Source of the DNA: a virus | Taxonomy: Duplodnaviria; Heunggongvirae; Uroviricota; Caudoviricetes | Reading direction: 5' to 3' (one strand) | IMG/VR virus record: IMGVR_UViG_2529292922_000010 | Length of the DNA: 64,000 nucleotides | In this document: piece after piece, positions 1 to 64,000 of the stretch | Layout of the letters: every line of letters starts with the position of its first letter | Position numbering within the stretch: the stretch's first letter is position 1 | Position numbers and translations under genes: made by a program | The notes under the pieces: model-generated | Told to the model about the DNA's origin: nothing | What the model saw: only the letters and a program-made list of their open reading frames with translations | Databases searched by the model: none

Positions 1-108
1 ACGTGCGGTGTTTGGGTTGAGATTAAACTCGGCGGCATATTGTGCGATGGTGTAACCACCATCTCGCGCCAGGCGAGCAAAATTCTTCTTGTGATCGTCC
101 CAGGTCAC
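1..108 (-). CDS. pacA: Packaging (pacase/terminase small subunit-like) gene, 5' end only; runs off window start
   Basis: GTG at 108 with AAGGAAG RBS 5 nt upstream and in-frame TAA just before; frame open to position 1 ([36 protein letters not shown]). Lies directly downstream of the lpa-like gene as in P1. Identity by position only. Confidence 0.35.
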
Positions 109-194
109 TTATGCTTCCTTTCGTATAAAACTCTTTTTGACGCGAGGGTAACGAAAGTCACATGTCAAAAGGCCCGGAACGGGCAAGCAATCAA

Positions 195-647
195 TCAGAT
201 ACGTGCGGATGTGGCATTACCGTAATGACGGTGCTGACGGACCACCTTATTGAAAAGTTGACGCGCCATCACCCAAGGCTGGTGCTCCCGGCGTTCCTTT
301 TCGTCCTGCGTCATATAGAGTTCGTTCTGGAGTTTTTCATCAAACCGGCGCGGAGCGCGGCTGCGGCGAAAGAATTCAGGATTCAGAGAGTGGATCTGAA
401 ATCTACGTGGGCGTGTACTGTCATCAATCAAAACAGACGAATACTTAGACACAGCGATAGCCTTTAAGCGCAGATAAACATCGCGCTTATCGACATCCAG
501 ATGCGGGTATTCCTTTTCAAGAATTGCTGCGAGTTCTTTCGCTGATAGAAGAGATTTAGTGCGGATCATGTAATCCGCAATCTCGTACGATGTTATTCGT
601 GAGTGATTTATTTCCATGAAGTGGCGTCCCTGCCAGTTAAGTAACAT
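195..647 (-). CDS. lpa: Late-promoter activator (Lpa)-like protein, 150 aa
   Basis: 150-aa ORF; C1-operator-like 17-mer 71 bp upstream overlapping a TTGCTA-16bp-TATTAT promoter; order DUF968 gene / lpa / pacA matches P1. Assigned by context, not by alignment. Confidence 0.45.
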   Translation of the reverse strand: MLLNWQGRHFMEINHSRITSYEIADYMIRTKSLLSAKELAAILEKEYPHLDVDKRDVYLRLKAIAVSKYSSVLIDDSTRPRRFQIHSLNPEFFRRSRAPRRFDEKLQNELYMTQDEKERREHQPWVMARQLFNKVVRQHRHYGNATSARI

Positions 648-717
648 CCTGTCACCTACTGATTAGCCCATGTCAACTAATCAACGTCGAATATAATACC
701 CTCGATTAAAGAAATAG

Positions 718-734
718 CAATACATTAGAGCAAT
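718..734 (-). promoter_or_regulatory. C1-repressor operator-like site
   Basis: Minus strand reads ATTGCTCTAATGTATTG, 14/17 to recalled P1 C1 operator consensus ATTGCTCTAATAAATTT; upstream of lpa-like gene. Confidence 0.5.
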
Positions 735-735
735 T

Positions 736-1779
736 TTATCTAACACTCGACGAATGACTTGTGATAGCGCCGACTCCAAGCGCGTAATCAAAGAACAATC
801 GTTGATGCATCGCCAGCCTACCGTGCGTCTTCTCCCAATTATCGCGGTCACGCTCAATATCACGCTGGCATGACTGGCACAGAGGAATAGCATAAATGTC
901 ATGCGCGCATAATCGACTATGACGAACGATATAAGGCGTAATGTGAGCGCCAGCTCCCGCAGCTCCACAGCCACAGCATGGACGGGAAGCCACAAAGTCC
1001 ATGTACTCGGGCAATTTTAGCGATTGAAGTTTTGGTATCTTGAAATGCGCCATACCTGGGTCGGAGTCAACATCCACAGGGCATACTTTTGCACGCATCG
1101 GCGCGGCGCGTTCTTCCATCATCTGAACATATGCTGTAGCGCGATCGTCATACGGGCGAATATCCGCCTCTTTCAGAGGTCCGCTATCCTGCGTTGCGGC
1201 TTTCATCTTATTTATTGATATACGGCAAACTTCTTCCGGCATCAGGTGCATCATGTTGCGCATGAAAGCCCACCAGCACAGTTCCTGAATACTTAAATCA
1301 TGGCCATCTGAAAGCCCCATTTCCTGACGGGCGACATCCAGTATCCAGTTAACGCGATTATTATGCAGCGTTTCTTTCAGCTCATTAAAACCACGCATCC
1401 GGTAATGGTTATCGTGATGCCAGCACAACAACACCGCGCTATTGTCTCGTTCTGCGTGGACAATATGGTTGTCACACCAGCTACGATCTGCGGCCTGGCA
1501 TTGCCCCTCTTTCCTGCGCAACCACGCCACCAGCGCGTCAATTCCACCAATACGGCGAAACAGTTCATCGCTGTTAAAAAACGGCTGCAACGCCTCATTT
1601 GTTGCCATAGTTTGCTCGGAAACAACGAGGCCGTCGTCCATGTGCTCGATTAACTCACGCGGCACCGGCTCCATAATAAATTTACGGCCAGCCTCCACCA
1701 GCTTTCTGACTTCCTGATCCACTTTGAATGTGGCGACGCCAAGCTCTTTTTGTACAAAGGGAGTAATTACGGCTTTCAC
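736..1779 (-). CDS. DUF968-like prophage protein, 347 aa
   Basis: Long ORF in same operon as doc; C-terminal Cys/His cluster (CCGCG...H...C..C..C) of the DUF968 pattern. Confidence 0.5.
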
Positions 1780-1806
1780 ATCACACCTTTCATCACTGAT
1801 TGGGCT

Positions 1807-1986
1807 TTATCTGCTGCCCGGCATTCTCTGTTTAAGCACAACCATTTCCTGACGGCATAACACAGCAATAGCAGTCCTGGCTCCAATTTGCTTACCAACC
1901 AGGTATTGCTTTACCTCGCGGCGACTCACGCCATCAAGAAGCATCTTTAACGCTTCACGGGACAATTTGTTGTATTTGCGTGCCAT
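1807..1986 (-). CDS. Small basic protein, 59 aa
   Basis: ATG at 1986 (MARKYNKLSREALKML...); sits between doc and the DUF968 gene; short, weak support. Confidence 0.35.
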   Translation of the reverse strand: MARKYNKLSREALKMLLDGVSRREVKQYLVGKQIGARTAIAVLCRQEMVVLKQRMPGSR

Positions 1987-1990
1987 TAAT

Positions 1991-2371
1991 CTACTCCGCA
2001 GAACCATACAATCTACGTAACGTGTCGGCGACAGAAGATACAGATATCTCGCCAGTCGCAGCGCCTACAGTAAGGTCTGCCAGTTCAGGTGAATCAAATA
2101 CCTGCACCCCGTTACGGCGTAGAAATAACAGCGCACTGTTTAGCGCGGTACGCTTATTGGCATCATTGAATATATGCCCTCTCGCTGTAGCCACCAGGTA
2201 GGTGGCGGAGACTTCGAAAAGGTCGGTGATCTCTTCGTAGGCAACTCTGGCCTGAACTCTCCCGATAATGGCCTCTGCCCTACCCGGATCTGACATTCCC
2301 GGCAGGCCGCCGTAGCGGTTTATATTCGCATCATGAAGCGCAATAAGTTCTTCCGGTGATATATGCCTCAT
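1991..2371 (-). CDS. doc: Doc toxin (Fic/Doc family) of a phd-doc addiction module
   Basis: 126 aa, [16 protein letters not shown]...; start overlaps phd stop by 1 nt (translational coupling). Confidence 0.9.
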
Positions 2372-2592
2372 TATCGGTTAACCAGTTCCTTATTGGTGGA
2401 TTCCAGGGTGTCAAACAGGGATGCAAATTCAGCATCCAGCGCCGCTTTTTTGTAGGCTTCGAAAGTAGCCTTGCTGACAATTACTGCTGGCTCACGGCCT
2501 CTGCGGGTGATTTCAACCTCTTCCCCGGCTTCAACATTGTTGAGCACTTCAGAAAGGTTGCCACGCGCGGTTCGGAAGTTAATGGATTGCAT
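2371..2592 (-). CDS. phd: Phd antitoxin (Phd/YefM family)
   Basis: 73 aa from ATG 2592 ([16 protein letters not shown]...); directly upstream of doc. Track ORF starts two codons earlier. Confidence 0.88.
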
Positions 2593-2664
2593 AAACACCT
2601 CGTGTACTCGTTATGTGTACACAATTATAAACTTCACAGGCATAAAGCACCAGCACTTTGCAGC

Positions 2665-3054
2665 TTAAATGACCGGACAATCATCAAATTCCCCACTTCG
2701 GGCATCATTGATGACATGAGTGATCACACCAAAAACAGCATTACTACCCGTGTAACCATCGTCATCTACTGGTAACGCCTCTTTCTTCCCGGTGCTTAAA
2801 TCCTCCAGGTGCTGGCGCGGATACTTCCTGTATCTCTTTATGCGATATTCACCCTCCATAGCGCACACAAGCAGCGAACCATCAACTGGAGTAAGCGAAG
2901 AATCAACCACCAGCAAAGCACCCTGCAATATTCCCTCACGGTGATGGCTATCAGCTGCCCGCATGAAGTAGGTTGCTGATGGATGTCTAATTATCTGCTG
3001 ATCAAGAGAAATTCGGCTTTCAACATAATCCGCCGCAGGAGAAGGGAAGCCCAT
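2665..3054 (-). CDS. humD: UmuD'-like S24 peptidase (HumD-type translesion polymerase accessory subunit)
   Basis: 129 aa beginning MGFPSPAADYVE, UmuD-type core; length corresponds to the pre-cleaved UmuD' form; SOS box 19 bp upstream. Confidence 0.85.
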   Translation of the reverse strand: MGFPSPAADYVESRISLDQQIIRHPSATYFMRAADSHHREGILQGALLVVDSSLTPVDGSLLVCAMEGEYRIKRYRKYPRQHLEDLSTGKKEALPVDDDGYTGSNAVFGVITHVINDARSGEFDDCPVI

Positions 3055-3072
3055 AGCGTTTTACCTCAAAAA

Positions 3073-3092
3073 TACTGTTTATCCGTACAGTA
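3073..3092. promoter_or_regulatory. LexA (SOS) box
   Basis: TACTGTTTATCCGTACAGTA = CTGT-N8-ACAG; in divergent promoter region between humD and the 3228 gene. Confidence 0.7.
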
Positions 3093-3227
3093 TACATTAA
3101 AGAAGCACCTTTGGTGCAAACGCGTTATGTACATCAACCACCGCAGATGATTTTGTGCGCTTTGCTACTATTCATCACCAACGGATCAGCGTAACCTCAT
3201 TGCCAATCAGTTAATAAGGAATTAGCT

Positions 3228-3800
3228 ATGCCTAATCGCATTCCTCTCGATCCTGTATTGCCCAAAAATTTTGACTGCACTCCTAACGAGAAACGCTCTA
3301 AAGCTCAGCTGGACGCCTGGTGGGACCATCCCTATGGGGTTACAGAACATGACGGGAAAATTGTTGTTTATTGTCTGAATGGTGGCGCGTGGGACCGTCC
3401 ATCCGTGCTGGGTTTGGCAAATAACTATGATGAAGCCTGTGAACTTGCCGAAAGACAGCAGGCTAGATGGGTAAAAACGCGGTCACAGCCGATATTTATG
3501 TACTCACAGGAACCTCCATTTGTGCTGGCGAGAATGCCGCAGCGACCGGATCATCAACAAGAAATTGTTGCTGAATTTTCCTCAATGGATGAGATGAATC
3601 TCTTCTCATTAAAGCAGGAAGAAAGGGATCGCGTCGAAGTGTCTCCAACTCTCGACCACAACCGGATGAACCTGGCCCAACTCGCCTGGTACAGCAAAGA
3701 ATTGGAGATGTCTATTGCCCGGCTTGAAAACGAAAAAGCCGCTATCCAAGCCCAGCATGAAGCTGTCATTGCCAGGATACGAGAAGTTCAAAACGGTTAA
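3228..3800 (+). CDS. Hypothetical protein, 190 aa, divergent from humD
   Basis: AAGGAA RBS; C-terminal coiled-coil-like segment; function unknown. Confidence 0.5.
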   Translation: MPNRIPLDPVLPKNFDCTPNEKRSKAQLDAWWDHPYGVTEHDGKIVVYCLNGGAWDRPSVLGLANNYDEACELAERQQARWVKTRSQPIFMYSQEPPFVLARMPQRPDHQQEIVAEFSSMDEMNLFSLKQEERDRVEVSPTLDHNRMNLAQLAWYSKELEMSIARLENEKAAIQAQHEAVIARIREVQNG

Positions 3801-3806
3801 CTACCG

Positions 3807-4058
3807 CTATTTCTTTACGGCATCATCTTTCTGATATGCCGGATCGCTCCCTTTTGGCAACTGGAGGCTTAACTGCCGGTAGTGTCGTAGCCGTTCCATG
3901 AAATAGGTGCGCAGATTCTCTGGTTGCTCGCGGGCTACCTGTTCAGCTATGACAGGTATGTTCAATCGCTCTTTGTACGCCACACCGCTGGCAGCCAGAT
4001 CAACGTTAACCTTATCCCGTTCTTCCTGACTTTTAGCTGCAATATTCCAGTCGCTCAT
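3807..4058 (-). CDS. hot: Homologue of DNA polymerase III theta subunit (HolE-like)
   Basis: 83 aa; [33 protein letters not shown] closely matches recalled E. coli HolE pattern. Confidence 0.8.
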
Positions 4059-4060
4059 AT

Positions 4061-4333
4061 TTAAGGCTCACATTTCCAGATGGTATTCTGAACACCCGAA
4101 CCGGGCGCTAGATGAGGGTTAGCGTTCGCGCTATGCTGATATACTGCTTTAGACTTCCCATATTGCTGACAGGCTTTATCTGCGGTTTTTTGCAGGCTAT
4201 CCAGGCCATACCAACCATCTGACTGTATGCTTACCTTTTCACCGTCGTTGTATTGCACCATTGCACACCCAGATATAGCCAGTATCGCGCCGACAATAAC
4301 GCTTTTCCATAAAACTCTATGCAACATAGACAA
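4061..4333 (-). CDS. Small lipoprotein, 90 aa
   Basis: Signal peptide with lipobox LAISGC. Confidence 0.5.
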
Positions 4334-4372
4334 AAATCCCCTCTGTGAATTGAGGGGATTTTAGCATGGTGA

Positions 4373-4633
4373 TCAGAGATCAGCTTTATGCAGAATTTTA
4401 TCCACCAGCGATGTGATTTTTTCTGCCAGGTCATCATTACTTACCCAATCCTGGCGGGCAGCCAGAACGGGCGACAAGGCTAATATTAACTCTCGTCGTA
4501 ATGATACGTTCCTTGCTACAGGCGGAATACGTGGTGCTGGTGGTGGTTTAAGCCCCTCGCTCCCTTGTATTTCTGGAGTATTCGGCTGATAGCCATTAGT
4601 TATTTTCGGCGGTATTGGACGAGGACGAAACAT
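4373..4633 (-). CDS. Pro-rich small protein, 86 aa
   Basis: ATG at 4633 with AGGAGG RBS 7 nt upstream; the longer track ORF (to 4753) lacks an RBS. Confidence 0.45.
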   Translation of the reverse strand: MFRPRPIPPKITNGYQPNTPEIQGSEGLKPPPAPRIPPVARNVSLRRELILALSPVLAARQDWVSNDDLAEKITSLVDKILHKADL

Positions 4634-4637
4634 CGCG

Positions 4638-4934
4638 CTACCTCCTACACTCAGGGCAGGTGTTCCCTTCCGCAAAGTAGGGGAAACTGCTATCAAGTTC
4701 ATCACACCATCTGCGATGCTCGTAGCACCAAAAAGCCTCCCACGGTAAACCAAAAGACTTCATCCACCGGGACACTCGATCTGGTATATCTGCTGGTGGC
4801 AGTTCTTCTGGCAATAATTTGCCTGATAATTCCCTTTCCGCCCGCGCCAGCATTCCTTTTAGACTCGCATTCTCTTTTTCAAGAATCTCTATGCGCGCCT
4901 GTAACTCAGCTTTCGTTGGCATGGCCCGCCTCAT
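4638..4934 (-). CDS. Hypothetical coiled-coil protein with C-terminal Cys cluster
   Basis: ELQARIEILEKENASLKGMLARAERE segment plus C...C...CPEC; start ambiguous (4922, 4934 or 5003). Confidence 0.4.
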   Translation of the reverse strand: MRRAMPTKAELQARIEILEKENASLKGMLARAERELSGKLLPEELPPADIPDRVSRWMKSFGLPWEAFWCYEHRRWCDELDSSFPYFAEGNTCPECRR

Positions 4935-5556
4935 GCTTATCAGCCACCAGCGGCAATAAAGCCCTGGCCATCTTATGAACCAATAGTGCATCAATAATGC
5001 CAAGCGTATGCCCCGGCTTAATGTTTAATGCCGCCTCAAGGTGACACCTTTCCAGGCCACTTTTCTCGGCTTGTTTATGATGATCTGGCGTAATAACGTC
5101 GCCCAAAACACGGCTAATTTTTTCTCGTAATTGCTGGGTGCCAGCACACTTGATCGCTGTATCGTGGATGCGGTTAACCAGTTCGCGATAAACATGCGGC
5201 TTAATTCGGATACGTTCACCGGTGACGCCCTTTCCTGGCGCTGGCACCGAACTATCCGGAATATCCGGATAGTTGCCAGCCTCGTAAGCTACCCGCAGCC
5301 AGTGCATGAATGTTTCAGTGGACACACAACCGCAGTCCACATCGATTTTCGCGCGTTGCTGTTCCAGCCACTGCTCAAAATTCAATCTACACGTATTACT
5401 TTCATGTTGCTCTTTTTGTCTCAAGGCCAGCATCTGCTGGGCTATTTCCAATACTTCATCTGCCGTATATCCAGCACCGTGACCATACATTTCGATACGG
5501 GAAATAATCTCTGATATACGCTCTTCAGTGATTCTGGTCATTTCTTTTTGCGCCAT
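4906..5556 (-). CDS. Hypothetical protein, 216 aa
   Basis: Long ORF; short overlaps with both neighbours indicate operon; no recognisable motif. Confidence 0.5.
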   Translation of the reverse strand: MAQKEMTRITEERISEIISRIEMYGHGAGYTADEVLEIAQQMLALRQKEQHESNTCRLNFEQWLEQQRAKIDVDCGCVSTETFMHWLRVAYEAGNYPDIPDSSVPAPGKGVTGERIRIKPHVYRELVNRIHDTAIKCAGTQQLREKISRVLGDVITPDHHKQAEKSGLERCHLEAALNIKPGHTLGIIDALLVHKMARALLPLVADKHEAGHANES

Positions 5557-5912
5557 TTCTTTTCACATTCCTTAGTCCATTTTTCAATGTTCATTTTGGC
5601 AATATCAGTCATTCCATCACCTAAGAAATACTTTTTCCGGTATGTCTTGCACTTAAACCACACTACAACAGCCACCAGCCAGAAAATAAAAGGCCATACA
5701 GCAATACCAACGACAGCCGCGATAAAGCCCAATAGCCATAAATGAAGCTCTCCAACTTCTGTTTCCGGCAATATTCTTAAAGAATTAAACAGCAGGCTGA
5801 ACGAATGGTCGTATGCATTGGCAGTATAAGACATGCAATCCATATAATTAAAGTCATAGCCTGCGGCTGCCGCCCATAATGGGCGGTCAAGAAAATGTTT
5901 TAGTGTCATCAT
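5538..5912 (-). CDS. Membrane protein, 124 aa
   Basis: Hydrophobic span LWLLGFIAAVVGIAVWPFIFWLVAVVVWF followed by Lys-rich tail. Confidence 0.5.
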   Translation of the reverse strand: MMTLKHFLDRPLWAAAAGYDFNYMDCMSYTANAYDHSFSLLFNSLRILPETEVGELHLWLLGFIAAVVGIAVWPFIFWLVAVVVWFKCKTYRKKYFLGDGMTDIAKMNIEKWTKECEKKWRKKK

Positions 5913-5918
5913 ATAAAT

Positions 5919-6212
5919 TTAAGGTTCAGACCAGTTATCTTCAATAGCAATGCTTAATCTTTGTAGCCATTCTGCTAATTTCAGCATTGCTTCTCTTTCG
6001 CTTAAACCACGAGGAAAATCATCAAGTGAAATTGTTGGCTTGAATCCCCCGTAATTATCCATTTCAACTGTCAGATTTTGTTCCAGCACGGTATTTCTTA
6101 CGCGGCTATTGTGCCGGAGCAAATATACTGAACGTGATTTATTGGTTTTGTGGTCTAGCTTATATTCGGTAAGTATCATCTGGCTTTTGCCATGACTATT
6201 ACCTCTCCACAT
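5919..6212 (-). CDS. Hypothetical protein, 97 aa
   Basis: ATG at 6212 has a GAGG RBS; the track ORF start at 6308 has none. Confidence 0.45.
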   Translation of the reverse strand: MWRGNSHGKSQMILTEYKLDHKTNKSRSVYLLRHNSRVRNTVLEQNLTVEMDNYGGFKPTISLDDFPRGLSEREAMLKLAEWLQRLSIAIEDNWSEP

Positions 6213-6219
6213 ACTTACC

Positions 6220-6342
6220 TCACTTAATAAAACAACTCCATGCGTAGTTGATGATTTTTTCCCACGTAATATAAATCTGCACTCCGGCAGTAAAACCAAA
6301 GCCAACAATTGCTGAAAAAATCAAAACATTTACTTTTGACAT
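6220..6342 (-). CDS. Small single-pass membrane peptide, 40 aa
   Basis: MSKVNVLIFSAIVGFGFTAGVQIYITWEKIINYAWSCFIK; absent from ORF track because under 60 aa. Confidence 0.35.
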   Translation of the reverse strand: MSKVNVLIFSAIVGFGFTAGVQIYITWEKIINYAWSCFIK

Positions 6343-6390
6343 TATAAATTTTCTCTCGGTGTCGTAGGTGATAGCACCATAATTGATAAT

Positions 6391-6642
6391 TTAGTGAGTT
6401 AGCAGTTCCATTTTTTGGATGATTTCCGCATGAGCATCATCGTTATCAACACTTAACTCGTTTAATGCCTCTCGCACTACATCAACTTCTTCTGGTTGGA
6501 AGAAGTCATCTCGGTAGTCACCAAATAGAACCGAAACAAGCCTGCCACCAGCAACATCAAGATTGGCGCTAACAGGTGGCTCTTTACCATCCTCAAATTC
6601 GACTACAAAAGTTATTTTTCCCATCGTTACCACCAGCGACAA
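6391..6642 (-). CDS. Acidic hypothetical protein, 83 aa
   Basis: ORF with coding-like composition; no motif. Confidence 0.45.
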   Translation of the reverse strand: MSLVVTMGKITFVVEFEDGKEPPVSANLDVAGGRLVSVLFGDYRDDFFQPEEVDVVREALNELSVDNDDAHAEIIQKMELLTH

Positions 6643-6706
6643 ATTGAATACAAACCCAGTGCTGCCGCCATCACAATTCCTACCGTGGTGAATGCTTCAG
6701 GCCAGC

Positions 6707-7915
6707 TCATTGATTCACCTCCTGCGGCGGTTCTGGTAGCGGCATCCAGTGTGACGGTTTCCACGACGCACCAGGAATTATCCACCCATCATTAGCGTCA
6801 GGATGCCCCGGGATGTAAGTAGCCCATTTCATTCGCCAGTCACCTTTCCTGTCAAACTCCACGGCAACAAGAACGGCTGTTTTGGTATTCGGCATTCGCT
6901 CACTACAGCTTATCCAACCATCCGGAGTTACCGGAGAATTGCCATTTACCAAGTCAGCTCGAACATATAGCGTGTCATCATGGTGCTGATTGTGGCTGCA
7001 CCACGTTAATTCGCTTAACTCGCCATCTTCTGGCCATACTCCAGCTGTTTGCAGCCAGATATGGGCTGGCGCATCCTGGCAAGGTGTATTAACTGGAAAC
7101 TTGTAAGTTTGGCTTACAGGTTGGCTACCCTGAAGCATGGCAGCGTGGCAGGCATACTCAACGCCCTTAACTGCATCTGCGCAGTAGTTATAGCGATTGC
7201 ATTCCACTAATTTCCGTTTGAGTTTTTCAATTGCCTGCGCGACATCAGCCTGTATTACAGGAACTGGCGGAACGGCTGTTTGCTCTCGAACGTCATTAGT
7301 CGCTATCGGTTCTGCTGCCAACTGACTGGCATATTTGTTAATGGTAACGATAAGCTCTTGCTCAGCCTCATCCAGACAATCACCGATACCTCGCCTGTCA
7401 CCGTCAAAATCATCGAAATCAGCACGAATCTTGGCAACCTTCTGGATTGCGGACAACACCTCACTAGGAATTACCGGATAGTTGGTTGACGTTTCCGCGA
7501 TTTCCCGAAAATTATTGGTTGACGAATTCTTGTTTTCCCGAAAGTTTCCGGACTGAAGCATGGCGGCGCGGCAGGCGTTCCAGCCATCAACATAATCAAA
7601 CGTATTGCTATCGTCTGGCTCGATTTCATCCGGCACTACCGGCTCTGGTTGGATAGTGACGTTGGCAAAGGCAGCACGCAAACCGGCCTTAATTTCCTCT
7701 ACTTCATCAGCGCCTAGCGATGAATCTGACAATGCGTGATGGAATGCGTAAGCCATGTCGTCGTTTACTGCAACCGGTTCTGCTTCCAGCGATGCCAGAG
7801 CAATTCGTGCCAGTTCTTCCGCTTCTTCTGCTGGCAGTACAACGTTGCTACCAGGTCCGTATGTTTCGCGCCACTGCTTGATTGTCAGCAGTCGCTCTTT
7901 GGTAATAGTGGTCAT
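6707..7915 (-). CDS. Prophage protein with C-terminal DUF551-like domain, 402 aa
   Basis: C-terminal ~70 aa (DGWISCSERMPNTKTAVLV...HWMPLPEPP) fits the DUF551 pattern. Confidence 0.55.
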   Translation of the reverse strand: MTTITKERLLTIKQWRETYGPGSNVVLPAEEAEELARIALASLEAEPVAVNDDMAYAFHHALSDSSLGADEVEEIKAGLRAAFANVTIQPEPVVPDEIEPDDSNTFDYVDGWNACRAAMLQSGNFRENKNSSTNNFREIAETSTNYPVIPSEVLSAIQKVAKIRADFDDFDGDRRGIGDCLDEAEQELIVTINKYASQLAAEPIATNDVREQTAVPPVPVIQADVAQAIEKLKRKLVECNRYNYCADAVKGVEYACHAAMLQGSQPVSQTYKFPVNTPCQDAPAHIWLQTAGVWPEDGELSELTWCSHNQHHDDTLYVRADLVNGNSPVTPDGWISCSERMPNTKTAVLVAVEFDRKGDWRMKWATYIPGHPDANDGWIIPGASWKPSHWMPLPEPPQEVNQ

Positions 7916-8427
7916 GCCGCGTTTCCTTCTTTCTTATTAACAATTACACCGTCATATATTTCATTAAGGTGCCCTCTCAACTCCATGCGCCTTAATGCAG
8001 ATAACATGTAATCGCATTCAACCTGCTTATTTCCAGTAAATGGCTTATCGTCAGGATTACCCCAACAGCAATTACCCTTGGGCCACCCATGTACTTTCCG
8101 TACTCTTCCGTTAACAACGTGAAGTAATCCCCAGCCAGGTGGTAAATCCTCAATTGAAATAATTCCAGGCTCACTAATAAAGAATCGCCAGTCGCCCATG
8201 CCAAGTGAGGGATTTTTACGGAAACGCTTTTTTCTATCTGCCAACAAGTCAGCACGAGAACACTTCGCCTCTATCAGGCATGATGCTGAATTTCTGAATC
8301 CCATAGCATCTGGCTGTTCTCCGGTACTGGTTACAGCTATAAAGCGGTCATGAAAACAAACCTTGAACCCGTTGCGCTTAAGGAACTTGTACGCAATTTG
8401 ACAGAGTTCGCGGTGTGTTAACGCCAT
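7912..8427 (-). CDS. Putative PD-(D/E)xK-fold nuclease-like protein, 171 aa
   Basis: ATG 8427 with AAAGGAG RBS; D(PDAMG)...IEAK motif. Confidence 0.45.
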   Translation of the reverse strand: MALTHRELCQIAYKFLKRNGFKVCFHDRFIAVTSTGEQPDAMGFRNSASCLIEAKCSRADLLADRKKRFRKNPSLGMGDWRFFISEPGIISIEDLPPGWGLLHVVNGRVRKVHGWPKGNCCWGNPDDKPFTGNKQVECDYMLSALRRMELRGHLNEIYDGVIVNKKEGNAA

Positions 8428-8428
8428 A

Positions 8429-8617
8429 TCACTCTCCTTTAGTGCGCAAATGGTTTTTCCAGCGGTTTTGCGCCGCGCTGGGCTTTTTGCAAAAACCACA
8501 ATCCATCATCCCGTAATATTTCATCAACCCCATCCGTCGGTTGCTGAGTCTCACCCACTGCCAGACGCCAGGAGCGTTTCTACGAACTAACAGAATCTTT
8601 GCTTTACGGTTTTTCAT
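8429..8617 (-). CDS. Small basic protein, 62 aa
   Basis: AGGAG RBS; stop abuts the next start; weak. Confidence 0.3.
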   Translation of the reverse strand: MKNRKAKILLVRRNAPGVWQWVRLSNRRMGLMKYYGMMDCGFCKKPSAAQNRWKNHLRTKGE

Positions 8618-8768
8618 CGCTTTGCTCTCCTGCGTCTCTTTGCTGCTCGTCGTGCCGCTGCAATACCGGTATGGCGGCGCTTTGGTGCCGGGATGATGTT
8701 CTTTGCAATTAGCGCAGAAGCCCAAAAACGAGTCGGATACGGTAACAAGCCGATACATGCCACACGCA

Positions 8769-9416
8769 TTACTTACCTCCTTTGATGCGAATGCCAGCGG
8801 CGCGCTCGGCTTCACTTTGTTCCCAAAACCACTTGTGAAGCGCCATAAGCTTTTCGTCAATCGGTGCATATTTGCGATTAAAGTAGGCCTGAGCATCTTT
8901 CTCAGATTCGTCCGGTAATTCGCCAGGGCCAAACAGTGTGTTATAAATCCATGCTAGTCCGCTCTTAGCGTCGCCAGTTGCCTGCCATTCGATAATGGCA
9001 GCCTGCATGACCAGAATGTTTTTCCCGATTAATAGGTCCAGTTCTTTGTACCGGTTGCGGATGTATGCATTCTCGCTTTGTAATTTTGCGTTGCGCTTTT
9101 CTGAGGCTTCAAGTAACGCCTGCTTATCGCGTAGAGCTTCTTCCAGTTCAGCAACATGGCATTCACTATCAATAAGGTTGTTCTCTGCTGCTTCAAGCTC
9201 AACACGCAGCTTCCCAACCGTAAGCGCAATCTCCTCGTTCTCCTGGTCGCGGCGTTTGATGTATTGCTGGTTTCTTTCCTGTTCATCCAGCAGTTCCAGC
9301 ACAATCGATGGTGTTACCAGCTCATGGAAAAGGTCCGCGTCAAATCCCCAGTCGTCATGCATTGCCTGCTCTGCCGCCTCACGCAGTGCCTGATAGTCAA
9401 TTGTCATTCTCGCCAT
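8769..9416 (-). CDS. Ead/Ea22-like coiled-coil protein, 215 aa
   Basis: Coiled-coil-rich ORF with the pattern of lambdoid Ea22-like proteins. Confidence 0.5.
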   Translation of the reverse strand: MARMTIDYQALREAAEQAMHDDWGFDADLFHELVTPSIVLELLDEQERNQQYIKRRDQENEEIALTVGKLRVELEAAENNLIDSECHVAELEEALRDKQALLEASEKRNAKLQSENAYIRNRYKELDLLIGKNILVMQAAIIEWQATGDAKSGLAWIYNTLFGPGELPDESEKDAQAYFNRKYAPIDEKLMALHKWFWEQSEAERAAGIRIKGGK

Positions 9417-10072
9417 CCTTCACAGTTGTAATCACTACAGCCTTCAAAATCATATGGGCTGTACTGCCAGGTTATTTTTCCGCAATGCGGACAATTCCAA
9501 CGCACCTTCCCGCTTCGCGACTTCTTTCTTCTGTTCTGCTCTTTCAACCAGTCAGGCATGACCAAACCTGCGCCCTGAACCATTGTTCTGCGGTTAAAGT
9601 TATTGATATTGAACGTCCGGCGCTTTGCTGCATCAGCAATGGAAAATGGCAACCAAACTATTCCTGGTTCGTTTTTGTTGACGACGCTAAAGATGGTCGC
9701 TTTACTGAAGTCATCTGTTGGCAATCCACCGTGTTGAAGCCAGTAAACATCGTTGCCGTTCCAGCTACCTTTTTTGTAGGCCACATACTCAGTGCAATCT
9801 GACTCAATCAGGCTTTCTGTAGGGATGTACTGGCAATCAACGTGCCACACAGCCATTGCATCCACACTATCGGCACAAACAGGCTGATCGATATCTCGCC
9901 CACAATTCCAGGCTTTTTGGGCTTCTTCCAGCGTGTAAATATGAGCGCGATCGATATCAGAACTGTAACCATTGCCGTTATGGCAATGGAATGAGGCGTT
10001 ATTACCCACAGTTTCACGCAAGCACATCATGTAAAAACGGTTACTCACTGGTTGCCCCCTGAATACGCTCAA
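9404..10072 (-). CDS. Hypothetical protein with Cys-rich C-terminus, 222 aa
   Basis: CPHCGK...CSDYNC at C-terminus. Confidence 0.5.
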   Translation of the reverse strand: MSVFRGQPVSNRFYMMCLRETVGNNASFHCHNGNGYSSDIDRAHIYTLEEAQKAWNCGRDIDQPVCADSVDAMAVWHVDCQYIPTESLIESDCTEYVAYKKGSWNGNDVYWLQHGGLPTDDFSKATIFSVVNKNEPGIVWLPFSIADAAKRRTFNINNFNRRTMVQGAGLVMPDWLKEQNRRKKSRSGKVRWNCPHCGKITWQYSPYDFEGCSDYNCEGWRE

Positions 10073-22571: not shown

Positions 22572-23942
22572 TTAATAATCCTCTTGCCAGTCAGCACCAG
22601 CATAGTTATCAAACCGTGAGTATTGGCCGTTAAAAGCCAATCTCACCGTGCCAATTGGGCCATTTCGTTGCTTTCCGATAATTACCTCGGCAATGCCCTT
22701 CATTTCGCTATCCGGGTGATAAACTTCGTCGCGATACAGAAACATGATCAGGTCTGCGTCCTGCTCAATTGCTCCTGATTCACGTAAATCTGAATTTACC
22801 GGTCGTTTGTCCGCACGCTGTTCAAGCGATCGATTAAGTTGTGACAATGCCACCACCGGTACTTGTAATTCCTTCGCCAACGCCTTCAGTGAGCGAGAAA
22901 TCTCGGCAATTTCCAGCGTTCGGTTATCTTGCAGCTCGGGAACGCGCATAAGTTGCAGGTAGTCGATCATAATCATGCTCAAACCACCATTTTCTTTATA
23001 AACACGACGAGCGCGGGAACGAAGCTCTGTAGGTGTCAGGGCGCTTGAGTCATCAATAAAAATATTCTGCTTGTCCAACAGAATCCCCATTGCGCCAGAA
23101 ACCCGCGCCCAATCCTCGTCGTTAAGTTGCCCTGTTCGAATACGAGACTGATCAACGCGTGCAAGAGAAGCCAGTGAGCGCATCATCAGCTGGTGGCTCG
23201 GCATCTCAAGGCTAAAAACCAATACGGGCTTATCGTTACGGACTGCGGCATTTTCGACGAGATTCATCGCAAACGTAGTCTTCCCCATCGATGGGCGAGC
23301 GGCGACAATAATGAGATCGGACGCCTGAAGTCCTGCCGTCTTCTTATTGAGATCGGTAAATCCGGTATCAAGCCCCGTTACACCATCATGCGGTCGCTGA
23401 AAAAACTCTTCTATGCGAGATACCGTTGCATCGAGAATGCTGGCGATATCTTTTGGACCACTACCGCTCTTTTGTCGTTTTTCAGCTATTTCAAAAACGC
23501 GGCGCTCGGCCATATCCAGCAATTCATTGCTGCCCCGGCCATCCTGCGCATATCCAGCTTCGGCTATTTCATTTGCGACGGAAATCATTTCACGAACAAC
23601 CGCGCGTTCACGAACGATATCCGCATAAGCACAAATATTTGCCGCGCTGGGCGTGTTCTTTGACATCTCCGCAAGGTACGCAAAACCACCGGCGCGTTCT
23701 AATTTACCGTTCTGTTCAAGTGCTTCAGCAAGTGTTATCAAATCAATCGGTTTGCCATGACTTAATAACCTCTCCATCTCACTGAAAATTTCACGATGAG
23801 CACTGGTATAAAAATCATCAGCCACTATACGATCTGCAACTTCATCCCAGCGGCAGTTATCAAGCATTAAGCCACCAAGTACAGCTTGTTCTGCACTAAG
23901 GGAATTTGGCATGGATTCAAGAGGGGATGCAGACATTAACAC
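22572..23942 (-). CDS. ban: DnaB-family replicative helicase (Ban-type)
   Basis: 456 aa; Walker A ...SMGKTT..., DnaB C-terminal domain pattern. Confidence 0.9.
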   Translation of the reverse strand: MLMSASPLESMPNSLSAEQAVLGGLMLDNCRWDEVADRIVADDFYTSAHREIFSEMERLLSHGKPIDLITLAEALEQNGKLERAGGFAYLAEMSKNTPSAANICAYADIVRERAVVREMISVANEIAEAGYAQDGRGSNELLDMAERRVFEIAEKRQKSGSGPKDIASILDATVSRIEEFFQRPHDGVTGLDTGFTDLNKKTAGLQASDLIIVAARPSMGKTTFAMNLVENAAVRNDKPVLVFSLEMPSHQLMMRSLASLARVDQSRIRTGQLNDEDWARVSGAMGILLDKQNIFIDDSSALTPTELRSRARRVYKENGGLSMIMIDYLQLMRVPELQDNRTLEIAEISRSLKALAKELQVPVVALSQLNRSLEQRADKRPVNSDLRESGAIEQDADLIMFLYRDEVYHPDSEMKGIAEVIIGKQRNGPIGTVRLAFNGQYSRFDNYAGADWQEDY

Positions 23943-24217
23943 TCCACCCTGGTGTGCTGAATGTCAGATATAATCGGCATACTCAAATCACTCCTAACGA
24001 TATGAGTCATCACCAGAAAATCAGGATTAATGCGCCGGACTCTTCCCGGCTGTCACACCGAATCGCCAGGATGGTGAATCCGCAGTCCGACGCTATGAAC
24101 GGGGCTTGCACATTCCGGCTACCTGGTTTGTTGCCTGAGCTAGGGGAAAAGGTAACCCCTTTAACGTCACCAGACCGCTAACGACGCATGTGCCAGACGC
24201 CGTGTTACAACCAATTA

Positions 24218-24293
24218 TGGTGGCCCCTACCGGACTTGAACCGGTGACCGTGCGATTATGAGTCGCCAGCTCTAACCACTGAGCTAAAGGGCC
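24218..24293 (-). tRNA. tRNA-Ile (anticodon CAU, lysidine type); Met reading not excluded
   Basis: 76-nt cloverleaf ending CCA, anticodon loop CUCAUAA; very similar in form to E. coli ileX. Confidence 0.75.
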
Positions 24294-24320
24294 GGATTAC
24301 TGCCAATTTTGCTTACGCTT

Positions 24321-25148
24321 TTATTTCACCGGAACAAACGGAACAGCGGTATTACTGGTCATATACTGCGGTAATGTACCGTTCCATTTGTTGATCGCTT
24401 CCAACTCCATAACACCGGGGTTCTGGCGCAGAGCTTCACCACGTAAACGAATGGCATCAGCTTCGGCCTGGGCTTTTGTGCGAATAGCATCAGCCTGTCC
24501 GGCAGCTTCCGCGCGCAGCATGTTGGCCTCTGCTTCACGTTGTTTGACCTCTTGCTCGCGTTGCAGGGTTTTTTGGTTTGCCGTGACTTTGGCGTTAATA
24601 CTGTCAATAACTGTTGGCGGGTATTCTGGCTTACCTACATAAGAGAGGCTCATCACCTGAATGCCGATTGGCGTCATTTCTTCCTGAATGTCTTTAAGGG
24701 CTGCATCAAGCAATTCGGATTTGCCACCGTCGATAAATTTGTCGGTTGTCATTTTGCTGGCTAACCGGTTCAGAGCATCTGCAACCTTCTGGCGTAGATC
24801 GGTATCAGTAATATCATCTACACCTTTGCGATAGGTCTGAAATACCGTTGTGACTTTTGCTGGATCAACCTTGTAGGCTACGCCGATGTGGTAACCAATG
24901 GTTGTTCCGTCGCTCATCTGGAAGCTGAACGGCTCATCGTATGTCTTCATTTGCTTAAAGGTCGGGAAGATATAAACTTCAGTATTCAAGCCTGTCCAGT
25001 AGCGACCAACGCCAACTACTTCACCGATACCTTTATCATCCCCCAGCTTATTTACTTTGATCCCTACGTTACCTGGCTCTACCCGATCGCATCCGGTCAG
25101 ACATAAAGAACCCAAAATAATCGCTGCACTAATCAACGTTTTTTTCAT
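24321..25148 (-). CDS. plp: SPFH/band-7-like lipoprotein, 275 aa
   Basis: Signal peptide with lipobox LTGC; C-terminal coiled coil. Confidence 0.7.
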   Translation of the reverse strand: MKKTLISAAIILGSLCLTGCDRVEPGNVGIKVNKLGDDKGIGEVVGVGRYWTGLNTEVYIFPTFKQMKTYDEPFSFQMSDGTTIGYHIGVAYKVDPAKVTTVFQTYRKGVDDITDTDLRQKVADALNRLASKMTTDKFIDGGKSELLDAALKDIQEEMTPIGIQVMSLSYVGKPEYPPTVIDSINAKVTANQKTLQREQEVKQREAEANMLRAEAAGQADAIRTKAQAEADAIRLRGEALRQNPGVMELEAINKWNGTLPQYMTSNTAVPFVPVK

Positions 25149-25365
25149 TAATTAATTTCCTGGTTTTTTCACGAAAAAAGACTACTGCGAAAGCTGGGTA
25201 AATGAGCGCGAGAAGGACTCCCAACAATACAAGTATTGTGCTGTTAGATGAGATCATATTTGGCAAAAGCCAAACATACAGAACCAGTGACACAATCAAA
25301 CAGAGGACGGCATAAATATATAACCGCACCCATAGCGTTCGACATTTGTTCGGATTGTTCTGCAT
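25129..25365 (-). CDS. upl: Small two-TM membrane protein, 78 aa
   Basis: Overlaps plp start; position of P1 upl. Confidence 0.55.
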   Translation of the reverse strand: MQNNPNKCRTLWVRLYIYAVLCLIVSLVLYVWLLPNMISSNSTILVLLGVLLALIYPAFAVVFFREKTRKLINEKNVD

Positions 25366-25507
25366 CCTCTCACTCCATTATTTAACGAATAAAAAAGCTG
25401 CGGTGCTGGGTGCCTCCCGGTGTCCTTTGGCTGGTTATCCACCGTGGACGGGGAAACAAGGAGAAATGAATGGACTGATATAACCATTTCCCCGCGTGCG
25501 CTTAGCT

Positions 25508-25596
25508 GCATTCACCGCAACGGAAAGAGCATTCTTGGTGGACCTGTAGATTGGGATATGAACCCGTTACAGGAGAATGCTCTTACCTGTTACGTG
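25508..25596 (-). repeat. tRNA-linked hairpin element E1
   Basis: 13-bp outer stem enclosing GUAACGGGUUCAUAUCCCAAUCUAC core (T-arm-like); ends in CTTACCTGTTACGTG. Confidence 0.5.
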
Positions 25597-25768
25597 CTCC
25601 GTTTCGTGGAGCTAACGGCGGGTGATCGGGCCGCACCAGACTGGACTTATTTCAGCGTTATGCTCATGCCAGAGAATCAAACTGTGATGGTCGGTGCTGA
25701 ACTCCGACACAGGGTTGTAGCAAGCCCCGCAAAGCGCGCACTACTGTAGTTGCGGCACATCAGCCTGT

Positions 25769-25873
25769 GCATTCACCACAATGTTGAGAACACTGGTTGT
25801 CACGCTGCAACGCAACATTTATTCGTAGATTGGGATATGACCCCGTTACGCCAGTGTTCTCAACGTTGTAGTG
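25769..25873 (-). repeat. tRNA-linked hairpin element E2
   Basis: Different 14-bp outer stem (TTGAGAACACTGG/CCAGTGTTCTCAA) around the same core as E1. Confidence 0.5.
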
Positions 25874-26003
25874 CCGGTTACGGTTCCGGCCAGGCCTCTT
25901 CCTCAACGGGGTGTTCTCCATACGGACTACCGTTTATTGGTCGTTCCTGCGGTTTATGTTGTGAAGCCAGATGCTTATCTTCTGGTTGCTTCAAAGAGCT
26001 GCA

Positions 26004-26085
26004 CTTCATCACAACGGTAAGAGCACTCGATGCATTTAAGCCAAGCCCCATAAGGGAGAATGCCCTTACCTGTTGTGTTGTGATG
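26004..26085 (-). repeat. tRNA-linked hairpin element E3
   Basis: CATCACAACGGTAAG...CTTACCTGTTGTGTTGTGATG stem; different loop, no T-arm core. Confidence 0.45.
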
Positions 26086-26197
26086 ACCGGTGCTGATCTC
26101 CGGCTTGCGGTTATTTCAGACTCTCACGGGCGTTTAATTGCCCCGCCGAACAGCTCTTTTCCGCAATAGCTGCAATGTCTTTCGCGCATCAGCCTGC

Positions 26198-26292
26198 GCA
26201 TTCATCACAACGGTAAGGGTACTTCGTAGGGATTCGAACCCTCTGCCAAGCTCGGCGATCTCCGACGTCGCAAAATACCCTTACCTGTTGTG
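26198..26292 (-). repeat. tRNA-linked hairpin element E4 (tRNA-like, non-canonical)
   Basis: 10-bp stem GGTAAGGGTA/TACCCTTACC around AGGGTTCGAATCCCT (canonical T-loop); abuts 3' end of tRNA-Thr; does not fold as full cloverleaf. Confidence 0.5.
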
Positions 26293-26293
26293 C

Positions 26294-26369
26294 TGGTGCC
26301 GATTAACGGACTCGAACCGCTGACATCCTGCTTACAAGGCAGGCGCTCTACCAACTGAGCTAAACCGGC
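26294..26369 (-). tRNA. tRNA-Thr (anticodon UGU)
   Basis: 76 nt, canonical acceptor/D/T arms, ends CCA. Confidence 0.8.
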
Positions 26370-26371
26370 AT

Positions 26372-26447
26372 TGGCGATGGTGGATGGATTTGAACCATCG
26401 ACCCGTTGATTAACAGTCAACCGCTCTAACCGCTGAGCTACACCATC
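26372..26447 (-). tRNA. tRNA-Asn (anticodon GUU)
   Basis: 76 nt, 7-bp acceptor stem, ends CCA; 2 nt upstream of tRNA-Thr. Confidence 0.8.
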
Positions 26448-26912
26448 ACTTGCCGGGTACGTCTCCGGCGAGGGCTTCCACCTCCGTATGCTTTTCGGCG
26501 CACCGCGCCCTAGCTGCAATTCGGTAACAGGGGATGCACAACCCTGGCTTCCAGCGTGATTAGCGCCTTCAGCATGACGGGATATACCCGTAAATTCGTG
26601 GAACTGTACCCAAAGTGCTGTTAAGCACCGCTGTTACGCTGAAAAGAAGACGCAACAGGAAAGGACGCTGACCAACAGATGGCCCCTTCTCGTTCATCTG
26701 GTTAATCACACCAGCGCCCTTACCTGTTGTGCCTCCCCGTTCCCTAATACACAGACGGGGACACTCTGCGGTCGATTTTTTGACGGGGGACGACTCATAC
26801 CCCGTGGCGTCTGGCTTCTTAGGCCGCTACCATCATCAGATCATCGTTTGCATTTACTTTAATGGTCAGTTTTTAAACCGCCGCAAAGTCGCTAACCATG
26901 ACGAAAACCCTG

Positions 26913-26940
26913 AAAAAAAATGCCCACCCGAAGATGGGCA
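26913..26940 (-). terminator. Rho-independent terminator downstream of dmt
   Basis: Minus strand TGCCCA-loop-TGGGCA followed by U8. Confidence 0.6.
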
Positions 26941-27105
26941 AACTGGAAGCTCGTAACGCACTTCGGTGTTGCCACTTAGGCGTATGGTCAACCTGGCAAC
27001 TCGGCGTCATGATGGGGAAGGAGTCACTACCCCGCCATACTTGCCGCCGCGCCTGTCGCGGCTAACAGCTAAATCGCTCTATAAATCACGATTCATTGAG
27101 GCGAT

Positions 27106-27122
27106 ATTACACTAATAAATTT
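27106..27122 (+). promoter_or_regulatory. C1-repressor operator-like site (partner of overlapping pair)
   Basis: ATTACACTAATAAATTT (15/17); overlaps the minus-strand site by 6 bp. Confidence 0.5.
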
Positions 27123-27133
27123 ATTAGAGCAAT
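27117..27133 (-). promoter_or_regulatory. C1-repressor operator-like site, perfect consensus
   Basis: Minus strand ATTGCTCTAATAAATTT (17/17); overlaps dmt stop codon; faces the tRNA-ban block. Confidence 0.65.
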
Positions 27134-29547
27134 ACACCTAAAACGTCATGAGCTACACCTCGAGTATCCCCCTTACAAGACACAGAACGTCTGGCAAAAA
27201 GAGGTTCCACTCTGAAGCCACTGTCATGATAAAGCTCTCTGATATTTGGCGCGCCACTGTTAGTAATTAGAACCTTTGCACCTCGGCGATGAGCATCCGT
27301 CAACAGAGACACCAGGCGTTTTTGCTCTTCAAACTTAAAGTCATGACCGGAATAGTTCGTGAATCCCTCTGTATTTGGGAGCGGTTCATACGGCGGATCG
27401 CAAAAGATGACATCTCCTTCTCCGGCAGCTTCAATCACCGCAGCAAAATCACCACATACAAACTCAGAACGCCCTTCCGCACCAAGGAAGGCTCCCATCT
27501 CCTGCAATGGGAAATACGGAGTTTTATACTTCCCATAACCGACATTGAACTCACCGGCCTGGTTGTAACGCGTCAATCCGTTAAAACAATGTCGGTTCAG
27601 GAACAAAAACGCCGCTGCGCGATGTAAATCATCATAGACTTGTTTGTTAAACGCATTCCGTACTGCCAGGTATCCTTCCTGTGTGTTGTAGTCCTGGAAA
27701 AACCGATGTGCCAGTGTGATAAGTGAATGCGCCTCGCGTTGCAGAGTCTTGTAAAAGTTAATCAGGTCAGCATTCACATCATTTAGCAGATTTTCCTGGT
27801 ATCCGGCATTCATGAAGACAGCTCCGCCACCGACGAAAGGTTCAATCAGGCGCTTCCCTTCTGGCAAATAGCGAAAGATTTGTTCCAGAACACCAAATTT
27901 TCCACCAGCCCATTTGAATATGGACCGTTCGAATTCTGCCGCTGGTTTAACTTTTCGCTCTTTTGTTTCATTCCCTTCATTCTGCCGACATGCAGCCTTG
28001 GTAATCCGATCGCCAATCCAGCGCATTACTGGTATCGCCATACTATTGCCGATCGCTTTGTAACGCGGTCCGTCAGCTGCAAGCATCGCGGCCTCTTCTT
28101 CGCTTAAATCTGGATAGTGATTGCGAAGATATGCCAGTTCATCTGAATTAACTTTTTTACGCTTTTCCGTCGGGATCAACGTATGCACATCAGGAAAACC
28201 TTGCAGCCTTTCACATTCGATAGGGGTAAGACGGCGAACACTCATCATATGAGGTAAGTAACCATTATCACCTAATTCGCCTTTTTCAATACTTTTCTGC
28301 CCCCCAAAAGATAACGCAACGGCGTCAGCTGTAGCGCGGGAATCAAGAGTAAAACTTATCTCTTTTTGCCACCCTTTACCCTGCGGTCCAGCATCATCTT
28401 TTCGCCCAATTTGTGCATGTTGTAGCGAATACGCAACAGCTGGTGGGCATCCCGCGTTTTGATTGCTATTAGCAGAGTTACCAGCTCGTAAAGTTGGGGA
28501 AATCTCAACACCCGCATCCTGCCCATAATTTTTGCTTGTAAACGCAATAGTTTTCTTGCAAGAAAACACAATTGGAGCTTCATGATTACAAGTAAGAGTA
28601 GGTGATGTCCCATCATTTTTTATTTCTGCCCCCCCTTGCCCATGCGCCATGCAATACACAAGTCCGCTGCCTCGCTGCGCAAAAATCTCCTGGTTACTTG
28701 CACCGATCCCACCAGTATTGTGTGACTGGTTAAGTGTCGGGTGAGGATTTACAGGGTTATCCCAATGGCTCCCGCTTTTAATGCCATTTCCAACATTTCC
28801 GGCAACTTCCTTCCCCTCGCCTCTGCTCGGCGCAATATTCCGGCGCACGCCTTCGAACTCAAAAAGTACCGTTGCGGGATCGAGGTCTGTTCGAGCACTT
28901 GCGACAACAAACACGCGTCGGCGTCGTTGTGCCACTCCGAAGTATTGGGCATCAAGGATTCTCCAGGCCACCTTTCGCTGCGGTCCATAAATACAACCAC
29001 ACTGCGGCCACTTTGGAACATGGCAACCGGTTTTGCCATCCCACCGCCAGAACGCGTTGCTTTTTCCTGATTCAGGTCGATCACCTGGTTCAAATGGCAC
29101 ATCTTCTCCAGCCAATCCGGCAAGGAAACATCCGAAGGCGTTATCTGCCGATGACAAGACTCCTGGGACATTTTCCCAGACGATAACGGCTGGTTTGAGA
29201 AATGACTCAGCCCGTTTGTCGTCAATTGCATTTGCAAGCTCCACATACTTTAAAGTTAGCGCGCCACGCTCATCATCAAGCCCACCACCTAATCCCGCAA
29301 TACTGAATGCCTGACAAGGTGTTCCCCCGACGAGCACATCAGGGGATTCGATTTCCCCAGCCAAGACTTTTTGGGCAAGTTTTGTCATGTCGCCAAGGTT
29401 GGCGACATGGGGCCAGCGGTGCGCAAGAACGGCAGATGGAAAAGGCTCGATTTCAGCAAACCACGCCGGACGCATACCCAACGGTTCCCAAGCAATACTC
29501 GCGGCTTCAATTCCACTGCAAACAGATCCATAGCACAGCTCTTTCAC
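27124..29547 (-). CDS. dmt: Bifunctional DNA methyltransferase (C5-cytosine + Dam-like N6-adenine)
   Basis: 807 aa; N-terminal GTPCQAFS and ENV motifs; C-terminal FVGGGAVF and DPPY motifs. Confidence 0.85.
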
Positions 29548-30449
29548 TGTTTAGCCTCTCCACCAAGGGCATTTACCAGAGCATCAACCAGGCACGAAAT
29601 TTCACTGGTCAACAGGAAGAAATCTGCGTCCAGTCGCTGCGCAACATCTTCACTATCAATATCAGAGTTCTGCTCAAGCAATTCATCCGCAAATTTGACG
29701 CTGGTAAGGCTGAAGTTATGGTCCAGTGTAAATTTAATGCGGTTCTGCCAGTCGAGTGCCAACTTAGTGACGAGCTTGCCAGCTTCCAGGTGTGTGGAAA
29801 TTTCATCGCTTCCCAAATCCTGCTTTTTCACCCGGGCAATACCGCCATCCTCAAGCACTGCCTTAAGTTCTGCCGCATCCCCCATTTGAAATCCCTGTGG
29901 AGCACTACCATCACGTACCCAGTCGGTCAGCGTTAATTCAATGGGATTTTCAACACTCAGGGGAACAACAGGAAGAGAACCCAGAGACTTACGCATAAGC
30001 GCGAGCATATCCTCTGCCTGCCGCGCGCTGGCATTGATATAGATACGTTTAGTTGAACCGTCGTAGATCGCCTGGATAACAGAAAACTTTGAAAAAGCCC
30101 GTGGCAGAAGAGAATGCAGAACTTCGTCTTTCAGGGAGTCCTTCTCTGTTTTCTTCAGTTTACGCGCTTGTTCTTGCTCAAGTTTTTCAATTTTTTCTTG
30201 AATAGCTCGCTGGATAACCGGCGGGGGAAGAATTTTTGTTTCGCGCTTTGCTTCAACAAGGATAAAACCATTTCCATGCATAGCGATAACTTCGGAATTA
30301 TCACCAAATGGAGATACAAAACCGAACTTGGCCATATCCTGACTACCGCATGGCGTGAAAAGGATCATTTTCTTTTTATCTTCTAAGTCGGTCAGATCCG
30401 CCTCACGAGAAAGTTTATAAATAGTAATGTTTTTCCAGTGCTTAAACAT
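29544..30449 (-). CDS. hrdC: RdgC-like recombination-associated protein
   Basis: ATG 30449 ([13 protein letters not shown]...); [13 protein letters not shown] and overall pattern of E. coli RdgC; track ORF extends further upstream. Confidence 0.8.
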
Positions 30450-30798
30450 GTTGTAACCCTTGAATATCAACCACAGAAAGCTCGTCTTTGTAGAAAAAGG
30501 CCAGGTTGTGGCACCCCCTCGTTTGAGCGTATGAGCTGGGACCAATTTCGTTCTTCCAGACAAATGGCTTCAAATCCGTACGGCGAAGCATAAAAACGCG
30601 ATTTGTTCCGCTCTGATTCCCAATGAGGCAAAAGCCTTCTTTCACCTTGATAGCCTGCAAGTTGTCGAGTTCACCGCTGGTTACACGGCTATCGAACTCT
30701 TTGCGGCTTATTAGCTCCATCTGCATCTGACGACTCCAAACAAATGCCCATTGAAGGGCGATGGCTGAATGGTACCGAAAATACGACATAAAAAACAA
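30442..30798 (-). CDS. uhr: Hypothetical protein upstream of hrdC, 118 aa
   Basis: Stop overlaps hrdC start; operator overlaps its start codon; no RBS. Confidence 0.45.
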
Positions 30799-30814
30799 TA
30801 TTTATTAGAGCAAT
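30798..30814 (-). promoter_or_regulatory. C1-repressor operator-like site
   Basis: Minus strand ATTGCTCTAATAAATAT (16/17). Confidence 0.55.
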
Positions 30815-30895
30815 TTTGCAATAGCTGAACCCCATGTAGACCACAAACAACCTGAGCTAAAATAACGAAAATCAGAGCAAATAATTGGTGATGAC

Positions 30896-31180
30896 GTGGC
30901 AAGTATTGCAACAAAAGACAGCATTTGTTCGGGGCACGGAGGATTCCCATCCAGGCCTCCTGTAGAGAGTGAACCACTACTTAAAGTCAACGGAGTCGAA
31001 GTGTTAGTTGATGGTAAGCAATATGCACAGCATACCGATGGAAACAGTACGCACGGTGGGCAAGCTATATCAACCAGGGCATGGTTTACCGTCAATGGTA
31101 AAGGGATCGTATGCGTTGGTGACCCTGTTTCATGCGGATCTACCGTAGCGTCCGGAGACGGCCTGGTTCAGGTAAGTTAG
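30896..31180 (+). CDS. PAAR-like small Gly/Cys-rich protein, 94 aa
   Basis: GTG start; HGG...VNGKGI...VGDPVSCG pattern resembles PAAR spike-tip proteins; tentative. Confidence 0.4.
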   Translation: MASIATKDSICSGHGGFPSRPPVESEPLLKVNGVEVLVDGKQYAQHTDGNSTHGGQAISTRAWFTVNGKGIVCVGDPVSCGSTVASGDGLVQVS

Positions 31181-31188
31181 GAGATATC

Positions 31189-31977
31189 ATGCTGGAAAAA
31201 GACTACCAGTTATCCGCATATAAAAAATTGGCCGCCGCCGGTGGGATGAAAACACCTGGTGCCATAACATCGGCACGAAACAGTGCTAACACAGCAAAAC
31301 TGCTTGCAGAAGAATTGACCGGATTAATTCTGGATACAATTGTCTATCCCGACACTATTACCAGCTATGTTTCAACGATCAGAACAACCACAACCGGCTT
31401 AACGAACATTGGAGAACTGGCAACTAAGCACGCGGACCTGTTGGCTGGTTATGCAGATCTGTCAATGCTGCTTCAACTCGATATTGGTTGGGATGTTTAC
31501 TGCCGTGCTAATGAGCGAGAAGTATCAGAACTGCCGATCTCTATTGCCATTGGTGATGTGACTATTACTAAATCGCTTGAGGACGCTGTAAACGCGCTTA
31601 ATACATCAAGTTTAGTCGCTGCTATGGGGGAGATTAACCAGACCCTTAACACTGGCTCAGGAAGCTCGTCAGGCTCTGGTTCAGGCGGCGGCACTGCCAC
31701 TCCCCCACCAGCACTAACAGAAGAGCAAATTGAATCTCTGAAAGTAGCAACTGAACAGTTTGGGGTTGTATTCAACCAGACAACAGCGCCCACAACTGCG
31801 TTACAACAGCAGTATGAACGAGCGAATGAAAGCGCCAATGTAGCCATAACTGCTTATAACCATGCTATCGGTACTGCGCTTGCGGAAGCATCAGCAAATA
31901 AGGCCAGCACAGCCAGCGCAGTTGCTGCTTTGGTTCCTGATTCTGTTCTTGATGAATTAAACAAAGCGGCACAGTAA
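31189..31977 (+). CDS. Hypothetical protein with Ser/Gly-rich linker, 262 aa
   Basis: ATG 31189 with AGGAG RBS. Confidence 0.5.
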   Translation: MLEKDYQLSAYKKLAAAGGMKTPGAITSARNSANTAKLLAEELTGLILDTIVYPDTITSYVSTIRTTTTGLTNIGELATKHADLLAGYADLSMLLQLDIGWDVYCRANEREVSELPISIAIGDVTITKSLEDAVNALNTSSLVAAMGEINQTLNTGSGSSSGSGSGGGTATPPPALTEEQIESLKVATEQFGVVFNQTTAPTTALQQQYERANESANVAITAYNHAIGTALAEASANKASTASAVAALVPDSVLDELNKAAQ

Positions 31978-32016
31978 CAAAGGACTTCATTGATAATTTT
32001 TCTTCAGGAGGAAGAC

Positions 32017-32439
32017 ATGTCATTCTTTTCTACGTTAAAAACAGCTTTGTCTTTGAAGGAGAAACTTGCTGCTACTGGTGTTCTTGTTCTGATTTGCGCA
32101 CTTGTTGGTGCTGGGTTTGCATGGGAACGTCATCAGCTAAAGCAAGCCATCGAGAAAATTGGCAGTCTTGATCAGGCTGTTAAGGAACGTGATAAGTCAA
32201 TAATGGATCTTAACCAGACCATTGAGACGATGAACAAAGCAGAGCAACATTTTCACAGCCAGGAAGTGAAAAATGAATCAGAACAAGCCAAATATGCTGA
32301 CAGGCAAATGGAACGAAAAGCTGAAGTTCAGAAACAACTGGTTGCGGCGGGTAATGTTCGCCAGCGCATTCCTGCTGACACTCAGCGGTTGCTCCGGGAG
32401 TCGATCAGCGAATTTAACGCCGACGCCGACAAAGGTTAA
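32017..32439 (+). CDS. i-spanin (Rz)-like protein, 141 aa
   Basis: AGGAGG RBS; N-terminal TM helix then coiled coil. Confidence 0.45.
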   Translation: MSFFSTLKTALSLKEKLAATGVLVLICALVGAGFAWERHQLKQAIEKIGSLDQAVKERDKSIMDLNQTIETMNKAEQHFHSQEVKNESEQAKYADRQMERKAEVQKQLVAAGNVRQRIPADTQRLLRESISEFNADADKG

Positions 32440-32605
32440 CCACCCTGCCCCCAAAAGTGCATTTATGTGCAGAATGCCAGAGTTTAGCAGTGAATATTTC
32501 GATGATCTGCCAGCGTATATCCTCGATACAGAAACGATGCTGATGGGGATTAACAGGAAGAATCGCAACGTTAATGATTACAACCGCGCTATCAGCGGTA
32601 ACTAA
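32294..32605 (+). CDS. o-spanin (Rz1)-like lipoprotein, overlapping frame
   Basis: Signal peptide with lipobox LTLSGC; starts inside and ends beyond the Rz-like gene. Confidence 0.4.
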   Translation: MLTGKWNEKLKFRNNWLRRVMFASAFLLTLSGCSGSRSANLTPTPTKVNHPAPKSAFMCRMPEFSSEYFDDLPAYILDTETMLMGINRKNRNVNDYNRAISGN

Positions 32606-32616
32606 AAGGGATTTTT

Positions 32617-33009
32617 ATGTCTGATAAAGTAACAGTAAAGCAAACTATCAACAAAGCGACTTCAATCTACAAAATTGAGCACATCACTGTTGGCAAGCCA
32701 GGATCTGAACAATACCGTCATGCTTTCGAGCTTGCCGCTCAGCTTGGTTTAAAACACCCGGATTGCATTGAGCATGTATTTCCGACCTATGCTGATGAGC
32801 AATGTACTCATGTTCTTACCGAAGAGGATTTTTTCAGCACTGAAGAACGAGAAGGCGTTGATCGCTGCATTGGTGTGATTTGCTCTTCAGTGAGTTATGA
32901 GTTATTCCCTAATGTCCATGAAAATGGTGGTATTGGATACCAATTCCTGTACGAAGGCGATGAGCTTAAATGTTATGAACATGGTCTTCTTATCGAAAGC
33001 GTAGAATAA
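32617..33009 (+). CDS. Hypothetical protein, 130 aa
   Basis: ORF with RBS. Confidence 0.5.
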   Translation: MSDKVTVKQTINKATSIYKIEHITVGKPGSEQYRHAFELAAQLGLKHPDCIEHVFPTYADEQCTHVLTEEDFFSTEEREGVDRCIGVICSSVSYELFPNVHENGGIGYQFLYEGDELKCYEHGLLIESVE

Positions 33010-33022
33010 TACCCTTCCTTCC

Positions 33023-33047
33023 AACCGGCTATGTTGGCCGGTTTATT
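33023..33047 (+). terminator. Rho-independent terminator-like hairpin
   Basis: AACCGGC-loop-GCCGGTT then TTTATT. Confidence 0.5.
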
Positions 33048-33051
33048 CAAC

Positions 33052-33060
33052 TTATCCACA
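33052..33060 (+). promoter_or_regulatory. DnaA box at plasmid origin
   Basis: TTATCCACA, exact consensus. Confidence 0.65.
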
Positions 33061-33065
33061 GCATA

Positions 33066-33159
33066 GATCCAATAAACAGATCCCAAAGAGAACCTAGGAA
33101 GATCCAAAGAAGATCCCGGATCGCTGTAAGCCGCGCCGTTCATGGCCTGAAACGGGATC
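33066..33159. promoter_or_regulatory. Cluster of five GATC (Dam) sites at origin
   Basis: GATC at 33066, 33079, 33101, 33112, 33156, mostly in AGATCC context. Confidence 0.6.
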
Positions 33160-33163
33160 AACA

Positions 33164-33268
33164 TTGACTATACGCGATTTTATGTTGACTGTGTGCGATT
33201 TTATGTTGACTGCACGCGATTTATTGTTGACTATACGCGACAGAAACGTTGACTGTACGCGATTTTAG
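33164..33268 (+). promoter_or_regulatory. Five direct 21-bp iterons upstream of repA (incC-like)
   Basis: TTGACTRYRYGCGA at 33164, 33185, 33206, 33227, 33249. Confidence 0.75.
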
Positions 33269-33343
33269 AGCCTGAATATTCACAGCTGTTGATAACAGTC
33301 ATCTAAATTAACGCCAGGCCGCGCCACACATGGAGAAACCACG

Positions 33344-34228
33344 ATGCCGGAAGAAAGTAAAGGCTTCCTTAGCGTTGAAGAAGTTGCAGGAAATACAGGA
33401 GAAATCCACAGCCTGAAGCCCAATAACAACAGCACTATACAACCTATCGCTTTGTTGCGCTTAGGTGTGTTTGTGCCAACCTTAAAATCTACCAATGTGG
33501 CACTACGTCGCGGATCGTCAGTTACTACAAACACAACGAACGCAACCGAAGAACTATCAAGCCTTAAAATTGTTGAGCAGGAAGGCTATGAGGGAATTGA
33601 AATTCATGGCCCACGCCTGGATATGGATACTGATTTTAAGGTGTGGGTGGGCATAACCTCCGCGTTGTTTGACTACGCACCTGATGATGACGGCATAATC
33701 ACCCTGCCATTCTCCGAGTTTGCCGATCGATGCGGCTATCCACGTAAGCGCCTTTCAAAGGCGTTCCGTAAAAGTATTGATGACTCTCTGACACGCATTC
33801 AGCAGACAGTTGTCAAATTCCGCTTCCCGGCGGCAAAAGGTCATCTCAATAACATTAACGTCAACTTGTTGGCATATAGCAGCCTGAATACCGAGCTTGA
33901 TGTTATCGAGATCCAGCCGCAGAAACAGCTATCTGAACTTTACTATGTTGACTATAAGCGAATCCTGAAGCTGAAGATGCTGGATAAGCTCGGGCGCAAA
34001 GAGACGGCCAAGGTACTGTATACATTCTTTGAGGCTCTACCCGCCAACCCGGCACCTGTCAGCATTGAGCGCCTTAGAGCAAGGCTTAATCTCAAATCAT
34101 CCGTTAGCGTGCAAAATAGCGTTATCAGAAAAGCCATGAAAGATTTGGAAGCTATTGAATATCTTAAATTTTCAGAGATAAAAAACGGCAGGAAAATCGG
34201 CTTCCAGATCCATAAGCGCAATCCATAA
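33344..34228 (+). CDS. repA: Iteron-binding replication initiator
   Basis: 294 aa; flanked by direct iterons upstream and bidirectional iterons downstream; GGAGAAA RBS. Confidence 0.8.
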   Translation: MPEESKGFLSVEEVAGNTGEIHSLKPNNNSTIQPIALLRLGVFVPTLKSTNVALRRGSSVTTNTTNATEELSSLKIVEQEGYEGIEIHGPRLDMDTDFKVWVGITSALFDYAPDDDGIITLPFSEFADRCGYPRKRLSKAFRKSIDDSLTRIQQTVVKFRFPAAKGHLNNINVNLLAYSSLNTELDVIEIQPQKQLSELYYVDYKRILKLKMLDKLGRKETAKVLYTFFEALPANPAPVSIERLRARLNLKSSVSVQNSVIRKAMKDLEAIEYLKFSEIKNGRKIGFQIHKRNP

Positions 34229-34230
34229 TA

Positions 34231-34495
34231 TTGACTATATGCGATAGCGAGAAGTTGACTATAGGCGACATTCGTTGACGCTGGTGGATTTTTGCTGGCG
34301 TCAATATTCTGCAAGTCGCTATTGAGATGGCTTTTAGGGTCATTTCATCGCGTATAGTCAACGTTTCTCCCGACAATATCTTACATAGTCGATCTTTGGT
34401 GGAGTTAAATCGACTACAGTCAACTTTTGACTGTAGTCACATCGCGCATAGTCAACTATTCACATTAACTTTCGCGTATAGTCAACATTTGCGCG
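34231..34495. promoter_or_regulatory. Downstream iteron array, both orientations (incA-like copy control)
   Basis: At least 7 copies of TTGACTRTAGKCGA at 34231, 34255, 34348(rev), 34410(rev), 34427, 34443(rev), 34482(rev). Confidence 0.7.
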
Positions 34496-34520
34496 GTTCT
34501 CATCAAGCAGTGGTATTGAT

Positions 34521-35330
34521 ATGCAAGAAGAGAAACAACACTACCTCTACGTTCTGGTGCCGGAGAATGGAGATACTTTTAAAATCGGCATTTCATGTGG
34601 TCCATTGGCACGGTTTAAAGGGCTACAAGTGAGTCCCGATTTTGCGCTTTCACGGGTCTATCGTGGTACGCGTTTGGCAATAGTTAATCTTGAGCGGGCT
34701 TTACACGCAACCTTTTTCCCCTGGAATGCGCCGTGGGAGAAAAGCGCTGGTGGCGGGCATACTGAATGGTTTACACGAGAGTGTCTTGATAAGGTTTTGG
34801 CTCATATCGAATATCTAAATGATATGTGGGGAGGGATTCTCGAGCGCATTAAGTCGAATGATTTACTTCAGCGTCCAGTAGATGCTGCCCGCTCTTTCGA
34901 AAAAGAGCTGGATGTTACTTCTATCGTGACTTTCAAAGATGACGCAGGAATGAGGGACGTGGCTTATGTCTCCATATCTGGCTATGAACCGGACGCGATC
35001 CGCGCTCAATGTGAATTGCTGAAAGCAATGTTTATGCTTCGGACTAAATATTCCTGGGAGACAAGGCGGGTGTGCTTCCCTATGGAAGAGTTAACCGCCA
35101 CCATTGATTCCCAGCTTTACCACGATAATCCAGAGAAGTTTTTTAGCCTTTTAGCCGGTAATGGGCTTAACTGTGTGTCCGGGCTGGGGCGAAGTAGAAT
35201 CCAACATGCCTCGCTCTTCGGTCCCTTCTTTTACGATCGACACGGGTACTTTGAGGCTGAACTTCCGGCGCTTACGCGTGCCATAGATACTATCGATTTC
35301 GAACGATTATTCGCTGCTCTTAGCAAATAA
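34521..35330 (+). CDS. GIY-YIG-like (T5orf172-type) domain protein, 269 aa
   Basis: N-terminal YLYVLVPENGDTFKIGIS...EWF; own terminator; sits between iteron array and parA promoter. Confidence 0.5.
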   Translation: MQEEKQHYLYVLVPENGDTFKIGISCGPLARFKGLQVSPDFALSRVYRGTRLAIVNLERALHATFFPWNAPWEKSAGGGHTEWFTRECLDKVLAHIEYLNDMWGGILERIKSNDLLQRPVDAARSFEKELDVTSIVTFKDDAGMRDVAYVSISGYEPDAIRAQCELLKAMFMLRTKYSWETRRVCFPMEELTATIDSQLYHDNPEKFFSLLAGNGLNCVSGLGRSRIQHASLFGPFFYDRHGYFEAELPALTRAIDTIDFERLFAALSK

Positions 35331-35337
35331 CACTGAT

Positions 35338-35358
35338 GCCCCTGAACGGGGCTTTTTT
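35338..35358 (+). terminator. Rho-independent terminator
   Basis: GCCCC-TGAAC-GGGGC followed by T6. Confidence 0.7.
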
Positions 35359-35445
35359 GTGCCCTCCTTGTAACTCTCAATCGTGCAAAATGAACCAAAC
35401 ATGCAGAGAATGCTATGTACAAGCATCTGTGCATACATTATTATT

Positions 35446-35485
35446 TTATGCAGCATTTTTAATTAAATTCAAAAATACAGCATAA
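35446..35485. promoter_or_regulatory. Imperfect 15-bp inverted repeat upstream of parA (candidate par operator)
   Basis: TTATGCAGCATTTTT ... AAAAATACAGCATAA. Confidence 0.4.
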
Positions 35486-35498
35486 AGGATGGCTTTCG

Positions 35499-36695
35499 AT
35501 GAGTGATTCCAGCCAGCTTCACAAGGTTGCTCAAAGAGCAAACAGAATGCTCAATGTTCTGACTGAACAAGTACAGTTGCAAAAGGATGAGCTACACGCG
35601 AACGAGTTTTACCAGGTCTATGCGAAAGCGGCACTGGCAAAATTGCCTCTACTGACTCGAGCGAACGTTGACTATGCCGTGAGTGAAATGGAAGAAAAGG
35701 GTTATGTTTTCGATAAACGCCCTGCTGGCTCTTCAATGAAATATGCGATGTCAATTCAGAACATCATTGACATATATGAACATCGCGGAGTGCCAAAATA
35801 CCGGGATCGCTACAGCGAAGCGTATGTGATTTTCATCTCCAATCTTAAAGGCGGTGTGTCAAAAACTGTATCGACGGTTTCTCTGGCGCATGCAATGCGT
35901 GCTCACCCTCATCTTCTGATGGAAGATTTAAGGATTCTGGTTATTGACCTTGATCCGCAATCTTCAGCAACGATGTTTTTAAGCCATAAACACTCTATTG
36001 GTATCGTAAACGCAACATCTGCACAGGCTATGTTGCAGAATGTAAGCCGTGAAGAGCTGTTAGAGGAGTTTATTGTTCCTTCTGTTGTACCTGGGGTTGA
36101 CGTTATGCCTGCGTCGATTGACGATGCCTTTATTGCATCCGATTGGAGAGAGCTGTGCAATGAGCATCTACCGGGTCAAAACATCCATGCAGTCCTGAAA
36201 GAAAATGTGATTGATAAGCTGAAGAGCGATTATGACTTTATCCTCGTTGATAGTGGTCCTCACCTTGACGCCTTCCTGAAAAATGCTTTGGCCTCGGCCA
36301 ATATACTGTTTACACCTCTGCCGCCTGCAACGGTTGATTTCCACTCATCGCTTAAATACGTTGCCCGCCTTCCTGAGTTGGTAAAACTCATTTCGGATGA
36401 AGGCTGCGAGTGCCAGCTTGCGACTAACATTGGTTTTATGTCCAAGTTGAGTAACAAGGCAGACCATAAGTATTGCCATAGCCTGGCTAAAGAAGTGTTC
36501 GGTGGGGATATGCTTGATGTCGTCCTCCCTCGCCTTGACGGTTTTGAACGCTGCGGCGAGTCTTTTGACACTGTTATTTCAGCTAACCCGGCAACGTATG
36601 TTGGTAGTGCTGATGCATTGAAGAACGCGCGAATTGCCGCGGAAGATTTTGCTAAAGCAGTTTTTGACCGTATTGAATTTATCAGATCTAACTGA
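35499..36695 (+). CDS. parA: Type Ia partition ATPase ParA
   Basis: 398 aa (P1 ParA length); Walker A KGGVSKT; long N-terminal HTH extension. Confidence 0.9.
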   Translation: MSDSSQLHKVAQRANRMLNVLTEQVQLQKDELHANEFYQVYAKAALAKLPLLTRANVDYAVSEMEEKGYVFDKRPAGSSMKYAMSIQNIIDIYEHRGVPKYRDRYSEAYVIFISNLKGGVSKTVSTVSLAHAMRAHPHLLMEDLRILVIDLDPQSSATMFLSHKHSIGIVNATSAQAMLQNVSREELLEEFIVPSVVPGVDVMPASIDDAFIASDWRELCNEHLPGQNIHAVLKENVIDKLKSDYDFILVDSGPHLDAFLKNALASANILFTPLPPATVDFHSSLKYVARLPELVKLISDEGCECQLATNIGFMSKLSNKADHKYCHSLAKEVFGGDMLDVVLPRLDGFERCGESFDTVISANPATYVGSADALKNARIAAEDFAKAVFDRIEFIRSN

Positions 36696-36711
36696 GGAGT
36701 AAGAAACCCCC

Positions 36712-37713
36712 ATGTCAAAGAAAAACAGACCAACAATTGGGCGAACCCTTAATCCTTCAATATTAAGCGGATTTGATAGTTCTTCAGCCTCTGGCGATCG
36801 AGTCGAGCAGGTATTCAAGTTATCAACTGGTCGCCAGGCCACATTTATTGAAGAGGTAATACCTCCGAACCAGGTAGAAAGCGATACCTTTGTTGATCAG
36901 CATAACAACGGGCGTGACCAGGCATCTCTTACGCCAAAATCATTAAAAAGTATCCGAAGCACTATTAAGCATCAGCAATTTTACCCTGCAATAGGTGTTA
37001 GACGGGCTACAGGGAAAATTGAAATTTTGGATGGTTCCCGGCGTCGAGCTTCTGCCATCTTAGAGAACGTAGGGTTGCGGGTTTTAGTCACGGACCAGGA
37101 GATCAGCGTTCAGGAAGCGCAAAATTTAGCGAAAGACGTTCAGACAGCATTGCAGCACAGCATTCGAGAAATAGGTCTGCGTTTGATGCGAATGAAAAAT
37201 GATGGGATGAGTCAGAAGGATATTGCAGCCAAAGAAGGGCTGTCTCAGGCGAAGGTCACGCGTGCTCTCCAGGCAGCGAGTGCTCCGGAAGAATTAGTTG
37301 CCCTTTTCCCTGTGCAGTCGGAATTAACCTTTTCGGACTACAAAACGCTTTGTGCTGTTGGCGACGAAATGGGGAACAAGAATTTAGAGTTTGATCAGCT
37401 TATTCAAAACATATCCCCGGAAATAAACGACATCTTATCCATTGAAGAAATGGCCGAAGATGAAGTTAAAAATAAAATCCTGCGCTTGATAACAAAGGAA
37501 GCCTCACTACTCACGGATAAAGGTTCTAAAGATAAGTCCGTAGTTACTGAATTATGGAAATTTGAGGACAAGGATCGCTTTGCAAGGAAGCGCGTGAAAG
37601 GCCGTGCATTTTCTTATGAGTTTAATCGACTTTCAAAAGAGCTACAGGAAGAACTCGACAGGATGATTGGGCATATCCTTAGAAAGAGCCTCGATAAAAA
37701 GCCGAAGCCTTAA
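36712..37713 (+). CDS. parB: Partition protein ParB
   Basis: 333 aa (P1 ParB length); parS follows. Confidence 0.9.
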   Translation: MSKKNRPTIGRTLNPSILSGFDSSSASGDRVEQVFKLSTGRQATFIEEVIPPNQVESDTFVDQHNNGRDQASLTPKSLKSIRSTIKHQQFYPAIGVRRATGKIEILDGSRRRASAILENVGLRVLVTDQEISVQEAQNLAKDVQTALQHSIREIGLRLMRMKNDGMSQKDIAAKEGLSQAKVTRALQAASAPEELVALFPVQSELTFSDYKTLCAVGDEMGNKNLEFDQLIQNISPEINDILSIEEMAEDEVKNKILRLITKEASLLTDKGSKDKSVVTELWKFEDKDRFARKRVKGRAFSYEFNRLSKELQEELDRMIGHILRKSLDKKPKP

Positions 37714-37717
37714 ACTT

Positions 37718-37801
37718 TCGCCATTCAAATTTCACTATTAACCTACTGTTTTTAAAGTAAATCCATCTAAAATTTCAAGGTGAAATCGCCACGATTTCAC
37801 C
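37718..37801. promoter_or_regulatory. parS partition site
   Basis: Box B TCGCCA (37718, 37786) and box A ATTTCAC/GTGAAAT (37729, 37780, 37794) flanking an AT-rich spacer. Confidence 0.75.
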
Positions 37802-37938
37802 TTGGATTTTACCTTCCTCCCCTACTCACGAAAAAAATAAAAAAATTGCTTGTCACGAGAAAGTCAACAAGTGACTTTCAATAAAATCTCTTCCGAAAAG
37901 GGATTCACACAAGTGCCTTGTGTTTAAGGAAGAGTAAA

Positions 37939-39645
37939 TTGAGTAACTTACGCGAATACCAGAATCGTATTGCAGATATCGCAAAACGCTCTAAAGCTGT
38001 GCTTGGCTGGGCAAGCACTGCGCAGTTCGGTACTGATAACCAATTCATTAAAGATGATGCCGCGCGTGCCGCATCTATCCTTGAAGCTGCACGTAAAGAC
38101 CCGGTTTTTGCGGGTATCTCTGATAATGCCACCGCTCAAATCGCTACAGCGTGGGCAAGTGCACTGGCTGACTACGCCGCAGCACATAAATCTATGCCGC
38201 GTCCGGAAATTCTGGCCTCCTGCCACCAGACGCTGGAAAACTGCCTGATTGAGTCCACCCGCAATAGCATGGATGCCACTAATAAAGCGATGCTGGAGTC
38301 CGTCGCAGCAGAGATGATGAGCGTTTCTGACGGTGTTATGCGTCTGCCTTTATTCCTCGCGATGATCCTGCCTGTTCAGTTGGGGGCAGCTACCGCTGAT
38401 GCGTGTACCTTCATTCCGGTTACGCGTGACCAGTCCGACATCTATGAAGTCTTTAACGTGGCAGGTTCCTCTTTTGGTTCTTATGCTGCTGGTGATGTTC
38501 TGGACATGCAATCCGTCGGTGTGTACAGCCAGTTACGTCGCCGCTATGTGCTGGTGGCAAGCTCCGATGGCACTAGCAAAACCGCAACCTTCAAGATGGA
38601 AGACTTCGAAGGCCAGAATGTACCAATCCGAAAAGGTCGCACTAACATCTACGTTAACCGTATTAAGTCTGTTGTTGATAACGGTTCCGGCAGCCTACTT
38701 CACTCGTTTACTAATGCTGCTGGTGAGCAAATCACTGTTACCTGCTCTCTGAACTACAACATTGGTCAGATTGCCCTGTCGTTCTCCAAAGCGCCGGATA
38801 AAGGCACTGAGATCGCAATTGAGACGGAAATCAATATTGAAGCCGCTCCTGAGCTGATCCCGCTGATCAACCACGAAATGAAGAAATACACCCTGTTCCC
38901 AAGTCAGTTCGTTATCGCGGCTGAGCACACGGTACAGGCGGCGTATGAAGCACAGCGTGAATTTGGTCTGGACCTGGGTTCCCTACAGTTCCGCACCCTG
39001 AAGGAATACCTGTCTCATGAACAGGATATGCTACGTCTTCGCATCATGATCTGGCGCACTCTTGCGACCGACACCTTTGACATCGCTCTGCCGGTTAACC
39101 AGTCCTTTGATGTATGGGCAACCATCATTCGTGGCAAATTCCAGACTGTATATCGCGACATTATTGAGCGCGTTAAATCTTCTGGTGCGATGGGGATGTT
39201 TGCTGGTGCTGATGCAGCATCTTTCTTCAAACAGTTGCCGAAGGATTTCTTCCAGCCAGCCGAAGACTATATCCAGACTCCGTATGTTCACTACATCGGT
39301 ACCCTGTTCGGTAACGTGAAAGTGTACGAAGTACCTGCTGGTATTTGTAAGAACTTAACGACAGAGAACATTCAGTTCAGCTCGATGGATGTGCTGTGCT
39401 ACGTCCGTGATGAAAATCCGGGTAAAGCAGGCTTCGTGACTGGTGATGCTGTCCCGGCCATCCCGTTCCAGCATCCGACCACTCCGGCGCTGGTCAACCG
39501 TACCACGCTGTGGGGTTCGGCTATCAATGATATGCACCCACGCAACGGCGCTGATTACTTCACTCGTGTAACGCTGACAATGGCCAAAAAAGGCGGGCTT
39601 AACTTCATAAGCGGCGACACGATTGATGCCGGTGACTCTGAGTAA
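37939..39645 (+). CDS. Large virion structural protein (major head or sheath candidate)
   Basis: 569 aa from TTG 37939 with AAGGAAG RBS; first gene after parS; track ORF begins at 37918. Confidence 0.5.
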   Translation: MSNLREYQNRIADIAKRSKAVLGWASTAQFGTDNQFIKDDAARAASILEAARKDPVFAGISDNATAQIATAWASALADYAAAHKSMPRPEILASCHQTLENCLIESTRNSMDATNKAMLESVAAEMMSVSDGVMRLPLFLAMILPVQLGAATADACTFIPVTRDQSDIYEVFNVAGSSFGSYAAGDVLDMQSVGVYSQLRRRYVLVASSDGTSKTATFKMEDFEGQNVPIRKGRTNIYVNRIKSVVDNGSGSLLHSFTNAAGEQITVTCSLNYNIGQIALSFSKAPDKGTEIAIETEINIEAAPELIPLINHEMKKYTLFPSQFVIAAEHTVQAAYEAQREFGLDLGSLQFRTLKEYLSHEQDMLRLRIMIWRTLATDTFDIALPVNQSFDVWATIIRGKFQTVYRDIIERVKSSGAMGMFAGADAASFFKQLPKDFFQPAEDYIQTPYVHYIGTLFGNVKVYEVPAGICKNLTTENIQFSSMDVLCYVRDENPGKAGFVTGDAVPAIPFQHPTTPALVNRTTLWGSAINDMHPRNGADYFTRVTLTMAKKGGLNFISGDTIDAGDSE

Positions 39646-39705
39646 TCAGGGGAAGTTCTCCGTTTAACATAGCGCCCCCGTGCGGGGCGCATAACAGGGA
39701 AAGTT

Positions 39706-41295
39706 ATGTCTCAATATTCAATTCAACAGTCATTAGGTAATGCATCCGGCGTCGCTGTTAGCCCGATCAATGCCGATGCGACGTTATCTACCGGTGTTGC
39801 ATTAAATAGCAGCTTGTGGGCTGGTATTGGCGTATTTGCGCGTGGCAAGCCGTTTACTGTTCTTGCGGTTACTGAGTCCAATTACGAAGATGTTCTCGGC
39901 GAACCGCTGAAGCCGTCTTCCGGCTCACAGTTCGAACCAATTCGCCATGTGTACGAAGCTATTCAGCAAACGTCTGGTTATGTTGTCCGTGCTGTTCCGG
40001 ATGATGCGAAGTTCCCGATTATTATGTTCGATGAATCAGGCGAACCGGCTTACAGTGCGTTGCCATACGGTTCTGAAATTGAACTTGATAGCGGCGAAGC
40101 CTTTGCTATCTACGTTGATGATGGTGATCCGTGTATTTCACCTACCCGTGAGTTAGCCATCGAAACGGCAACAGCGGACAGCGCGGGTAATGAACGCTTC
40201 CTCTTAAAACTGACCCAGACGACTTCGCTCGGCGTGGTAACGACCCTGGAGACACACACTGTGTCTTTGGCGGAAGAAGCGAAAGATGACATGGGCCGCT
40301 TGTGTTATCTGCCTACGGCTCTGGAAGCCCGTTCTAAATATCTGCGCGCGGTTGTTAATGAAGAGCTGATTTCGACGGCGAAAGTAACAAATAAAAAATC
40401 GTTGGCGTTCACTGGTGGTACCAACGGTGATCAGTCGAAAATATCAACAGCTGCGTACCTGCGTGCGGTGAAAGTGCTGAACAATGCGCCGTACATGTAC
40501 ACCGCTGTTCTTGGCCTGGGCTGCTATGACAATGCGGCTATCACCGCATTAGGTAAAATCTGTGCAGATCGCCTTATTGATGGCTTCTTTGATGTCAAAC
40601 CGACATTAACGTACGCAGAAGCACTACCAGCTGTTGAGGATACCGGTTTACTTGGTACCGATTATGTAAGCTGTTCTGTCTATCACTACCCGTTCTCCTG
40701 CAAAGACAAATGGACCCAATCCCGTGTGGTCTTTGGTCTGTCTGGCGTGGCGTATGCGGCGAAAGCTCGTGGCGTCAAGAAAAACTCTGATGTCGGCGGT
40801 TGGCATTACTCACCGGCTGGTGAAGAACGTGCCGTCATTGCTCGTGCGTCAATTCAACCGCTGTATCCGGAAGATACCCCGGACGAAGAAGCAATGGTCA
40901 AGGGCCGTCTCAATAAAGTATCTGTTGGCACCTCTGGCCAGATGATCATCGACGATGCTTTAACTTGCTGCACGCAGGATAACTATCTGCACTTCCAGCA
41001 CGTCCCATCCCTGATGAATGCAATCAGCCGTTTCTTTGTCCAGTTAGCCCGACAGATGAAGCATAGCCCGGACGGTATTACTGCGGCTGGCCTGACTAAA
41101 GGGATGACCAAACTTTTAGATCGCTTTGTCGCCTCCGGCGCTCTGGTGGCTCCTCGTGATCCTGATGCTGACGGTACAGAACCGTATGTGCTGAAAGTTA
41201 CGCAGGCGGAATTCGATAAATGGGAAGTAGTCTGGGCCTGCTGCCCGACTGGCGTAGCCCGTCGTATCCAGGGCGTACCGCTGCTTATTAAGTAA
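39706..41295 (+). CDS. Large virion structural protein, 529 aa
   Basis: Long ORF with RBS. Confidence 0.5.
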   Translation: MSQYSIQQSLGNASGVAVSPINADATLSTGVALNSSLWAGIGVFARGKPFTVLAVTESNYEDVLGEPLKPSSGSQFEPIRHVYEAIQQTSGYVVRAVPDDAKFPIIMFDESGEPAYSALPYGSEIELDSGEAFAIYVDDGDPCISPTRELAIETATADSAGNERFLLKLTQTTSLGVVTTLETHTVSLAEEAKDDMGRLCYLPTALEARSKYLRAVVNEELISTAKVTNKKSLAFTGGTNGDQSKISTAAYLRAVKVLNNAPYMYTAVLGLGCYDNAAITALGKICADRLIDGFFDVKPTLTYAEALPAVEDTGLLGTDYVSCSVYHYPFSCKDKWTQSRVVFGLSGVAYAAKARGVKKNSDVGGWHYSPAGEERAVIARASIQPLYPEDTPDEEAMVKGRLNKVSVGTSGQMIIDDALTCCTQDNYLHFQHVPSLMNAISRFFVQLARQMKHSPDGITAAGLTKGMTKLLDRFVASGALVAPRDPDADGTEPYVLKVTQAEFDKWEVVWACCPTGVARRIQGVPLLIK

Positions 41296-41304
41296 GGGAA
41301 TACA

Positions 41305-42120
41305 ATGAGCAAAAACTTTTTTCAATCCGGGGCATTTTTGGGGAATGGACTGTCTCGTTTCGCTTTGAACTCTGATCCTGTGCAGCTGATGGAGTCTGCC
41401 CGAGCAAGCGCCGAACCGCCAACAGATCCGGTTATTAATAATAATCCGGAACCGGCGGCACAGACTAACGATAACGTTCCATCTGCCCCGGCTCCTGAGC
41501 AAATCCTGGAAGGGAAAGACGGTAAAGAATGGACCGTCGAACAGGCGCACCAGATGATTCTGGAAGCTGCAAATCGAAGTGCTATGCAGAATGCGTTGAG
41601 TGATGCGGCCGACGCCGTTTTCGCCTGGGCTGATAGCGGTGATCTGACTTTCGACTCCCTTGATGGTTTCGTTCAGGCTATCGCTGGTATCTCTGATGAC
41701 GACGACTCCGAAGTTACAGAAGAACAGGACGATGCCTATAACGAAGCATGGGCAAATGTTGCTGACTTCCTCGCAGCATGCGGTGTAGATGATGACCTGA
41801 TCGAAGCACTGGCTGACGATGAAGACGACGACGCAGCTGCTGATGTTGGTGCCTCTATCGCTGGTTTAGATAGCGACGACCGCGACGAACTGGAAGCGGC
41901 GTTTGTTGTTGCTGGCACTTCTGATGAAATGCTGACTGAAGCATTTAAGAAGGTTGTTCGTAACGGTGAGATCAAACTCATCCGTAAACGCCTGCGTAAA
42001 AAACGTCTGACTGCGGCTCAAAAATCGGCGCTGAAAAAAGCGCGTCGAAAAGCCCAGACCGGCGCGGCAAAACTTGCCCGCAAAAAGTCAATGAAACTGC
42101 GCCGTAAGCGCCTTGGCTAA
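41305..42120 (+). CDS. Highly acidic protein with polybasic C-terminal tail, 271 aa
   Basis: Asp/Glu-rich through ~residue 215, then KLIRKRLRKKR...KLRRKRLG. Confidence 0.5.
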   Translation: MSKNFFQSGAFLGNGLSRFALNSDPVQLMESARASAEPPTDPVINNNPEPAAQTNDNVPSAPAPEQILEGKDGKEWTVEQAHQMILEAANRSAMQNALSDAADAVFAWADSGDLTFDSLDGFVQAIAGISDDDDSEVTEEQDDAYNEAWANVADFLAACGVDDDLIEALADDEDDDAAADVGASIAGLDSDDRDELEAAFVVAGTSDEMLTEAFKKVVRNGEIKLIRKRLRKKRLTAAQKSALKKARRKAQTGAAKLARKKSMKLRRKRLG

Positions 42121-42155
42121 AGGAGGAGGCCGGAGAACTCCGGCCTTTAACTTGA

Positions 42156-42737
42156 ATGGCACCTATTCCTTATGGGGTTTACAGCCAGGCTGACGGTGTA
42201 TCGCCATATCTGAAAGTTACTTTAACGAACTCTCAGTACCAGGTTACCGGATATATCAGCCAGGGAGCGGCAATGAACATGGCCCAGAATTGGGAAGCGC
42301 CGTTTACCGGTATGTCCATGGGATCTGTTGCTGGTGCCTTCAGTGGTTTTGCGCAGGTTGGTACTGAAACAACGTCGGTTGCCCGTTGGAACAGCTTAAT
42401 GGTTTGGGAAGGGGGAACACCGCCGACTTTCACGCTGCCAGTAACTTTCATCGCTTTGTTTGACCCATTCACGGAGGTTTCAGGAGCTATCGCCGCATTG
42501 TCAGCGATGATTAGCCCGGAACTTAAAGATGCCAGTATTGGTGGTCGAATCCCGGAGCGTGTGACGCTAAACATTGGTCGCCGGATCAACATCATTGATG
42601 TCGCTATCCAGGACATAAGTTTCGATCTCGATGCGCCCAGGGACAGCAATGGGCATTTCCTGAAAAACACCGTCAACCTCCAGTTGACCGGTTCTTCGAT
42701 ATATAACAGCTCCGATATTGTTCGGGCGTTCCAGTAA
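42156..42737 (+). CDS. Putative tail-tube-size structural protein, 193 aa
   Basis: ORF in structural operon. Confidence 0.45.
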   Translation: MAPIPYGVYSQADGVSPYLKVTLTNSQYQVTGYISQGAAMNMAQNWEAPFTGMSMGSVAGAFSGFAQVGTETTSVARWNSLMVWEGGTPPTFTLPVTFIALFDPFTEVSGAIAALSAMISPELKDASIGGRIPERVTLNIGRRINIIDVAIQDISFDLDAPRDSNGHFLKNTVNLQLTGSSIYNSSDIVRAFQ

Positions 42738-42748
42738 AAGGATTTTAT

Positions 42749-43258
42749 ATGGGGCACAATAACACTAAGGGAAACCGTAAATTTATTAAGGGCCGCTATA
42801 CTGCCAACGCGGCCAAAGGCGAACGACTGGTATCTTCTGAATTCCAGCTCACTTTTGCAGGCCATGAAGATATCAGCGTACTGGTTCGCACGTCGCAAAT
42901 TCCTGAAATGACCCGCGAGGATGTGGAGGACTATGGTCCGAATGGTGTGAAGTTCAACCAGCACGGTCCAATTCGAAACTCTGGGGAAATCCAGGTCCAG
43001 TGCGTGGAGACTATCGAAGGCGATATTCTTCAGTTCATTAAAGATCGCATTGCGGCGAAGGACTATGTTGATATCACGATGGCTGCTACCCCTGAATCCA
43101 AATCTTCCGGGGTTAACGCTGTGACAAAAGCTGCTACAACAATTGAAATGTTGGACTGCAAAATCTACAGTGATGCAATCGACTTTAGTACCGAAGATGT
43201 GACTGCCGCTGTGCGCCCGTCACTTCGTATCGTCTACAACTGGATTGAGTGGGATTAA
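42749..43258 (+). CDS. Putative structural protein, 169 aa
   Basis: RBS AAAGGA; terminator follows. Confidence 0.45.
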   Translation: MGHNNTKGNRKFIKGRYTANAAKGERLVSSEFQLTFAGHEDISVLVRTSQIPEMTREDVEDYGPNGVKFNQHGPIRNSGEIQVQCVETIEGDILQFIKDRIAAKDYVDITMAATPESKSSGVNAVTKAATTIEMLDCKIYSDAIDFSTEDVTAAVRPSLRIVYNWIEWD

Positions 43259-43277
43259 GAGTCATCCCTTGTATTTT

Positions 43278-43304
43278 AAAGCTCCTTCGGGAGCTTTTTT
43301 ATTT
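43278..43304 (+). terminator. Rho-independent terminator
   Basis: AAAGCTCC-TTCG-GGAGCTTT then T-run. Confidence 0.7.
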
Positions 43305-43374
43305 GGAGAGGAAAGGGTGCATTGAGGATACCTGACACACGAAGAGTGGCGAGGATCTCTCCCCGCCAGGTCTC

Positions 43375-43530
43375 TTACCTTTCAGATTCGTAGGCTGTGA
43401 AGACAGTGACCTCCGTCTGGCCGGTTCGGATTCGTACCTCGCAGAGGTCTTTCCTCGTTACCAGTGCCGTCACAATGACGGTTAAACAGATGACGATCAG
43501 AGCGATTAACATCGCTTTTTGCTGCTTCAT
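43375..43530 (-). CDS. hok: Hok/Gef-family type I toxin
   Basis: 51 aa MKQQKAMLIALIVICLTVIVTALVTRKDLCEVRIRTGQTEVTVFTAYESER; AAGGAG RBS; overlapping mok-like frame 43382..43588. Confidence 0.85.
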   Translation of the reverse strand: MKQQKAMLIALIVICLTVIVTALVTRKDLCEVRIRTGQTEVTVFTAYESER

Positions 43531-43711
43531 AGCCTGCTTCTCCTTGACCTTTTGGTCGGTAAGAGGCTAATCTACGTATGCTAAGCATAGATGTGGCCTC
43601 AGATTAATGTTAAGCGTCTTGCAGGACGCGTAATGTTATCTGGGGCTTTCTTCTATCTGCTTTTCGGGTAATGCCTGAAGCAGATAGCCTCAAGCACCCG
43701 CAACGATTGTA

Positions 43712-43957
43712 TCAATGTCTGGCTTTTTTTCTATAGAAATCACCTGGAAGGGTGAATATCCACATCAGAAGAAATGTTGCAGCAAACATGATCCCTAATG
43801 GCCAGACCGCGCCAAAGAAAATCCATACTAAGATCTCCTCTGCTTGTTCTTTGCGGTCGATATCGACAAGCATTTTTCGGCTGATCATGTATACACAGAA
43901 GCCAATACAAACATATCCTGCAAAAGCGATCGCTAACTGTAAAAAATCAGATTGCAT
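43712..43957 (-). CDS. Small two-TM membrane protein, 81 aa
   Basis: ATG 43957 with GAGG RBS; track ORF starts at 44011. Confidence 0.4.
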   Translation of the reverse strand: MQSDFLQLAIAFAGYVCIGFCVYMISRKMLVDIDRKEQAEEILVWIFFGAVWPLGIMFAATFLLMWIFTLPGDFYRKKARH

Positions 43958-43987
43958 CTCCGACCTCAAACTGAAAACGCCAGGTGA

Positions 43988-44004
43988 CTCCAGATTAGAG
44001 CAAT
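43988..44004 (-). promoter_or_regulatory. Partial C1-operator-like site
   Basis: Minus strand ATTGCTCTAATCTGGAG; first 11 of 17 positions match. Confidence 0.3.
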
Positions 44005-44007
44005 CTA

Positions 44008-44853
44008 TCACCCTCTAAATCCTGCCGGTATACCCCATTGTTCGTTATCTTTATTTTTGGCTAAAACCGCATTAAGAGCTTCGTTTACCGTCATGCAATG
44101 CGGCAAATTATCGAAGTTTGATACCCCGCCAATATCAGGAGAACGCTTGTTCTTCAGGTAAGCATATTTCCGCGCTGCCGCCTCTACTTTCTGCTTGAAC
44201 TCATGTTTTTGAGCGCGTTTTTTGGATAACCGCAGATTGTCAGCCTTTGCTTTTGCCTCGGCGATCCATGAAGTCAGTTTTTTGAGGCTGGTCGTTTCGG
44301 CACCGCCGGAAACTGATCTTTTTGTTTTTTTAATTTGTGACTTCTTATTCTTTATTGCCACGTCATCCTGACAGGGGGAGGGGGTATCATTTTGACATGG
44401 GGGTGTGGATAAAAAATTAAATAAAGCCAATGTCTTAGCGAGAACAGCTTTAACCTTGGTTGCCGCTGAAGAGATCTTTAATTTGCTTTCAATCAGCGCA
44501 TTTTTGGCTTGTTGTGCGAAGGCCAAAAAGGATGGTGTAAACCGGTACAGGTTAGCGCGACGTTCACGGTGATCGCCGATAACAATCTCTACAGACAGGA
44601 TTCCTTTGTTTACAGCTTCACGGAATGCACGAACGACGGTTGATTGGCTATAACCAGTTTCTGCCGCGATCAGGCGGTGAGGCTTGTGAATGAAGTATTC
44701 ACTGGTTGTTGCCGCGAGATTTGCACATTGCGACAGGATATGCCCGGCGCTACGGGATAGACCGGAGTGTGTTACAAAGCAGGCCAATTCATAGCCAGAA
44801 AAAGTAAAATCGCTCATCGTTATACAGCTCAGGAAAGTGACTTTAGCCAGCAT
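44008..44853 (-). CDS. repL: RepL-like lytic replication protein
   Basis: 281 aa; last gene of the kilA operon as in P1; HTH-like N-terminal region; start uncertain. Confidence 0.55.
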   Translation of the reverse strand: MLAKVTFLSCITMSDFTFSGYELACFVTHSGLSRSAGHILSQCANLAATTSEYFIHKPHRLIAAETGYSQSTVVRAFREAVNKGILSVEIVIGDHRERRANLYRFTPSFLAFAQQAKNALIESKLKISSAATKVKAVLAKTLALFNFLSTPPCQNDTPSPCQDDVAIKNKKSQIKKTKRSVSGGAETTSLKKLTSWIAEAKAKADNLRLSKKRAQKHEFKQKVEAAARKYAYLKNKRSPDIGGVSNFDNLPHCMTVNEALNAVLAKNKDNEQWGIPAGFRG

Positions 44854-44882
44854 TACAATGCTGGTGGTTCTTACTACGTCTG

Positions 44883-45683
44883 TTAGCGCGTTGCCGCGAC
44901 AGGTACCAGCACACCAGCATCAAGCAATCGCTTCATCAGCCACTGCTGACCTTTGCCGGTTATACGAGTCGTGAAAGAAATCCTGCTTCCATTGCTTGTA
45001 TCGATCACGGTTTCTTTAAGGGTGAAATACCCACGGGATATGTATTCTTGTTTGGGGACGTTCCTGCGTTCACCGGTTGCGATCAGAATTCCGTTATCAC
45101 GCAACCAGGTGAAGAGATAGTTTTGGCCCAGGCCGAGCACTTTGGCATAGTTGCCGATTAGAACCCCGCTGGCGGTAGCAACGCGTTCGGCGAATTCGAC
45201 TTTAGGTGCATCCATAAGCATTTTTTGCTCCAGCCGTTGCTTTTGCTCTGCCAGGTCGGCAGCCAAACGGAGAGCTTCAGGGAGACTCTGCGGAATAGCA
45301 GGTTGTAATCTTCCGGCTCGATAGTCGATAAATGTCTGGTTTACCTTCAGCCGAAACGCGGGAGAAATCCAGCCTGCGTACTCCACAGCGAGCAATTCAT
45401 GGGCAAAAGTGCCGCCGCCACGGCCTTCGAACGAAACTATGCAATTCTGCATAGTTTCTTTTTCAAGCTCTTCGATGAGCTGTTTTGCTGACAGCGTTCT
45501 TAGCCATTGAGCTGGCGCTTTATGGGCACCGAGTCCGCTCGCTCTGTGTAGAGCATTAAGGTTGTAACGGCCAGCGCGGTCGGTCGTAATTTCAACACCA
45601 CAAATAACGGGCAGAGTGGTTGAAGGATCGACATTTTGATGAAGGTTTGATATATTCATATCCGCATTGAATGTTTGTTGCAT
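44883..45683 (-). CDS. kilA: KilA (KilA-N domain protein)
   Basis: 266 aa; KilA-N-type N-terminus; C-terminal domain near-duplicate of ant C-terminus. Confidence 0.75.
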   Translation of the reverse strand: MQQTFNADMNISNLHQNVDPSTTLPVICGVEITTDRAGRYNLNALHRASGLGAHKAPAQWLRTLSAKQLIEELEKETMQNCIVSFEGRGGGTFAHELLAVEYAGWISPAFRLKVNQTFIDYRAGRLQPAIPQSLPEALRLAADLAEQKQRLEQKMLMDAPKVEFAERVATASGVLIGNYAKVLGLGQNYLFTWLRDNGILIATGERRNVPKQEYISRGYFTLKETVIDTSNGSRISFTTRITGKGQQWLMKRLLDAGVLVPVAATR

Positions 45684-45752
45684 TTTTTCTCCAAATTTGC
45701 ATCAACCTTCAATCACCAGCTCGAAATGGTGATTCTTTGCACTTAGAAAACG

Positions 45753-45769
45753 AAATTTATTAGAGCAAA
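45753..45769 (-). promoter_or_regulatory. C1-repressor operator-like site upstream of kilA-repL
   Basis: Minus strand TTTGCTCTAATAAATTT (16/17). Confidence 0.6.
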
Positions 45770-45847
45770 TTTTTCTGACTCGATCCAGATCGGGTTGGAC
45801 GATCTGCTCAGAAACCTGCCAGTTTGCTGGCAGGTTTTTTTCTTTTG

Positions 45848-46885
45848 TTAACCTATTGCTACTGGTTTTAACAAACCAGCATCAAGTAGCTTGCGAGTTA
45901 ACCACTGCTGGCCTTTACCCGTTAATTGGGGCGTCAGCCGTATCTGGTAGCCATTTTCATCATCCAGCACCACTTCTTTCACCGTGAAATACCCGGCGTT
46001 GATGTACTGTTGGCGCGGTACGTTTTTGCGCGCACCAAAAGCCATGAGAATGCCGTTCTGGCGCAACCATGAGAAAAGGGCGTTTTGCTTAAGTCCAACG
46101 ACCTTTGCAAAGTTCCCGATCAGGATTCCATTAGCCACTGATACCCGGTCGGCAAAATCGACTTTAGGGGCTGCGGCCACCAGCTGTTGTTCCAGCTGCA
46201 TTTTCTGTTCTGCCAACTCGGCAGCCAGGCGTAGAGCTTCTGGTAATGTTTGGGGGATCGATGGGGCAGGGGAGTTTGTCTGCTGCAATTCTTCCAGTTT
46301 GTCGATCAGCGAACGGCGGACCGCTTTTGACTCGCGCGCGGCGACTCGCAGGGCTTGTTTGAAAGTCATGGTTATGACAAGCATTGATGTTTTGTTCATT
46401 TTTTCCACTACACTTTTTGTGTAGTGCTCACCATCAAGCTCATCGAGTATTTTTTCGATGAATTTGTTGTTCCGAACCTCTGGTTCCCCACATAACTTAC
46501 GCGCTTCATTGACCATCTTTAACAGTGTCAGGCTGTCGATTGTGTCTCCGGTGTTGGAGATAACATTCACTGCTGGTGATGGCGTAGCTGAAGCAACAGG
46601 TGCTGGTTTTTCAACATTCAAATTATTACCGGTCATTCTGCGCGCCTCCTTTCTCATTTCTGCTGCCACTGTTGCGTAACGTAGACGTCCTTGTTCAATC
46701 AAATAATCCCTGATCTCGGCTATCAGTAGCCTGTTGATCACAGCCTTATCTGTTCGGGTATAAAAACGTCTGGTTATCATGAAATAGTTGGCAATTGCGC
46801 CGGGGATCTCCCGTGTCGGCATACAGGTTGTATGCAAAGCGATCGCTTCGGCTATTTCATTACGGGTGACGAGAGGTGTTTTCAT
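45848..46885 (-). CDS. ant: Antirepressor with KilA-C/Bro-C-like C-terminal domain
   Basis: 345 aa; C-terminal ~130 aa parallels KilA (ALRLAAELAEQK...GKGQQWL). Confidence 0.75.
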   Translation of the reverse strand: MKTPLVTRNEIAEAIALHTTCMPTREIPGAIANYFMITRRFYTRTDKAVINRLLIAEIRDYLIEQGRLRYATVAAEMRKEARRMTGNNLNVEKPAPVASATPSPAVNVISNTGDTIDSLTLLKMVNEARKLCGEPEVRNNKFIEKILDELDGEHYTKSVVEKMNKTSMLVITMTFKQALRVAARESKAVRRSLIDKLEELQQTNSPAPSIPQTLPEALRLAAELAEQKMQLEQQLVAAAPKVDFADRVSVANGILIGNFAKVVGLKQNALFSWLRQNGILMAFGARKNVPRQQYINAGYFTVKEVVLDDENGYQIRLTPQLTGKGQQWLTRKLLDAGLLKPVAIG

Positions 46886-47103
46886 AAACCCCCCTGAACG
46901 TTGGCAGAGAAGGGGAGGCTCCAGTAACTAAGTGAATTGCGCGAGTCAGTTGAAAAACGGGCAGTAAAAATGCAGGGGCCATCAGGCAATTGAGAGCGTG
47001 CTTCGTCTTCAGTTGCTGCGATAACGAAGTGATAGTGGTGTTTTTTACAGGAATAGAAACGCCAGATGAATTCTGGGCGTGCGCAAGGATTGGCATTAAC
47101 CAT
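46882..47103 (-). CDS. icd: Icd-like small protein of immI operon
   Basis: 73 aa; stop overlaps ant start. Confidence 0.5.
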   Translation of the reverse strand: MVNANPCARPEFIWRFYSCKKHHYHFVIAATEDEARSQLPDGPCIFTARFSTDSRNSLSYWSLPFSANVQGGL

Positions 47104-47417
47104 AGTTACGGCCTCACAATCAGGTTTAACAACCTGCTACCCGCTGCTAAACAGGTGGCAGGACGTGACGGGGTTAGCAGACTGGCGATTGTGAAACCAG
47201 CAGGCCGAAGCCTCCCCATCACGCCCCACCATAATTTGGGCGTAACGCGGTTTTACGGACACAAAAATACCGCAATATCGGATATCTGCGGCTGTCCGCA
47301 CAATCATTCAGGCTGCTAAACCCGGTCGCAGAATTTGCTACGACGGCGGAACTATAAGCCTGAACGATTAAAAGGTCAATATGATGCGAAAAGATAGCAT
47401 TCGCGACTTAAAAATAC

Positions 47418-47434
47418 AAATCTATTAGAGCATT
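47418..47434 (-). promoter_or_regulatory. C1-repressor operator-like site at head of immI region
   Basis: Minus strand AATGCTCTAATAGATTT (15/17). Confidence 0.5.
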
Positions 47435-47530
47435 ATCTGATTAGTAAATACACAACTGGATCTAATAACCTCTTTTTTTTAAAGGCGAAAATATGTACCC
47501 TAAATGAGTTATAAGGCAGGTGAGGTTATA

Positions 47531-48178
47531 ATGAGAAAACTATTACTACCGTTATTATTTATGGCTGGGACTGTTAATGCAGCATCAAGCGTAAAGGAGA
47601 TTTGTACCGATTATACGAAATACCTTGGGCACGTTTACGGCTTTGCTGTCAGTCAAGACGAATCCATGCGCAAGAAGTTACTGTCAGATATGAAACGCCT
47701 TAAACTTTCTGAAGCGATGGTGCAGCAAGAACTGTATAAAGTCGCAACCAACGAAAATGCTAAATATCAATATTCTCGCCTGTTAAATCCCGACGCAAAC
47801 GAGATCAATCGAAGCTCTTTCGATTATATGGTAAAGGCATGCGAAACCGCTCCTGATTTTGCTATTCCTAGCTGGGGTGTGCTGGTGGCGAGCAATGCCG
47901 TTAATAAAGAAGACGTTGGAAGAAATGGCATTGATTCAATCAGAAACTCACCGGGAATGCGCCATCAAAACGTTCAGGGTACGCTTGAAGAACGGGCCAG
48001 GGGGCCGGGTACAAACTCCCCAATGGGAAACCTCTCCCCGGAGGAATTGCAAGAGTATAACCAACGGATGGAGCAGTATGAGAAAGCTGCACGCGAAAAA
48101 ATGGAACAACAAAAAAACGGATCTCTTAATACTTTCCAGCAAGGTTTAAAAGCGCTTAATTTACCCTATGAATGGTGA
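47531..48178 (+). CDS. Secreted protein, 215 aa
   Basis: ATG 47531 with GGTGAGG RBS; signal peptide MRKLLLPLLFMAGTVNA; shares a motif with Sit. Confidence 0.5.
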   Translation: MRKLLLPLLFMAGTVNAASSVKEICTDYTKYLGHVYGFAVSQDESMRKKLLSDMKRLKLSEAMVQQELYKVATNENAKYQYSRLLNPDANEINRSSFDYMVKACETAPDFAIPSWGVLVASNAVNKEDVGRNGIDSIRNSPGMRHQNVQGTLEERARGPGTNSPMGNLSPEELQEYNQRMEQYEKAAREKMEQQKNGSLNTFQQGLKALNLPYEW

Positions 48179-48229
48179 ATATATGGTGGTTAACTAATTA
48201 AAATATTAATATCCAAAGGAGATAAATTA

Positions 48230-48706
48230 ATGCGCATCAAACGATTTTTACTAGTTATTGCTTTGCTTACTCCGTTTTCATCAATGGCAAATGTAAGCAA
48301 ATGGTCAACCGGCGAGACTCATGGTGTTCGTTCTTATGCTGTTTCCAGCAAAGATAATTATACGCTTACATTTGAGTGCGATGTTGGATTTAATAATACG
48401 GATCCCAATCAAGTAGGAACACGACTACTCACTCTCATGAAAACAGAACCTGGCGGTGAGTCATTTGATGCTAAAAAAGAACAAATAACGCTGAAAGTTG
48501 GTGATGATGAATATCCTATCAGTTCTATCGGTTCCTCTGTGGGTGATAGTTACTGGTATGGTTTTTGGTCAGATACCCCTGATATGGAAGTTAAAACATT
48601 CGATGCATACGTAGACGGAAAAAAAATCGCAACATTTACGCTACGTAAGGCCGCAGAGCTTTTCAACGCGGCACCTGAAGATGGCTGCCTGAAGCGCGCA
48701 AAATGA
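48230..48706 (+). CDS. Secreted protein, 158 aa
   Basis: Signal peptide MRIKRFLLVIALLTPFSSMA; AAGGAG RBS. Confidence 0.5.
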   Translation: MRIKRFLLVIALLTPFSSMANVSKWSTGETHGVRSYAVSSKDNYTLTFECDVGFNNTDPNQVGTRLLTLMKTEPGGESFDAKKEQITLKVGDDEYPISSIGSSVGDSYWYGFWSDTPDMEVKTFDAYVDGKKIATFTLRKAAELFNAAPEDGCLKRAK

Positions 48707-48740
48707 CCTGTCACAAATGACTACTCGTAGAATCGGTTAA

Positions 48741-49331
<591 letters not shown>

Positions 49332-49341
49332 GGGGGCTGAT

Positions 49342-49953
49342 ATGGGGCTTAATGTTGCTTCAGTAAAGTCTTATGTATCTTCGGCATTAACGACGACATT
49401 ATTTGGCTCCGGCGTTGGTGAGCGGGAAGTTGGTAAGCTGACGTCAATCATCATGAACAAAATGCTGTTCGCGCAAGGATGGCAGTTCTCTGTCGAAGTT
49501 GATGGTCTGGAGGGGGCAGACTTCTTTGCTAAAGACATTACCTACCACGATTACAGCATCGAATATGAAACGATTAAAATCGGCGGAGGGAATATCCTTC
49601 AGCCAACGGAGCGTTCGCCTGGGCAGATAACAATGATGGTCAGGGATACCGTTGATGGCCTCGTTTTGGACTGGTTTAAGACGGCAAAAGGTCGGGTGAT
49701 CAATCCGGACGGTACCGGGAATATACCGTCTAAATATTTGCTCAATGTGCGTATTTATCGGTTGCTGTCCTCCGGTTTAACCAAACTGGAAAATGAGATG
49801 ACGGTATTCCCGGTCACTACCGGCGATGTCACCTATGCGCGGGATCAGGTTACGGAATTTAAGTCATTCCCAATGACCTTCGCATTGCACAGCACGTTTA
49901 ACCAATCCTCAAGTTCTTTAGCTTCCCTTCTGGGCTTTAGTTTTTCTCTTTGA
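49342..49953 (+). CDS. Hypothetical late protein, 203 aa
   Basis: ORF in late operon. Confidence 0.5.
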   Translation: MGLNVASVKSYVSSALTTTLFGSGVGEREVGKLTSIIMNKMLFAQGWQFSVEVDGLEGADFFAKDITYHDYSIEYETIKIGGGNILQPTERSPGQITMMVRDTVDGLVLDWFKTAKGRVINPDGTGNIPSKYLLNVRIYRLLSSGLTKLENEMTVFPVTTGDVTYARDQVTEFKSFPMTFALHSTFNQSSSSLASLLGFSFSL

Positions 49954-49967
49954 ATTAAGGAGCAAGG

Positions 49968-50849
49968 ATGCTTTTACCTCTTTTCCCGCTACCATCGCGG
50001 CCAACTGAATTGATCCAGTTCCGTCAGCCAAATATTGCTGATGCGATGCGTTTCAACTCGATAACACCGGAGGAACAAGAACAACAGACAACGGCGTATT
50101 TAAAAGCCTTGCTGGCTGAACCCGCGAAATATGATCCCCTGACATGGACGGCGCAGGACCGGATTACCGCGTTATGGTGGATATTTACTGGCTCCCGTGA
50201 AACACCGGTCGAGACATTCACCTACACCTGTAAACATTGCGGTAAAGAGCATTATTACGATTGCGATATGAATGCTCTGGCTGAAGATATCCAGGTCCTG
50301 GAAGTGGAACCGTTCATTGACGATATTGAGGTGTCTGTAGAGGGCGTGCCTTATCAATGGCGTATCGTGCCGCTTGATGGTTGGGCAATGGAAATGCTGG
50401 AGATGCGCCGTGCAGCATTGCCACCTGAAGACGACGCGGAATTCAAAGAAGCGATCGTTGATTTGCGTTTTTGGGAATTCGCTTATCAGTGTGAACTTTA
50501 TAACGATGTTAGCGGTACTCGTGAAGAGCAGGCTGAGCGTCGTTATGAAACGATCAAACGGATGGCCATTGATACTGAATTTATGAAGCTGGCGGCACAC
50601 ATCCGGCTGGCTCATGAAAAGCTCGAACATGGTTTACCGTGCTACATCGATAAAGGCGAAATGCGTCTTCGTCTCCCGCCGCACAAATGCCCAAACCAGG
50701 ATACAAAGGAGTCCACAGAGGGTGCGTATACCCGTCTGTGGGTGCCCTTTCGGGCTACCGACTTCATTCCACAGGTGGGGATTGAAAAGCTATCAGACCT
50801 TAGTGTCCAACCTGGTTTTGTATGGGGGTATACCGATTCAGGACGCTGA
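49968..50849 (+). CDS. Hypothetical late protein with CxxC pairs, 293 aa
   Basis: AAGGAG RBS; CKHCGK...CDM; immediately upstream of sit. Confidence 0.5.
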   Translation: MLLPLFPLPSRPTELIQFRQPNIADAMRFNSITPEEQEQQTTAYLKALLAEPAKYDPLTWTAQDRITALWWIFTGSRETPVETFTYTCKHCGKEHYYDCDMNALAEDIQVLEVEPFIDDIEVSVEGVPYQWRIVPLDGWAMEMLEMRRAALPPEDDAEFKEAIVDLRFWEFAYQCELYNDVSGTREEQAERRYETIKRMAIDTEFMKLAAHIRLAHEKLEHGLPCYIDKGEMRLRLPPHKCPNQDTKESTEGAYTRLWVPFRATDFIPQVGIEKLSDLSVQPGFVWGYTDSGR

Positions 50850-50930
50850 AAGGCTCACTGAATCCTATGCGTTTTTCCTGTTGGAGAAACTGGAAGAAAA
50901 ACTTAAACCGAAGCGGTAGGCGATAAGATC

Positions 50931-53900
50931 ATGGAAAGAAAAAACGCCAACATTGACGATGTGATAAGGACGGTTGAAACCGCCAGCGCAAAAGAGCTGG
51001 AAGAGCTTGCAGGTATTCGGGAAGCCGTTGAAGATTTGAAAGGTGGGCGAGTTGCTACAGTTGATCCTGTCTCTCGCAGTGTGTCGGCATTAAATCGCAC
51101 AATCGAAAATTCCCGGCCAGACTTTGTGGCCAATGCGCCATCAGTGGACCCTATTGTTGAGGCAATGAAACGGCTTAATTTAGGGGACGTTTCTCGTGTA
51201 GTTCAGGAGGATGTTGCTCTACAGGAACCGCAGGCCAAATCAACTACGCGAAAGGGTAAAAAACGACGCAAGAAGGCTATAACAGAAGATGTAAAGGCGC
51301 AACGGACCGAAGCAGCCGAACACGCTCGCGAAATGTTCGGTCAAAAAGGCGGTGCGCAAAAAAGCCAAAACCAACGCGATGCGCGTGGTCGTTTTATTGG
51401 AAAGTCAGGGAGTAAGGCCGCAGCGGAAGATGCCCGTGCTGAACGTGCTGAAAAGGCCAGGCGCAAAGAGGATGATGAGCGTCTAAATGCTGAATCAGGT
51501 TTATTAAAAAAACTGTCAAAAGTAGCTGAAGGCATAGGTAACCCTTCAGAGACTCGTGCCGTCGATGCGTTAGGTTATGCCGTTGCTGGTCCATTGTGGG
51601 CAGCAGGGAAGGAGCTTGGCGGGATATCAAAAGAAGTTGGTGGATCGCTTAATGGTGCCAGAAAGTCTATTGCCGATGTGATTCGTGGCAATGACGATAA
51701 CAGCCGTAGAAAAGGTTTTTTTAGGCGTAAATCGCAAAATAGTGCCGATGTCGTTCAGGTTAACACCCAAAAACGGACGGTTCAGGAACTTCAGGAGCAG
51801 ACCAGCGAAATTAAAGAGGGCAATGACAAGATTCTCCGCGCCCTTGATCAGATAGCCAAAAACACCGGGAAAAAGAAGGGCGGCTTGCTGTCCAAACTAT
51901 TTAGCCTGTTAGGGAAGGGGGCCGGTGGCGTCGCGTCGTTGTTAATGGGGCGTGGCATGCTGAAAAAAGCTGGAGCACTCGCTTTTGGCGCTCTGGGGGC
52001 AAAGAAACTTGTAGGAATGCTACGCGGTGGTGGCAAGAAGACTCTCGCCCATGAAGGCGGAGATTTGGCTGCCCGGGCAGCAGGTAAACTTGGATTAAAG
52101 GCAGTTGGTAAAGGGGCGTTACGCGCAATTCCCCTAGTCGGCACAGTGGCTGGAGGTATTTATGATGCGGTAACCGGTTGGAATGATACAGAAGCGCAAC
52201 GTCGAGCGTTTGGGCTTAAATCAGGACAAGATCCATCATTCCAGCAAAAAGCCGCTTATACGTTAGCTAATGTTCTTGATATGGGGGGACTGGTATCTGG
52301 TATTAGCAGCGCCATTGGTGAGGTTCTCAAATCACTTGGATTTGAGGATATCGGCAATATGTTGCAATCATTTTCGACGGAAAGTATTGCCCAGGCCATT
52401 GATAGTGGGATTACCAACTTAGAAACATATATTTCTAACCTTGGCGACACCATTTCTACCAAGTTCGATGATTACACAGCAAAGATTGGTGATGCTGTTT
52501 CAGCATGGTTTAGCGATACATCTAATAAGCTGCTTGAAAAGCTGGATGCCATCAAAGACTTCTTTACTGTCGATAACCTGAAACAGGTTTTCAGTGATGC
52601 AATTGATAGTGCAATTGATTTCATTAAGAACCCAGGGAAACATATTAAAGAGGCGGCTGGTAATATTTGGGATGGGGTTAAAAATTTCCCCGGTAAAGCA
52701 TTAGATGCAGCGGTTGATGCCGTTAAAAATACCCCTGCGGCAATGATTGTATCAAAAATACCCAATCCGATCGGCGAGGCTAATGCGAAAGAAATCACTC
52801 CAGAGTTAAAAGCTCCGGTTAATAGCCACCAGGAGACATCTGATTCTAAAACTGAATCCGATGCCAAACAGACTAATATTGTTACCCGCGTGATAAATGC
52901 GGCACTGGACACGGCGAAAGATAGCAATAAAACAGTTAAAGAAACTGCTAATCAGATTATCAATGCAAATGCCGTAGAAACGGGCAATAGCGCGTTGCAG
53001 AAAATTGATAAAGCTATTGGTCAAAATAGCTCGTCATCATCGTCGCTTAATACCACTGGCACCAGGAATGACATTCAGAAAGCTGCGGATACCTACAACA
53101 ATGGCAACTTGGATGTAAAAGTCGGAAGTCTTGGCGCTGAAGGTAAGGCAAATCTCGATAAGTTGGCTCCGTATTTTGCCGAACTAGAGAATAAATACGG
53201 TCTTCCAGAAGGCACTCTTTACGCGATTGCTGCAACTGAATCTGGTGGTAATCCGTATGCAAAATCCCAAACCGGTGCTCTGGGGATGTTTCAGTTCACG
53301 GGGATTGCTCGTGAAGAGACTGGCTTAGCTGAAGGTGAATCGTTTGATCCTGTGAAATCGGCAGAAGCTGCGGCTCTTCTCATGAGCAAATATCTGAAGC
53401 AAGCCAATGGAGACTTAAACGAGGCCATCACTGCATATAATGCTGGGTTTGGCACTATCAATAAGTGGAAAAAAGGCACAGGTGACTTATCGAAAGAAAA
53501 CCGTGAGTACGCGATCAAGGTCAATACTCATCGTGCTCGCTATTTAGGTGGTGAAATCTATACACCTGGAGCAGGAGCACAGGGTGGGGCGCAATATGGA
53601 GTGAGGGGACCACTGCCTGATAACGCTGTTATCGATCAGTCTACTGGCCTGGCGTTTACCCCTGGTGATAGCCCGTTTGAGAAAGGCGGTCTGGTAGACA
53701 AAATTGGCAATGCTGTTGGCGTTAACGATCTGGTCAACAAATTCATGAATGGCCGGGGTATGCGTCGGGAAGTCGTTCAGGGAACGCTCGAAGAACGTGC
53801 ACGAGGGAAGGGGACCGCAACAGCAGCTGGCAATGTGTATGTTGATACTCCGATGCCAGTTGAAGAGGCGCGTCCGGTGGCCAGCAACTCAAGTTACTTT

Positions 53901-54323
53901 GACCAACTCGGCGCACAAATGGGGATTGATGGACTATTTGATAAACTCCGCAACTCGCCGGGGATGCGGAAAAATAATGCGCCTGAACCAGCCTCCACGT
54001 CCCAGGTGACGACTGCCGCCAACGATTTGCAGCAACCAACCGGTCGTATGCAGATAGACGGACAGGTTATTAGTGACCTTGGCGGCTCCGGTGCCAAGCC
54101 GACAATGCAGTTGGCTGATAATACCGTTTCACTTGATGGTGAAACGAAGCGGCTGTTTGCGCAGATGACCTCATTGCTTGCCAGGATTGAAGAGCACACT
54201 AAAGACTCGGCGAAAGGCCAGGGAACTGTCGTAAAGGTCAGCACGCCTCAACCGGGCGTTATGCGCACGGTGCCACTGTCAATTGATGATCCGTTGATGA
54301 ATGACTACGCGAGAGTTGATTGA
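50931..54323 (+). CDS. sit: Sit-like tape-measure / injection transglycosylase
   Basis: 1130 aa; internal lytic transglycosylase motif (AIAATESGGNPYA...GALGMFQF...YNAG). Confidence 0.8.
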   Translation: MERKNANIDDVIRTVETASAKELEELAGIREAVEDLKGGRVATVDPVSRSVSALNRTIENSRPDFVANAPSVDPIVEAMKRLNLGDVSRVVQEDVALQEPQAKSTTRKGKKRRKKAITEDVKAQRTEAAEHAREMFGQKGGAQKSQNQRDARGRFIGKSGSKAAAEDARAERAEKARRKEDDERLNAESGLLKKLSKVAEGIGNPSETRAVDALGYAVAGPLWAAGKELGGISKEVGGSLNGARKSIADVIRGNDDNSRRKGFFRRKSQNSADVVQVNTQKRTVQELQEQTSEIKEGNDKILRALDQIAKNTGKKKGGLLSKLFSLLGKGAGGVASLLMGRGMLKKAGALAFGALGAKKLVGMLRGGGKKTLAHEGGDLAARAAGKLGLKAVGKGALRAIPLVGTVAGGIYDAVTGWNDTEAQRRAFGLKSGQDPSFQQKAAYTLANVLDMGGLVSGISSAIGEVLKSLGFEDIGNMLQSFSTESIAQAIDSGITNLETYISNLGDTISTKFDDYTAKIGDAVSAWFSDTSNKLLEKLDAIKDFFTVDNLKQVFSDAIDSAIDFIKNPGKHIKEAAGNIWDGVKNFPGKALDAAVDAVKNTPAAMIVSKIPNPIGEANAKEITPELKAPVNSHQETSDSKTESDAKQTNIVTRVINAALDTAKDSNKTVKETANQIINANAVETGNSALQKIDKAIGQNSSSSSSLNTTGTRNDIQKAADTYNNGNLDVKVGSLGAEGKANLDKLAPYFAELENKYGLPEGTLYAIAATESGGNPYAKSQTGALGMFQFTGIAREETGLAEGESFDPVKSAEAAALLMSKYLKQANGDLNEAITAYNAGFGTINKWKKGTGDLSKENREYAIKVNTHRARYLGGEIYTPGAGAQGGAQYGVRGPLPDNAVIDQSTGLAFTPGDSPFEKGGLVDKIGNAVGVNDLVNKFMNGRGMRREVVQGTLEERARGKGTATAAGNVYVDTPMPVEEARPVASNSSYFDQLGAQMGIDGLFDKLRNSPGMRKNNAPEPASTSQVTTAANDLQQPTGRMQIDGQVISDLGGSGAKPTMQLADNTVSLDGETKRLFAQMTSLLARIEEHTKDSAKGQGTVVKVSTPQPGVMRTVPLSIDDPLMNDYARVD

Positions 54324-54679
54324 TGGCCAACAATAACGAAATTGATCCTTTGCTGACGCTGGAGTTATCCGGCGTAAAAACGTATGAGTCCCAGGAGGAG
54401 GCCTGGGGCGCTCGTTTATATGAGTGGCTAAACACTTATCAGGGTGAGGTATACGGAGATCCGTCATGGGGCAATGTTTTACCGCAGTTTAAACACGAAC
54501 CGACCAACTTGTCGCATGTTCAAATTGCGGTTGAGGCAATGCTTTTGCAAAAACTGACGGTAGATTTACCCGACATACCGATTTCTGGCTTGTCAGTAGC
54601 CGAGGGAGATGCTTTTGATAAGTTGAAAATATCCATTCGTATCAGGGATATAACTATCACACAGGACGTGGTGCTATGA
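54320..54679 (+). CDS. Baseplate wedge gp25/gpW-like protein, 119 aa
   Basis: Size and position right after tape measure; start overlaps sit stop. Confidence 0.5.
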   Translation: MMANNNEIDPLLTLELSGVKTYESQEEAWGARLYEWLNTYQGEVYGDPSWGNVLPQFKHEPTNLSHVQIAVEAMLLQKLTVDLPDIPISGLSVAEGDAFDKLKISIRIRDITITQDVVL

Positions 54680-56109
54680 GTAAAACAACACCTACTAAAG
54701 ACAGTATTCGTGCAGAGTTTGAAGAGCTTGTCGAGAAAGATTCATTCTGGTCGAAGTTTGTCGGCTCTCAATTTGTCTCGATGCTGACATTGTTTATTAC
54801 CCAGATTGTCTACAGGTGCTTTCAGTATGCCGATGCGGCGCTGGCTGAAGGCTTTATATCGACCGCGACGCGGCGTTCTTCTATCCTGGCAGCGGCAGAA
54901 ACGAATAGTTACGTTGGTACCAAGCCAACACCGTCATCGGGGATGATTGAGATCACCGCCACAAGTGAAGATGCCCCAGCGGTAATCCCCAAAAATATGC
55001 CTTTAATATCTGACGACCAGTATCCTTACATGACTATGGATGTATGCAGGTTGGTTGACGGCACCGGTACGGTAGAAGTGGCACAGTTGGAAATCCAGGA
55101 GGTGACATATACCGTTACGGCAGCCAAAGAATTTCTGGAAGTCGTGTTATCAAAGGCTCTCACTGCTGTCTGCTATAAGCTGGAAGTATTCGTGACGACC
55201 GATGGTAAGACCACGCAGTGGTCTTCCAGCACTATGTTCCGGTTAGCCGGTAGTAAAAGCCAGGTCTACGTTGAGTTTTATAAACCATCCGAGCAGTTGG
55301 GGGTTCGATTCGGTGATGGGCTAATTGGGCAAATACCGCCAGAAGGCTCGACCATTACGCTTAAGGTATGGTGCACCAACGGCGATATAACCCTGGTTGC
55401 TGGCCAAAACCTGACGCCTGTCGATTCTGCGGCTAATTTAGCTAATTTGATTTCAGTTAAGACAACGACACCTATAACCGCAGGTACCGATGCCGAAACA
55501 ACGGAGATCACACGTAACCGTGCACAATATTACCTTGCCTATGATGATCAGGTCGTATGGGGCGGGGACTATACGTATTTTCTGGTGCGTAACATCCCGG
55601 GACTGTCCTGGGTAAAGGCATGGGGCGAAGGCCAGCAAGAGAAATTAGATGGTGCTTATAATGTTCGGAATATCAATAAGATATTTATTTCAGGATGGCA
55701 TCCAAACAAAAGCCAGTCAGAGCTTGAAGAAATGATCCTGGCTGCCTTTAAGAAGGTGCCGAATGAGTTGAACAAGAAATTCTCGTATAAAGAGGTCAGA
55801 AAACTCCCCTTTAAGATCACCATCACTGGGCGGATATCGGCAAGCCTGACCATTGAGAACGTGACTGATGAGCTGAAGTCGGCACTGGAAACAAAATTTG
55901 GGCGTGACTCAACTTTCTTTGATCCGAACCGTGTCGGCAAGTACATCCTAATCAAGAAAAAAGACGTTTGGGCATTTATCGAAACGCTGGGTTATTTCCG
56001 CGACTTTTATCTGGAATTTGTCGAGTGGAATGAGTCCAACGGCTTTTACGATTTCGTTTATCTGGATACAGAAAACTCCACCTTTAATATTTCGTATGAG
56101 GAGGAGTGA
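54676..56109 (+). CDS. Baseplate J-like protein, 477 aa
   Basis: Size and position; overlaps neighbours by 4 nt. Confidence 0.5.
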   Translation: MSKTTPTKDSIRAEFEELVEKDSFWSKFVGSQFVSMLTLFITQIVYRCFQYADAALAEGFISTATRRSSILAAAETNSYVGTKPTPSSGMIEITATSEDAPAVIPKNMPLISDDQYPYMTMDVCRLVDGTGTVEVAQLEIQEVTYTVTAAKEFLEVVLSKALTAVCYKLEVFVTTDGKTTQWSSSTMFRLAGSKSQVYVEFYKPSEQLGVRFGDGLIGQIPPEGSTITLKVWCTNGDITLVAGQNLTPVDSAANLANLISVKTTTPITAGTDAETTEITRNRAQYYLAYDDQVVWGGDYTYFLVRNIPGLSWVKAWGEGQQEKLDGAYNVRNINKIFISGWHPNKSQSELEEMILAAFKKVPNELNKKFSYKEVRKLPFKITITGRISASLTIENVTDELKSALETKFGRDSTFFDPNRVGKYILIKKKDVWAFIETLGYFRDFYLEFVEWNESNGFYDFVYLDTENSTFNISYEEE

Positions 56110-56945
56110 TGCAGCGTTCCTGGTTTAATAACCGGCTTACATCAGCTAAGCAAAAGTCATTACTTTATAAATCATTGGCTGATTTGGTTCAGTCAATGAT
56201 GGACACCTTTGTTGACCCATGGTTGGAGCGAATTACCAACCGGAAGTCTATTTTCTCCATGAGCAAGGAGGATCTGGAGACTAGGACAAATGAACTTGGC
56301 CAGTTTTTTACTATCAGAACGTCGAATTCATCTTCCGTTCCGATGTTGTTACAACAGCGGTTTGATGAGATCCATTTTAAGGGTACTGAACGCCCTATAA
56401 ACCAGACAATTTATCGCGAATTTAACGGTATATCGGTTTTATGGGATCCCATATATGCTCCGGTGGACTTTGAACGTCATCCCTATGGCACGGTCCTGAT
56501 TCCAGAAAGCACACTGGAAACCACCGGCGGCACATTCGGCGAGATGTTTCTGACTTCCAGAGGAATGATCAGTATTCCCATAAACGACCTGGCCCGGACA
56601 ATGGGTATTACTGGAACGATAGATCAGTCCGCAATTACAGAAGAAATTCTCAGAAAGTTTAATCAGTTCGTAAAGCCTCTACTGCCACTGCATATAGTGT
56701 TTGATGGGCTTACGCTCTATTTGTCGGTTGTTGTAAATGAACAGGCCGACATGATCACTTTGAATGAGATTTCTGATACCGAAAAAGCATTCTGCTGGTT
56801 TGAAACTTCGGATACAACTTCGCTTACTGAAGTTACGTCGATTAACGCCCCGATCACTGCAACGCCGGGCGGCACTATTGTGAAAGCAACGCCTACGTTT
56901 GATCGCACCCGCGCAGATGATTTGCTGTTGGATAGCGATGCGTGA
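56106..56945 (+). CDS. Baseplate/tail-fibre-associated protein, 279 aa
   Basis: Translationally coupled to upstream gene. Confidence 0.45.
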   Translation: MMQRSWFNNRLTSAKQKSLLYKSLADLVQSMMDTFVDPWLERITNRKSIFSMSKEDLETRTNELGQFFTIRTSNSSSVPMLLQQRFDEIHFKGTERPINQTIYREFNGISVLWDPIYAPVDFERHPYGTVLIPESTLETTGGTFGEMFLTSRGMISIPINDLARTMGITGTIDQSAITEEILRKFNQFVKPLLPLHIVFDGLTLYLSVVVNEQADMITLNEISDTEKAFCWFETSDTTSLTEVTSINAPITATPGGTIVKATPTFDRTRADDLLLDSDA

Positions 56946-57023
56946 CAATCACCCCGTCCGCAGGGCGGGGTGACAAGTTACTTATCTTACAATGAGGCTT
57001 CACAACATTGATTAGGGAAAATC

Positions 57024-57458
57024 ATGTCTGACGTCTCAACAAACCTCTATAAGAGTCAGTTGTTGGACTATTACTATCAGCGGCGCGCTGAATCGTCCAT
57101 TAACAAAGGCTCTCGATTTTTAATCAGCAAGGCCGTTTTCGGTACCAGTTCACTGGTTACTAAGAAAGGAGATGGCACTTATGAGATTGGAGAACTGCCA
57201 AAGGCTTTCGATCTGGCAGAACTGACCAGTCAATTTTGCACCATCAACCTCGTCCCAACCTACTCAGGCGGGATAATTACTGTCCGAATGGACCTTGATC
57301 AAAGTCAGTTGCAGGAAGGGAAAAACTACCCATTCAACACTCTGGTTGTTCTGGATAACGAGAATAAGCCAATCGCCATTATTTGTGTCCAGGAAGACTC
57401 GCTGTATGTGGGCAAAACATATACCGCAGTTATGGCCATAAACTCGACTACAGCATAA
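57024..57458 (+). CDS. Small tail protein upstream of fibre gene, 144 aa
   Basis: Position of P1 gene R. Confidence 0.45.
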   Translation: MSDVSTNLYKSQLLDYYYQRRAESSINKGSRFLISKAVFGTSSLVTKKGDGTYEIGELPKAFDLAELTSQFCTINLVPTYSGGIITVRMDLDQSQLQEGKNYPFNTLVVLDNENKPIAIICVQEDSLYVGKTYTAVMAINSTTA

Positions 57459-57469
57459 GGATATGCTTG

Positions 57470-59326
57470 ATGAATGACGTTACAGTTGTTACATCGGTTA
57501 CTTACCCATCACCCGAGTCGTTGGCTCTGGTGGCTGATGTGCAATACCACGAACCATATCTGTCAGCCGCTCTAAACCGAAAATTCAGGGGAATTGTTGA
57601 CCCGGGATTTTATGCTGGTTTCTTGCCTAAGCCTGGCGGTGGGATGAACCTGTTAATCACCTCAGTGGATGGAGATAAAACCGCTGGCGCGGCGTCAGTG
57701 GATATTGGTGAATTCTACCAGGTAACTATTCAGCATCGTAAGGATATCTCTCTTGCACTTAACGCAGGCAAGAAATATGCAATTGTGCTGAAGGGAAGAT
57801 ACCTTCTTGGAGAAGATACCTATCAGGTTAATACCGCGTCACATATTCATGCAGCTGAATTTGTTGCCAGAACCTATACCGATTCATATCAGTTAGGTGA
57901 TGGGGAACTGCTGGTTTGTACGGTGAATATCCCTGCTGGCGTATCTACCATTACTCAAGAGATGATTGATACATCCGAGCGTATCAACCGCACGATCGGC
58001 ATTGATATTTCAGACTCTGTAACCAGTACCAGAAGTGATGTTGCTGCGAGTTCGCTGGCAGTTAAAAAAGCCTACGATCTGGCGAAAAGCAAGTATACGG
58101 CGCAGGATGCAACCACGACACAAAAAGGGATAGTTCAGCTCAGTAGCGACACCAACAGCACTTCTGAAACATTAGCTGCAACTCCAAAAGCGGTTAAAGC
58201 TGCATACGATCTAGCAGCCGGAAAGGCACCATCCAGTCATACACATCCCTGGAATCAGATCACTGGTGTGCCAACAGCTTCATTGACAGCGAAAGGCATC
58301 ACTCAGCTCAGTAGTGCCACTAACAGTACGTCCGAAGTGCTGGCCGCCACACCGAAAGCTGTCAAGGCTGCATATGATTTGGCTAACGGGAAGTATACAG
58401 CCCAGGATGCAACCACGACACAAAAAGGGATAGTTCAGCTCAGTAGCGACACCAACAGCACTTCTGAAACATTAGCTGCAACTCCAAAAGCGGTTAAAGC
58501 TGCATACGATCTAGCAGCCGGAAAGGCACCATCCAGTCATACACATCCCTGGAATCAGATCACTGGTGTGCCAACAGCTTCATTGACAGCGAAAGGCATC
58601 ACTCAGCTCAGTAGTGCCACTAACAGCACGTCTGAAGTGCTGGCCGCCACACCGAAAGCTGTCAAGGCTGCATATGATTTGGCTAATGGAAAGCAAGCGG
58701 CAGACGCTACGCTCACTGCTCTAGCGGCACTAGCTACAGCAGCAGATAAACTCCCTTATTTCACAGGTGTTGATCGTGCCGCGTTAACTGCATTGACAAG
58801 TGTTGGACGCGCCATTCTTGGTAAGACCAGTATTCAGAGCGTTCTTGATTACCTTGGTTTAGGGGAAGGCTCGGCGCTGCCCGTTGGTGTACCTGTTCCA
58901 TGGCCCTCAGCCACACCGCCAACGGGGTGGCTGAAATGCAATGGTGCAGCATTTTCTTCTGAAAAGTACCCAAATCTGGCAAAGGTTTACCCTACTAATA
59001 AATTGCCGGATCTACGGGGCGAATTTATTCGCGGCTGGGATGACGGGCGGGGGATTGACTCTGGCCGTAATTTATTATCTGCACAGAATGATGCAATTCA
59101 GAATATTGTTGGTTCTTTCGGGCGTACTCAGCTTTTTAGAGATGTACTTAGTTCAGGGCCATTTAGTCAACATGGTCAAGTATTATCTACAGGCCTAAAG
59201 GAAACGGAAATTATTGAGGGTTATGGCTCTTATAACTGGACATTCGACGCCTCTCGCTCAGTTCGTACAGCATCTGAAACCCGCCCCCGTAATATTGCAT
59301 TTAATTACATCGTAAGGGCGGCATAA
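57470..59326 (+). CDS. Tail fibre protein (constant shaft + currently expressed cassette 1)
   Basis: 618 aa from ATG 57470; repeated GIxQLSS.TNSTSE.LAATPKAVKAAYDLA motifs; receptor-binding cassette 1 occupies 58853-59326. Confidence 0.8.
   Translation: MNDVTVVTSVTYPSPESLALVADVQYHEPYLSAALNRKFRGIVDPGFYAGFLPKPGGGMNLLITSVDGDKTAGAASVDIGEFYQVTIQHRKDISLALNAGKKYAIVLKGRYLLGEDTYQVNTASHIHAAEFVARTYTDSYQLGDGELLVCTVNIPAGVSTITQEMIDTSERINRTIGIDISDSVTSTRSDVAASSLAVKKAYDLAKSKYTAQDATTTQKGIVQLSSDTNSTSETLAATPKAVKAAYDLAAGKAPSSHTHPWNQITGVPTASLTAKGITQLSSATNSTSEVLAATPKAVKAAYDLANGKYTAQDATTTQKGIVQLSSDTNSTSETLAATPKAVKAAYDLAAGKAPSSHTHPWNQITGVPTASLTAKGITQLSSATNSTSEVLAATPKAVKAAYDLANGKQAADATLTALAALATAADKLPYFTGVDRAALTALTSVGRAILGKTSIQSVLDYLGLGEGSALPVGVPVPWPSATPPTGWLKCNGAAFSSEKYPNLAKVYPTNKLPDLRGEFIRGWDDGRGIDSGRNLLSAQNDAIQNIVGSFGRTQLFRDVLSSGPFSQHGQVLSTGLKETEIIEGYGSYNWTFDASRSVRTASETRPRNIAFNYIVRAA
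58091..58690 (+). repeat. Near-perfect tandem duplication (2 x 300 bp) in fibre shaft
   Basis: 58091-58390 and 58391-58690 nearly identical; encodes duplicated 100-aa shaft module. Confidence 0.8.
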
Positions 59327-59813
59327 AAACGTTGGTTTGGGGGAAGGCTCAGCATTGCCCGTTGGCGTGCCCGTTCCGTGGCCCTTAGAAACACCGCCAA
59401 CGGGGTGGCTGAAATGTAACGGAGCAGCATTTTCTTCTGAAATGTATCCCAAACTGGCAAAGGCCTACCCCACCAATAAATTACCGGATTTACGGGGAGA
59501 ATTTATTCGCGGCTGGGATGATGGGCGCGGGGTGGATGCGGGACGTGCTTTATTGAGCATTCAGACAGGAATGCTGGAAAAGCACCGACATATTGTTGTA
59601 GCCAATGATGGTTACGACACAAAAGATGAATGGGAGCTGGCGACAATTTTCAAAAAAACATACACACAAGGACGGGGGCTTGATGCCTCAAATACAGGAG
59701 GGAATTTGATTCCATCACCGACACTTCATTCTCGAGGGAGTATTGGTAATACTGGCGGGAGTGAAACCCGTCCACGAAATATCGCATTTAATTACATCGT
59801 AAGGGCGGCATAA
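59327..59813 (+). other. Silent tail-fibre C-terminal cassette 2 (intact frame)
   Basis: Begins with junction AAACGTTGGTTTGGGGGAAGG, ends ETRPRNIAFNYIVRAA-stop; 5' 200 bp identical in type to inverted cassette 9. Confidence 0.7.
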
Positions 59814-60290
59814 AAACGTTGGTTTAGGGGAAGGCTCGGCGCTGCCCGTTGGTGTACCTATTCCATGGCCCTCAGCCACACCGCCAACGGGGTGGCTGAA
59901 ATGTAACGGTGCAGCATTTTCTCTGAAAAGTACCCAAATCTGGCAAAGGTTTACCCCACTAATAAATTGCCGGATCTACGGGGCGAATTTATTCGCGGCT
60001 GGGATGACGGGCGGGGGATTGACTCTGGCCGTAATTTATTATCTGCACAGAATGATGCAATTCAGAATATTGTTGGTTCTTTCGGGCGTACTCAGCTTTT
60101 TAGAGATGTACTTAGTTCAGGGCCATTTAGTCAACATGGTCAAGTATTATCTACAGGCCTAAAGGAAACGGAAATTATTGAGGGTTATGGCTCTTATAAC
60201 TGGACATTCGACGCCTCTCGCTCAGTTCGTACAGCATCTGAAACCCGCCCCCGTAATATTGCATTTAATTACATCGTAAGGGCGGCATAA
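59814..60290 (+). pseudogene. Cassette 3, frameshifted near-copy of cassette 1
   Basis: 1-bp deletion (TTCTTCTG to TTCTCTG); variable region identical to cassette 1. Confidence 0.65.
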
Positions 60291-60764
60291 AAACGTTGGT
60301 TTGGGGGAAGGCTCAGCATTGCCTGTTGGCGTACCTGTTCCGTGGCCCTCAGCCACTCCGCCAACGGGGTGGCTGAAATGTAACGGAGCAGCATTTTCTT
60401 CTGAAAAGTACCCAAATCTGGCAAAGGCTTACCCTACTAATAAATTGCCGGATTTACGCGGTGAATTTATTCGTGGCTGGGATGACGGACGTGGTGTGGA
60501 TGCCGGGCGACAATTATTATCTTCACAGGGGGAGTGCAATAAGAAATATTGAGGGGTTCGCAGATGGCGGGATTGGCATGTCTTTTGATGCAATCAGAGG
60601 GCGTTTTTATGATGCAGGAACACGATCTGCGAGAATGCCGAATAACACAACTGATATAGGCAAACCGATGACCTTGGATTCGACGCCTCTCGTGTCGTGC
60701 CAACAGCTAATAGAAAACCGTCCTCGTAATATTGTCCTTTAATTATATCGTAAGGGCGGCATAA
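60291..60764 (+). pseudogene. Cassette 4, multiply frameshifted copy of the cassette-10 type
   Basis: Premature stop at 60550 and further indels; intact counterpart is the inverted cassette at 63825-64000. Confidence 0.65.
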
Positions 60765-61277
60765 AACGTTGGTTTAGGGGAAGGCTCGGCGCTGCCCGTT
60801 GGTGTACCTGTTCCATGGCCCTCAGCCACACCACCAACGGGGTGGCTGAAATGCAATGGTGCAGCATTTTCTTCTGAAAAGTACCCAAATCTGGCAAAGG
60901 TTTACCCAACGTTAAAATTACCTGATTTACGCGGTGAATTTATCCGTGGCTGGGATGATGGGCGCGGGGTGGATGCTGGCCGCGCTTTGCTTAATTGGCA
61001 GCCACACACAATTTTGGACCATGCACACTATATGGAATTATGGACAGGGGACGGACTCGCCGCAGGAAGTGCACGGGAAGGCGTAAATCCAGGAATACTA
61101 GCTACATACGGTGACGGGGGAATAGTTAAAACGGACGAACCCGGTCATAAGGTGCCTTCCTCACTACGAGCTATTAGCTCTCGTAGTGTTAAACGTTATG
61201 GTGAAATTAGTGGAAATGTAGGTACAGAAACTCGCCCTCGCAACGTTGCATTTAATTACATCGTAAGGGCGGCATAA
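60765..61277 (+). other. Silent tail-fibre C-terminal cassette 5 (intact frame)
   Basis: Open frame from junction to RPRNVAFNYIVRAA-stop. Confidence 0.65.
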
Positions 61278-61790
61278 AAACGTTGGTTTAGGGGAAGGCT
61301 CGGCGCTGCCGTTGGTGTGCCTGTTCCGTGGCCCTCCGCCACACCACCAACGGGGTGGCTGAAATGTAACGGAGCAGCATTTTCTTCTGAAAAGTACCCA
61401 AATCTGGCAAAGGTTTACCCAACGTTAAAATTACCTGATTTACGCGGTGAGTTTATCCGTGGTTGGGATGATTCGAGAGGGATTGATACAGGGCGTTCAT
61501 TGCTAAGTGGTCAGACTGCAACATTTATTCGTACAGCTTTGCAGGATTATTACGGTGTCGATCTGACTACTAATGTCAAAGTAGGTATCGCTTATGCTAC
61601 TGCTGATTCTGTTATAACTGTTGGAAACCCTGCTAATCCTAAAGCAGGAGATAATAGCGATTATGTTCCAGCATCATCAGATAACTCCATAACAGGCACT
61701 CAAAGGACGGCAGAGGATAATTTTACCGGGGCATGGATATCAATGCGCCCCCGCAACGTTGCTTTTAATTACATTGTAAGGGCCACATAA
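61278..61790 (+). pseudogene. Cassette 6, frameshift at 5' conserved region
   Basis: 1-bp deletion (GCTGCCCGTTGG to GCTGCCGTTGG); rest open. Confidence 0.6.
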
Positions 61791-62230
61791 AAACGTTGGT
61801 TTAGGGGAAGGCTCGGCGCTGCCCGTTGGTGTACCTGTTCCATGGCCCTCCGCCACACCACCAACGGGGTGGCTGAAATGTAACGGAGCAGCATTTTCTT
61901 CTGAAAAGTACCCAAATCTGGACAAAGGTTTACCCCACTAATAAATTGCCGGATCTACGGGGCGAATTTATTCGAGGTTGGGATGATGGACGAGGTGTGG
62001 ACAATGGGCGAGCATTATTAAGCAGCCAAGAGGCTACAAACTTTTCTCAGCGTGCCGGAAATATAGGCGATGGTGCAGGGCACGCAATTAATTTTCATGA
62101 TGGCATCGTCGGAAATCAGCCAGGATTTTCACGATTTAATTTCACCAGTAACTCTGTAGGTGATGGTATAAATTTTGTTGCTGTCAGGCCGCGAAATATC
62201 GCATTTAATTACATCGTAAGGGCGGCATAA
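61791..62230 (+). pseudogene. Cassette 7, frameshift in 5' conserved region
   Basis: 1-bp insertion (CTGGCAAAGG to CTGGACAAAGG). Confidence 0.6.
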
Positions 62231-62737
62231 AAACGTTGGTTTAGGGGAAGGCTCGGCGCTGCCCGTTGGTGTACCTATTCCATGGCCCTCAGCCACACCG
62301 CCAACGGGGTGGCTGAAATGCAATGGTGCAGCATTTTCTTCTGAAAAGTACCCAAATCTGGCAAAGGTTTACCCAACGTTAAAATTACCTGATTTACGCG
62401 GTGAGTTTATCCGTGGCTGGGATGATGGGCGAGGGATTGACTCTGGTCGCTCTATTTTAAGCGAGCAAGGATATGCAACGGAGGATCATGCTCACGGATT
62501 ACCGTCAAAATCAACCGTAGCAACTGACCGCTCAATTAATTTCTACTTTGACGAGGCATGGGCTACTAGTGGTAATACGGGAGTTATCAGATGGGGGAAC
62601 ACAAGCGATGCAGGATTGCCAGCCCCTAATTATGGAACTTTTAAAACATATAAACAGTCCGTAGCTAATTTAGGTACTGCTGGCTTAGAAACCCGCCCTC
62701 GTAATATTGCATTTAATTATATTGTGAGGGCGGATTA
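62231..62737 (+). other. Silent tail-fibre C-terminal cassette 8 (intact frame)
   Basis: Open frame from junction to RPRNIAFNYIVRAD-stop. Confidence 0.65.
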
Positions 62738-62743
62738 ATTATA

Positions 62744-63355
62744 TCAACTGGCTGTAGAAAGTTGTTTTTCAGGCCAGTTGAGAACTGGTGCCGTGGTTAA
62801 ATCCATCGCGTTCAGCTCGTCTATATAATCTAGCACGGAGTTAAGCTGCGTGGTTTCTGCCTGCGTCAACTTCCGTCCAGCCCGTAATTTCAACTGAATC
62901 AGACTAATGGAATCCATCGCAGTATCAATCAATGACTGACGTTTTGTTTCTGCTGCCTCTACAGCTGCACTATGTTGAGCCTCAGTATCAACCACCCATT
63001 TCTCTCCATCCCATTTGTCGTATGGTGTTAGCGGGGCGATAGTGGTTGTATTTTCCGGATAGTCACCCAACACCGTGATTTCTTCGGGATTCCCAGTGTC
63101 AATGCTATAGACAGTTTCGCCACGATGATCTGGCACATACTCCCATGAACTTAAATCCTCTGAACGGAGAATCGCATAACCTGCTTTATGTGAGCCTGGA
63201 GCATCCAAACAAGAATTTGCCGGAATACCAACGCCAACAGCAAGATATTCAGTTGATGCAGAAATATATTCCCGATTACCACCATCATAGTTATAAACGA
63301 TAATGTTTCCTGCCTGTATGGCTATAAGTTCGCTATTTAATATCGCATTATCCAT
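62744..63355 (-). CDS. Tail-fibre assembly (Tfa/U-type) chaperone
   Basis: 203 aa with Tfa-family pattern; start overlaps stop of inverted cassette 9; convergent with cassette 8. Confidence 0.7.
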   Translation of the reverse strand: MDNAILNSELIAIQAGNIIVYNYDGGNREYISASTEYLAVGVGIPANSCLDAPGSHKAGYAILRSEDLSSWEYVPDHRGETVYSIDTGNPEEITVLGDYPENTTTIAPLTPYDKWDGEKWVVDTEAQHSAAVEAAETKRQSLIDTAMDSISLIQLKLRAGRKLTQAETTQLNSVLDYIDELNAMDLTTAPVLNWPEKQLSTAS

Positions 63356-63824
63356 TATGCTGCTCTCACAATATAATTGAAGGCAATGTTACGTGGGCGG
63401 GTTTCATTCCCCCCAGATAACTCCGTTCTGTATTGACTGGTAAATTTACCATTAATCGCTCCTTGCCGGACGGCGTTATCTGTCGACAACAGACTATCCC
63501 CCCCTCTGTCATTTGGCACCAATACCGTGTTATCCCACGCGTCCCATGACCGAATATTATGATAATGACTTCCTGTTAACCACCCCTGTATGCTTAAGAT
63601 GACCCTTCCCGCATCCACACCTCGCCCATCATCCCAACCACGGATAAACTCACCGCGTAAATCCGGTAATTTATTGGTGGGGTAGGCCTTTGCCAGTTTG
63701 GGATACATTTCAGAAGAAAATGCTGCACCATTGCATTTTAGCCAGCCCGTTGGTGGTGTTTCTAAGGGCCACGGAACGGGCACACCAACAGGCAGTGCAG
63801 AGCCTTCCCCCAAACCAACGTTTT
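63355..63824 (-). other. Inverted tail-fibre C-terminal cassette 9 (intact)
   Basis: Minus-strand GEGSALPVGVPVPWPLETPP...ETRPRNIAFNYIVRAA; same junction motif at its 5' end. Confidence 0.7.
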
Positions 63825-64000
63825 TATGCCGCCCTTACGATATAATTAAAGGCAATGTTACGAGGACGGTTTTCATTAGCTGTTGGCACGACACGAGAGG
63901 CGTCGAATCCAAGGTCATCGGTTTTGCCTATATCAGTTGTGTTATTCGGCATTCTCGCAGATCGTGTTCCTGCATCATAAAAAGCCCCTCTGATTGCATC
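63825..64000 (-). other. Inverted cassette 10, 3' part only (window ends)
   Basis: Minus strand ends ...ENRPRNIAFNYIVRAA-stop; intact version of decayed cassette 4. Confidence 0.6.

Follow-up and report, generated by a model that had tools for sequence, protein, structure and literature searches.

At the early sites of phages T7 and T3 (R0.3 to R1.3), in the lambda N leader and at lambda sib, host RNase III cleaves hairpins of about two helical turns, each interrupted by an internal loop or mismatch. These sites are repeated between the units of a polycistronic early transcript, and the copies have sequence in common. Phage T4 provides a second type of precedent with its species 1 and species 2 RNAs, structured molecules that are co-transcribed with the phage tRNAs and freed by host processing enzymes. 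The 3' trailers of Escherichia coli tRNAs are normally processed by RNase E, not by RNase III.

Closest to the elements treated here is the dicBF site of prophage Qin, where cleavage has been shown for the Qin copy only (Faubladier et al. 1990; PMC10448788). For a 190-nt DicF species, primer extension located the 5' end, whose formation depends on RNase III (PMC10448788). In the published work on Qin, the hairpin is not presented as a family and its apical domain is not mentioned. AgvB, a phage anti-sRNA and sponge for GcvB, is encoded 3' of PR' as an independent sRNA of 51-60 nt that ends in a terminator (PMC4104026).

The window studied here, i.e., the whole stretch of 64 kb, belongs to a P1-type phage and carries five hairpins, termed E1 to E5, in the leader of the ban operon. 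We favor the reading, at a probability of roughly 0.6, that these are interchangeable RNase III processing hairpins which serve in the ban leader as well as in the early-left leaders of lambdoid phages. Like the T7/T3 and lambda sites, E1 to E5 are two-turn mismatched hairpins repeated along an early transcript, but the former have no sequence relationship to the family, and the T7 sites, located between mRNAs and not at tRNA 3' ends, are devoid of a three-way junction or tRNA-like apex. With the T4 species 1 and 2 RNAs the elements share the character of structured non-tRNA RNAs within a phage tRNA cluster, whereas the T4 RNAs owe their release to RNase P and processing of the tRNA type.

The leader of the ban operon and its hairpins

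According to the records for P1 and P7, the promoter P1ban (Pban) and a bivalent C1 operator are situated at the dmt end of the leader region, with tRNA-Asn, tRNA-Thr, trnI and ban following downstream of Pban on the same strand. No sigma-70-like promoter was found inside the leader region, and its only strong terminator on the minus strand (Table 1) closes a segment annotated as 'dicF-like region' in P1 that is homologous to the DicF 5' leader of Qin. The segment downstream of E1 yields a sub-threshold match to Rfam STnc100 (29.1 bits at a gathering score of 47; 34.1 bits in K-12). ARAGORN calls only Met(CAU), Thr and Asn tRNAs in the window.

Table 1. Positions of the features of the ban leader and its surroundings in the 64-kb window
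Feature	Positions	Strand	Evidence or remark
Small membrane protein gene, RCS47 type	25129-25365	minus	
Untranslated leader of C1-controlled ban operon	25366-27123	minus	
Segment downstream of E1	25399..25519	minus	homologous to dicF-dicB intergenic region of prophage Qin
E1	25515..25595	minus	R1 39.3 bits, E 2e-10 (9.6 bits on plus); fold z -4.3
Anticodon-arm-like hairpin of E1, RNA GGGUUCAUAUCCC	25553..25565	minus	CAU at anticodon position; read from sequence
Spacer upstream of E1, probable decayed tRNA gene	25597..25712	minus	no structure signal, z +0.30
E2	25775..25872	minus	R1 32.8 bits, E 1.5e-8 (20.3 bits on plus); fold z -5.6
Anticodon-arm-like hairpin of E2, RNA GGGGUCAUAUCCC	25832..25844	minus	repeat family D6
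Sequence just upstream of E2, GGCCGGAACCGUAACCGGCA, probable tRNA remnant	25873..25900	minus	
E3	26009..26078	minus	R1 18.2 bits, E 2.8e-4 (11.6 bits on plus); fold z -4.2
137-nt spacer between E4 and E3	26076..26212	minus	
E4	26205..26293	minus	R1 20.4 bits, E 6e-5; fold z -4.4
tRNA-Thr (UGU)	26294..26369	minus	CCA end abuts E4
tRNA-Asn (GUU)	26372..26447	minus	
E5, fifth member, upstream of tRNA-Asn	26650..26732	minus	R1 22.4 bits, E 1.6e-5; fold z -6.15
Strong intrinsic terminator	26913-26943	minus	about 190 nt downstream of Pban

In P1, the names upl and plp designate plus-strand ORFs annotated over the hairpin elements; the minus-strand gene that had been labeled upl in the first-pass annotation is the small membrane protein gene of the RCS47 type. 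That the region codes for Upl and Plp, corresponding to ORFs 25420-25749 and 25750-26169 of the window, is hardly credible. Apart from the P1 record itself, this assignment can draw on a match of the first ORF to a PHROG, but the latter has no assigned function and was itself built from the same P1-like ORF calls. Neither ORF has a Pfam match, plp as annotated overlaps the opposite-strand tRNA-Thr, and P7 and D6 have no such genes annotated. Deletions of 260 nt and 13 nt as well as cassette swaps break or rebuild the ORFs in relatives, and the features that are conserved are base pairs of the other strand.

E1 to E4, all of which were confirmed at the coordinates first given, had been described as long hairpins from the outset, and this is borne out by their minus-strand fold energies of -35.9, -49.6, -37.8 and -44.1 kcal/mol, respectively, which correspond to z values of -4.2 to -5.6 and were reached by 0 of 200 dinucleotide shuffles. 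A supposed orphan copy of the 3' flank at 26717-26731 turned out to be the 5' arm of the fifth hairpin, E5 (-50.5 kcal/mol), whose arms at 26648-26670 and 26712-26734 constitute inverted repeat I2. All five elements fold better on the minus than on the plus strand, the hairpins E1 to E4 are all kept in the minimum-energy fold of the entire 921-nt stretch, and the spacers between elements fold no better than shuffles (z +0.30, +0.56 and +0.36). None of the five hairpins is followed on the minus strand by a U-run of the kind that marks an intrinsic terminator.

The outer stems are 19-23 bp long with one mismatch or one bulged base. The flanks common to the elements form the base of each hairpin stem and are not separate sequences; together with a 25-nt core of E1 and E2 they make up the repeat families D1, D3 and D6. 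The flank consensus proposed earlier holds for E1, E3, E4 and E5, while the right flank of E2 reads CTCAACGTTGTAGTG and not CTTACCTGTTGTG. It was likewise correct that the outer stems of E1 and E2 differ in sequence and are each self-complementary. Inverted repeats I1, I4 and I12 represent the self-complementary arms. The stem of E1 comprises about 20 bp with a U.U mismatch and a bulged A, and that of E2 22-23 bp. At the apex of E1, arm P2 (CCUGUA/UACAGG) bears the hairpin GGG-UUCAUAU-CCC and P3 has shrunk to the linker UCCACCA, while E2 combines a P2 arm (CGUA/UACG) bearing GGG-GUCAUAU-CCC with a P3 hairpin, GUUGCGUUGCAGCGUGAC. E3 consists of the family outer stem and a short, different apical part.

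The outer stem of E4 starts at the first base past the CCA of tRNA-Thr, and its apex carries one hairpin plus, at the position of P3, a canonical T-arm (26228-26242). This T-arm has the motif GGATTCGAACC, which is spaced exactly 78 nt from the T-arm of tRNA-Thr and 156 nt from that of tRNA-Asn (repeat family D8). Both the T-arm and the abutment on tRNA-Thr had been recognized before, as had the inability of E4 to form a cloverleaf. In fact, no match to a tRNA or tRNA pseudogene (RF00005) was obtained over E1 to E5 (ARAGORN; cmscan at E up to 10) or over the lambdoid element. A T-arm is present in E4 and an anticodon-arm look-alike in E1 and E2, but no element has both.

A hairpin family common to P1-type and lambdoid phages

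A covariance model, R1, was built from 16 lambdoid-phage elements only. In an unfiltered scan of the window its top five loci were E1, E2, E5, E4 and E3, all on the transcribed strand, with no further locus below E 0.1. The model captures an outer stem of 20 bp, in which an internal mismatch is conserved, topped by a three-way junction at the apex. Scores differ strongly between strands for lambdoid members (104 vs. 41 bits) and for E1 (39 vs. 10 bits), while the opposite strand yields almost equal scores for E4 and E5; in E3, E4, E5 and the K-12 hairpin discussed below, it is mostly the stem that contributes to the score (18-22 bits). With respect to specificity, a scan of genome contigs with a 15-base core pattern returned mostly chance matches from unrelated phyla and was used as a control: among 80 unrelated genomic loci with a chance core 15-mer, R1 matched only the three from Enterobacteriaceae. 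The lambda PL region (at most 11 bits) and the HK022 early region (at most 13 bits) served as negative controls, and neither the HK022 put antitermination RNAs (putL/putR) nor the RNase III site of the lambda N leader, considered as possible relatives, matched R1.

Covariation was assessed in an independent set of 73 distinct sequences retrieved by their 3' arm. Here, 94.7% of the cells pair, as compared to 35-50% when the partners are slid, and two-sided changes occur in 128 cells vs. 2-14 in the slid controls; the covariation score was reached by 0 of 500 shuffles. After addition of the P1-type members, 22 of 34 pairs show two-sided changes (5-9 in slid controls). The alignments were model-based; MAFFT applied to all element types misaligned the 3' halves. 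Model pair 11 is non-standard in 73 of 73 sequences, and in E5 of SJ46 and D6 a C-G pair is replaced by U-A and the U.U mismatch at pair 11 by C.A, which is still unpaired. G.U pairs are frequent on the transcribed strand and equal C.A mismatches on the other. The earlier notion that structure rather than sequence is conserved agrees with these results: the pairing covaries, and the elements are RNA features of the transcribed strand.

E1 to E5 constitute one family of structured RNA hairpins common to P1-type and lambda-type phages; they are no peculiarity of P1, and the family extends beyond the tRNA operon. In lambdoid prophages its place is the early-left (dicBF-type) leader, where DicF-type sRNAs are its neighbors. 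In 2491 E. coli records the lambdoid form is at least 95% identical, and of 5426 complete E. coli genomes 2492 (46%) contain it; the family also occurs in phages of Enterobacter, Citrobacter, Klebsiella and Salmonella. It is unannotated and has no Rfam entry. A search of the window, mEp460 and K-12 against Rfam 15, in gathering and E-value modes, placed nothing on the elements; the comparison to Rfam suggested in the first-pass annotation accordingly gave no family at gathering score, only spurious sub-threshold microRNA-precursor matches on the E1 to E5 hairpins and none at E up to 1 on the lambdoid copy. Searching the literature by sequence string did not recover the element sequences from published papers.

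Several other identities were considered and rejected. For bacterial Y RNA (YrlA), the sole match (25.6 bits, gathering score 69) lies over two true tRNAs and over no element. The elements resemble AgvB in that their 5' arms include CACAACA, the consensus sequence targeted by the R1 seed of GcvB, and over 11 nt the left flank of E3 is perfectly complementary to GcvB R1. In the elements, however, the motif is buried in the duplex, the duplex energies predicted with GcvB are no better than those of shuffled arms, and AgvB represents another kind of locus. In mEp460, the segment upstream of the element has UUUGGCGGUA-CAGUUU and a terminator in common with DicF. As it remains below the Rfam DicF model at E up to 1, it is not regarded as true DicF and is termed only 'DicF-position sRNA-like'.

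Exchange of hairpins and tRNA cassettes among relatives

In relatives of P1, any of four hairpin types can directly follow the CCA end of tRNA-Thr. This slot is occupied by E4 in the window, P1, SJ46 and D6, by E3 in Ro157 and P7, by an E2-type element in three P1-like contigs (L023, L076 and L078) and by an E1-type element in a further one (L108). P7 and D6 possess an additional family hairpin after tRNA-Ser. tRNA content varies among P1-like contigs, comprising Asn or Arg, Tyr, Thr and Ser. In SJ46 the cores of E2 and E1 are fused and both outer stems destroyed, Ro157 lacks 13 nt of the E1 core, and E3 is missing from P1. Since some relatives have lost elements without obvious harm, individual copies are dispensable. 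P1, P7, D6 and SJ46 are without the 137-nt spacer that separates E4 from E3; among the lambdoid phages listed, most (mEp460, Stx phages) carry it at 96-99% identity and one at 90%, likewise between two family hairpins.

Decayed tRNA genes are probably represented by two other spacers. The one upstream of E1 aligns patchily with an intact tRNA-Ser(UGA) gene located at the same place in P7 and D6, and the stretch adjoining E2 on its upstream side looks like the 3' end of tRNA-Thr, the gene found directly before E2-type elements in other P1-like contigs (L023, L076 and L078). It could be argued from these remnants, from the exact 78-nt register of the E4 T-arm with the tRNA array, and from the gain and loss of whole cassettes and the differing tRNA content of P1-like contigs, that the elements themselves are non-functional debris, i.e., decayed tRNA genes or duplicated fragments in a region under no selection. 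We regard this as distinctly improbable. The hairpins are conserved with compensatory changes between P1-type and lambdoid phages that otherwise share little here, no tRNA contains a 20-bp stem, the tRNA searches missed the elements even at relaxed E values, and the lambdoid form stays at 95% identity or above across its E. coli records, whereas the spacers, the real debris, are devoid of a structure signal. Comparison to relatives, as had been proposed, revealed conserved and covarying pairing and not decayed tRNA duplicates without it; the latter had been named in advance as a refuting outcome, so that this result favors the initial reading. Of the functions offered at first, processing signals are the best supported, and the decayed tRNA genes that were named alongside are to be sought in the spacers, not in the hairpins.

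The end points of deletions and swaps among relatives fall into conserved arms or cores, several copies have terminal inverted repeats in common (CACAACAGGTAAG and CTTACC(T)GTTGTG), and the same modules occur across unrelated phage groups. These observations would suit elements that act at the DNA level, either as miniature inverted-repeat mobile elements or as module boundaries that promote recombination, a reading that we nevertheless deem very improbable. Every copy seen has a single orientation relative to transcription, and G.U pairs and model scores are asymmetric between strands; despite the inverted termini, an origin as a MITE or from an IS element was rejected on these grounds. Furthermore, unlike arms are each self-complementary, which indicates selection on pairing rather than on an end sequence bound by a protein. 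No transposase is encoded nearby, and an unsystematic inspection showed no target duplications. It is more plausible that the arms recombine because they are conserved.

Proposed RNase III processing and the initiator-like core

For the favored reading, processing by RNase III, the closest comparison is that with Qin. The K-12 Qin hairpin (NC_000913.3, 1649172-1649257) is a homolog of the family (R1 20.9 bits, E 3e-5, as compared to 18-39 bits for E1 to E5), with arms CCAUAACGCGAAAGCGCAUGG and CGUGCGCUUCCGGUUGUGG and a decayed core, UGGUUCAUAGAUAGCC. The point 190 nt upstream of the DicF 3' end falls into its 3' arm, CGUGCGCUUCCGGUUGUGG, so that this hairpin probably contains the mapped RNase III cut that yields the 190-nt DicF precursor, the position being placed from product length to within about 5 nt. 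Both systems lie in the leader of a repressor-controlled early operon beside a small RNA. The outer stems are homologous, the apical core of Qin is a decayed copy, and flanking segments of the P1 leader have homologs in the DicF leader and the dicF-dicB spacer; on the other hand, the P1 hairpins are five in number and flank tRNAs rather than DicF. E1 to E5 also have what characterizes RNase III sites in general, a near-uninterrupted stem of about 20 bp or more (two helical turns) and a location on the sense strand of a polycistronic RNA between functional units. From the homology of the outer stem to one mapped site we infer that E1 to E5 are themselves cut by RNase III, and the cuts may be of importance for expression of the tRNAs or of Ban. 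Against this reading stand the loss of individual copies in relatives, the derivation of several model scores mostly from the stem, and the usual role of RNase E at tRNA 3' trailers in E. coli.

According to the proposed mechanism, minus-strand transcription of the operon would let each element fold into its stem, which measures about 20 bp and is interrupted by a single conserved mismatch or bulge, and host RNase III would cleave this stem. In this way tRNA-Thr, tRNA-Asn, the 137-nt spacer RNA and the units of decayed tRNA would be separated from one another and from the mRNA downstream, which covers the membrane proteins, trnI and ban. A trailer of roughly 10 nt would stay on the tRNA, to be trimmed by host exonucleases. 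The conserved stem bases would double as recombination points, and hairpin types and tRNA cassettes could therefore be swapped, duplicated and deleted between relatives.

As a plain RNase III site needs neither a three-way junction nor a conserved core of 19 nt, part of the anatomy is left unexplained by this scheme. In particular, simple processing does not account for the initiator-tRNA-like hairpin on the three-way junction of E1 and E2. The E1/E2 core, originally taken to be T-arm-like, sits in an arm of the anticodon type. In lambdoid members, GGGCUCAUAACCC is identical in 13 of 13 positions to the anticodon stem-loop of E. coli tRNAfMet (GGG-CUCAUAA-CCC), including the three consecutive G-C pairs that close the loop, and E1 and E2 keep GGG/CCC, U33, CAU and A37. 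The similarity has limits, as the stem of the element comprises 3 bp compared to 5 in the tRNA, and as cloverleaf, D-arm and acceptor end with CCA are lacking. Neither is UCCACCA of E1 a tRNA 3' end, since it aligns with the remnant of the P3 hairpin (GCGGCUGCCACCGC) of lambdoid members, nor does the core represent an integration site of the attP type in a tRNA gene, with AAUCC following CCC where tRNAfMet has GAAG.

In a core-blind sample, conservation peaks at the three G-C pairs and at the bases of the anticodon position (C 100%, A 96%, U 99%), flanking loop positions reaching 85-93%, and in one variant the middle stem pair is altered on both sides (GGG/CCC to GUG/CAC). Stems with hardly any sequence in common (E1, E2, L064 and lambdoid types) all retain the core, and at least one core-bearing copy is present in six of six P1-type genomes compared, including SJ46, where it has no outer stem. 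All of this could point to E1 and E2 as sources of a trans-acting sRNA: a nuclease, RNase III or another, would free the three-way junction as a stable RNA of about 60-70 nt, the P2 arm of which mimics the initiator anticodon arm, and this RNA would titrate a factor that reads that arm. Candidate targets are the 30S P site with IF3, MetRS, or a PIN toxin of the VapC/MvpT type that cleaves tRNAfMet. VapC and MvpT are said to have been found by Winther and Gerdes in 2011 to cut tRNAfMet in the anticodon arm. We consider such an sRNA rather unlikely. The anticodon-like stem of merely 3 bp is followed by an internal loop, in several variants the universal U33 is replaced by C or CAU is no longer present (loops CCCUAA and CCCACCA), the Rfam tRNA model does not match the element, and E3, E4 and E5 lack the core altogether. 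An sRNA of this kind is compatible with RNase III processing and not exclusive of it, and the narrower proposal that an E1/E2-type junction RNA released by RNase III itself acts in trans as decoy or competitor for the reader of the initiator anticodon arm is, in our estimation, doubtful.

If RNase III processing holds, about 900 nt of P1, annotated since 2004 as the hypothetical genes upl and plp, would constitute an array of processing hairpins with tRNA remnants, and the lone known dicBF RNase III site would be a member of a large family found in nearly half of the complete E. coli genomes. Temperate phages would have a concrete mechanism for excising tRNAs and sRNAs such as DicF from long early transcripts, and the ease with which tRNA cassettes are exchanged in P1-type phages would be explained. 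The initiator anticodon-arm look-alike, in turn, offers a testable lead to RNA mimicry in phage-host conflict; should it prove to be a decoy, it would allow the phage or prophage to take hold of translation initiation, or shield it from defence directed at the initiator tRNA.

Hairpins of the ban operon leader

Over the 1.77 kb around the elements, identity is 98.5% with phage RCS47 and about 98% with P1. Since the P1 and P7 records place the promoter P1ban and a bivalent C1 operator at the dmt end of this stretch, with tRNA-Asn, tRNA-Thr, trnI and ban following downstream on the same strand, window 27123 down to 25366 (minus strand) is the untranslated leader of the ban operon. Just about 190 nt past Pban, a stem followed by U8 (window 26913-26943, minus strand) forms a strong intrinsic terminator; unless it is read through, transcription is therefore expected to produce a short RNA with homology to the DicF 5' leader. 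Beyond the leader (window 24321-25365, minus strand), tciA-tciB-tciC of P1 are replaced by an SPFH/Band-7 lipoprotein (275 aa) and a 78-aa membrane protein, an arrangement also found in RCS47 and Ro157; the earlier label "upl" actually refers to the ORF of this membrane protein.

The four hairpin elements reported by the first-pass annotation, E1-E4, are present at the positions listed in the table. As minus-strand RNA they fold with z values of -4.2 to -5.6 against dinucleotide shuffles, none of 200 shuffles being as good, and the hairpins are retained when the whole 921 nt are folded together. The plus strand always folds worse, and the three spacers between the elements fold like shuffles (z +0.30, +0.56 and +0.36). 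A repeat finder returns the shared flanks, the apical core common to E1 and E2, and the arm pairs; the flanks form the base of each stem and are part of the hairpins rather than separate. The flank copy at 26717-26731, at first considered an orphan, is itself the 5' arm of a fifth hairpin, E5, and pairs with 26648-26670; E5 exceeds the other four in stability (-50.5 kcal/mol, z -6.15). The array of hairpin elements is real and larger than first reported.

Features of the leader and of related loci
Feature	Location	Strand	Basis or covariance model (R1) score
E1	window 25508-25596	-	39.3 bits, best locus in window
E2	window 25769-25873	-	32.8 bits, second
E5	window 26650-26732	-	22.4 bits, third
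E4	window 26198-26292	-	20.4 bits, fourth
E3	window 26004-26085	-	18.2 bits, fifth
tRNA-Asn	window 26372-26447	-	ARAGORN and Rfam
tRNA-Thr	window 26294-26369	-	ARAGORN and Rfam
CAU tRNA	window 24218-24293	-	ARAGORN and Rfam
P1 upl/plp-type ORFs over hairpin array	window 25420-25749, 25750-26169; L001 (P1) 1659-2228	+	P1 annotation
tRNA-Ser(UGA), class II, encoded CCA, between E2 and E1 slots	L005 (P7) 1289-1375; L006 (D6) 1289-1375	-	
Qin family member	NC_000913.3 1649172-1649257		20.9 bits, E 3e-5

Several other functions were considered for the array. A role as terminators is disfavored by the absence of a U-run after hairpins E1-E5. Coding sequence has been annotated here in P1, where plp overlaps tRNA-Thr; because the ORFs lack both Pfam matches and conservation among relatives, upl and plp are probably not genes. 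The left flank of E3, ACAACACAACA (window 26065-26090, minus strand), holds an 11-nt perfect complement of the R1 seed of GcvB, and GUUGUGAUG is common to the 3' arms of E3 and E4 and to GcvB itself. Pairing with GcvB is no better than that of shuffles, which speaks against a GcvB sponge, and the likeness probably arose by chance, the arms being C/A-rich and G/U-rich.

A family shared with lambdoid phages and Escherichia coli

At least 120 IMG/VR contigs contain the E1/E2 core pattern. In the leader of phage mEp460, an element with this core directly follows a terminator-bearing, sRNA-like segment in the position of DicF. Core-bearing elements fold as a three-way junction with an outer stem of 20 bp (P1 of the element), an arm tipped by a GGG-CUCAUAA-CCC hairpin (P2) and a variable hairpin (P3). 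A covariance model, R1, was built from 16 lambdoid elements only and used to scan the whole 64-kb window without filters; its five best loci are the five elements, each scoring at least as high on the minus as on the plus strand, and no other locus fell below E 0.1. Scores did not exceed 13 bits in the PL region of lambda or the early region of HK022, and among 80 unrelated genomic loci with a chance core 15-mer only three matched, those from E. coli, Enterobacter and Citrobacter. Of 5426 complete E. coli genomes, 2492 carry the lambdoid form, some in as many as five copies, and it is either unannotated or covered by a "hypothetical protein". No Rfam family matched the elements, and none of their sequence strings was found in the literature searched. 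The family is widespread and so far uncatalogued. Elsewhere in the window, above-threshold Rfam matches (43525-43699, 47151-47236 and 47305-47357, all minus strand) concern sok antitoxin RNA, C4 antisense RNA and a1/b1 targets; the C4 matches are the expected P1 immunity (immI) features.

The family shows further local features. In lambdoid elements (e.g., L002 2340-2450, minus strand) base pairing is possible between the upstream terminator's U-run and a conserved GGAGAA past the 3' arm; this would lengthen the stem and sequester a sequence resembling a Shine-Dalgarno site immediately before the next ORF (phrog_204, unknown function). The otherwise variable P3 carries a repeated loop motif, UUCCUAA or CUCCUAA, in lambdoid L019, L038, L077, L008 and L026. 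The segment UUGGUUGUAACACGGCGUCUGGCAC, just after trnI (window 24190-24217, minus strand), recurs with hardly any change where the early-left leader of mEp460 starts (L002 about 2850-2885, minus strand) and is another module common to the P1 ban operon and lambdoid leaders.

The pairing itself appears to be selected. In a second set, retrieved by the 3' arm without use of the core and aligned to the model (73 distinct sequences), 94.7% of cells were paired vs. 35-50% with partners slid, 128 cells were changed on both sides vs. 2-14 in slid controls, and none of 500 shuffles reached the observed covariation score; with P1-type members and retrieved sequence L064 added, 22 of 34 pairs had both-side changes vs. 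5-9 in slid controls, all of these figures being supportive rather than formal proof because related sequences were compared and their alignments follow the model. At most positions the outer stems of E1, E2, L064 and the lambdoid types have different bases, but every one of these stems is complementary to itself. Model pair 11 is non-standard in all 73 sequences, and in E5 it changes from U.U to C.A between relatives, staying unpaired, while a neighboring C-G becomes U-A; such a persistent mismatch argues for design. Decay of former tRNA genes, one of the options offered earlier, is down-weighted by this conservation of pairing across distant phages. Mobile or boundary elements acting at the DNA level fit poorly with the strand asymmetry with its many G.U pairs, the single orientation and the self-complementary arms of differing sequence.

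Exchange of hairpins and tRNAs among P1-type phages

In an alignment of the leaders of the window, P1, Ro157c2YLVW, SJ46, P7 and D6, the elements behave as cassettes: the slot directly 3' of tRNA-Thr holds E4 in P1, SJ46 and D6 and E3 in Ro157 and P7, while in the window and RCS47 E4 is followed by a 137-nt spacer and then E3. Other P1-like viral contigs carry an E2-type (L023, L076, L078) or E1-type (L108) element there; any hairpin type can therefore directly follow the CCA end. A deletion in SJ46 extends from the core of E2 into that of E1, the E1 core of Ro157 is short of 13 nt, and P7 and D6 possess, at the place of E1, an intact tRNA-Ser(UGA) followed by a further hairpin of the same kind; in the D6 record, tRNAscan-SE left the amino acid of this tRNA unassigned. 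The tRNA sets also vary between P1-like contigs: tRNA-Tyr is inserted between Asn and Thr in Ro157 and several IMG/VR contigs, and L076 has tRNA-Arg(UCU) in place of tRNA-Asn. The spacers upstream of E1 and E2 align patchily to intact tRNA genes of relatives and look like decayed tRNAs, which would place the debris in the spacers and not in the hairpins.

The 137-nt spacer (window 26076-26212, minus strand; z +0.36, no thermodynamic structure signal) recurs in the leader left of the repressor gene of the listed lambdoid phages, with 96-99% identity in most of them and 90% in a single case, and family hairpins lie on either side in both contexts.

RNase III and the tRNA-like arms

In E. coli K-12, the small RNA DicF is excised from the dicBF transcript of prophage Qin, and the 5' end of its 190-nt precursor, mapped by primer extension, is RNase III-dependent (PMC10448788, after Faubladier et al. 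1990). Qin contains a family member recognized by R1, with a decayed core UGGUUCAUAGAUAGCC, and the position 190 nt before the DicF 3' end falls in the 3' arm CGUGCGCUUCCGGUUGUGG of this hairpin (placement by length, within about 5 nt). The P1-annotated "dicF-like region" matches the DicF 5' leader. Downstream of E1, the sequence is homologous to the dicF-dicB spacer, and here both genomes give an STnc100 match below threshold. The ban leader is thus a dicBF-type leader in expanded form, holding tRNAs where Qin has DicF.

We consider it probable (about 0.6) that E1-E5 are RNase III processing hairpins of the ban leader, drawing on demonstrated structure and strand, family membership, covariation, position at tRNA ends and homology to a single RNase III site that has been mapped; that E1-E5 are themselves cleaved we infer from that homology. 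Each element would fold upon transcription from Pban and RNase III would cleave its 20-bp stem, parting tRNAs, spacer RNAs and downstream mRNA; a cut tRNA would retain a short trailer to be trimmed by exonucleases, and the 137-nt spacer would come off as a discrete RNA. Against RNase III processing, single copies are dispensable in some relatives, RNase E is the normal E. coli enzyme for tRNA trailers, and a simple cleavage site does not require a conserved apex.

The apex of E1 and E2, first described as T-arm-like, resembles the anticodon stem-loop of tRNAfMet instead. The lambdoid hairpin GGGCUCAUAACCC shares a 13-nt identity with that of E. coli, and the identity extends to the three G-C pairs that characterize initiator tRNAs. 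These G-C pairs, U33, CAU and A37 are preserved in E1 (GGG-UUCAUAU-CCC) and E2 (GGG-GUCAUAU-CCC), and in the sample retrieved without the core, loop conservation peaks at the anticodon position (C 100%, A 96%, U 99%), a minority of copies having C33 or having lost CAU. The canonical T-arm claimed for E4 is confirmed; it takes the place of P3 and keeps a 78-nt register with the tRNA array. Given these tRNA-like arms, the family may descend from tRNA-like units; tRNA models (ARAGORN, Rfam) recognized none of its members. A role of the initiator-like arm as a decoy or competitor would be the most interesting interpretation compatible with the data, but it is improbable. The earlier interpretation is partly right: of the functions it offered, processing signals are the best supported and decayed tRNA genes are improbable, and its T-arm-like core is not borne out. 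The elements are most likely phage RNase III processing hairpins, carrying a tRNA-anticodon-arm look-alike.

Follow-up and report, generated by a model that had tools for sequence, protein, structure and literature searches.

The dmt gene of a P1-like phage-plasmid: a predicted fused C5-cytosine/N6-adenine methyltransferase whose stop codon lies within a C1-type operator

The 64,000-nt stretch of viral DNA analyzed here (the window) very probably belongs to a P1-like (Punavirus) phage-plasmid, in which the long minus-strand open reading frame at 27124..29547 is dmt, the last gene of a C1-repressed uhr-hrdC-dmt operon. As judged from its domains and motifs, the product, Dmt, is a single polypeptide comprising two independent DNA methyltransferases, a C5-cytosine enzyme followed by a Dam-type N6-adenine enzyme, and the 3′ end of its gene falls inside a perfect match to the operator consensus of the phage P1 C1 repressor. 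The two-domain Dmt and the overlap of its 3′ end with the ban operator are already public for P1 and P7, and the allele of dmt carried by the window is already deposited for Salmonella phage SJ46.

dmt is the single long reading frame in its region and encodes 807 aa plus a stop codon. Its GTG start shares 4 nt with the stop codon of hrdC as GTGA, and start/stop overlaps of this type are a customary mark of translational coupling. The first-pass annotation of this DNA had placed the left end of the reading frame at 27106; the frame ends at 27124, and 27106 is the end of a partner operator on the plus strand (27106-27122). The 4.2 kb surrounding the reading frame are 97–98% identical to SJ46, P1, P7, RCS47 and further Punavirus records, all of which annotate dmt (or dam), hrdC/rdgC and uhr at the homologous place. 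Within dmt itself, the DNA outside a central segment shows 97–98% identity to the dmt genes of SJ46, P1 and P7. P1 Dmt (AAQ14041, AF234172) and P7 Dam (AAQ07538) share with the window protein the uhr-hrdC-dmt position, the order of the two domains and the GTGA coupling. SJ46 Dmt (AMR60040) has the same length, 807 aa, and a central segment 100% identical in DNA; it differs from the window by few substitutions elsewhere (97.5% identity over the region) and by an ATG rather than a GTG start. The Dam-coding 3′ end of dmt, along with 67 bp of downstream DNA, operator included, was found in approximately 466 PLSDB plasmids (query 27060-27900, coverage of 80% or higher), nearly all of them non-mobilizable, from Escherichia or Salmonella, and approximately 90–100 kb in size.

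The reading frame had been proposed, from its letters alone, to encode an 807-aa fused C5-cytosine/N6-adenine methyltransferase with C5 motifs toward the N-terminus and Dam-like motifs toward the C-terminus. Pfam, NCBIfam, matches to solved structures and direct motif searches all support both domains in that order, with the C5 enzyme forming the N-terminal two thirds and the Dam-type enzyme residues 540-807; Pfam annotation returned PF00145 and PF02086 rather than one methyltransferase domain only. The Dam-type domain (D12 class; aa 540-807, 27127..27930, minus strand) matches PF02086 (D12 N6-adenine methylase) over residues 546-778 (E = 8.4e-56, 189.9 bits), the dam family TIGR00571 (247.5 bits, cut-off 114.85) and, over residues 540-803, solved structures of E. 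coli Dam (2g1p; E = 5e-57), and it carries FVGGG (571-575) and DPPY (717-720) in that order. Against the host Dam equivalog model NF008152, Dmt scores 243 bits, under the 441-bit cut-off, and its Dam half is thus not the host enzyme itself. Residues 435-807, which span the end of the C5 enzyme and the whole Dam half, are 97% identical to P1 Dmt, described in its record (AF234172) as a ‘bifunctional DNA methyltransferase’ acting on N6 of adenine in GATC and ‘perhaps’ on C5 of cytosine; because of this identity, we infer GATC specificity for the Dam half of the window protein as well. In P1, methylation of GATC by Dmt/Dam is needed for pac cleavage and hence for packaging (PMC12707154, PMC7253447, PMC11437467). 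P7 has a predicted late promoter, LPdam2, inside its dam gene, and a counterpart with three mismatches lies at 28136-28154 in the window.

The C5 enzyme is encoded in two conserved parts on the minus strand: an N-terminal catalytic core (aa 1-235, 28843..29547) with motifs I, IV, VI and VIII, and a C-terminal part (aa 435-530, 27958..28245) with motifs IX and X. PF00145 (C5 DNA methylase) matches N-terminally in two stretches (E = 2.3e-35; 123 bits, cut-off 22), the dcm family TIGR00675 matches at 109.5 bits (cut-off 100.65), and the structure of M.HhaI matches residues 28-131 (E = 3e-8). The AdoMet motif I takes the form of a subfamily variant, GSVCSG (7-12), and direct motif searches located motif IV as GTPCQ (75-79, with the catalytic cysteine C78), VI as ENV (125-127), VIII as QRRRR (207-211), IX as RRLTPIE (438-444) and X as GNS (500-502). 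On the strength of these motifs the N-terminal C5 enzyme is predicted to be catalytically intact, and we infer that it methylates cytosine to give m5C.

Comparison among alleles adds a further feature at the catalytic site. In many sister alleles, an intein of 341 aa lies between P77 and the catalytic C78; it begins with CFTAGH and ends with VVHN followed by Cys, and it combines Hint and LAGLIDADG domains with two LAGLIDADG-like motifs. Three kinds of allele correspond to an intein-free allele plus 341 aa: one of 1013 aa, one of 1148 aa that is the window type plus the intein, and the 1095-aa gene of RCS47. The 1013-aa alleles are the most numerous of the protein-database entries and include that of a laboratory P1 isolate (OP279344). 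In the window, the codons for P77 and C78 (29314..29319, minus strand) are uninterrupted. Literature searches found no mention of a Dmt intein. dmt may be a gene into which this intein homes at the catalytic residue, with the window carrying an empty site.

The C5 half might nonetheless be a decayed, non-functional remnant, leaving Dmt to act as a Dam enzyme alone. We found no report of m5C activity for any Dmt allele in literature searches, the P1 record hedges on this activity, and in the reference sequence of laboratory P1 the otherwise invariant G74 beside the catalytic TPCQ is changed to W74; the window protein retains G74. Moreover, m5C in DNA is the target of McrBC-type restriction, to which a phage modified in this way would be left open. 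Against decay, the six diagnostic motifs are all intact in the window protein, and the C5 core is invariant at most positions in an alignment of ten alleles. Comparison with P7 gives the core a dN/dS of 0.10, and comparison with a divergent relative 0.14, the level of the functional Dam domain (0.11 against P7), so that purifying selection on the two is equally strong. The intein, furthermore, sits exactly at the catalytic cysteine, and such placement is typical of functionally constrained sites. Decay is hence unlikely. A functional C5 half is the reading we prefer, on the indirect argument that all of its motifs are intact and that its dN/dS matches that of the functional Dam domain; it would most probably place 5-methylcytosine on replicating phage DNA, with protection against restriction as the expected consequence.

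Between motifs VIII and IX, the interval that holds the target recognition domain in C5 methyltransferases, Dmt alleles diverge sharply. In the window this presumed target recognition region covers aa 241-434 (28246..28827, minus strand) and is of the SJ46 type. P1 Dmt is 90% identical to the window protein over aa 1-265, the identity being higher over aa 1-240 and lost after approximately aa 240, and the 194 residues of the window are then replaced in P1 by 141 unrelated residues (754 aa in total) and in P7 by approximately 60 (672 aa). SJ46 is the only phage record with the central segment of the window. Among the approximately 466 dmt-bearing PLSDB plasmids, the SJ46-type region is complete in just 15 and is hence a rarer allele, while others share 79%, 49% or 29% of the region, in blocks. 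Dmt alleles in the protein database have lengths of 672, 710, 754, 768, 807, 822, 856, 862, 870, 1013 and 1148 aa; when aligned, they have a common catalytic core and differ by blocks present or absent in the variable region. Literature searches returned nothing relevant on the diversity of dmt alleles.

This pattern is open to two readings, of which the first takes the region as one large target recognition domain with a single specificity rather than a string of modules. Four segments were delimited in the window protein (a, 241-300; b, 301-333; c, 334-385; d, 386-434), each with one xTL motif (HPTL, SPTL, SPTL and SFTL, respectively). Motifs of this kind also occur outside recognition domains, and an AlphaFold2 model of full-length Dmt built with nine sequences was unusable for domain arrangement and uninformative on this point (mean pLDDT 33, pTM 0.28), both of which leave room for a single domain. 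The distribution of the segments points the other way. Across 150 representatives of the wider C5 family (29,078 members at an E-value of 0.001 or better), each of them with the N-terminal core, 11 different combinations of the segments were seen, apart from proteins with no segment, and the order was inverted in some. The commonest combinations are c alone (43 representatives), a alone (20) and b alone (14); a with c, b with c, c with d, a with b and others are seen in smaller numbers. Additionally, the P7-type allele of 672 aa, with little beyond module b, is the commonest backbone. The 102 proteins with a delimitable region (101 representatives and that of the window) have more xT[LVI] motifs the longer this region is, from approximately 1.5–1.8 up to 3.9, and the total of 266 motifs is about double the 122 expected from shuffles.

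A single large domain nevertheless keeps close to an even chance. The pattern of module combinations and the motif counts are as expected for tandem exchangeable recognition modules, and four modules that assort independently tentatively point to a multispecific enzyme of the Bacillus phage kind. In Bacillus phages, such C5 enzymes have tandem recognition domains (PMC8936443). The multispecific enzymes of SPR, phi3T, rho11s and H2 are, like the window protein, phage-borne orphans with a long motif VIII–IX region, in which what look like short modules are present or absent while the catalytic core is untouched. The resemblance is one of layout, and the window enzyme differs in being fused to a Dam domain. 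We tentatively propose, at somewhat less than even confidence, that the C5 half of Dmt may be a multispecific m5C enzyme of modular build, with cassettes shuffled among P1-like phage-plasmids and the larger C5 family and each allele guarding against a different set of restriction systems.

At its other end, dmt runs into the control region of the next operon. The gene ends GGT GTA TTG CTC TAA TAA ATT T, and the third base of V804, L805, L806, the stop codon (27124-27126) and a second in-frame TAA (27121-27123) all lie within Op72a (Obana; 27117-27133, minus strand). Op72a reads ATTGCTCTAATAAATTT, which we take to be the asymmetric 17-bp consensus of the P1 C1-repressor operator, in agreement with the annotation of AF234172; it matches at 17 of 17 positions and is the sole perfect copy in the window. 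A second operator in inverted orientation, Op72b (Obanb; 27106..27122, plus strand), matches at 15 of 17 positions and overlaps Op72a by 6 bp (AAATTT), the two jointly forming a 28-bp near-palindrome, ATTGCTCTAATAAATTTATTAGTGTAAT. The promoter P1ban (27104..27132, minus strand), with its coordinates carried over from AF234172 across identical DNA, has a -35 element TTGCTC (27127-27132) within Op72a, a 17-nt spacer and a -10 element TAATAT (27104-27109). The P1 record annotates a ‘divalent C1-controlled operator Obanab’, formerly Op72ab, that ‘controls expression of ban’, and a sigma-70 promoter P1ban, the -35 of which falls in the final codons of dmt and the -10 in Op72b. The operator and promoter stretch of the window is base-for-base identical to P1: the 28-bp sequence, its orientation, the 6-bp overlap and the placement with respect to dmt and the ban leader are the same, and no difference in the operator was detected. 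In P1 and P7 the stop codon overlaps Op72a just as in the window, and the P7 record annotates the same operator and promoter layout, overlapping the 3′ end of dam. Hence the earlier claim that the last codons and stop of dmt fall within a perfect operator at 27117-27133, read directly from the sequence, is correct to the base, and its corollary that this operator serves both as coding sequence and as control region of the next operon agrees with the annotation of the identical P1 Op72a/b as the control of ban.

An operator so short and AT-rich might in principle match by chance and have no regulatory role, and a generic sigma-70 scan of 26400-27400 called no promoter, P1ban included, a miss attributable to its weak -35 element (3/6). 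Such a coincidence is highly improbable: the window has 10 matches to the C1 operator at three or fewer mismatches against 0.29 expected, a number reached in 0 of 100 shuffles; Op72a and its inverted partner reproduce the exact geometry of P1 Op72ab, and their sequence is that of the operators annotated in P1 and P7; and the Dam-domain 3′ end and the operator-bearing DNA downstream of it are conserved in the 466 plasmids. From the identity with P1, for which the annotation of AF234172 reflects experimental literature, C1 binding and repression of ban in the lysogen, as well as promoter activity, are predicted for this stretch.

The operator lies between two operons of the minus strand. Upstream, the uhr-hrdC-dmt operon would be driven by Pdmt (-35 at 30793-30798), just upstream of which lies the C1 operator Op68 (Odmt; 30798..30814, minus strand, 16/17), and the DNA of Op68 and Pdmt is conserved relative to the P1 annotation. 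The first gene is uhr (30442..30726), followed by hrdC of the RdgC family (29544..30449), which adjoins dmt with the 4-nt overlap. Downstream, the ban operon (21574..27103), transcribed from P1ban, comprises a leader with a terminator-like hairpin (26921-26940), tRNA-Asn (26372-26447), tRNA-Thr (26294-26369), an SPFH/Band-7 lipoprotein gene (24321-25148), a tRNA with a CAT anticodon (24218-24293), ban, encoding a DnaB-like helicase (22572-23942), and dbn (21574-22572). Its arrangement is of the RCS47 type, the lipoprotein gene replacing tciABC of P1. A DicF gene in the stretch for which P1 annotates a ‘dicF-like region’ was considered and rejected, since an Rfam scan of 24000-27300 gave three tRNAs only, with other matches far under gathering scores and nothing matching DicF there.

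Taken together, these elements suggest how the locus may be switched. In the lysogen, C1 at Op68 would silence uhr-hrdC-dmt, and C1 bound at Op72ab would occlude both the -35 of P1ban, which is formed by codons L805-L806, and its -10, keeping the downstream tRNA-ban-dbn operon off. With its stop codon placed within P1ban, dmt leaves no room for a terminator ahead of the next operon; once repression is lifted, transcripts begun at Pdmt would therefore be expected to continue into the ban operon. The Dam half would then methylate GATC, a step on which pac cleavage and thereby packaging depend in P1.

The overlap could conceivably be intrinsic to the Dmt family as a whole, a possibility rejected by a divergent relative at the P0006 locus. 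Its C5 core is 97% identical to that of the window protein and its Dam half 70%, and it ends at the equivalent residue (IIAIMK*). A GC-rich hairpin and a T-run, judged by eye to be a terminator, follow the gene, and no C1-type operator was found within 8.6 kb. The stop/operator overlap is thus constant in the P1 lineage, for which it has been described before, and is not a trait of the protein family.

In practice, the locus serves as a landmark by which the window can be recognized as that of a P1-like phage-plasmid, and it sets the border between the dmt and ban operons. For C5 activity, the intein lodged at the catalytic residue may offer a natural on/off marker. If the cassettes of the variable region are indeed exchangeable, the host restriction systems that a P1-like plasmid can evade would be predictable from its dmt allele. 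Many P1-like plasmids carry resistance genes, and such a link would be relevant for studies of anti-restriction and of phage-plasmid evolution.

The central segment of the dmt gene (28246-28827), which encodes a C5-cytosine methyltransferase joined to a Dam-type N6-adenine methyltransferase, is a mosaic of four modules. These modules assort independently among P1-family alleles, and the same independent assortment was seen when 150 proteins representing a C5 methyltransferase family of 29,078 members were compared. The full set of modules found in the window was shared only with Salmonella phage SJ46 and 15 PLSDB plasmids. At a further locus, L003 3001-7323 (JBIHCQ010000003, a 92.8-kb contig), the encoded Dmt had 97% identity to that of the window in the C5 core but only 70% in the Dam half. 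The L003 element is a divergent, P1-like one with a recombinant Dmt. In place of the ban operator, a convergent glutaminyl-tRNA-synthetase-like gene follows Dmt in L003.

The ban operon downstream of dmt differs in content from that of P1. Where P1 has tciA-tciB-tciC, the window carries a minus-strand gene for a 275-aa SPFH/Band-7 lipoprotein (24321-25148), an arrangement shared with the P1-like relative RCS47, whose copy bears the annotation "putative serine protease." In the ban leader, a terminator-like hairpin with a GC-rich stem and a T run (26921-26940, minus strand) lies between the promoter P1ban and the tRNA-Asn/tRNA-Thr pair, and suggests attenuation or processing upstream of the tRNAs. 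No Rfam match to DicF was found in the window stretch corresponding to the dicF-like region annotated in P1. Elsewhere in the window, seven more sites resembling the operator of the C1 repressor, with 1-3 mismatches each (718-734, 10921-10937, 13014-13030, 13063-13079, 16687-16703, 45753-45769, and 47418-47434), are presumably counterparts of the remaining P1 operators.

Many sister dmt alleles contain a 341-aa intein with Hint and LAGLIDADG domains, inserted exactly before the catalytic cysteine in C5 motif IV; the window allele has an empty site (29314-29319, codons P77/C78). Intein-bearing alleles are 1013, 1095, and 1148 aa long and include those of RCS47 and the laboratory P1 isolate OP279344; among the comparison loci, such alleles lie at L004 and L005 (both 1501-4947) and L007 (721-3762). 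We found no publication on a dmt intein. Residue 74, which immediately adjoins the catalytic cysteine, is glycine (VGGTPCQ) in the window dmt, the other eight aligned alleles, SJ46, and MH422554, and tryptophan (VWGTPCQ) in the reference laboratory P1 (AF234172). A tryptophan at this position might weaken C5 methylation by Dmt in the classical P1 strain.

Follow-up and report, generated by a model that had tools for sequence, protein, structure and literature searches.

A predicted overlapped spanin pair and a tail-spike tip gene in the upfC-upfB-ppfA-mlp-upfA cluster of a P1-like phage-plasmid

The ppfA and mlp genes of bacteriophage P1 are the closest described counterparts of the gene pair considered here. 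Both are listed in SpaninDB (Kongari 2018), PpfA (gp064) in class OIS and Mlp (gp063) in class OOS, and they are named as the P1 spanin genes by Bednarek 2022, where the assignment of gp064/gp063 as spanins is credited to Summer 2007. In P1 CRISPRi experiments plaques still form after knock-down of either gene, with plating efficiencies of 1.3 and 1.2 for ppfA and of 0.24 and 0.19 for mlp; lambda Rz was scored as essential in the same study. On the standard P1 map both genes belong to a cluster placed between hrdC/uhr and oriR (P1 annotation), and a comparison of 77 P1-like phage-plasmids found mlp, ppfA and upfC within the 21 most conserved genes.

The neighbouring genes of the cluster have been characterized at the structural level. 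A 2026 cryo-EM study of P1 (PMC12810830) showed UpfC to be a monomeric tip on the gp5 trimer and stated its structural similarity to T4 gp5.4, while the UpfB tripod was found attached to the UpfC cone (PMC12810830, PMC13611949); the P1 cryo-EM authors have speculated that UpfC and UpfB together act as a membrane-piercing tip.

The DNA analysed here (the window) is a stretch of 64,000 nucleotides which, judged by its sequence, is a P1-like phage-plasmid: positions 30600-33100 share 95-98.6% DNA identity with P1, P7, SJ46 and RCS47. The window differs from P1 in the repA allele of the replicon next to the cluster and in carrying an extra GIY-YIG gene. The region in question is very probably the upfC-upfB-ppfA-mlp-upfA cluster of a P1-type phage-plasmid, serving two unrelated tasks at the cell envelope, entry and exit; it has been described previously and is real but ordinary. 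The features concerned are collected in Table 1.

Table 1. Features of the cluster and its surroundings (nucleotide positions in the window)
Feature	Position	Strand	Description
gene 5	20895..21527	+	trimeric central spike capped by UpfC; 9.4 kb upstream of upfC
hrdC	29544-30449		RdgC family (5.6e-98)
C1 repressor operator (P1 Odmt, formerly Op68)	30798..30814	-	in the divergent uhr/upfC intergenic region
-10-like hexamer	30858..30863	+	candidate promoter element; TAAAAT in the window and TAnnAT in relatives; 7 lineages share the T, A, A and T
upfC	30896..31180	+	tip of the central tail spike, monomeric; PAAR-like (T4 gp5.4-like)
upfB	31189..31977	+	'tripod' of three trimers, alpha-helical, attached to the spike tip
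ppfA	32017..32439	+	predicted i-spanin, 140 aa, type II inner-membrane protein
ppfA/mlp overlap	32273..32439	+	167 nt; conserved in 7 lineages
mlp	32273..32605	+	predicted o-spanin, outer-membrane lipoprotein precursor, 110 aa, +1 frame of ppfA
upfA	32617..33009	+	fifth cluster gene; PHROG_1453 (7e-61)
terminator-like stem-loop	33021..33047	+	T-rich tail; just after upfA; from a consensus scan only
five origin iterons	33164..33265	+	TTGACTrTrCGCGA, 21-22 nt spacing; compared with the P1 oriR annotation
repA	33344-34228		3' of the iterons; plasmid replicon adjoining the cluster

The original prediction, made from the raw sequence, had recognized a spanin-like pair and a PAAR-like gene, both correctly, and had overlooked upfB, the tripod partner of UpfC. 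It had placed these genes between hrdC and the origin, as is indeed the case (uhr also sits between hrdC and upfC), and had called this position unexpected; that judgement does not stand, the site being the one on the standard P1 map and being retained even in relatives with as little as about 60% protein identity. The reported lack of an adjacent holin or endolysin extends to the whole window, in which the P1 lysis block (lyz/lydD/lydE and lydABC, P1 17-33 kb) gave no match of at least 300 nt at E<=1e-20. As regards the last gene of the cluster, upfA has no Pfam or NCBIfam match and is variable, since relatives carry a Gp49-family gene instead, or no called gene, at that place.

Every sequence feature of two-component spanins of the overlapped class, as defined by Summer 2007 and Kongari 2018, was found in PpfA and Mlp: the transmembrane domain (TMD), the helical domain, the lipobox, the gene overlap and the periplasmic Cys. 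PpfA is predicted to be a type II protein, having a single N-terminal TMD at residues 17-35 (the best 19-residue hydrophobic window, with a mean Kyte-Doolittle value of 2.35) and a cytoplasmic N-terminus of net positive charge (3 K/R against 1 D/E in residues 1-16). Its periplasmic part comprises 104 residues, 36% of them charged and none of them Cys, and is modelled by AlphaFold2, with moderate confidence (mean pLDDT 67), as a helical domain with a break (helix 13-110, break 111-119, helix 120-137). Hydrophobic residues occupy 8 of the 13 heptad a/d positions between residues 37 and 80; the N-terminal membrane helix followed by coiled coil, proposed earlier for this ORF, is borne out. As for Mlp, its gene begins inside ppfA, in a different reading frame, and extends past the end of ppfA. 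The signal sequence of 39 aa ends in FLLTLSG, and the lipobox (LSG followed by Cys40, codon 32390-32392) is the LTLSGC previously pointed out; Ser, and not Asp, stands at +2. The mature protein of 71 aa has 6 Pro and, beyond Cys40, a single additional Cys (C66), which is invariant in relatives and is the only periplasmic Cys of the pair; at least one such Cys in either partner is found in 507 of 528 known spanin systems. The length of the Mlp signal is unusual: SpaninDB flags it as 'Too long signal sequence' and records no Prosite match for it.

PpfA is 100% identical to its P1 counterpart and Mlp 98.2% identical, with two differences (N7S and A32V). PpfA matches PHROG_89 'Rz-like spanin' at 5e-25, a family that may include P1 PpfA itself, while Mlp matches PHROG_30284 at 9e-73 and a second PHROG Rz-like spanin family at 3e-5. 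The Pfam family Rz gave no match to PpfA, and the Pfam Rz1-type family none to Mlp, at E<=1, and neither protein has a meaningful PDB sequence match. Taken together with the SpaninDB listing of the P1 counterparts as overlapped i-/o-spanins, these features support the prediction that ppfA and mlp are an overlapped i-spanin/o-spanin pair. With P1, the window shares these same genes, their order and overlap, the Shine-Dalgarno sequences and the neighbours.

The P2 LysB/LysC pair shows the same overlapped layout, lysC beginning inside lysB in another frame. Mlp and LysC align over 68 residues with 37% identity (E 5e-8), an alignment which spans the signal peptide, the lipobox, a PTP motif and a C-MP motif; LysC Met1 is aligned with Mlp residue 24, so that Mlp has about 23 extra N-terminal residues. 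PpfA and LysB are of the same size (140 and 141 aa), but their pairwise comparison is not significant (E 58), and only the LysB profile TIGR03495 gives a sub-threshold match (2.3e-3, 18.2 bits, cut-off 92.75). Mlp also scores below the cut-off against the NCBIfam LysC model (NF038368; 14.3 bits, cut-off 27). The two weak matches are concordant, PpfA to LysB and Mlp to LysC, and on these scores the relation to the P2 pair is distant and short of equivalog membership. Moreover, the P2 genes lie directly 3' of holin Y, endolysin K and lysA, whereas ppfA and mlp have no lysis gene nearby.

The likeness to lambda Rz/Rz1 lies in the predicted principle: a type II inner-membrane protein, helical in its periplasmic domain, works together with a small outer-membrane lipoprotein that contains Pro, the lipoprotein gene is read in the +1 frame relative to its partner, and there is a periplasmic Cys through which a homodimer could be disulfide-linked. 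Neither PpfA nor Mlp matches the lambda Rz (Pfam Phage_lysis) or Rz1 families at E<=1. Furthermore, the lambda genes are embedded and those of the window overlapped; lambda Rz has two periplasmic Cys and PpfA none; Mlp lacks the penta-proline run of Rz1; and ppfA/mlp, unlike Rz/Rz1, lie outside any lysis cassette.

From the lambda analogy and the sequence relatedness to P2 LysB/LysC, the following exit mechanism may be proposed. PpfA would be anchored by its one N-terminal helix in the inner membrane and would cross the periplasm as a long helix; mlp, which begins within ppfA and is read in the +1 frame, has a strong ribosome-binding site of its own. After export Mlp would be modified with lipid at Cys40 and directed to the outer membrane, this destination being suggested by the Ser, instead of Asp, that follows Cys40. 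The two proteins would bind through their C-terminal parts, Mlp dimerizing through its single conserved free Cys, and the resulting periplasm-spanning bridge would be restrained by the peptidoglycan mesh. The wall would first be degraded by the holin LydA and the SAR endolysin Lyz, encoded elsewhere; with the wall gone, the complexes would collapse, inner and outer membranes would fuse and virions would be released.

The best surviving alternative is that PpfA and Mlp are envelope proteins with a task other than outer-membrane disruption at lysis, such as regulating when lysis occurs (P2 lysB/lysC were first read in this way) or, as a lipoprotein system that the prophage expresses, acting in exclusion or entry alongside UpfC/UpfB. 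Such a role would explain why plaque formation is unaffected on knock-down, both genes being non-essential in CRISPRi on plates. It also agrees with neighbours that are entry proteins and not lysis genes, with the missing late promoter at the cluster, and with the P1 GenBank record, which gives predicted sigma-70 promoters for ppfA and the note 'possibly involved in regulation of lysis'. Non-essentiality is, however, a weak argument against a spanin role, because spanins are dispensable in shaken laboratory cultures (Bednarek 2022). Moreover, the pair shows the complete set of two-component spanin features, and Mlp is related to P2 LysC, a protein annotated as Rz1-like by RefSeq and others. 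Spanin genes apart from lysis genes also occur elsewhere, T4 pseT.3/pseT.2 being an example. The alternative is accordingly considered unlikely, and the spanin reading is preferred.

The expression of the cluster bears on the same question. A motif for Lpa late promoters, built from P1 LPpro, LPlyz and LPdar, has clean sites at 18433, 37869, 37931 and 56975, none with at most one mismatch between 18.5 and 37.8 kb, and only matches with three mismatches upstream of upfC. With no detectable Lpa-type promoter upstream, late expression of the cluster is not established. The best local site, at 31556 inside upfB (two mismatches), was rejected: the final T of the -10 box is absent, and the encoded UpfB residues also differ in JK004 (the sole relative compared, by eye). 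A sigma-70 scan of the + strand upstream of upfC gave nothing convincing. The -10-like hexamer located 33 nt 5' of the upfC start may function as a promoter, to judge by its conservation; neither a -35 box nor an Lpa -22 box accompanies it. The nearby Odmt operator belongs to the leftward Pdmt promoter and was mapped from the P1 annotation at L001 3199-3215; its core, ATTTATTAGA, is invariant in 7/7 lineages. The cluster is probably one transcription unit, which would begin at a weak promoter next to the C1 operator and extend as far as the terminator-like hairpin before oriR, the probable end of the five-gene unit.

A more far-reaching proposal would make of the five genes one Lpa-independent unit beside the C1 operator, coupling entry (UpfC/UpfB) with exit (PpfA/Mlp), with alternative mlp starts setting the amount or timing of the o-spanin; in a bolder version, PpfA and Mlp would have a role other than terminal lysis. 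This proposal is regarded as improbable.

The existence of mlp as a gene, on which the spanin reading depends, can be judged from its relatives. In the +1 frame, the ORF extends without interruption from 32270 to 32605. It had been predicted to be coding from 32294 to 32605, of which the frame and the end proved right and the start did not: ATG 32294 is not conserved (Thr in 4/5 distant relatives), whereas ATG 32273 is conserved together with a strong Shine-Dalgarno sequence (AGGAAG here, AGGAGG in relatives) and is the start used by P1 RefSeq and SpaninDB. Residues 1 to about 27 show no protein-level constraint; codon 24, aligned with P2 LysC Met1, reads TTG in the window, against ATG in four relatives. 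The idea of alternative starts originates in these observations, that is, in an unconstrained N-terminal extension of 23-27 residues and an ATG/TTG codon 24.

The mlp frame was compared in five relatives with about 60% PpfA identity (JK004, L005, L006, L008 and L009). It is open for 110-123 codons in 7/7 lineages, and the five relatives keep the lipobox, as L(S/N)(G/A)C, and C66. In the part of mlp downstream of ppfA, 20-30 of 35-50 substitutions fall at mlp third positions, an excess with chi-square p values of 9e-3 to 2.5e-5 per pair, the pairs not being independent of one another. The overlap itself is divided. Over its first 81 nt or so, 13-17 of 22-27 substitutions are at ppfA third positions, and by this pattern the segment evolves as ppfA only. 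The last 83 nt or so, with 84-90% identity and a flat substitution pattern, are the most conserved segment and, on the same grounds, are under dual constraint: they encode, in one frame, the core of the Mlp signal with the lipobox and the first residues of the mature protein and, in the other, the PpfA C-terminal helix. Across relatives, Mlp residues 57-110 are 76-83% identical, compared with 48-55% for PpfA residues 1-85.

The lipoprotein ORF might instead be a chance open frame in and behind ppfA, which would then be the sole gene. This idea could draw on the absence of mlp from RefSeq NC_050153 and several Logan/ENA gene calls, and on the unconstrained first 27 residues of Mlp. It is refuted by the conservation of the frame and the third-position substitutions past the ppfA stop, to which are added the conserved lipobox and C66, the stronger conservation of Mlp 57-110 than of PpfA and the homology to P2 LysC, and it is left with practically no probability. 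The conservation on which the original prediction had made the lipoprotein ORF depend is thus present. An antisense ORF of 96 aa (32278-32568) has its third positions in common with mlp and could imitate the periodic pattern, but in relatives it is interrupted, leaving 42-58 codons. Some 'PpfA-Mlp fusion' proteins of 195 aa were also considered as products of programmed frameshifting or as single-chain spanins; they result from the loss of 1 nt in homopolymer runs, with four different sites affected, and are for this reason taken as sequencing errors or decay.

The entry half of the cluster rests on close structural counterparts. UpfC (94 aa) is identical at 93 of 94 positions to PDB 9vyi_A 'UpfC', the spike tip modelled by cryo-EM (E 1.7e-60), which bears out its reported likeness to PAAR spike tips; because it is 99% identical to P1 UpfC, the monomer-on-trimer position is assigned to it as well. 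In the PDB sequence search it also matched T4 gp5.4 (5iv5 and 4ku0, about 1e-7) and the PAAR protein 4jiv (4e-4), and residues H14, H46, H53 and C80 align with gp5.4. Pfam PAAR_motif scores it at 26.4 bits, marginally under the curated cut-off of 27; this score and the matches to solved spike tips place it among the PAAR-repeat/gp5.4-like proteins. It had been described as Gly/Cys-rich, which is right for Gly (14 residues) and overstated for Cys, with only 3 in 94 aa. Like T4 gp5.4 and PAAR-repeat proteins, UpfC is a cone former of about 95 aa capping a trimeric beta-helical spike, but identity to gp5.4 is only about 30%, the UpfB tripod is an extra partner not described for T4, and upfC does not adjoin gene 5 as in T4. 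The gene 5 product, with its position mapped through L011, matches PDB 9vzk_q 'Gp5' over the full 210 aa (E 7.6e-137). UpfB has no PDB sequence match; it aligns by residues 1-262 with 1-263 of the 263 positions of PHROG_1559 (2e-138), which supports the start at 31189, the P1 GenBank start being an earlier ATG equivalent to 31132. For entry, UpfC is the small PAAR-like cone that caps the trimeric gp5 spike in the contractile tail, and the UpfB tripod stands on the cone, both as seen by cryo-EM in P1.

That UpfC is instead a type VI-style PAAR adaptor or moron cargo, and no part of the virion, as might be read from its match to PHROG_281 (2e-30; category 'moron, auxiliary metabolic gene and host takeover'), from the weak NCBIfam T6SS_PAAR_dom match (NF033420) and from the distance to gene 5, is ruled out by the cryo-EM assignment of the nearly identical P1 chain built into the baseplate map (PDB 9vyi), by a score of 36.3 bits that falls far under the 124-bit cut-off and by nearest solved relatives that are phage spike tips (T4 gp5.4 and 9f4b), so that hardly any probability is attached to it.

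Finally, the significance of the cluster reaches little beyond its correct annotation. The RefSeq record of the closest relative is without upfC and mlp, and another record has Rz1 as a 46-aa stump. Gene callers still often pass over o-spanin genes of the overlapped kind and small genes for spike tips, both of which a reading of the raw sequence is able to recover.

The predicted architecture of ppfA and mlp is that of an overlapped i-spanin/o-spanin pair, as the original prediction had proposed. PpfA (140 aa) has a positively charged N-terminus, a single strongly hydrophobic segment (residues 17-35) and a periplasmic part of 104 residues, 36% of which are charged. An AlphaFold2 model of PpfA (17-sequence alignment) suggests helices at residues 13-110 and 120-137 with a break at 111-119, and is to be taken as an indication and not as a structure, because its mean pLDDT is 67. 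Mlp, read in the +1 frame, carries the lipobox LSG-C40 with Ser at +2. The check on cysteine and proline content suggested with the prediction gave one further Cys (C66) and 6 Pro (8.5%) among the 71 residues of mature Mlp, and no Cys in the periplasmic part of PpfA. These numbers agree on every item with the P1 entry of SpaninDB (supplement of Kongari et al. 2018), where gp064 is the overlapped i-spanin, with no periplasmic Cys, and gp063 the overlapped o-spanin, with one, its 110-aa precursor comprising a 39-aa signal and a 71-aa mature part, and with the curators' remark "Too long signal sequence". The two genes are also named as the P1 spanin genes by Bednarek et al. 2022 (PMC9025707, citing Summer 2007), on the basis of predicted features and in an unlinked operon; the Introduction of this paper on P1 holins exchanges the two labels relative to the sequences and SpaninDB, with ppfA called the o-spanin and mlp the i-spanin.

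Conservation of the lipoprotein ORF, which had been named as the point on which the prediction could fail, was assessed by comparing the window, as reference, with P1 and five distant relatives, Cronobacter phage JK004 and the lineages L005, L006, L008 and L009 (PpfA 59-64% identical). In all of them the +1 frame stays open for 110-123 codons, with a lipobox of the form L(S/N)(G/A)C and, within FMCRMPE, the second Cys retained. Substitutions peak at ppfA third positions in the part belonging to ppfA only (e.g. 48/97) and at mlp third positions in the 163 nt past the ppfA stop (20-30 of 35-50), an excess with chi-square p from 9e-3 to 2.5e-5 per pair, the pairs being non-independent. Within the overlap, substitutions in the first 81 nt track the ppfA frame alone, and the last 83 nt show the highest identity (84-90%) and a flat codon-position pattern, as is expected with both frames constrained. 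Mlp residues 57-110 are 76-83% identical in relatives, PpfA residues 1-85 are 48-55% identical, and Mlp residues 1-27 (32273-32353) only 26-33%. An antisense ORF (32278-32568), which shares third positions with mlp, was discarded as the source of the periodicity, being broken in relatives (at most 42-58 open codons). The open frame, the lipobox, the substitution pattern and the broken antisense ORF thus show that mlp is a conserved coding gene, and the outcome of a single coding frame is excluded.

The start of mlp had been placed at the ATG at 32294, which has to be corrected: four of the five distant lineages have Thr at this codon. What is conserved is the ATG at 32273 (one codon later in relatives), together with a strong Shine-Dalgarno that lies inside ppfA codons and reads AGGAAG in the window and AGGAGG in relatives. 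Mlp residue 24 aligns with Met1 of P2 LysC; its codon (32342-32344) reads ATG in four relatives and AGG in JK004, and P1 and the window have TTG there. Both the LysC alignment and the lack of constraint on the N-terminal extension suggest that the functional signal peptide begins around residue 24. The extension may be a basic n-region that is tolerated, or translation may also initiate internally, for example at codon 24.

In public annotation, the closest phage has neither upfC nor mlp annotated in RefSeq (NC_050153.1, 20128-20589 and 21841-22017), the Rz1 of MH422554.1 (3366-3506) is a 46-aa stump without signal peptide, and mlp is missed or truncated in several metagenome gene calls. Moreover, among relatives of 32017-32605 there are fusion proteins of 193-195 aa with the PpfA start and the Mlp end (P0003, P0011, P0023, P0039, P0041, P0042). 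In the six inspected, the fusion results from the loss of one nucleotide in a short homopolymer run, at four different positions (A5 at 32268-32272, AAA, GGG and GG). Sequencing error or decay is their likely origin, and a programmed frameshift was rejected.

With respect to characterised spanins, PpfA is assigned to PHROG_89 "Rz-like spanin" (5e-25) and Mlp to PHROG_30284 (9e-73) and PHROG_456 (3e-5), of which PHROG_89 and PHROG_30284 may include the P1 proteins themselves. Independent sequence evidence is provided by P2 LysC, which matches Mlp pairwise (E 5e-8, 37% identity over 68 residues) in an alignment that takes in the signal, the lipobox and the PTP and C-MP motifs. The NCBIfam models LysB (PpfA, 2.3e-3) and LysC (Mlp, 0.033) are weak and concordant, both under cut-off; P2 LysB has no significant pairwise match to PpfA, and neither protein matches the lambda Rz/Rz1 Pfam families at E<=1. 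Therefore, PpfA/Mlp is a predicted spanin, distantly related to the P2 pair and outside the lambda sequence families.

On the model of lambda Rz/Rz1, PpfA would sit in the inner membrane and Mlp, lipidated and dimerised via C66, in the outer membrane; the two would bind through their C-terminal parts and, once the peptidoglycan barrier had been removed by Lyz and LydA, would fuse both membranes. That no holin or endolysin is adjacent was correctly noted: the P1 17-33 kb block (lyz, lydD/E, lydABC) has no match of at least 300 nt at E<=1e-20 anywhere in the window. In a published CRISPRi study, P1 plating efficiency was 1.3 and 1.2 for ppfA and 0.24 and 0.19 for mlp, and plaques were still formed under knock-down of ppfA, mlp, upfA, upfB or upfC.

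The PAAR-like spike-tip assignment of UpfC (94 aa) was borne out. It scores slightly below the 27-bit cut-off of Pfam PAAR_motif (26.4 bits, E 8.5e-6), matches PHROG_281 (2e-30), T4 gp5.4 (5iv5, 4ku0; E ~1e-7) and the PAAR protein 4jiv, with H14, H46, H53 and C80 aligned, and is identical at 93 of 94 residues to PDB chain 9vyi_A, named UpfC; the T6SS PAAR equivalog model of NCBIfam is far from reached (36 vs 124 bits). Its description as Gly/Cys-rich holds for Gly (14) and not for Cys (3 in the whole protein). In the P1 cryo-EM work of January 2026 (PMC12810830), UpfC was built as a monomer that forms the tip of the gp5 trimer, and UpfB was described as a novel tripod, made up of three trimers, which is anchored to UpfC; a later paper (PMC13611949) repeats both roles, with UpfC as a PAAR protein analogous to gp5.4. 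That UpfC caps the gp5 spike and carries UpfB is known from published work on a protein 99% identical to the one here. The gp5 gene, 9.4 kb from upfC, matches PDB 9vzk Gp5 over its full length (E 7.6e-137).

Coordinates of the features at the cluster, the replicon and related sites
Feature	Position	Strand	Remark
gp5 gene	20895-21527
-10-like hexamer	30858-30863	+	TAAAAT
upfC	30896-31180	+
upfB	31189-31977	+	next gene after upfC; tripod protein (PMC12810830)
ppfA	32017-32439	+
mlp	32273-32605	+
upfA	32617-33009	+	fifth cluster gene; variable among relatives
upfA site in relatives	~4600-4966 (L005, L008, L009); 4424-4977 (L006, L007)
Hairpin	33021-33047		terminator-like, after upfA
Iterons	33164-33265		five TTGACTrTrCGCGA, upstream of repA
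repA	33344-34228		RepA of 294 aa ('RepFIB replication protein A' in MH422554)
Further iterons	34226-34491		downstream of repA, both orientations
GIY-YIG / T5orf172-type ORF	34521-35330	+	269 aa; between repA-distal iterons and parA

The placement of the pair and the spike gene away from the late operons had been called unexpected; the location is accurately described, and it is a known P1 peculiarity rather than a discovery. The gene order, dmt, hrdC and uhr (all -), the C1 operator Odmt, upfC-upfB-ppfA-mlp-upfA (+), oriR iterons and repA, matches the P1 RefSeq annotation, and the placement is therefore that of the standard P1 map. By blastn, 30600-33100 matched 23 phage records, including P1, P7, SJ46, RCS47 and JL22, 18 with at least 80% query coverage and 21 at least 90% identical, the closest being vB_EcoM-Ro157c2YLVW (98.6%). 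JK004 shares the arrangement, as do contigs from Salmonella and Klebsiella aerogenes, with PpfA only ~60% identical, and mlp, ppfA and upfC belong to the 21 most conserved genes in a published survey of 77 P1-like phage-plasmids. Within the methyltransferase gene dmt, a stretch of ~580 nt (~28240-28826) is unalignable to P1 or Ro157c2YLVW, with flanks 96-99% identical; it has the appearance of a mosaic or exchanged segment and may be a specificity region.

Concerning expression, a late-promoter motif built from P1 LPpro, LPlyz and LPdar has exact sites at 18433, 37869, 37931 and 56975; from 18.5 to 37.8 kb it has no match with at most one mismatch, and near the cluster only 2-3-mismatch matches. 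Two elements of the uhr-upfC spacer are kept in all seven lineages, the C1 operator and, 33 nt upstream of upfC, a -10-like TAnnAT with four invariant positions; the latter is unannotated in P1, and the spacer alignment contains neither a -35 box nor a late -22 box for it. For ppfA, P1 GenBank gives two predicted sigma-70 promoters, which lie within and behind upfB. From these elements and the hairpin after upfA, the five genes probably form one transcription unit, possibly with internal promoters. At the upfA site, Salmonella relatives have a Gp49-family (PF13876) gene instead and the Klebsiella aerogenes contigs no called gene; in JL22, upfA is disrupted by a blaCTX-M-55 insertion (PMC9603915).

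Beyond the cluster, the alignment to P1 breaks off within oriR, and the replicon allele differs from that of P1. P1 has no counterpart of the GIY-YIG / T5orf172-type ORF (blastn gap, 5544-7045 of the P1 reference L001 vs window 33137-35397), which is shared with Ro157c2YLVW and contig L010.

Overall, the observation is confirmed and its interpretation supported, and both halves were already in the literature and in GenBank/RefSeq notes, UpfC also in the PDB. What is newly added is small: explicit substitution evidence for both frames, a correction of the mlp start, an N-terminal extension of Mlp that is free of constraint and may hold an internal start, and a cluster with no recognisable late promoter.

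Follow-up and report, generated by a model that had tools for sequence, protein, structure and literature searches.

A P1-like phage-plasmid very probably carries a p0111-type replicon in place of the IncY replicon of P1

The 64,000-nucleotide stretch of viral DNA that was analyzed here in full (the window) belongs to a P1-like phage-plasmid whose plasmid-prophage replicon is very probably of the p0111 type rather than of the IncY type of P1. In PlasmidFinder-style typing, a replicon type is assigned at a nucleotide identity of at least 95% over most of the rep gene. Compared with the full rep gene of pO111_2 (NC_013370.1, positions 53598 to 54482; NC_013370 is the RefSeq copy of AP010962), the repA gene is identical at 876 of 885 nucleotides (98.98%) without gaps, the encoded proteins share 292 of 294 amino acids, and the gene is carried on a P1-like phage-plasmid backbone. 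The comparison with other P1-like replicons that the original prediction had called for points to p0111 through this match, AP010962.1 (pO111_2) being the named p0111 rep reference (PMC11165635). Phage RCS47 encodes the same RepA (100% identity), and SJ46 and JL22 encode versions at 99.7% identity. JL22 was described as having repA'(p0111) plus gp57 in place of repA(IncY) (PMC9603915), and the p0111 variant has been catalogued as a replicon type of P1-like phage-plasmids (PMC9603915, PMC11165635). The replicon is therefore real but ordinary and is not new, because its repA is almost identical to that of pO111_2 and its type is already catalogued. p0111 is a sequence-typing label rather than an Inc group in the classical sense; P1-like phage-plasmids, in which it is one of two types of replicon found, are tracked because of the ESBL and mcr genes they carry. 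A search of the genome contig with RepA found a single locus with an identical copy. No description of the p0111 iterons or of its full origin anatomy was found in the literature searched, and writing them out here is a modest descriptive addition. The features of the replicon and of the region downstream are as follows.

33043 to 34485: origin region overall, with DnaA box, GATC cluster, iterons, repA, and downstream array
33043 to 33060, + strand: tandem DnaA boxes bordering the origin on its outer side, a degenerate TTATTCAAC (33043 to 33051) and an exact TTATCCACA (33052 to 33060)
33064 to 33123: relatively AT-rich heptamer block with five GATC (Dam) sites, four in AGATCC and one in GGATCG, aligning with the Dam sites of P1 and P7
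33124 to 33163: GC-rich spacer beginning GCCGCGCC; the sixth GATC, at 33156, adjoins the first iteron
33161 to 33267, + strand: equivalent of incC, five direct iterons with a unit of about 21 bp, AYGTTGACTRYRYGCGATTTT
33276 to 33295: two sites matching the DnaA box at 8 of 9 positions in the gap between the iterons and repA, ATATTCACA (+ strand, 33276 to 33284) and TTATCAACA (- strand, 33287 to 33295)
33344 to 34228, + strand: repA, 294 amino acids, predicted iteron-binding initiator, with a GGAG ribosome-binding site at 33332 to 33335
33948 to 33961, + strand: intragenic iteron TTGACTATAAGCGA with one mismatch, within repA at the codons for V-D-Y-K-R
34229 to 34490, both orientations: equivalent of incA, an iteron array
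34521 to 35330, + strand: ORF269, encoding 269 amino acids with an N-terminal T5orf172/GIY-YIG-like domain, in the swapped module and absent from P1
35338 to 35352: terminator-like hairpin after ORF269
35499 to 36695, + strand: parA, P1 type, outside the swapped module, 397 of 398 residues identical to P1 (AF234172)
36712 to 37713, + strand: parB, P1 type, outside the swapped module, 333 of 333 residues identical to P1 (AF234172)
37718 to 37800, + strand: parS centromere, the incB determinant of P1, with boxB TCGCCA and boxA ATTTCAC, aligned to the parS of P1 and P7

The exact DnaA box, the five GATC sites in AGATCC-type heptamers, and the five direct iterons at 21-bp spacing upstream of repA, all of which had been predicted from the sequence, are present. 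In alignments, the tandem DnaA boxes fall on the DnaA site annotated in P1 and P7, and the exact box is kept in a D6-like relative, the E. coli contig DABKFZ010000018 (L007; CP085065 and its relatives are grouped with it). Three exact boxes occur in the window against 2.5 expected, and since single boxes are thus at the chance level, it is by positional homology only that the DnaA boxes are assigned. The same holds for the two DnaA-like sites between the iterons and repA, which on their own are not above chance; at the aligned position of the one on the minus strand, the D6-like relative has an exact TTATCCACA. The heptamer block has AGATCC at 33066, 33079, 33101, and 33112 and GGATCG at 33119, and its five GATC within 60 nucleotides constitute the highest GATC density in the window. 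Its GC content is 41.8%, compared with 47.7% overall, and that of the spacer reaches 61.8% over positions 33130 to 33163. The spacer sequence GCCGCGCC is common to P1, P7, and the D6-like relative.

The 14-bp cores of the upstream iterons, which are exact copies of TTGACTRYRYGCGA on the + strand, begin at 33164, 33185, 33206, 33227, and 33249, so that successive cores lie 21, 21, 21, and 22 bp apart. Allowing up to two mismatches, TTGACTRYRYGCGA occurs 14 times in the window against 5.15 expected, a count reached by none of 100 shuffles, and 12 of the 14 matches fall between 33164 and 34485. Downstream of repA there are six copies at this stringency, two forward (34231 and 34255) and four reverse (34348, 34410, 34442, and 34472). 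A further reverse copy at 34379 has three mismatches but is in phase, giving the reverse set a spacing of 31, 31, 32, and 30 bp, and at 34276 the sequence TTGACGCTGGTGGA forms a third, degenerate forward site that the D6-like relative retains. The statement that at least seven bidirectional copies lie downstream is therefore fair only if weak copies are counted, because those with up to two mismatches number six. The downstream array also contains a perfect 12-bp palindrome, GACTACAGTCAA/TTGACTGTAGTC, at 34412 to 34438 and iteron half-site inverted repeats. There is some likeness between TTGACGCTGGTGGA and the right half of the iteron of P1 (GCTGGAGGGA), but reading the site as a relic was dropped as too weak. 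The iteron inside repA did not figure in the original prediction. The intragenic 14-mer is identical and at the same position in L007, in L012, and in pO111_2, and it sits in a run of 17 identical nucleotides shared with the D6-like relative although the two repA genes are only 75% identical.

As judged from sequence alignment, the layout holds as a feature-for-feature match to the oriR/incC-repA-incA arrangement of P1, as had been predicted, and the predicted features align with those annotated in P1 and P7. The tandem DnaA boxes, the five GATC in heptamers, the GC-rich spacer, and the five iterons spaced by 21 bp are common to P1 and P7. The incC of P1 has five iterons with the number, spacing, and orientation seen here, and its incA has three forward and six reverse iterons, the reverse set being spaced by about 31 bp, so that six strong and two or three weak downstream copies here correspond to nine in P1. 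In addition, the replicon occupies the same genomic slot as in P1, between upfA and parA. The upstream iterons, the DnaA/GATC cluster, and the two-orientation downstream locus thus place it within the P1-type architecture. It differs from P1 in the iteron inside repA, in the extra ORF before parA, and in the heptamers, one of which is AGAACC where P1 has AGATCC, whereas another is AGATCC where P1 has AGGTCC. The iterons themselves are unrelated, TTGACTRYRYGCGA here and ATGTGTGCTGGAGGGAAA in P1, and the TTGACTRYRYGCGA-type iteron is absent from the rep/par region of P1.

The predicted RepA has a Pfam match to Rep3_C (27.3 bits, with a cut-off of 21.1) and a match to Rep3_N that is just below its cut-off (22.0 bits against 22.4), which, with the latter reservation, places it in the Rep3 family with tandem winged helices (Rep3_N/WH1 and Rep3_C/WH2). 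It is 42% identical to the RepA of P1 (E = 9e-71) and likewise 42% identical to that of P7, in agreement with the 42% identity to P1 RepA reported for SJ46 (PMC5241659). A sequence search of the PDB with RepA gave no match, and NCBIfam gave none for RepA, ORF269, or UpfA. Foldseek searches with the AlphaFold model, which has a moderate pLDDT of 70.8, found RctB, RepE, and the WH1 domain of the MSBI1.176 replication protein at E values of up to 0.001, followed by R6K pi, pPS10 RepA, and TrfA at E values of 0.0012 to 0.008. The top structural matches of the model are thus F RepE, R6K pi, pPS10 RepA, RK2 TrfA, and Vibrio RctB, although these solved initiators are only 10 to 15% identical to RepA in sequence, the domain orientation differs in the model, and the global TM-scores against solved structures are only 0.3 to 0.46. 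The model therefore supports the assignment of RepA as a probable tandem winged-helix iteron initiator. Upstream of repA, a consensus scan found no promoter on the + strand, and a relaxed sigma-70 scan gave best candidates with 8 or 9 of 12 matches, which are not convincing. TTGACT, with which the iteron core opens, matches the -35 hexamer at five of six positions; because no convincing repA promoter was found, autorepression through an overlap of iterons and promoter is an assumption.

The D6-like contig is a close relative, at 85% protein identity for RepA and 75% DNA identity for repA. It has the same iteron consensus, counts, spacings, downstream arrangement, and intragenic iteron, but its replicon is flanked by a transglycosylase gene and by tail genes, without ORF269 and without adjacent parAB. 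The RepFIB/IncFIB, SSU5, and Proteus Rep3-family replicons share the RepA family at identities of 44 to 53% and differ in iteron cores and in downstream architecture, the Proteus relative having eleven 43-bp tandem repeats. In this relative, too, iterons flank rep and one more lies within the gene. Whereas the relative with 85% RepA identity keeps both the iteron consensus and the layout, the relative with 53% identity keeps only the iteron ends, GTTGA...CGATTTT, and P1, with 42% identity, keeps nothing, which suggests that RepA and iterons co-vary. Within the p0111 type, pO111_2, RCS47, SJ46, and JL22 have matching iteron positions, ORF269 in the same place, and P1-type par genes throughout, and pO111_2 differs by point changes only, such as a few iteron bases and the splitting of ORF269 into two reading frames.

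Several other readings of this replicon were weighed. The original prediction was staked on RepA and iterons not being identical to those of P1 (IncY); on the contrary reading, the replicon is simply that of P1/P7. The shared layout, the 77% identity of the DnaA/GATC block to P1, and a blastn match to P1 that runs as far as 33137 would be in keeping with that, but RepA is only 42% identical, blastn has no match to P1 across 33138 to 35396, and the 19-bp P1 iteron ATGTGTGCTGGAGGGAAA has no match with up to three mismatches in the whole window. Neither the identity of RepA and repA to those of P1 (K02380/AF234172) nor the iterons thus place the replicon in IncY, and this refuted reading retains practically no probability. 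A borrowing of an IncFIB (RepFIB) or IncHI1B replicon from a conjugative plasmid is suggested by several GenBank records labeled "RepFIB replication protein A," by the MOB-suite typing of pS51_2 as IncHI1B, and by the membership of RepA in the same broad family as the RepFIB, SSU5, and P1 proteins. These labels are, however, family-level names and not type assignments. The PLSDB matches to RepA are at least 99% identical in 392 records, 80 to 99% identical in six, and below 60% identical in the rest; sampled IncFIB-like and Klebsiella proteins are 44 to 49% identical, and the nearest cluster beyond the clade in a large protein database is 53% identical. Judged by these plasmid RepA matches, the replicon belongs to neither type, and such a borrowing is highly improbable.

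Equally improbable is a previously unrecognized incompatibility group. In its favor, no relevant paper on p0111 and iterons was found in the literature searched, and p0111 carries no classical Inc designation; it is contradicted by the match to the pO111_2 rep gene and by typing practice, p0111 being part of the PlasmidFinder-based typing that several surveys use, and by the presence of the replicon in 404 PLSDB plasmids, in 415 of 5,426 complete E. coli genomes, and in RCS47, SJ46, and JL22. For the downstream array (34229 to 34490), a role as a second origin or as a regulatory site of ORF269, instead of as a copy-number locus, is somewhat less remote yet still quite unlikely. The incA of P1 lacks both the perfect palindrome and the half-site inverted repeats, and 30 bp separate the array from the start of ORF269, but the position of the array, its two or three forward and four or five reverse copies, and their phasing of about 31 bp mirror P1 incA, and the D6-like relative keeps the array although it has no ORF269.

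For the p0111-type replicon, beyond the observed anatomy, homologies, replicon type, and module boundaries, a mechanism can be inferred from homology with P1 for the binding of RepA, the firing of the origin, the control of copy number, and compatibility. RepA monomers would bind the five in-phase iterons beside the origin, host DnaA would bind the flanking box or boxes, and the two proteins would jointly open the adjacent, relatively AT-rich heptamer block, whose GATC (Dam) sites may couple initiation to the methylation state. RepA on the origin iterons would also repress repA, and the two-orientation downstream array would limit copy number by RepA titration and by handcuffing, that is, pairing with the origin iterons. 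Since RepA has diverged from its P1 counterpart together with the iterons, replication control should, on sequence grounds, be orthogonal to IncY. Among the 5,426 complete E. coli genomes, IncY and p0111 occur together in 2, against about 27.6 expected under independence. Because co-residence is rarer than expected, a different replicon is evidently not enough for IncY and p0111 elements to coexist, and the published suggestion that the two should be compatible in one host has to be qualified accordingly. It is conceivable, though rather doubtful, that the iteron inside repA (33948 to 33961) is a functional RepA-binding site, perhaps acting as a roadblock or as an additional pairing site for copy control, and, separately, that the swap from IncY to p0111 changes the specificity of replication control without natural coexistence of the two P1-like lineages; if true, the swap would serve something other than escape from P1 incompatibility. 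A similar intragenic iteron is found in the Proteus relative, and none is found in P1.

The module replaced in comparison with reference P1 spans approximately 33045 to 35396 and covers everything from the origin, which is replaced in full, through repA and the downstream array to ORF269. A left junction at 33137, where the blastn match ends, was rejected, and the junction is placed at about 33045, just past the upfA terminator hairpin, because the DnaA/GATC block is closer to the p0111-clade D6-like relative (93% identity) than to P1 (77%). Among phage records, ORF269 is confined to the 12 that also have this RepA, and PADLOC gave no matches for it or for UpfA. That ORF269, as a GIY-YIG-like homing nuclease, drove the module swap is speculation; it strictly co-occurs with RepA in the phage records, yet it is disrupted in pO111_2 and absent from the D6-like relative.

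The flanking genes dmt, rdgC/hrdC, upfB, ppfA, upfA, parA, parB, and gene 23 are 94 to 99% identical to those of P1. The window also holds a C4 antisense RNA and three tRNA genes. With these flanks and a RepA at 42% identity, the suggested variant incompatibility type on a P1-type backbone is borne out, with the qualification that the "type" is a sequence-typing label and that a P1-type parS is retained. A larger module that includes parA and parB was suggested by OP279344, a record labeled "P1" that carries P7-type par genes, and was rejected because the par genes here match reference P1 (AF234172). Identity to the P7 proteins is only 59% for ParA and 44% for ParB, and the PDB matches are 3ez2 for ParA and the P1 ParB structures 1zx4 and 2ntz for ParB. 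The parS boxes are identical to those of P1 and unlike those of P7, which places the partition system in the P1 type (incB). The P1-type partition genes and parS found here contradict a published statement that RCS47 and SJ46 have P7-type ParAB.

The origin-bearing region of the window is the already catalogued p0111 replicon and is not new. The 1.5-kb region is 97.4 to 99.2% identical in phages RCS47, SJ46, JL22, phi456, and others, and its RepA is 100% identical to that of RCS47 and 99.7% identical to those of SJ46 and JL22. The window repA matches the rep gene of plasmid pO111_2 (NC_013370, the RefSeq copy) at 876/885 nucleotides and 292/294 amino acids, with the same iteron map; the entry of this plasmid named as p0111 rep reference is AP010962.1 (PMC11165635). 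JL22 was described as having "repA' (p0111) and gp57 replacing repA (IncY)," and 55 P1-like elements comprised 24 p0111 versus 31 IncY types (PMC9603915). Along the phage-plasmid tree, 17 replicon-type switches were inferred (PMC11165635). In PLSDB, 404 plasmids have the 2.26-kb module, and in 391 the match is near full length. The p0111 RepA forms a tight clade in PLSDB (at least 99% identity in 392 plasmids, 80 to 99% in six) and in a large protein database, where the nearest cluster beyond the clade is from Proteus (53%) and others show 44 to 49%. More distant matches include RepFIB-like, SSU5-like, and P1 RepA proteins; the labels "RepFIB replication protein A" and "IncHI1B" (MOB-suite) were rejected as the type, being family-level names. 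The original prediction of a variant type on a P1-type backbone is supported, but this variant is already known as p0111. In the literature searched, the single paper containing both "p0111" and "iteron" concerned a subject other than the p0111 origin, and an explicit iteron map may serve as a useful, though routine, annotation.

The anatomy was obtained by direct reading of positions 32700 to 35000 and by motif scans, as follows.

33043-33051: degenerate DnaA box TTATTCAAC, directly 5' of the exact box
33052-33060: exact DnaA box TTATCCACA
33066, 33079, 33101, 33112: GATC of AGATCC sites
33119: GATC of a GGATCG site
33156: sixth GATC, in a GC-rich spacer (61.8% GC)
33164, 33185, 33206, 33227, 33249, plus strand: five upstream iterons, exact TTGACTRYRYGCGA
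33344-34228: repA ORF, 294 aa, preceded by GGAG
33948-33961: intragenic iteron TTGACTATAAGCGA, within the repA coding sequence
34231, 34255, plus strand: downstream TTGACTRYRYGCGA-type iterons, forward
34276, plus strand: degenerate forward site TTGACGCTGGTGGA
34348, 34410, 34442, 34472, minus strand: downstream TTGACTRYRYGCGA-type iterons, reverse
34379, minus strand: reverse copy with 3 mismatches, keeping the reverse set in 31/31/32/30-bp phase
34521-35330: ORF269, 269 aa, with an N-terminal T5orf172/GIY-YIG-like domain (phrog_2876)

The exact DnaA box is present as originally predicted. Three such boxes occur in the window versus 2.5 expected, which puts a lone box at chance level, and this one carries weight only because P1 and P7 have their annotated DnaA site at the aligned position. 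Five GATC sites within 60 nt, the highest density in the whole 64 kb, lie in a relatively AT-rich stretch (41.8% GC versus 47.7% window-wide); four are AGATCC and the fifth (33119) is GGATCG. The five direct upstream iterons were also found as described, at spacings of 21, 21, 21, and 22 bp, while of the "at least seven" downstream copies, six are clear and a seventh holds only if weak copies are counted. At up to 2 mismatches, TTGACTRYRYGCGA has 14 matches in the window versus 5.15 expected, a number reached in 0 of 100 shuffles, and 12 of the 14 lie within 33164-34485. The downstream array also contains an inverted pair of iteron half-sites (TTGACGCTGG...CTGGCGTCAA, 34276-34309) and a perfect 12-bp palindrome (GACTACAGTCAA/TTGACTGTAGTC, 34412-34438). 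The degenerate TTGACGCTGGTGGA is kept as TTGACGCTGGCGGA in L007, an Escherichia coli contig with a D6-like replicon, and the right half of the site is similar to GCTGGAGGGA, the core of the P1 iteron.

In alignments with the richly annotated P1 (AF234172) and P7 (AF503408) records, the predicted origin layout matches feature for feature, which bears out the P1-like architecture proposed earlier. The shared features are tandem DnaA boxes, six heptamer positions of which five have GATC (one position is shifted from one replicon to the other), the GCCGCGCC spacer, five 21-bp-spaced iterons followed by repA, and a downstream array with forward copies first and reverse copies last at ~31-bp spacing. 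In contrast, the P1 iteron ATGTGTGCTGGAGGGAAA is unrelated to TTGACTRYRYGCGA. The suspected difference in iteron sequence was confirmed: allowing up to 3 mismatches, the window contains no ATGTGTGCTGGAGGGAAA site, and the P1 rep/par region has no TTGACTRYRYGCGA site. The replicon is clearly not identical to P1 IncY, given these unrelated iterons and a RepA that is a distant homolog (42% identity, E = 9e-71).

The repA product is a Rep3-family initiator. It matches Pfam Rep3_C at 27.3 bits (cutoff, 21.1) and Rep3_N at 22.0 bits, just below the cutoff of 22.4, and is assigned to phrog_775 in PHROGs. For an AlphaFold model built from 34 homologs (pLDDT, 70.8), the Foldseek matches at an E value of ≤0.001 are iteron-initiator structures (RctB, RepE, and the MSBI1.176 WH1 domain), followed by R6K pi, pPS10 RepA, and TrfA just short of this threshold; global TM-scores against the solved structures are low (0.3 to 0.46). 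The longest identity run between the window and L007 repA genes (32 nt, 33611-33642) spans the invariant PRLDMDTDFK motif, and GATATGGATACTGATTT within it is also identical in P1 repA, though the two proteins are only 42% identical. The P7 RepA is identical to that of OP279344, a P1-labeled record. Autorepression of repA is only assumed, because no plus-strand site passes a consensus scan for the repA promoter and the relaxed-scan candidates are weak.

Comparisons with three relatives, whose RepA proteins are 85%, 53%, and 42% identical, support the view that RepA and the iterons may be a co-evolving specificity pair. In the 85% relative (L007), repA is 75% identical in nucleotides and codons for the same amino acid are identical in only 48% of cases; across the 24 pooled sites, TTGACT and GCGA never change, and only the central RYRY positions vary. 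In the Proteus relative (53%), only the iteron ends are kept (GTTGA...CGATTTT), and the P1 iteron (42%) shares nothing with TTGACTRYRYGCGA. The Proteus mirabilis locus (L009) has a control architecture very different from those of P1 and p0111, with eleven tandem 43-bp repeats directly 3' of rep (4831-5500), each with an iteron-like GTTGAAGCAAGACGATTT. The intragenic TTGACTATAAGCGA, absent from the original prediction, recurs as an identical 14-mer at the corresponding codons of L007, L012, and pO111_2, and lies inside a 17-nt identity run, the third longest between the window and L007 repA genes. The Proteus rep gene contains a perfect 19-nt iteron (4424-4442) at a different position and in the opposite orientation, and P1 repA contains no such copy. 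This conservation suggests that the intragenic iteron may be functional. By analogy with annotated P1 features and established iteron-plasmid knowledge, RepA monomers would bind the five in-phase iterons and DnaA the flanking box or boxes; the heptamer block would then be opened, its Dam sites tying initiation to methylation state, while copy number would be held down by the downstream array through titration and pairing with the origin iterons.

Homology to AF234172 extends to 33137 at 94% and resumes from 35397 at 99.2%. A left module limit at 33137 is misleading, since the DnaA/GATC block is closer to L007 (93%) than to P1 (77%), and the whole origin is therefore part of the incoming module. 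The left junction is placed at ~33045, just past the conserved upfA terminator hairpin, and the swapped module covers about 33045-35396. In L007, whose phage-plasmid backbone is different, the replicon is flanked by a transglycosylase gene and tail genes. ORF269, inside the module between the downstream iterons and parA, occurs among phage records only in the same 12 that have p0111 RepA; pO111_2 has it in split form, P1 and L007 lack it, and it has no PADLOC or NCBIfam matches. ParA (397/398) and ParB (333/333) match AF234172, and parS (boxB TCGCCA, boxA ATTTCAC) is P1 type and not P7 type (window 35499-37800). Replacement of parA and parB as well, as a comparison with OP279344 had implied, is ruled out, as OP279344 itself has P7-type par genes; parAB of this record ("P1 del res del mod") are 100% and 99.4% identical to those of AF503408. 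ParAB and parS of RCS47 and pO111_2 are likewise of the reference P1 type. A passage of PMC5241659 relays that ParAB of RCS47 and SJ46 are P7-like, a statement contradicted by the P1-type ParAB and parS.

Among 5,426 complete E. coli genomes, p0111 is present in 415 and IncY in 361, and a concatenated query matched 774 genomes and 777 records; therefore, only two genomes and no single record contain both. About 27.6 co-resident genomes would be expected under independence, population structure ignored, which argues that the two lineages, though their replicons differ, are kept apart by shared P1 functions. Immunity and the retained P1-type parS are candidates. Two copies of one type in a genome are just as rare (0 and 1). 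As expected of a P1-like genome, the window contains C4 antisense RNA and a1/b1 target sites of the immI immunity region (47151-47236 and 47305-47357, minus strand) and three tRNA genes (Met-CAT, Thr-TGT, and Asn-GTT; 24218-26447, minus strand). A full-length sok antitoxin RNA (43525-43699, minus strand; Rfam, 114.8 bits) implies that this P1-like element has a toxin-antitoxin locus of the hok/sok type, and hokD is annotated in a comparable region of pO111_2.

Follow-up and report, generated by a model that had tools for sequence, protein, structure and literature searches.

A dispensable and rapidly evolving T5orf172-type nuclease gene carried by P1-like phage-plasmids in their replicon cassette

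Between the replication and partition genes of P1-like phage-plasmids of the RCS47/SJ46 group lies an open reading frame (ORF) of 269 codons that, judged by its sequence, belongs to the GIY-YIG superfamily of nucleases (T5orf172 family). In the stretch of 64,000 nt analysed here (the window; IMG/VR record IMGVR_UViG_2529292922_000010) it occupies positions 34521-35330 on the plus strand. The ORF is a dispensable, fast-evolving passenger of the P1-like replicon cassette. It was originally suggested to be a possible mobile insertion into the replicon-partition junction; comparison with P1 and with other P1-like backbones indicates instead that it is most likely no recent insertion, rather a long-standing passenger of a replication cassette that is swapped as a whole.

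The window represents a P1-like phage-plasmid with a p0111 replicon, and its segment 33300-37800 is 99.5% identical to phage RCS47 and ~99% identical to SJ46, JL22 and others. The replicon includes five direct origin iterons (33162-33262, plus strand), found by repeat search, with the consensus TGTTGACTATACGCGA and a spacing of 21-22 bp, the counterpart of P1 incC. They are followed by repA (33344-34228, plus strand), encoding a Rep_3-type initiator of 294 aa (Pfam Rep3_C, 4.4e-6; Rep3_N, 2.4e-4; PHROG 775), and by a post-repA array corresponding to P1 incA (34229-34490), in which repeat search finds two direct iterons (34229-34268) and four inverted ones (34348-34490). The last inverted iteron stops 30 nt 5' of the ATG of the ORF. 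Downstream of the ORF, a hairpin scan and RNA folding identify its own intrinsic terminator (35338-35358, plus strand; GCCCC-loop-GGGGC, then a T run), comprised of a 5-bp all-GC stem at 35338-35352 followed by TTTTTTGT, with a folding energy of -11.9 kcal/mol (z=-2.55). Next come the Ppar promoter (35416-35444, plus strand), located by promoter scan and aligning with the annotated Ppar of P1 (L001, 6017-6045), and a P1-type parA-parB operon (35499-37713, plus strand) whose ParA and ParB are 99.7% and 100% identical to those of P1. The ORF with its YLYVL, FKIGIS and EWF motifs, and the terminator, placed between iterons and Ppar by the original prediction, are thus real features of this region, which is the plasmid-maintenance region of the element.

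Neither a promoter nor a phage operator of its own could be assigned to the ORF. A consensus scan of the plus strand from repA to the ORF gives no sigma-70 promoter; by eye, a TATAGT is seen within the last inverted iteron, without a good -35. Control by the C1 repressor was considered and rejected, as no C1 operator lies within ~3.7 kb of the ORF, the nearest being at 30798. The position in the maintenance region fits expression of the ORF in the prophage-plasmid state. In some records a 'hypothetical protein' is annotated beside the GIY-YIG gene; this may stem from a spurious ORF that overlaps it (34327-34632) rather than from a split gene, and for this reason such annotations were left out of the count of disrupted copies given below.

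The relationship of this region to canonical P1 was determined by blastn against the reference NC_005856 (locus L001). P1 homology extends over 31000-33137 (94.4%) and resumes over 35397-38000 (99.1%), and between these segments nothing can be aligned except a weak patch of 59 bp. The 2259 bp of the window at 33138-35396 (plus strand) therefore constitute a replicon cassette of p0111/SJ46 type standing in for 1500 bp of P1 (incC-repA-incA). The left break falls within oriR, between the common DnaA-box/GATC part and the first iteron, so that the cassette starts just 5' of the first origin iteron; on the right, homology returns 66 bp beyond the stop codon of the ORF and 19 bp 5' of the Ppar -35. 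Since homology breaks at 33137/33138 and 35396/35397, the swapped unit consists of iterons, repA, iterons, ORF and terminator. The window and P1 have in common the DnaA-box/GATC part of oriR, origin iterons, a Rep_3-type repA, post-repA iterons and Ppar-parAB. They differ in RepA (42% identical), in the sequence of the iterons, and in that P1 has non-coding DNA where the window, and also the P1-like element L005, have the nuclease gene. In agreement with the layout against which the ORF was first noticed, incA of P1 ends ~190 bp before Ppar with no annotated gene in between, and the counterpart of the ORF slot is ~210 bp of unrelated non-coding DNA. No ORF remnant is present in the P1 incA-Ppar gap, where tblastn with four variants of the protein returned only noise (E>=0.4), and the P1 gap at 5827-6037 is unrelated to the ORF flanks. 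A short target duplication, which an insertion might have left, was sought, and no direct repeats bracketing the ORF were found. A simple-insertion model is rejected on these grounds: P1 homology breaks around the whole replicon block, no direct repeats flank the ORF, P1 retains no remnant of it, and the same slot is filled in divergent elements. The published description of pSvP1, with '2 orfs inserted between repA and parA' (PMC6906374), agrees with a cassette swap.

Among close relatives the cassette is nearly uniform. The whole block is found at >95% identity in 391 PLSDB plasmids, of ~400 records with this replicon, from Escherichia, Salmonella, Shigella and a few Klebsiella hosts. Searching with the ORF protein by tblastn gives 402 plasmid records, essentially the same set, and all but one carry the same gene at >=90% identity; the exception, from Cupriavidus, matches at 34% over the N domain only. 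Of 5426 complete E. coli genomes, 412 (~7.6%, or 1 in 13) carry the ORF, at 414 plasmid and 7 chromosomal places. Presence/absence polymorphism at the junction, which the original prediction proposed to look for among P1-like plasmids, is not seen among the ~400 close relatives and appears only at depth (P1 versus L005; the window versus the non-P1 element L003). Universal presence of the gene at the site, which the prediction had counted against itself, accordingly holds inside the p0111 lineage and not family-wide.

Divergent homologues occupy the same slot in other P1-like backbones. An exhaustive HMMER search of 1.84 billion representative sequences gave 82 proteins at E<=0.001, among which, apart from the 90%-identity cluster of the ORF itself, P0004 alone (44% identity) matches over the full length. 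Two further proteins, P0010 and P0011, proved to be full-length homologues once aligned, and the remaining matches cover only the N-terminal ~100 residues. The four full-length variants (window, P0004, P0010 and P0011) align end to end, and the three homologues all sit in the repA-parA interval of P1-like backbones other than that of the window: P0004 on L004, P0010 on L005 and L006, and P0011 on L007. The slot is thereby found behind three replicon types. The SJ46 type includes the window and L004, whose RepA is 84% identical to that of the window and whose iteron consensus is the same; the P1 type includes L005 and L006, with L005 carrying P1-type iterons and a RepA 83% identical to that of P1; and L007 has a third type of RepA (48% and 44%), its iterons reading GGCTACTGnATGCTAC. 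Just 20-30 nt separate the last inverted iteron from the start codon in each of the four variants. The P1 junction is without the ORF, but L005, with a P1-type RepA, has it. Conversely, L003 (NZ_CP085065), a non-P1 phage-plasmid, has an SJ46-type replicon with a RepA 85% identical and a complete set of iterons (five direct, then two direct and four inverted) and no ORF.

The exchange itself can be read from L004 and L005. Neighbouring proteins of these two backbones are 98-99.7% identical, and the backbones differ in exactly the iterons-repA-iterons-ORF block, each having its own ORF variant. The breakpoints (6830/9020 in L004, 6655/8945 in L005) are of the same kind as those between the window and P1. 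Location at an exchange boundary, a trait of homing endonucleases, is found for the ORF in both comparisons, with the right breakpoint 66 bp past the ORF stop in the window and ~60-85 bp past it in L004 versus L005. Divergence among the variants is unequal along the protein, the N domain being 35-64% identical and the C domain 20-31%. Window and L004 C domains are 31.5% identical although the iteron consensus is common to both, and because of this the C domain does not simply track its own iterons; the low identity fits either a target on rival DNA or relaxed constraint. Distant relatives of the N domain (P0012, P0013 and P0017) were considered as a lead to function and dropped, since they reside in mobile-element or defence-like loci and not beside rep/par: L009 with Mrr_cat and WYL, L008 a prophage-like locus with repressor-type HTH genes, and L010 with plasmid relaxase and umuDC.

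The rate at which the ORF evolves was assessed in 48 nearly identical copies taken from IMG/VR, GTDB and records of phages and plasmids. The ORF has a piN/piS of 0.315, with amino-acid-changing polymorphism at 38 of 269 codons and 26 distinct proteins. The corresponding values are 0.022, 4 of 294 codons and five proteins for repA, and 0.001, 1 of 398 codons and two proteins for parA. Premature stops in the ORF occur at codon 68, at codon 112 (five copies) and at codon 228 (SJ46; two records of the same phage), and the copy in L056 is interrupted after nt 294; among the same sampled copies there are none in repA or parA. Altogether ~17% of the 48 copies are disrupted, and the 269-codon frame is complete in the other ~83%. 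Many alleles that are cut short at various points and lie on long contigs are found in the protein database, e.g. the 134-aa BAI39254.1 of the p0111 prototype plasmid. SJ46, with its truncated ORF, is described as a phage-plasmid, and its blaCTX-M-27 plasmid is reported from parental strains as well as from transformants (PMC5241659). A core component would be expected to be intact wherever the replicon functions, and here P1 and L003 are without the ORF while SJ46 and seven other copies carry a broken one. Given these absences and breaks and the report on SJ46, the ORF is not needed for replication or partition. In most lineages it is still under some purifying selection: catalytic residues and reading frame have been kept across variants just 25-44% identical, in four deeply diverged lineages.

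The N-terminal domain (residues 1-101; 34521-34823, plus strand) carries the assignment to the GIY-YIG superfamily. Pfam T5orf172 (PF10544) matches residues 8-85 with 26.8 bits and E=7.6e-6, above the curated cut-off of 20, and MUG113 and Tox-URI2 of the same Pfam clan give weaker, sub-threshold matches; the family identity proposed at the outset is borne out by this search. PHROG 2876 (function unknown) matches the full length of the protein and PHROG 681, 'endonuclease', its N-terminus. Residues Y10, K21-I-G23, R31 and E82-W-F are invariant in an alignment of 24 homologues and in the four full-length variants, as are E58 and H62. The N domain is predicted to adopt the GIY-YIG alpha/beta fold, and RefSeq annotates the gene as 'GIY-YIG nuclease family protein'. 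Other searches were largely silent: no families of the PADLOC-DB v2 defence models were matched at E<=1 by the window ORF or the L004 variant, an NCBIfam search with the ORF gave no matches, and searches of PDB sequences with the single protein and with a profile gave only a marginal GIY-YIG match, 1ywl (E 0.23). Nucleases of the SLX1 and UvrC types differ from the ORF, with 11-16% sequence identity, other partner domains and unrelated biology.

The C-terminal domain (residues 102-269 plus the stop codon; 34824-35330, plus strand) is an orphan and diverges fast. Exhaustive HMMER searching of the 1.84 billion representatives gives no sequence homologues of it outside P1-like elements. AF2 modelling of the full-length protein from a shallow alignment gave a pLDDT of 83.9 and two domains, and the C domain of this model is predicted to be a winged helix like the WH1 domain of Rep initiators. 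Its best structural matches in this predicted model (6h24, 2z9o, 1hkq, 5ubf and 2nra) are winged-helix domains of iteron-binding replication initiators, with weak scores. Foldseek against the PDB placed 6h24 on top (probability 0.98, E 0.011), with RctB, RepE54 and SLX1 next, and gave no match at E<=0.001. Kinship with RepA by sequence was rejected: hhalign against P1-family RepA returned a probability of 0.2%, the ORF has no Rep_3 or RepA_N Pfam match, and the PDB sequence searches gave only 1ywl, a GIY-YIG protein. A fold like the Rep WH1 winged helix is consistent with the structural matches, as a weak lead from a predicted model.

Genes of the T5orf172 type have known roles against which the ORF can be set. 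They are typically homing or conflict nucleases, as the original prediction stated and the literature agrees (PMC10448857, PMC8263062); as homing endonucleases they cluster beside essential genes and border the blocks that phages exchange with one another (PMC10448857), and domestication can turn them into origin-directed nucleases (PMC8263062). In Odn (gp88) of vibriophage ICP1, T5orf172 is joined to a DNA-binding domain derived from RepA; this nuclease cleaves the PLE satellite at its iterated origin and is proposed to favour swaps of the replicon module (PMC8263062), and Odn-like genes are present in coliphages Inny, Muut and Mt1B1_P17 (PMC8263062, PMC10448857). The ORF resembles Odn in combining T5orf172 with a second domain (in the ORF possibly initiator-related, and at fold level only), in residing on a mobile element and in its setting of swappable initiator-iteron modules. 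It differs in that the targeting domain of Odn is a RepA_N domain with clear similarity to the RepA of its victim, whereas the ORF has no Rep similarity and a weak fold match to Rep_3 WH1. The domain order is also reversed, with the nuclease N-terminal in the ORF and the catalytic Glu of Odn at E180, and the ORF sits within a replicon cassette beside its own iterons, unlike Odn, which belongs to the anti-satellite locus of a lytic phage. With free-standing homing endonuclease genes (ICP1 T5orf172 genes, T4 Seg proteins) the ORF has in common the catalytic family, an intergenic slot by essential genes (here repA and parA), a place at the edge of an exchanged block in near-identical genomes, a variable DNA-binding half and frequent inactivation. 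It differs from them in being fixed in ~400 plasmids, with no sporadic presence/absence among close relatives, and its C domain is not among the Zn-finger modules of T5orf172 homing endonucleases (CapR, DUF723, DUF4397; PMC10448857).

The best explanation, offered tentatively and at somewhat below even chances, is that the ORF encodes a two-domain, sequence-directed DNA endonuclease that rides on the cassette as a passenger in conflicts between related mobile elements, most likely as a weapon aimed at DNA or as a selfish nuclease, whether homing-like or Odn-like. The analysis shows which family the domain belongs to, that its catalytic motifs are conserved, how the cassette is built, and that the gene is confined to P1-like elements, dispensable and fast-evolving; nuclease activity, the nature of the target and regulation are inferred. 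The N-terminal T5orf172 domain would be the catalytic part, and the rapidly diversifying C-terminal winged-helix domain would pick the DNA target. The cassette (iterons-repA-iterons-ORF, with the ORF at its right-hand edge) would be exchanged by recombination in the conserved flanks, i.e. the left part of oriR and Ppar. The nuclease would cut a co-resident related element that lacks the gene or carries a rival cassette. Either the rival element would be destroyed or its repair would copy the nuclease gene together with the linked replicon, a homing-like co-conversion by a 'nuclease at a boundary of genetic exchange'. Expression would probably come from read-through or from a start inside the RepA-bound iteron array and so be tied to RepA occupancy, because the start codon, 20-30 nt past the last inverted iteron, leaves no room for a separate promoter. 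Several observations weigh against this explanation. Unlike an actively homing gene, the ORF is fixed and not sporadic in the ~400 close plasmids, a pattern that linkage to repA might produce by itself; the piN/piS of 0.3 and the recurrent truncation might also mark a gene in decay that does little today; upstream, no consensus promoter is seen; PADLOC, NCBIfam and PDB sequence searches gave nothing; and the winged-helix assignment comes from a shallow-alignment model with weak scores.

A sub-case of this explanation brings the ORF closer to Odn. The C domain would mimic Rep_3 WH1 and direct cutting to the iteron-bearing origin of a competing replicon (another P1-like type, an iteron plasmid or a satellite), driving the cassette swaps. 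The gene does adjoin iterons and travel with repA, and Odn provides a proven chimera of T5orf172 with a Rep DNA-binding domain that cuts at iterons, is proposed to select replicon module swaps and has relatives in coliphages (PMC8263062). No sequence similarity to any Rep was found, however (hhalign 0.2%, no Rep_3/RepA_N Pfam match, no HMMER match of the C domain), winged helices are common folds, and the window and L004 share an iteron consensus while their C domains are 31.5% identical; this form of the explanation is considered unlikely. Defence cargo, a stand-alone GIY-YIG nuclease acting against unrelated phages or plasmids from a permissive intergenic slot, would suit phage-plasmids, which carry variable accessory and defence genes, as it would a gene that evolves fast, is often lost and has distant N-domain relatives in mobile-element or defence-like loci (L008, L009 and L010). 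Defence genes are typically found in many contexts, yet this family is limited to one slot of one element family, is always exchanged with repA and matches no PADLOC model; such a role appears unlikely.

The position of the ORF beside incA-type iterons in all four variants, its co-inheritance with repA and the predicted Rep WH1-like fold could also be taken to mean an accessory of replication or copy control, e.g. a WH1-like heterodimer partner of RepA or a processor of origin DNA, serving maintenance and not conflict. This is highly unlikely: P1 and L003 replicate without the ORF, SJ46 has its stop at codon 228 yet its blaCTX-M-27 plasmid is reported from parental strains and transformants, disruptions affect ~17% of copies, and repA/parA are constrained ~15-300 times more strongly. 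The recurrent truncations and raised piN/piS, and a gene that is fixed and shows no sign of mobility among close relatives, might alternatively describe a relic, a once-active homing endonuclease gene now functionless and kept by tight linkage to repA/par. A relic is hard to reconcile with a piN/piS of 0.3, well below 1, with a full 269-codon frame in ~83% of copies, with catalytic residues invariant across variants 25-44% identical and with a frame kept in four deep lineages, and is judged very unlikely. At the other extreme, every P1-like replicon cassette might have its own origin-directed nuclease, in which the WH1-like domain would guide T5orf172 to rival iterons or RepA-DNA complexes. 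An arms race of incompatibility, driven by nucleases, would then underlie the replicon swaps (IncY, p0111 and the third type), with expression gated by RepA at the adjacent iterons; this is a speculative extension whose chances are put as low.

The p0111 repA was already known to be accompanied by 'an unknown protein-encoding gene' (PMC9603915), and the existence of the gene is not new, because RefSeq annotates a GIY-YIG nuclease and the co-occurrence with p0111 repA has been published. What appears to be new is that the family is found only in P1-like phage-plasmids, in one slot behind three replicon types, and is exchanged at fixed breakpoints, and likewise its fast evolution, frequent loss and orphan C domain with a possible Rep-WH1-like fold. 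Were the ORF merely a decaying passenger, the finding would be an ordinary one. P1-like phage-plasmids commonly carry ESBL and mcr genes. If the ORF is an active, target-specific nuclease linked to the replicon, it would explain the same-breakpoint exchange of cassettes in different P1-like lineages, could affect which phage-plasmids and plasmids coexist, and would show that the concepts of Odn and of the 'nuclease at exchange boundaries' apply to plasmid replicons as well as to lytic phages and their satellites. If each cassette has an origin-directed nuclease, this would amount to a plasmid-borne form of incompatibility that works by destroying DNA, and ~7.6% of complete E. coli genomes would have it.

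The nuclease gene (T5orf172/GIY-YIG-type, window 34521-35330, plus strand) has been inactivated by independent changes, seen among the comparison loci in L012, L050, L021, L022, L024, L025, L027, L053 and L056. In SJ46 (L012, KU760857.1, gene at 1501-2310) codon 228 is a stop, and a stop at codon 112 is common to five IMG/VR contigs (L021, L022, L024, L025 and L027). Codon 68 is a stop in one IMG/VR contig. In the copy at L056, foreign DNA beginning TGTGACTGCTCCCCGCCC follows nt 294; an insertion sequence may end here. When up to 3 mismatches to the P1 consensus ATTGCTCTAATAAATTT are allowed, ten C1-operator matches are found in the window, between 718 and 47434, where 0.29 would be expected by chance; all ten lie away from both the replicon and the nuclease gene. 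Two of the sites overlap on opposite strands at 27106-27133, the plus-strand site with 2 mismatches and the minus-strand site perfect.

Two mechanically called ORFs are probably spurious: one of 101 aa (34327-34632, plus strand), overlapping the iteron array and the start of the nuclease ORF, and one of 67 aa (35231-35434, minus strand), overlapping the 3' end of that ORF and the terminator. The former may be what some RefSeq records annotate as a 'hypothetical protein' next to the GIY-YIG gene. In E. coli, seven copies of the ORF region are placed on chromosomes rather than plasmids, e.g. match H209 from the E. coli genomes (NZ_CP093011.1, 4393179-4394084); this points to either integration of P1-like elements or errors of assembly. 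The P1-like plasmids NZ_CP043272.1 (L011) and NZ_CP134391.1 (L013) are of p0111 type, and their PLSDB MOB-suite replicon label, 'IncHI1B', looks like a mis-typing of the p0111-type RepA.

Within the window, the partition region (35499-37713) encodes a ParA 99.7% and a ParB 100% identical to those of P1, and the parA coding sequences of RCS47 and the window are identical. According to the SJ46 paper (PMC5241659), RCS47 and SJ46 have the same partition proteins as P7, and these are distant from the P1 proteins, a statement that, judged from the window sequence, does not fit. From Ppar-parAB onward, the right flank of the replicon cassette (33138-35396) is 99.1% identical to P1, whereas identity is only 94.4% in the left flank (31000-33137), which spans upfC to upfA plus the left portion of oriR. 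This asymmetry could stem from separate recombination histories on either side of the cassette.

Two replicon types, IncY and p0111, are listed in PMC9603915. A third type is present on a P1-like backbone at L007 (Logan SRR12532267 contig, 3800-5100), with iterons of GGCTACTGnATGCTAC and a RepA that is 44-49% identical to IncY RepA as well as p0111 RepA; neither of the listed types seems to match it. Its partner ParA (401 aa, 57% identical) and ParB (321 aa, 43% identical) are also divergent.

The replicon type of the window is also found on a phage-plasmid that is not P1-like and has genes for transglycosylase and tail proteins (L003, NZ_CP085065.1, 5022-6312). Its RepA is 85% identical to that of the window and its iteron architecture is the same, five direct followed by two direct and four inverted, and this replicon is without the nuclease gene. 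The same replicon type thus occurs in a non-P1 phage-plasmid, and therefore the replicon moves between phage-plasmid families.

Follow-up and report, generated by a model that had tools for sequence, protein, structure and literature searches.

Gene 21 of bacteriophage P1, labeled as a tail gene, probably encodes a scaffolding or core protein of the prohead that is processed by the protease Pro

The window analyzed in this study, a stretch of 64,000 nucleotides from a tailed virus of the Caudoviricetes (IMG/VR record IMGVR_UViG_2529292922_000010), contains a plus-strand open reading frame (41305..42120, start ATG, stop TAA) for a protein of 271 amino acids with an acidic body and a basic end, and the question is what such a protein does among the structural genes of a phage. 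Between positions 37800 and 43400, identity is 99.1% to the P1 isolate MH422554 and 98.3% to NC_005856, the reference genome; judged by sequence, the window is from P1 itself or from a P1-like phage-plasmid nearly identical to it. The reading frame corresponds to P1 gene 21, whose product is referred to as gp21. According to the NC_005856 annotation, it comes third in the late operon LP23-23-22-21-pmgG-bplB, in which genes 23 and 22 encode the major capsid protein (MCP) and the tail sheath, and the earlier note, which was made from the sequence alone, was thus right in placing it in a structural operon. The features of the operon are as follows, with an arrow marking a cut by the prohead protease Pro.

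37869..37887, plus strand: late promoter LP23, which drives 23-22-21-pmgG-bplB (correspondence with the NC_005856 annotation)
37939..39645, plus strand: gene 23, major capsid protein (annotation)
37939-38298, plus strand: delta domain of gp23, removed by Pro at AMLE120↓S121, with codon E120 at 38296-38298 (mapped P1 cleavage site)
39706..41295, plus strand: gene 22, tail sheath, upstream neighbor of gene 21 (annotation)
41305..42120, plus strand: P1 gene 21 coding sequence (P1_gp056; 271 amino acids plus stop), PHROG 1053, annotated in NC_005856 as 'baseplate or tail tube'
42125..42148, plus strand: GC-rich hairpin directly 3' of the gene 21 stop codon and before pmgG (-22.4 kcal/mol, z -4.2 relative to shuffles)
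42156..42737, plus strand: pmgG, essential tube-linking protein, downstream of gene 21 (annotation, literature)
42749..43258, plus strand: bplB, the actual tail tube protein, downstream of pmgG (annotation, cryo-EM)
43278-43297: terminator-like site of the operon, after bplB (terminator prediction)

The hairpin at 42125-42148 is not a canonical terminator because it has no T-run, and terminator prediction did not call it; it could be an mRNA-stabilizing or attenuating element that separates 23-22-21 from pmgG-bplB. Just past bplB, at about 43300-44900, the window departs from the reference P1, where pmgF sits. A Hok-like toxin open reading frame (MKQQKAMLIALIVICLTVIVTALVTRKDLCEVRIRTGQTEV...) lies at 43375-43530 on the minus strand and is followed by different accessory genes, an arrangement common to some P1 isolates, e.g., MH422554.

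In related database records, this protein is named 'tail protein', 'tail tube protein', 'putative baseplate protein', or 'hypothetical'. Searches of gp21 against the domain and family collections Pfam, NCBIfam, and PHROGs returned only PHROG 1053, 'unknown function'. Profiles of the whole protein and of its C-terminal module matched no PDB sequence at E ≤ 10, and the module gave only noise against Pfam. The longer members of the family were scanned for informative fused domains, and none were found. An exhaustive profile search gave 600 representative clusters (about 600 at 50% identity); scans of viral contigs with the proteins P0130 and P0120 found no loci.

Composition counts give 50 Asp/Glu and 10 Lys/Arg residues for positions 1 to 222 (net -40) and 23 Lys/Arg with no Asp or Glu for positions 223 to 271 (net +23), and the protein overall has a pI of 4.55 and a net charge of -17. 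The basic stretch is the polybasic C-terminal tail described in the earlier note. The Asp/Glu runs quoted there are also present; the acidity is nevertheless concentrated in residues 61 to 212, and the first ~60 residues, which are Pro/Asn-rich, are nearly neutral. Among the 83 open reading frames of at least 100 amino acids in the window, gp21 has the highest score for charge segregation (63, next 34). This segregation is not an accident of one sequence, because the split is kept across 194 full-length members of the family, with a median net charge of -33 for the body (range -99 to -16) and +23 for the C-terminal module.

An AlphaFold2 (AF2) model was obtained from an input alignment of 19 sequences (mean pLDDT 71). 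The model is all-α in its overall fold, with a small C-terminal β-hairpin besides. A low-confidence linker lies between the acidic bundle and the β-hairpin (residues 217 to 224, 'VVRNGEIKL'), and the basic helix-turn-helix at the C-terminus is formed by helices 237 to 249 and 253 to 269 (pLDDT 69-86). The three parts of the protein are as follows.

41305..41484, plus strand: N-terminal region, residues 1-60, predicted to be disordered, Pro/Asn-rich, variable in length among homologues, and containing the conserved site LME↓S (AF2 pLDDT 39-49; alignment A1 of the family)
41503..41916, plus strand: acidic helical-bundle domain, residues 67-204, with conserved W108, Y145, G160, and D175 (AF2 pLDDT 80-92; conserved columns)
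41941..42117, plus strand: C-terminal module A213-G271, 59 amino acids, net +25, consisting of the β-hairpin 'KVVRNGE' and the basic helix-turn-helix; family signature (AF2, alignments)

The hairpin and helix-turn-helix module, with the consensus KVVRxGK...SAAQKxALKKARRKAxTxxAKxxRxKSMKxRxKRG, is the best-conserved part of the family and contains invariant specific residues. In most members, it forms the very C-terminal end of the protein; a few members have a duplicated module. Proteins that carry it twice include P0190, P0211, P0219, and the product of L098 9533-10429; one double-module protein is acidic, has a CxxC...CxxC zinc ribbon, and is encoded on a 205-kb jumbo-phage contig (L098), where its neighbors are all unannotated. 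Since the module is duplicated and also occurs on this zinc-ribbon protein of a jumbo phage, it behaves as an independent, mobile unit.

The earlier note had proposed that gp21 may be an acidic DNA mimic that acts against restriction, packaged and injected in the manner of the Dar proteins. The strong acidity of gp21 and the fact that P1 does package anti-restriction proteins are in line with this proposal. However, structure comparison of the predicted all-α model revealed no similarity to any DNA mimic, including the known folds of Ocr and ArdA; intact gp21 is not in virions; and gp21 lies outside the six genetically defined Dar components. In addition, its position in the structural operon is universal and fixed across about 600 clusters, unlike that of accessory anti-defense genes. 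We therefore regard an anti-restriction role as very improbable. The wider suggestion of the same note, a virion-operon protein that is injected or condenses DNA, fared differently: a head-internal, processed protein is supported by the data below, and its variant as a condensing or injected peptide appears unlikely. Like the packaged Dar and T4 internal proteins (IPs), gp21 carries predicted prohead-protease sites.

Only one cut by Pro has been mapped experimentally, namely AMLE120↓S121 in gp23. The motif [LIMFV][LIMFVT]E[SAG], i.e., hydrophobic-hydrophobic-Glu-(Ser/Ala/Gly), was counted in P1 proteins and compared with 2000 composition-preserving shuffles. In gp21, there are five copies, whereas 0.31 are expected (p ≤ 0.0005).

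41386..41397, plus strand: predicted Pro motif LMES, residues 28-31, cut E30↓S31 (motif; kept as (L/M)(L/M)ES in close homologues)
41503..41514, plus strand: predicted Pro motif ILEG, residues 67-70, cut E69↓G70, site B1 (residue co-varies with the MCP cleavage site, E/D/S-A)
41557..41568, plus strand: predicted Pro motif ILEA, residues 85-88, cut E87↓A88, site B2 (motif, homologue comparison)
41797..41808, plus strand: additional, less conserved motif copy LIEA, residues 165-168, possible cut E167↓A168 (motif)
41932..41943, plus strand: predicted Pro motif LTEA, residues 210-213, cut E212↓A213, site C, directly before the basic module (E212 kept in at least 90% of alignment A1)

No other open reading frame among the 109 of at least 80 amino acids in the window has three or more copies. 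Enrichment of the motif within P1 is confined to gp21, Pro, the delta domain of gp23, and the N-terminus of DarA, and the tail proteins have zero or one copy. All three copies in gp23 fall within the delta domain (residues 1 to 120). Pro has seven copies (0.67 expected), which suggests extensive self-digestion. The two copies in DarA (darA, NC_005856 = locus L118, 27904-29823, minus strand) are MTE↓S at residues 40 to 43 and LLE68↓A69; the latter is predicted to be the exact Pro cut, in agreement with the loss of an N-terminal fragment of ~9 kDa from DarA and with the start of its cryo-EM model at residue 70. No copy was found in S, R, gp16, BplA, PmgA, Tub, PmgB, PmgG, or BplB, and Sit, gp22 (sheath), and PmgC have one copy each, at or near expectation. 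The portal protein (prt, L118 17312-19021) has a single ILE↓S 12 residues from its C-terminus, a count not above chance, which may be a minor Pro cut. The gene for Pro itself (L118 19014-20033) is labeled 'tail fiber protein' in RefSeq, as is PHROG 1801, despite the 99.4% HHpred match to the T4 gp21 protease, and the C-terminal half of Pro gives weak coiled-coil-type Pfam hits.

The relation of these sites to the capsid protein was followed in 29 phages, taken from viral contigs, bacterial genomes, and metagenomes, that encode both a P1-type MCP and a gp21 homologue; the MCP cleavage sites outside P1 are predicted from alignment to P1 only. The MCP residue aligned to E120 of P1 is Glu in 18 phages, Asp in 9 (e.g., YSLD↓SA, MLD↓SV, and AILD↓SA), and a small residue, Ser or Ala, in 2 (LLLA↓SV and MLLS↓SM). 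In all of them (29/29), the conserved sites of the gp21 homologue share the residue class of the MCP site of the same phage, with site sets such as AFD↓S, MLD↓A, and MMLD↓A or LLLS↓N, LILS↓A, and LLLS↓A. A neighbor-joining tree of the mature MCP region only contains at least four independent switches in specificity, each of which is mirrored in gp21. An alignment-free test gave the same pattern: for the Glu-type phages, 61 E-motifs were counted (6.5 expected), with the D-motif at background (7 vs 8.1 expected); for the Asp-type phages, the counts were 23 for the D-motif (4.3 expected) and zero for the E-motif; and for the small-residue phages, the cognate motif was counted 5 times (0.4 expected). 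When loci were ascertained from the MCP side, a gp21-family gene was present in 17 of the 17 informative ones. The simplest reading of these sequences is that one protease recognizes both the capsid protein and gp21, and we consider it likely that gp21 is a substrate of Pro.

In T4, the prohead protease acts in the prohead core: the scaffold proteins gp22, gp67, and gp68 are broken down to small peptides, the internal proteins and gp23/gp24 are trimmed, and the last substrate is the protease itself. The head proteins of P1 are of this type: gp23, Prt, and Pro correspond by HHpred to the T4 capsid protein, the portal protein gp20, and the 'prohead core protein protease' gp21 (100%, 100%, and 99.4%, respectively; Gonzales et al., Table S4). 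According to two recent structural and proteomic papers, P1 has no known scaffold of its own besides the capsid protein, and both invoke the delta domain of gp23 instead. The 120-residue delta domain could indeed scaffold the head alone; in T4, an N-terminal propeptide of the MCP and a separate core coexist. The sequences show that the motif is enriched in gp21, that within P1 it is otherwise limited to known substrates of head maturation, and that it co-varies with the capsid site; from this, we infer that gp21 is cleaved inside the prohead, with a scaffolding role for the protein and an anchoring role for its module. The best explanation, which we hold to be probable, is that gp21 is a prohead-internal scaffolding or core protein processed by Pro, i.e., a non-homologous analogue of T4 gp22.

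In the mechanism that we propose, gp21 would be made in quantity from the late LP23 operon alongside the capsid protein and would enter the assembling prohead, in which the conserved basic hairpin and helix-turn-helix would be the probable anchor, either to the interior of the shell or to other core components, and the acidic helical-bundle body would fill or organize the core. Activated Pro would then cut gp21 after Glu at E30, E69, E87, perhaps E167, and E212, with the same specificity as in the removal of the gp23 delta domain (MLE120↓S) and the predicted trimming of the DarA N-terminus (LLE68↓A). The predicted fragments are 1-30, 31-69, 70-87, 88-167 (net -20), 168-212 (net -15), and 213-271 (6.8 kDa, +25), and the cut at E212↓A213 would part the acidic body (net about -42) from the 59-residue peptide of +25. 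The fragments would exit the shell or stay as small internal peptides, making room for the DNA.

T4 gp22 resembles P1 gp21 in length (269 vs 271 amino acids), in its helical and acidic character (net -28 vs -17 overall and -40 for the body of gp21), and in the enrichment of the motif of its cognate protease (in gp22, 16 copies of [LI]xE with 5.7 expected; in gp21, 5 copies of its motif with 0.3 expected). Both proteins are encoded together with a T4-type set of MCP, portal, and protease, and both are absent from mature virions. On the other hand, gp22 has no polybasic C-terminal module, and its gene lies between those of the protease and the MCP, whereas gene 21 of P1 lies between the sheath and tube genes. 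The earlier note had also considered homology to a scaffolding protein; none to known scaffolding proteins was detectable by domain, PDB profile, or structure searches or by hhalign of alignment A1 with gp22 (probability 0.3%).

The C-terminal helix-turn-helix of the P22 scaffold binds the coat protein electrostatically, and it is by likeness to this P22-type element that the basic module of gp21 may be regarded as an anchor. For gp21, a basic helix-turn-helix is predicted at the very end of an elongated helical acidic protein, which recalls the C-terminal coat-binding helix-turn-helix of the scaffolds of P22 (gp8) and of the staphylococcal phage 80alpha. The searches retrieved no sequence or fold match to solved scaffolds, however, and the module of gp21 is far more basic (+25 in 59 residues), has an extra β-hairpin, and has a protease site in front of it; the P22 scaffold is recycled and not cleaved.

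The main conflict with a scaffolding role is the genetic label. Gene 21 was defined by amber mutants and labeled 'baseplate or tail tube', and Walker and Walker reportedly assigned its amber phenotype to the tail-defective class in 1983, whereas a scaffold mutant should have head defects. The label could result from polarity of the amber mutations on the essential downstream genes pmgG and bplB. Alternatively, the open reading frame could have been assigned by position only, in which case the alleles may lie in bplB or pmgG; in the literature table, no amber mutant is assigned to bplB, the real tube gene. Gene 21 also has an 'essential' score by CRISPRi, which is uninformative because it is polar, as was acknowledged.

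A structural role of gp21 in the tail tube or baseplate was rejected. Tail tube proteins (the T4 gp19 fold; BplB, Tub, and PmgG in P1) share with gp21 only the genomic neighborhood and the historical label; they are β-sandwich proteins, whereas the gp21 model is all-α, and gp21 matched no tube-type or baseplate protein in Pfam, NCBIfam, or PDB. In the P1 cryo-EM structure, the tube is BplB, the initiator is Tub, and the linker is PmgG, and gp21 is not in the inventory of virion proteins. Similarly, virion LC-MS/MS (23 proteins) detected the products of the four neighboring genes in the operon (ORFs 54, 55, 57, and 58) and not ORF 56, which is gp21; processed fragments would escape tryptic mass spectrometry. 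The predicted fragments yield only two fully tryptic peptides of 7 to 35 residues, so that retention of fragments can be neither shown nor refuted from the published virion proteome.

The absence of gp21 from virions would also be expected of a nonstructural tail-assembly factor or chaperone for the baseplate or tube, in which the motifs would be irrelevant or serve another purpose. In one variant, for example, the acidic body would hold the basic tape measure protein Sit and the basic tail would contact the negative lumen of the tube. Such a factor would agree with the amber label and with the invariant position of the gene between the sheath and tube-linking genes, and the tape measures of the relatives are net basic (+21 to +30), with the P1 tube lumen being negative. 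Position, however, does not discriminate between head and tail in this lineage. The gene for the gp21 homologue is always beside the sheath gene, even in the Psychrobacter lineage, in which the MCP gene is elsewhere, but genes of the head are interspersed with those of the tail (the sheath gene itself has the MCP gene as a neighbor), so that synteny was rejected as a discriminator and a conserved place next to the sheath gene argues only weakly for a tail role. Tail assembly chaperones of the lambda gpG/GT and P2 E/E+E' type are encoded directly upstream of the tape measure gene, and gene 21 is not: in P1, the sit gene is located at a different place and has pmgB upstream, and where the module of a relative is contiguous, five genes (those for PmgG, BplB, and three other proteins) lie between the gp21 homologue and the tape measure gene. 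A tail factor also leaves unexplained why the motif is confined to head-maturation substrates and why the E/D/S-A switches occur in step with the capsid site in at least four lineages; T4-type prohead proteases, moreover, work inside the prohead core, and the amber label is explicable by polarity or by assignment from position. Since the co-variation is left unexplained, we gave this reading less weight and consider it quite unlikely.

Several arrangements in relatives bear on the same neighborhood. In most relatives outside the enterobacteria, one or two additional small open reading frames (103-184 amino acids), which P1 lacks, lie between the MCP and sheath genes (e.g., L005 7952-8377, L089 7162-8156, and L003 7924-8235); the product of L089 7602-8156 has collagen-like or tail-fiber-like repeats, and the others have no PHROG match. 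In another relative, an inserted open reading frame of 1588 amino acids (L091 5156-9922) separates the sheath gene from the gp21 homologue, which itself reaches 362 amino acids through an acidic/basic insert. In Psychrobacter MAGs (L114 1643-3159; L117 8127-10564), the genes run in the order tail fibers, sheath, gp21 homologue, Hdf-like protein (PHROG 1620), BplA-like baseplate protein, and tube, without the MCP gene next to them. In this lineage, the gp21 homologue is extended by ~45 basic-rich amino acids after the module, and its gene is followed by that of the Hdf-like, head-internal protein.

The fate of the C-terminal fragment leads to a further explanation, in which gp21 serves chiefly as a precursor from which an internal peptide that binds DNA is made: Pro would free the 59-residue, +25 peptide, which would remain with the DNA after packaging and may enter the cell along with it, and the acidic body would be a charge-neutralizing pro-region and capsid-targeting part. 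This explanation overlaps with the scaffolding or core role, because both require processing by Pro. It would account for the module being the most conserved part of the family, with invariant residues and duplication in some members, and for the conserved cleavage site directly before it. Low-resolution density without assignment has been seen inside the P1 head near DarA, and the T4 core includes basic internal proteins that are injected. Tryptic LC-MS/MS of virions gave no gp21-derived peptide; the processed module, however, leaves only 'AQTGAAK' as a fully tryptic peptide of at least 7 residues, and the virion proteome therefore could not have detected the released peptide. Against a mere pro-region, the conserved folded bundle (pLDDT 80-92; W108, Y145, G160, and D175) looks like more than that, and the charge of the body (-16 to -99) does not track that of the module. 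On balance, we think it unlikely that supplying such a peptide is the main role of gp21.

Two known systems are relevant to this peptide. T4 IPI-III and P1 DarA have a prohead-protease motif, as does gp21, and the basic character of the IPs matches that of the predicted gp21 peptide. Processing takes a short N-terminal targeting peptide from the IPs and from DarA, and their bulk is retained and detectable in virions, whereas gp21 has four to five predicted cuts and no product detected in virions. In adenovirus, the maturation protease frees the very basic DNA-condensing peptides pVII and pX (mu) inside the capsid. The virus lineage and the sequences are unrelated to those of gp21, for which retention of the peptide is a proposal. 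It is conceivable, if doubtful, that the A213-G271 peptide stays bound to the genome and enters the cell with the DNA, and gp21 would then be a phage counterpart of adenovirus mu/pVII made as a self-neutralized acidic-basic polyprotein. If this were true, the module, present in about 600 clusters, would be a new class of virion DNA-associated peptides with a possible role in condensation, ejection, or protection.

P1 is both a classical phage model and a tool in standard genetic use, and the tail label of its gene 21 is decades old and has spread to relatives as 'tail tube protein'. If gp21 is a scaffolding or core protein of the prohead, head assembly in P1 would depend on the delta domain together with a T4-like core and not on the delta domain alone, and the 'missing' scaffold would be supplied. 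PHROG 1053, with about 600 clusters at 50% identity, would gain a function, and the polybasic module would be a candidate capsid-targeting or DNA-binding tag, which is relevant to protein delivery by P1. Co-variation of cleavage motifs between the MCP and other open reading frames may also serve to find protease substrates in uncultured phages.
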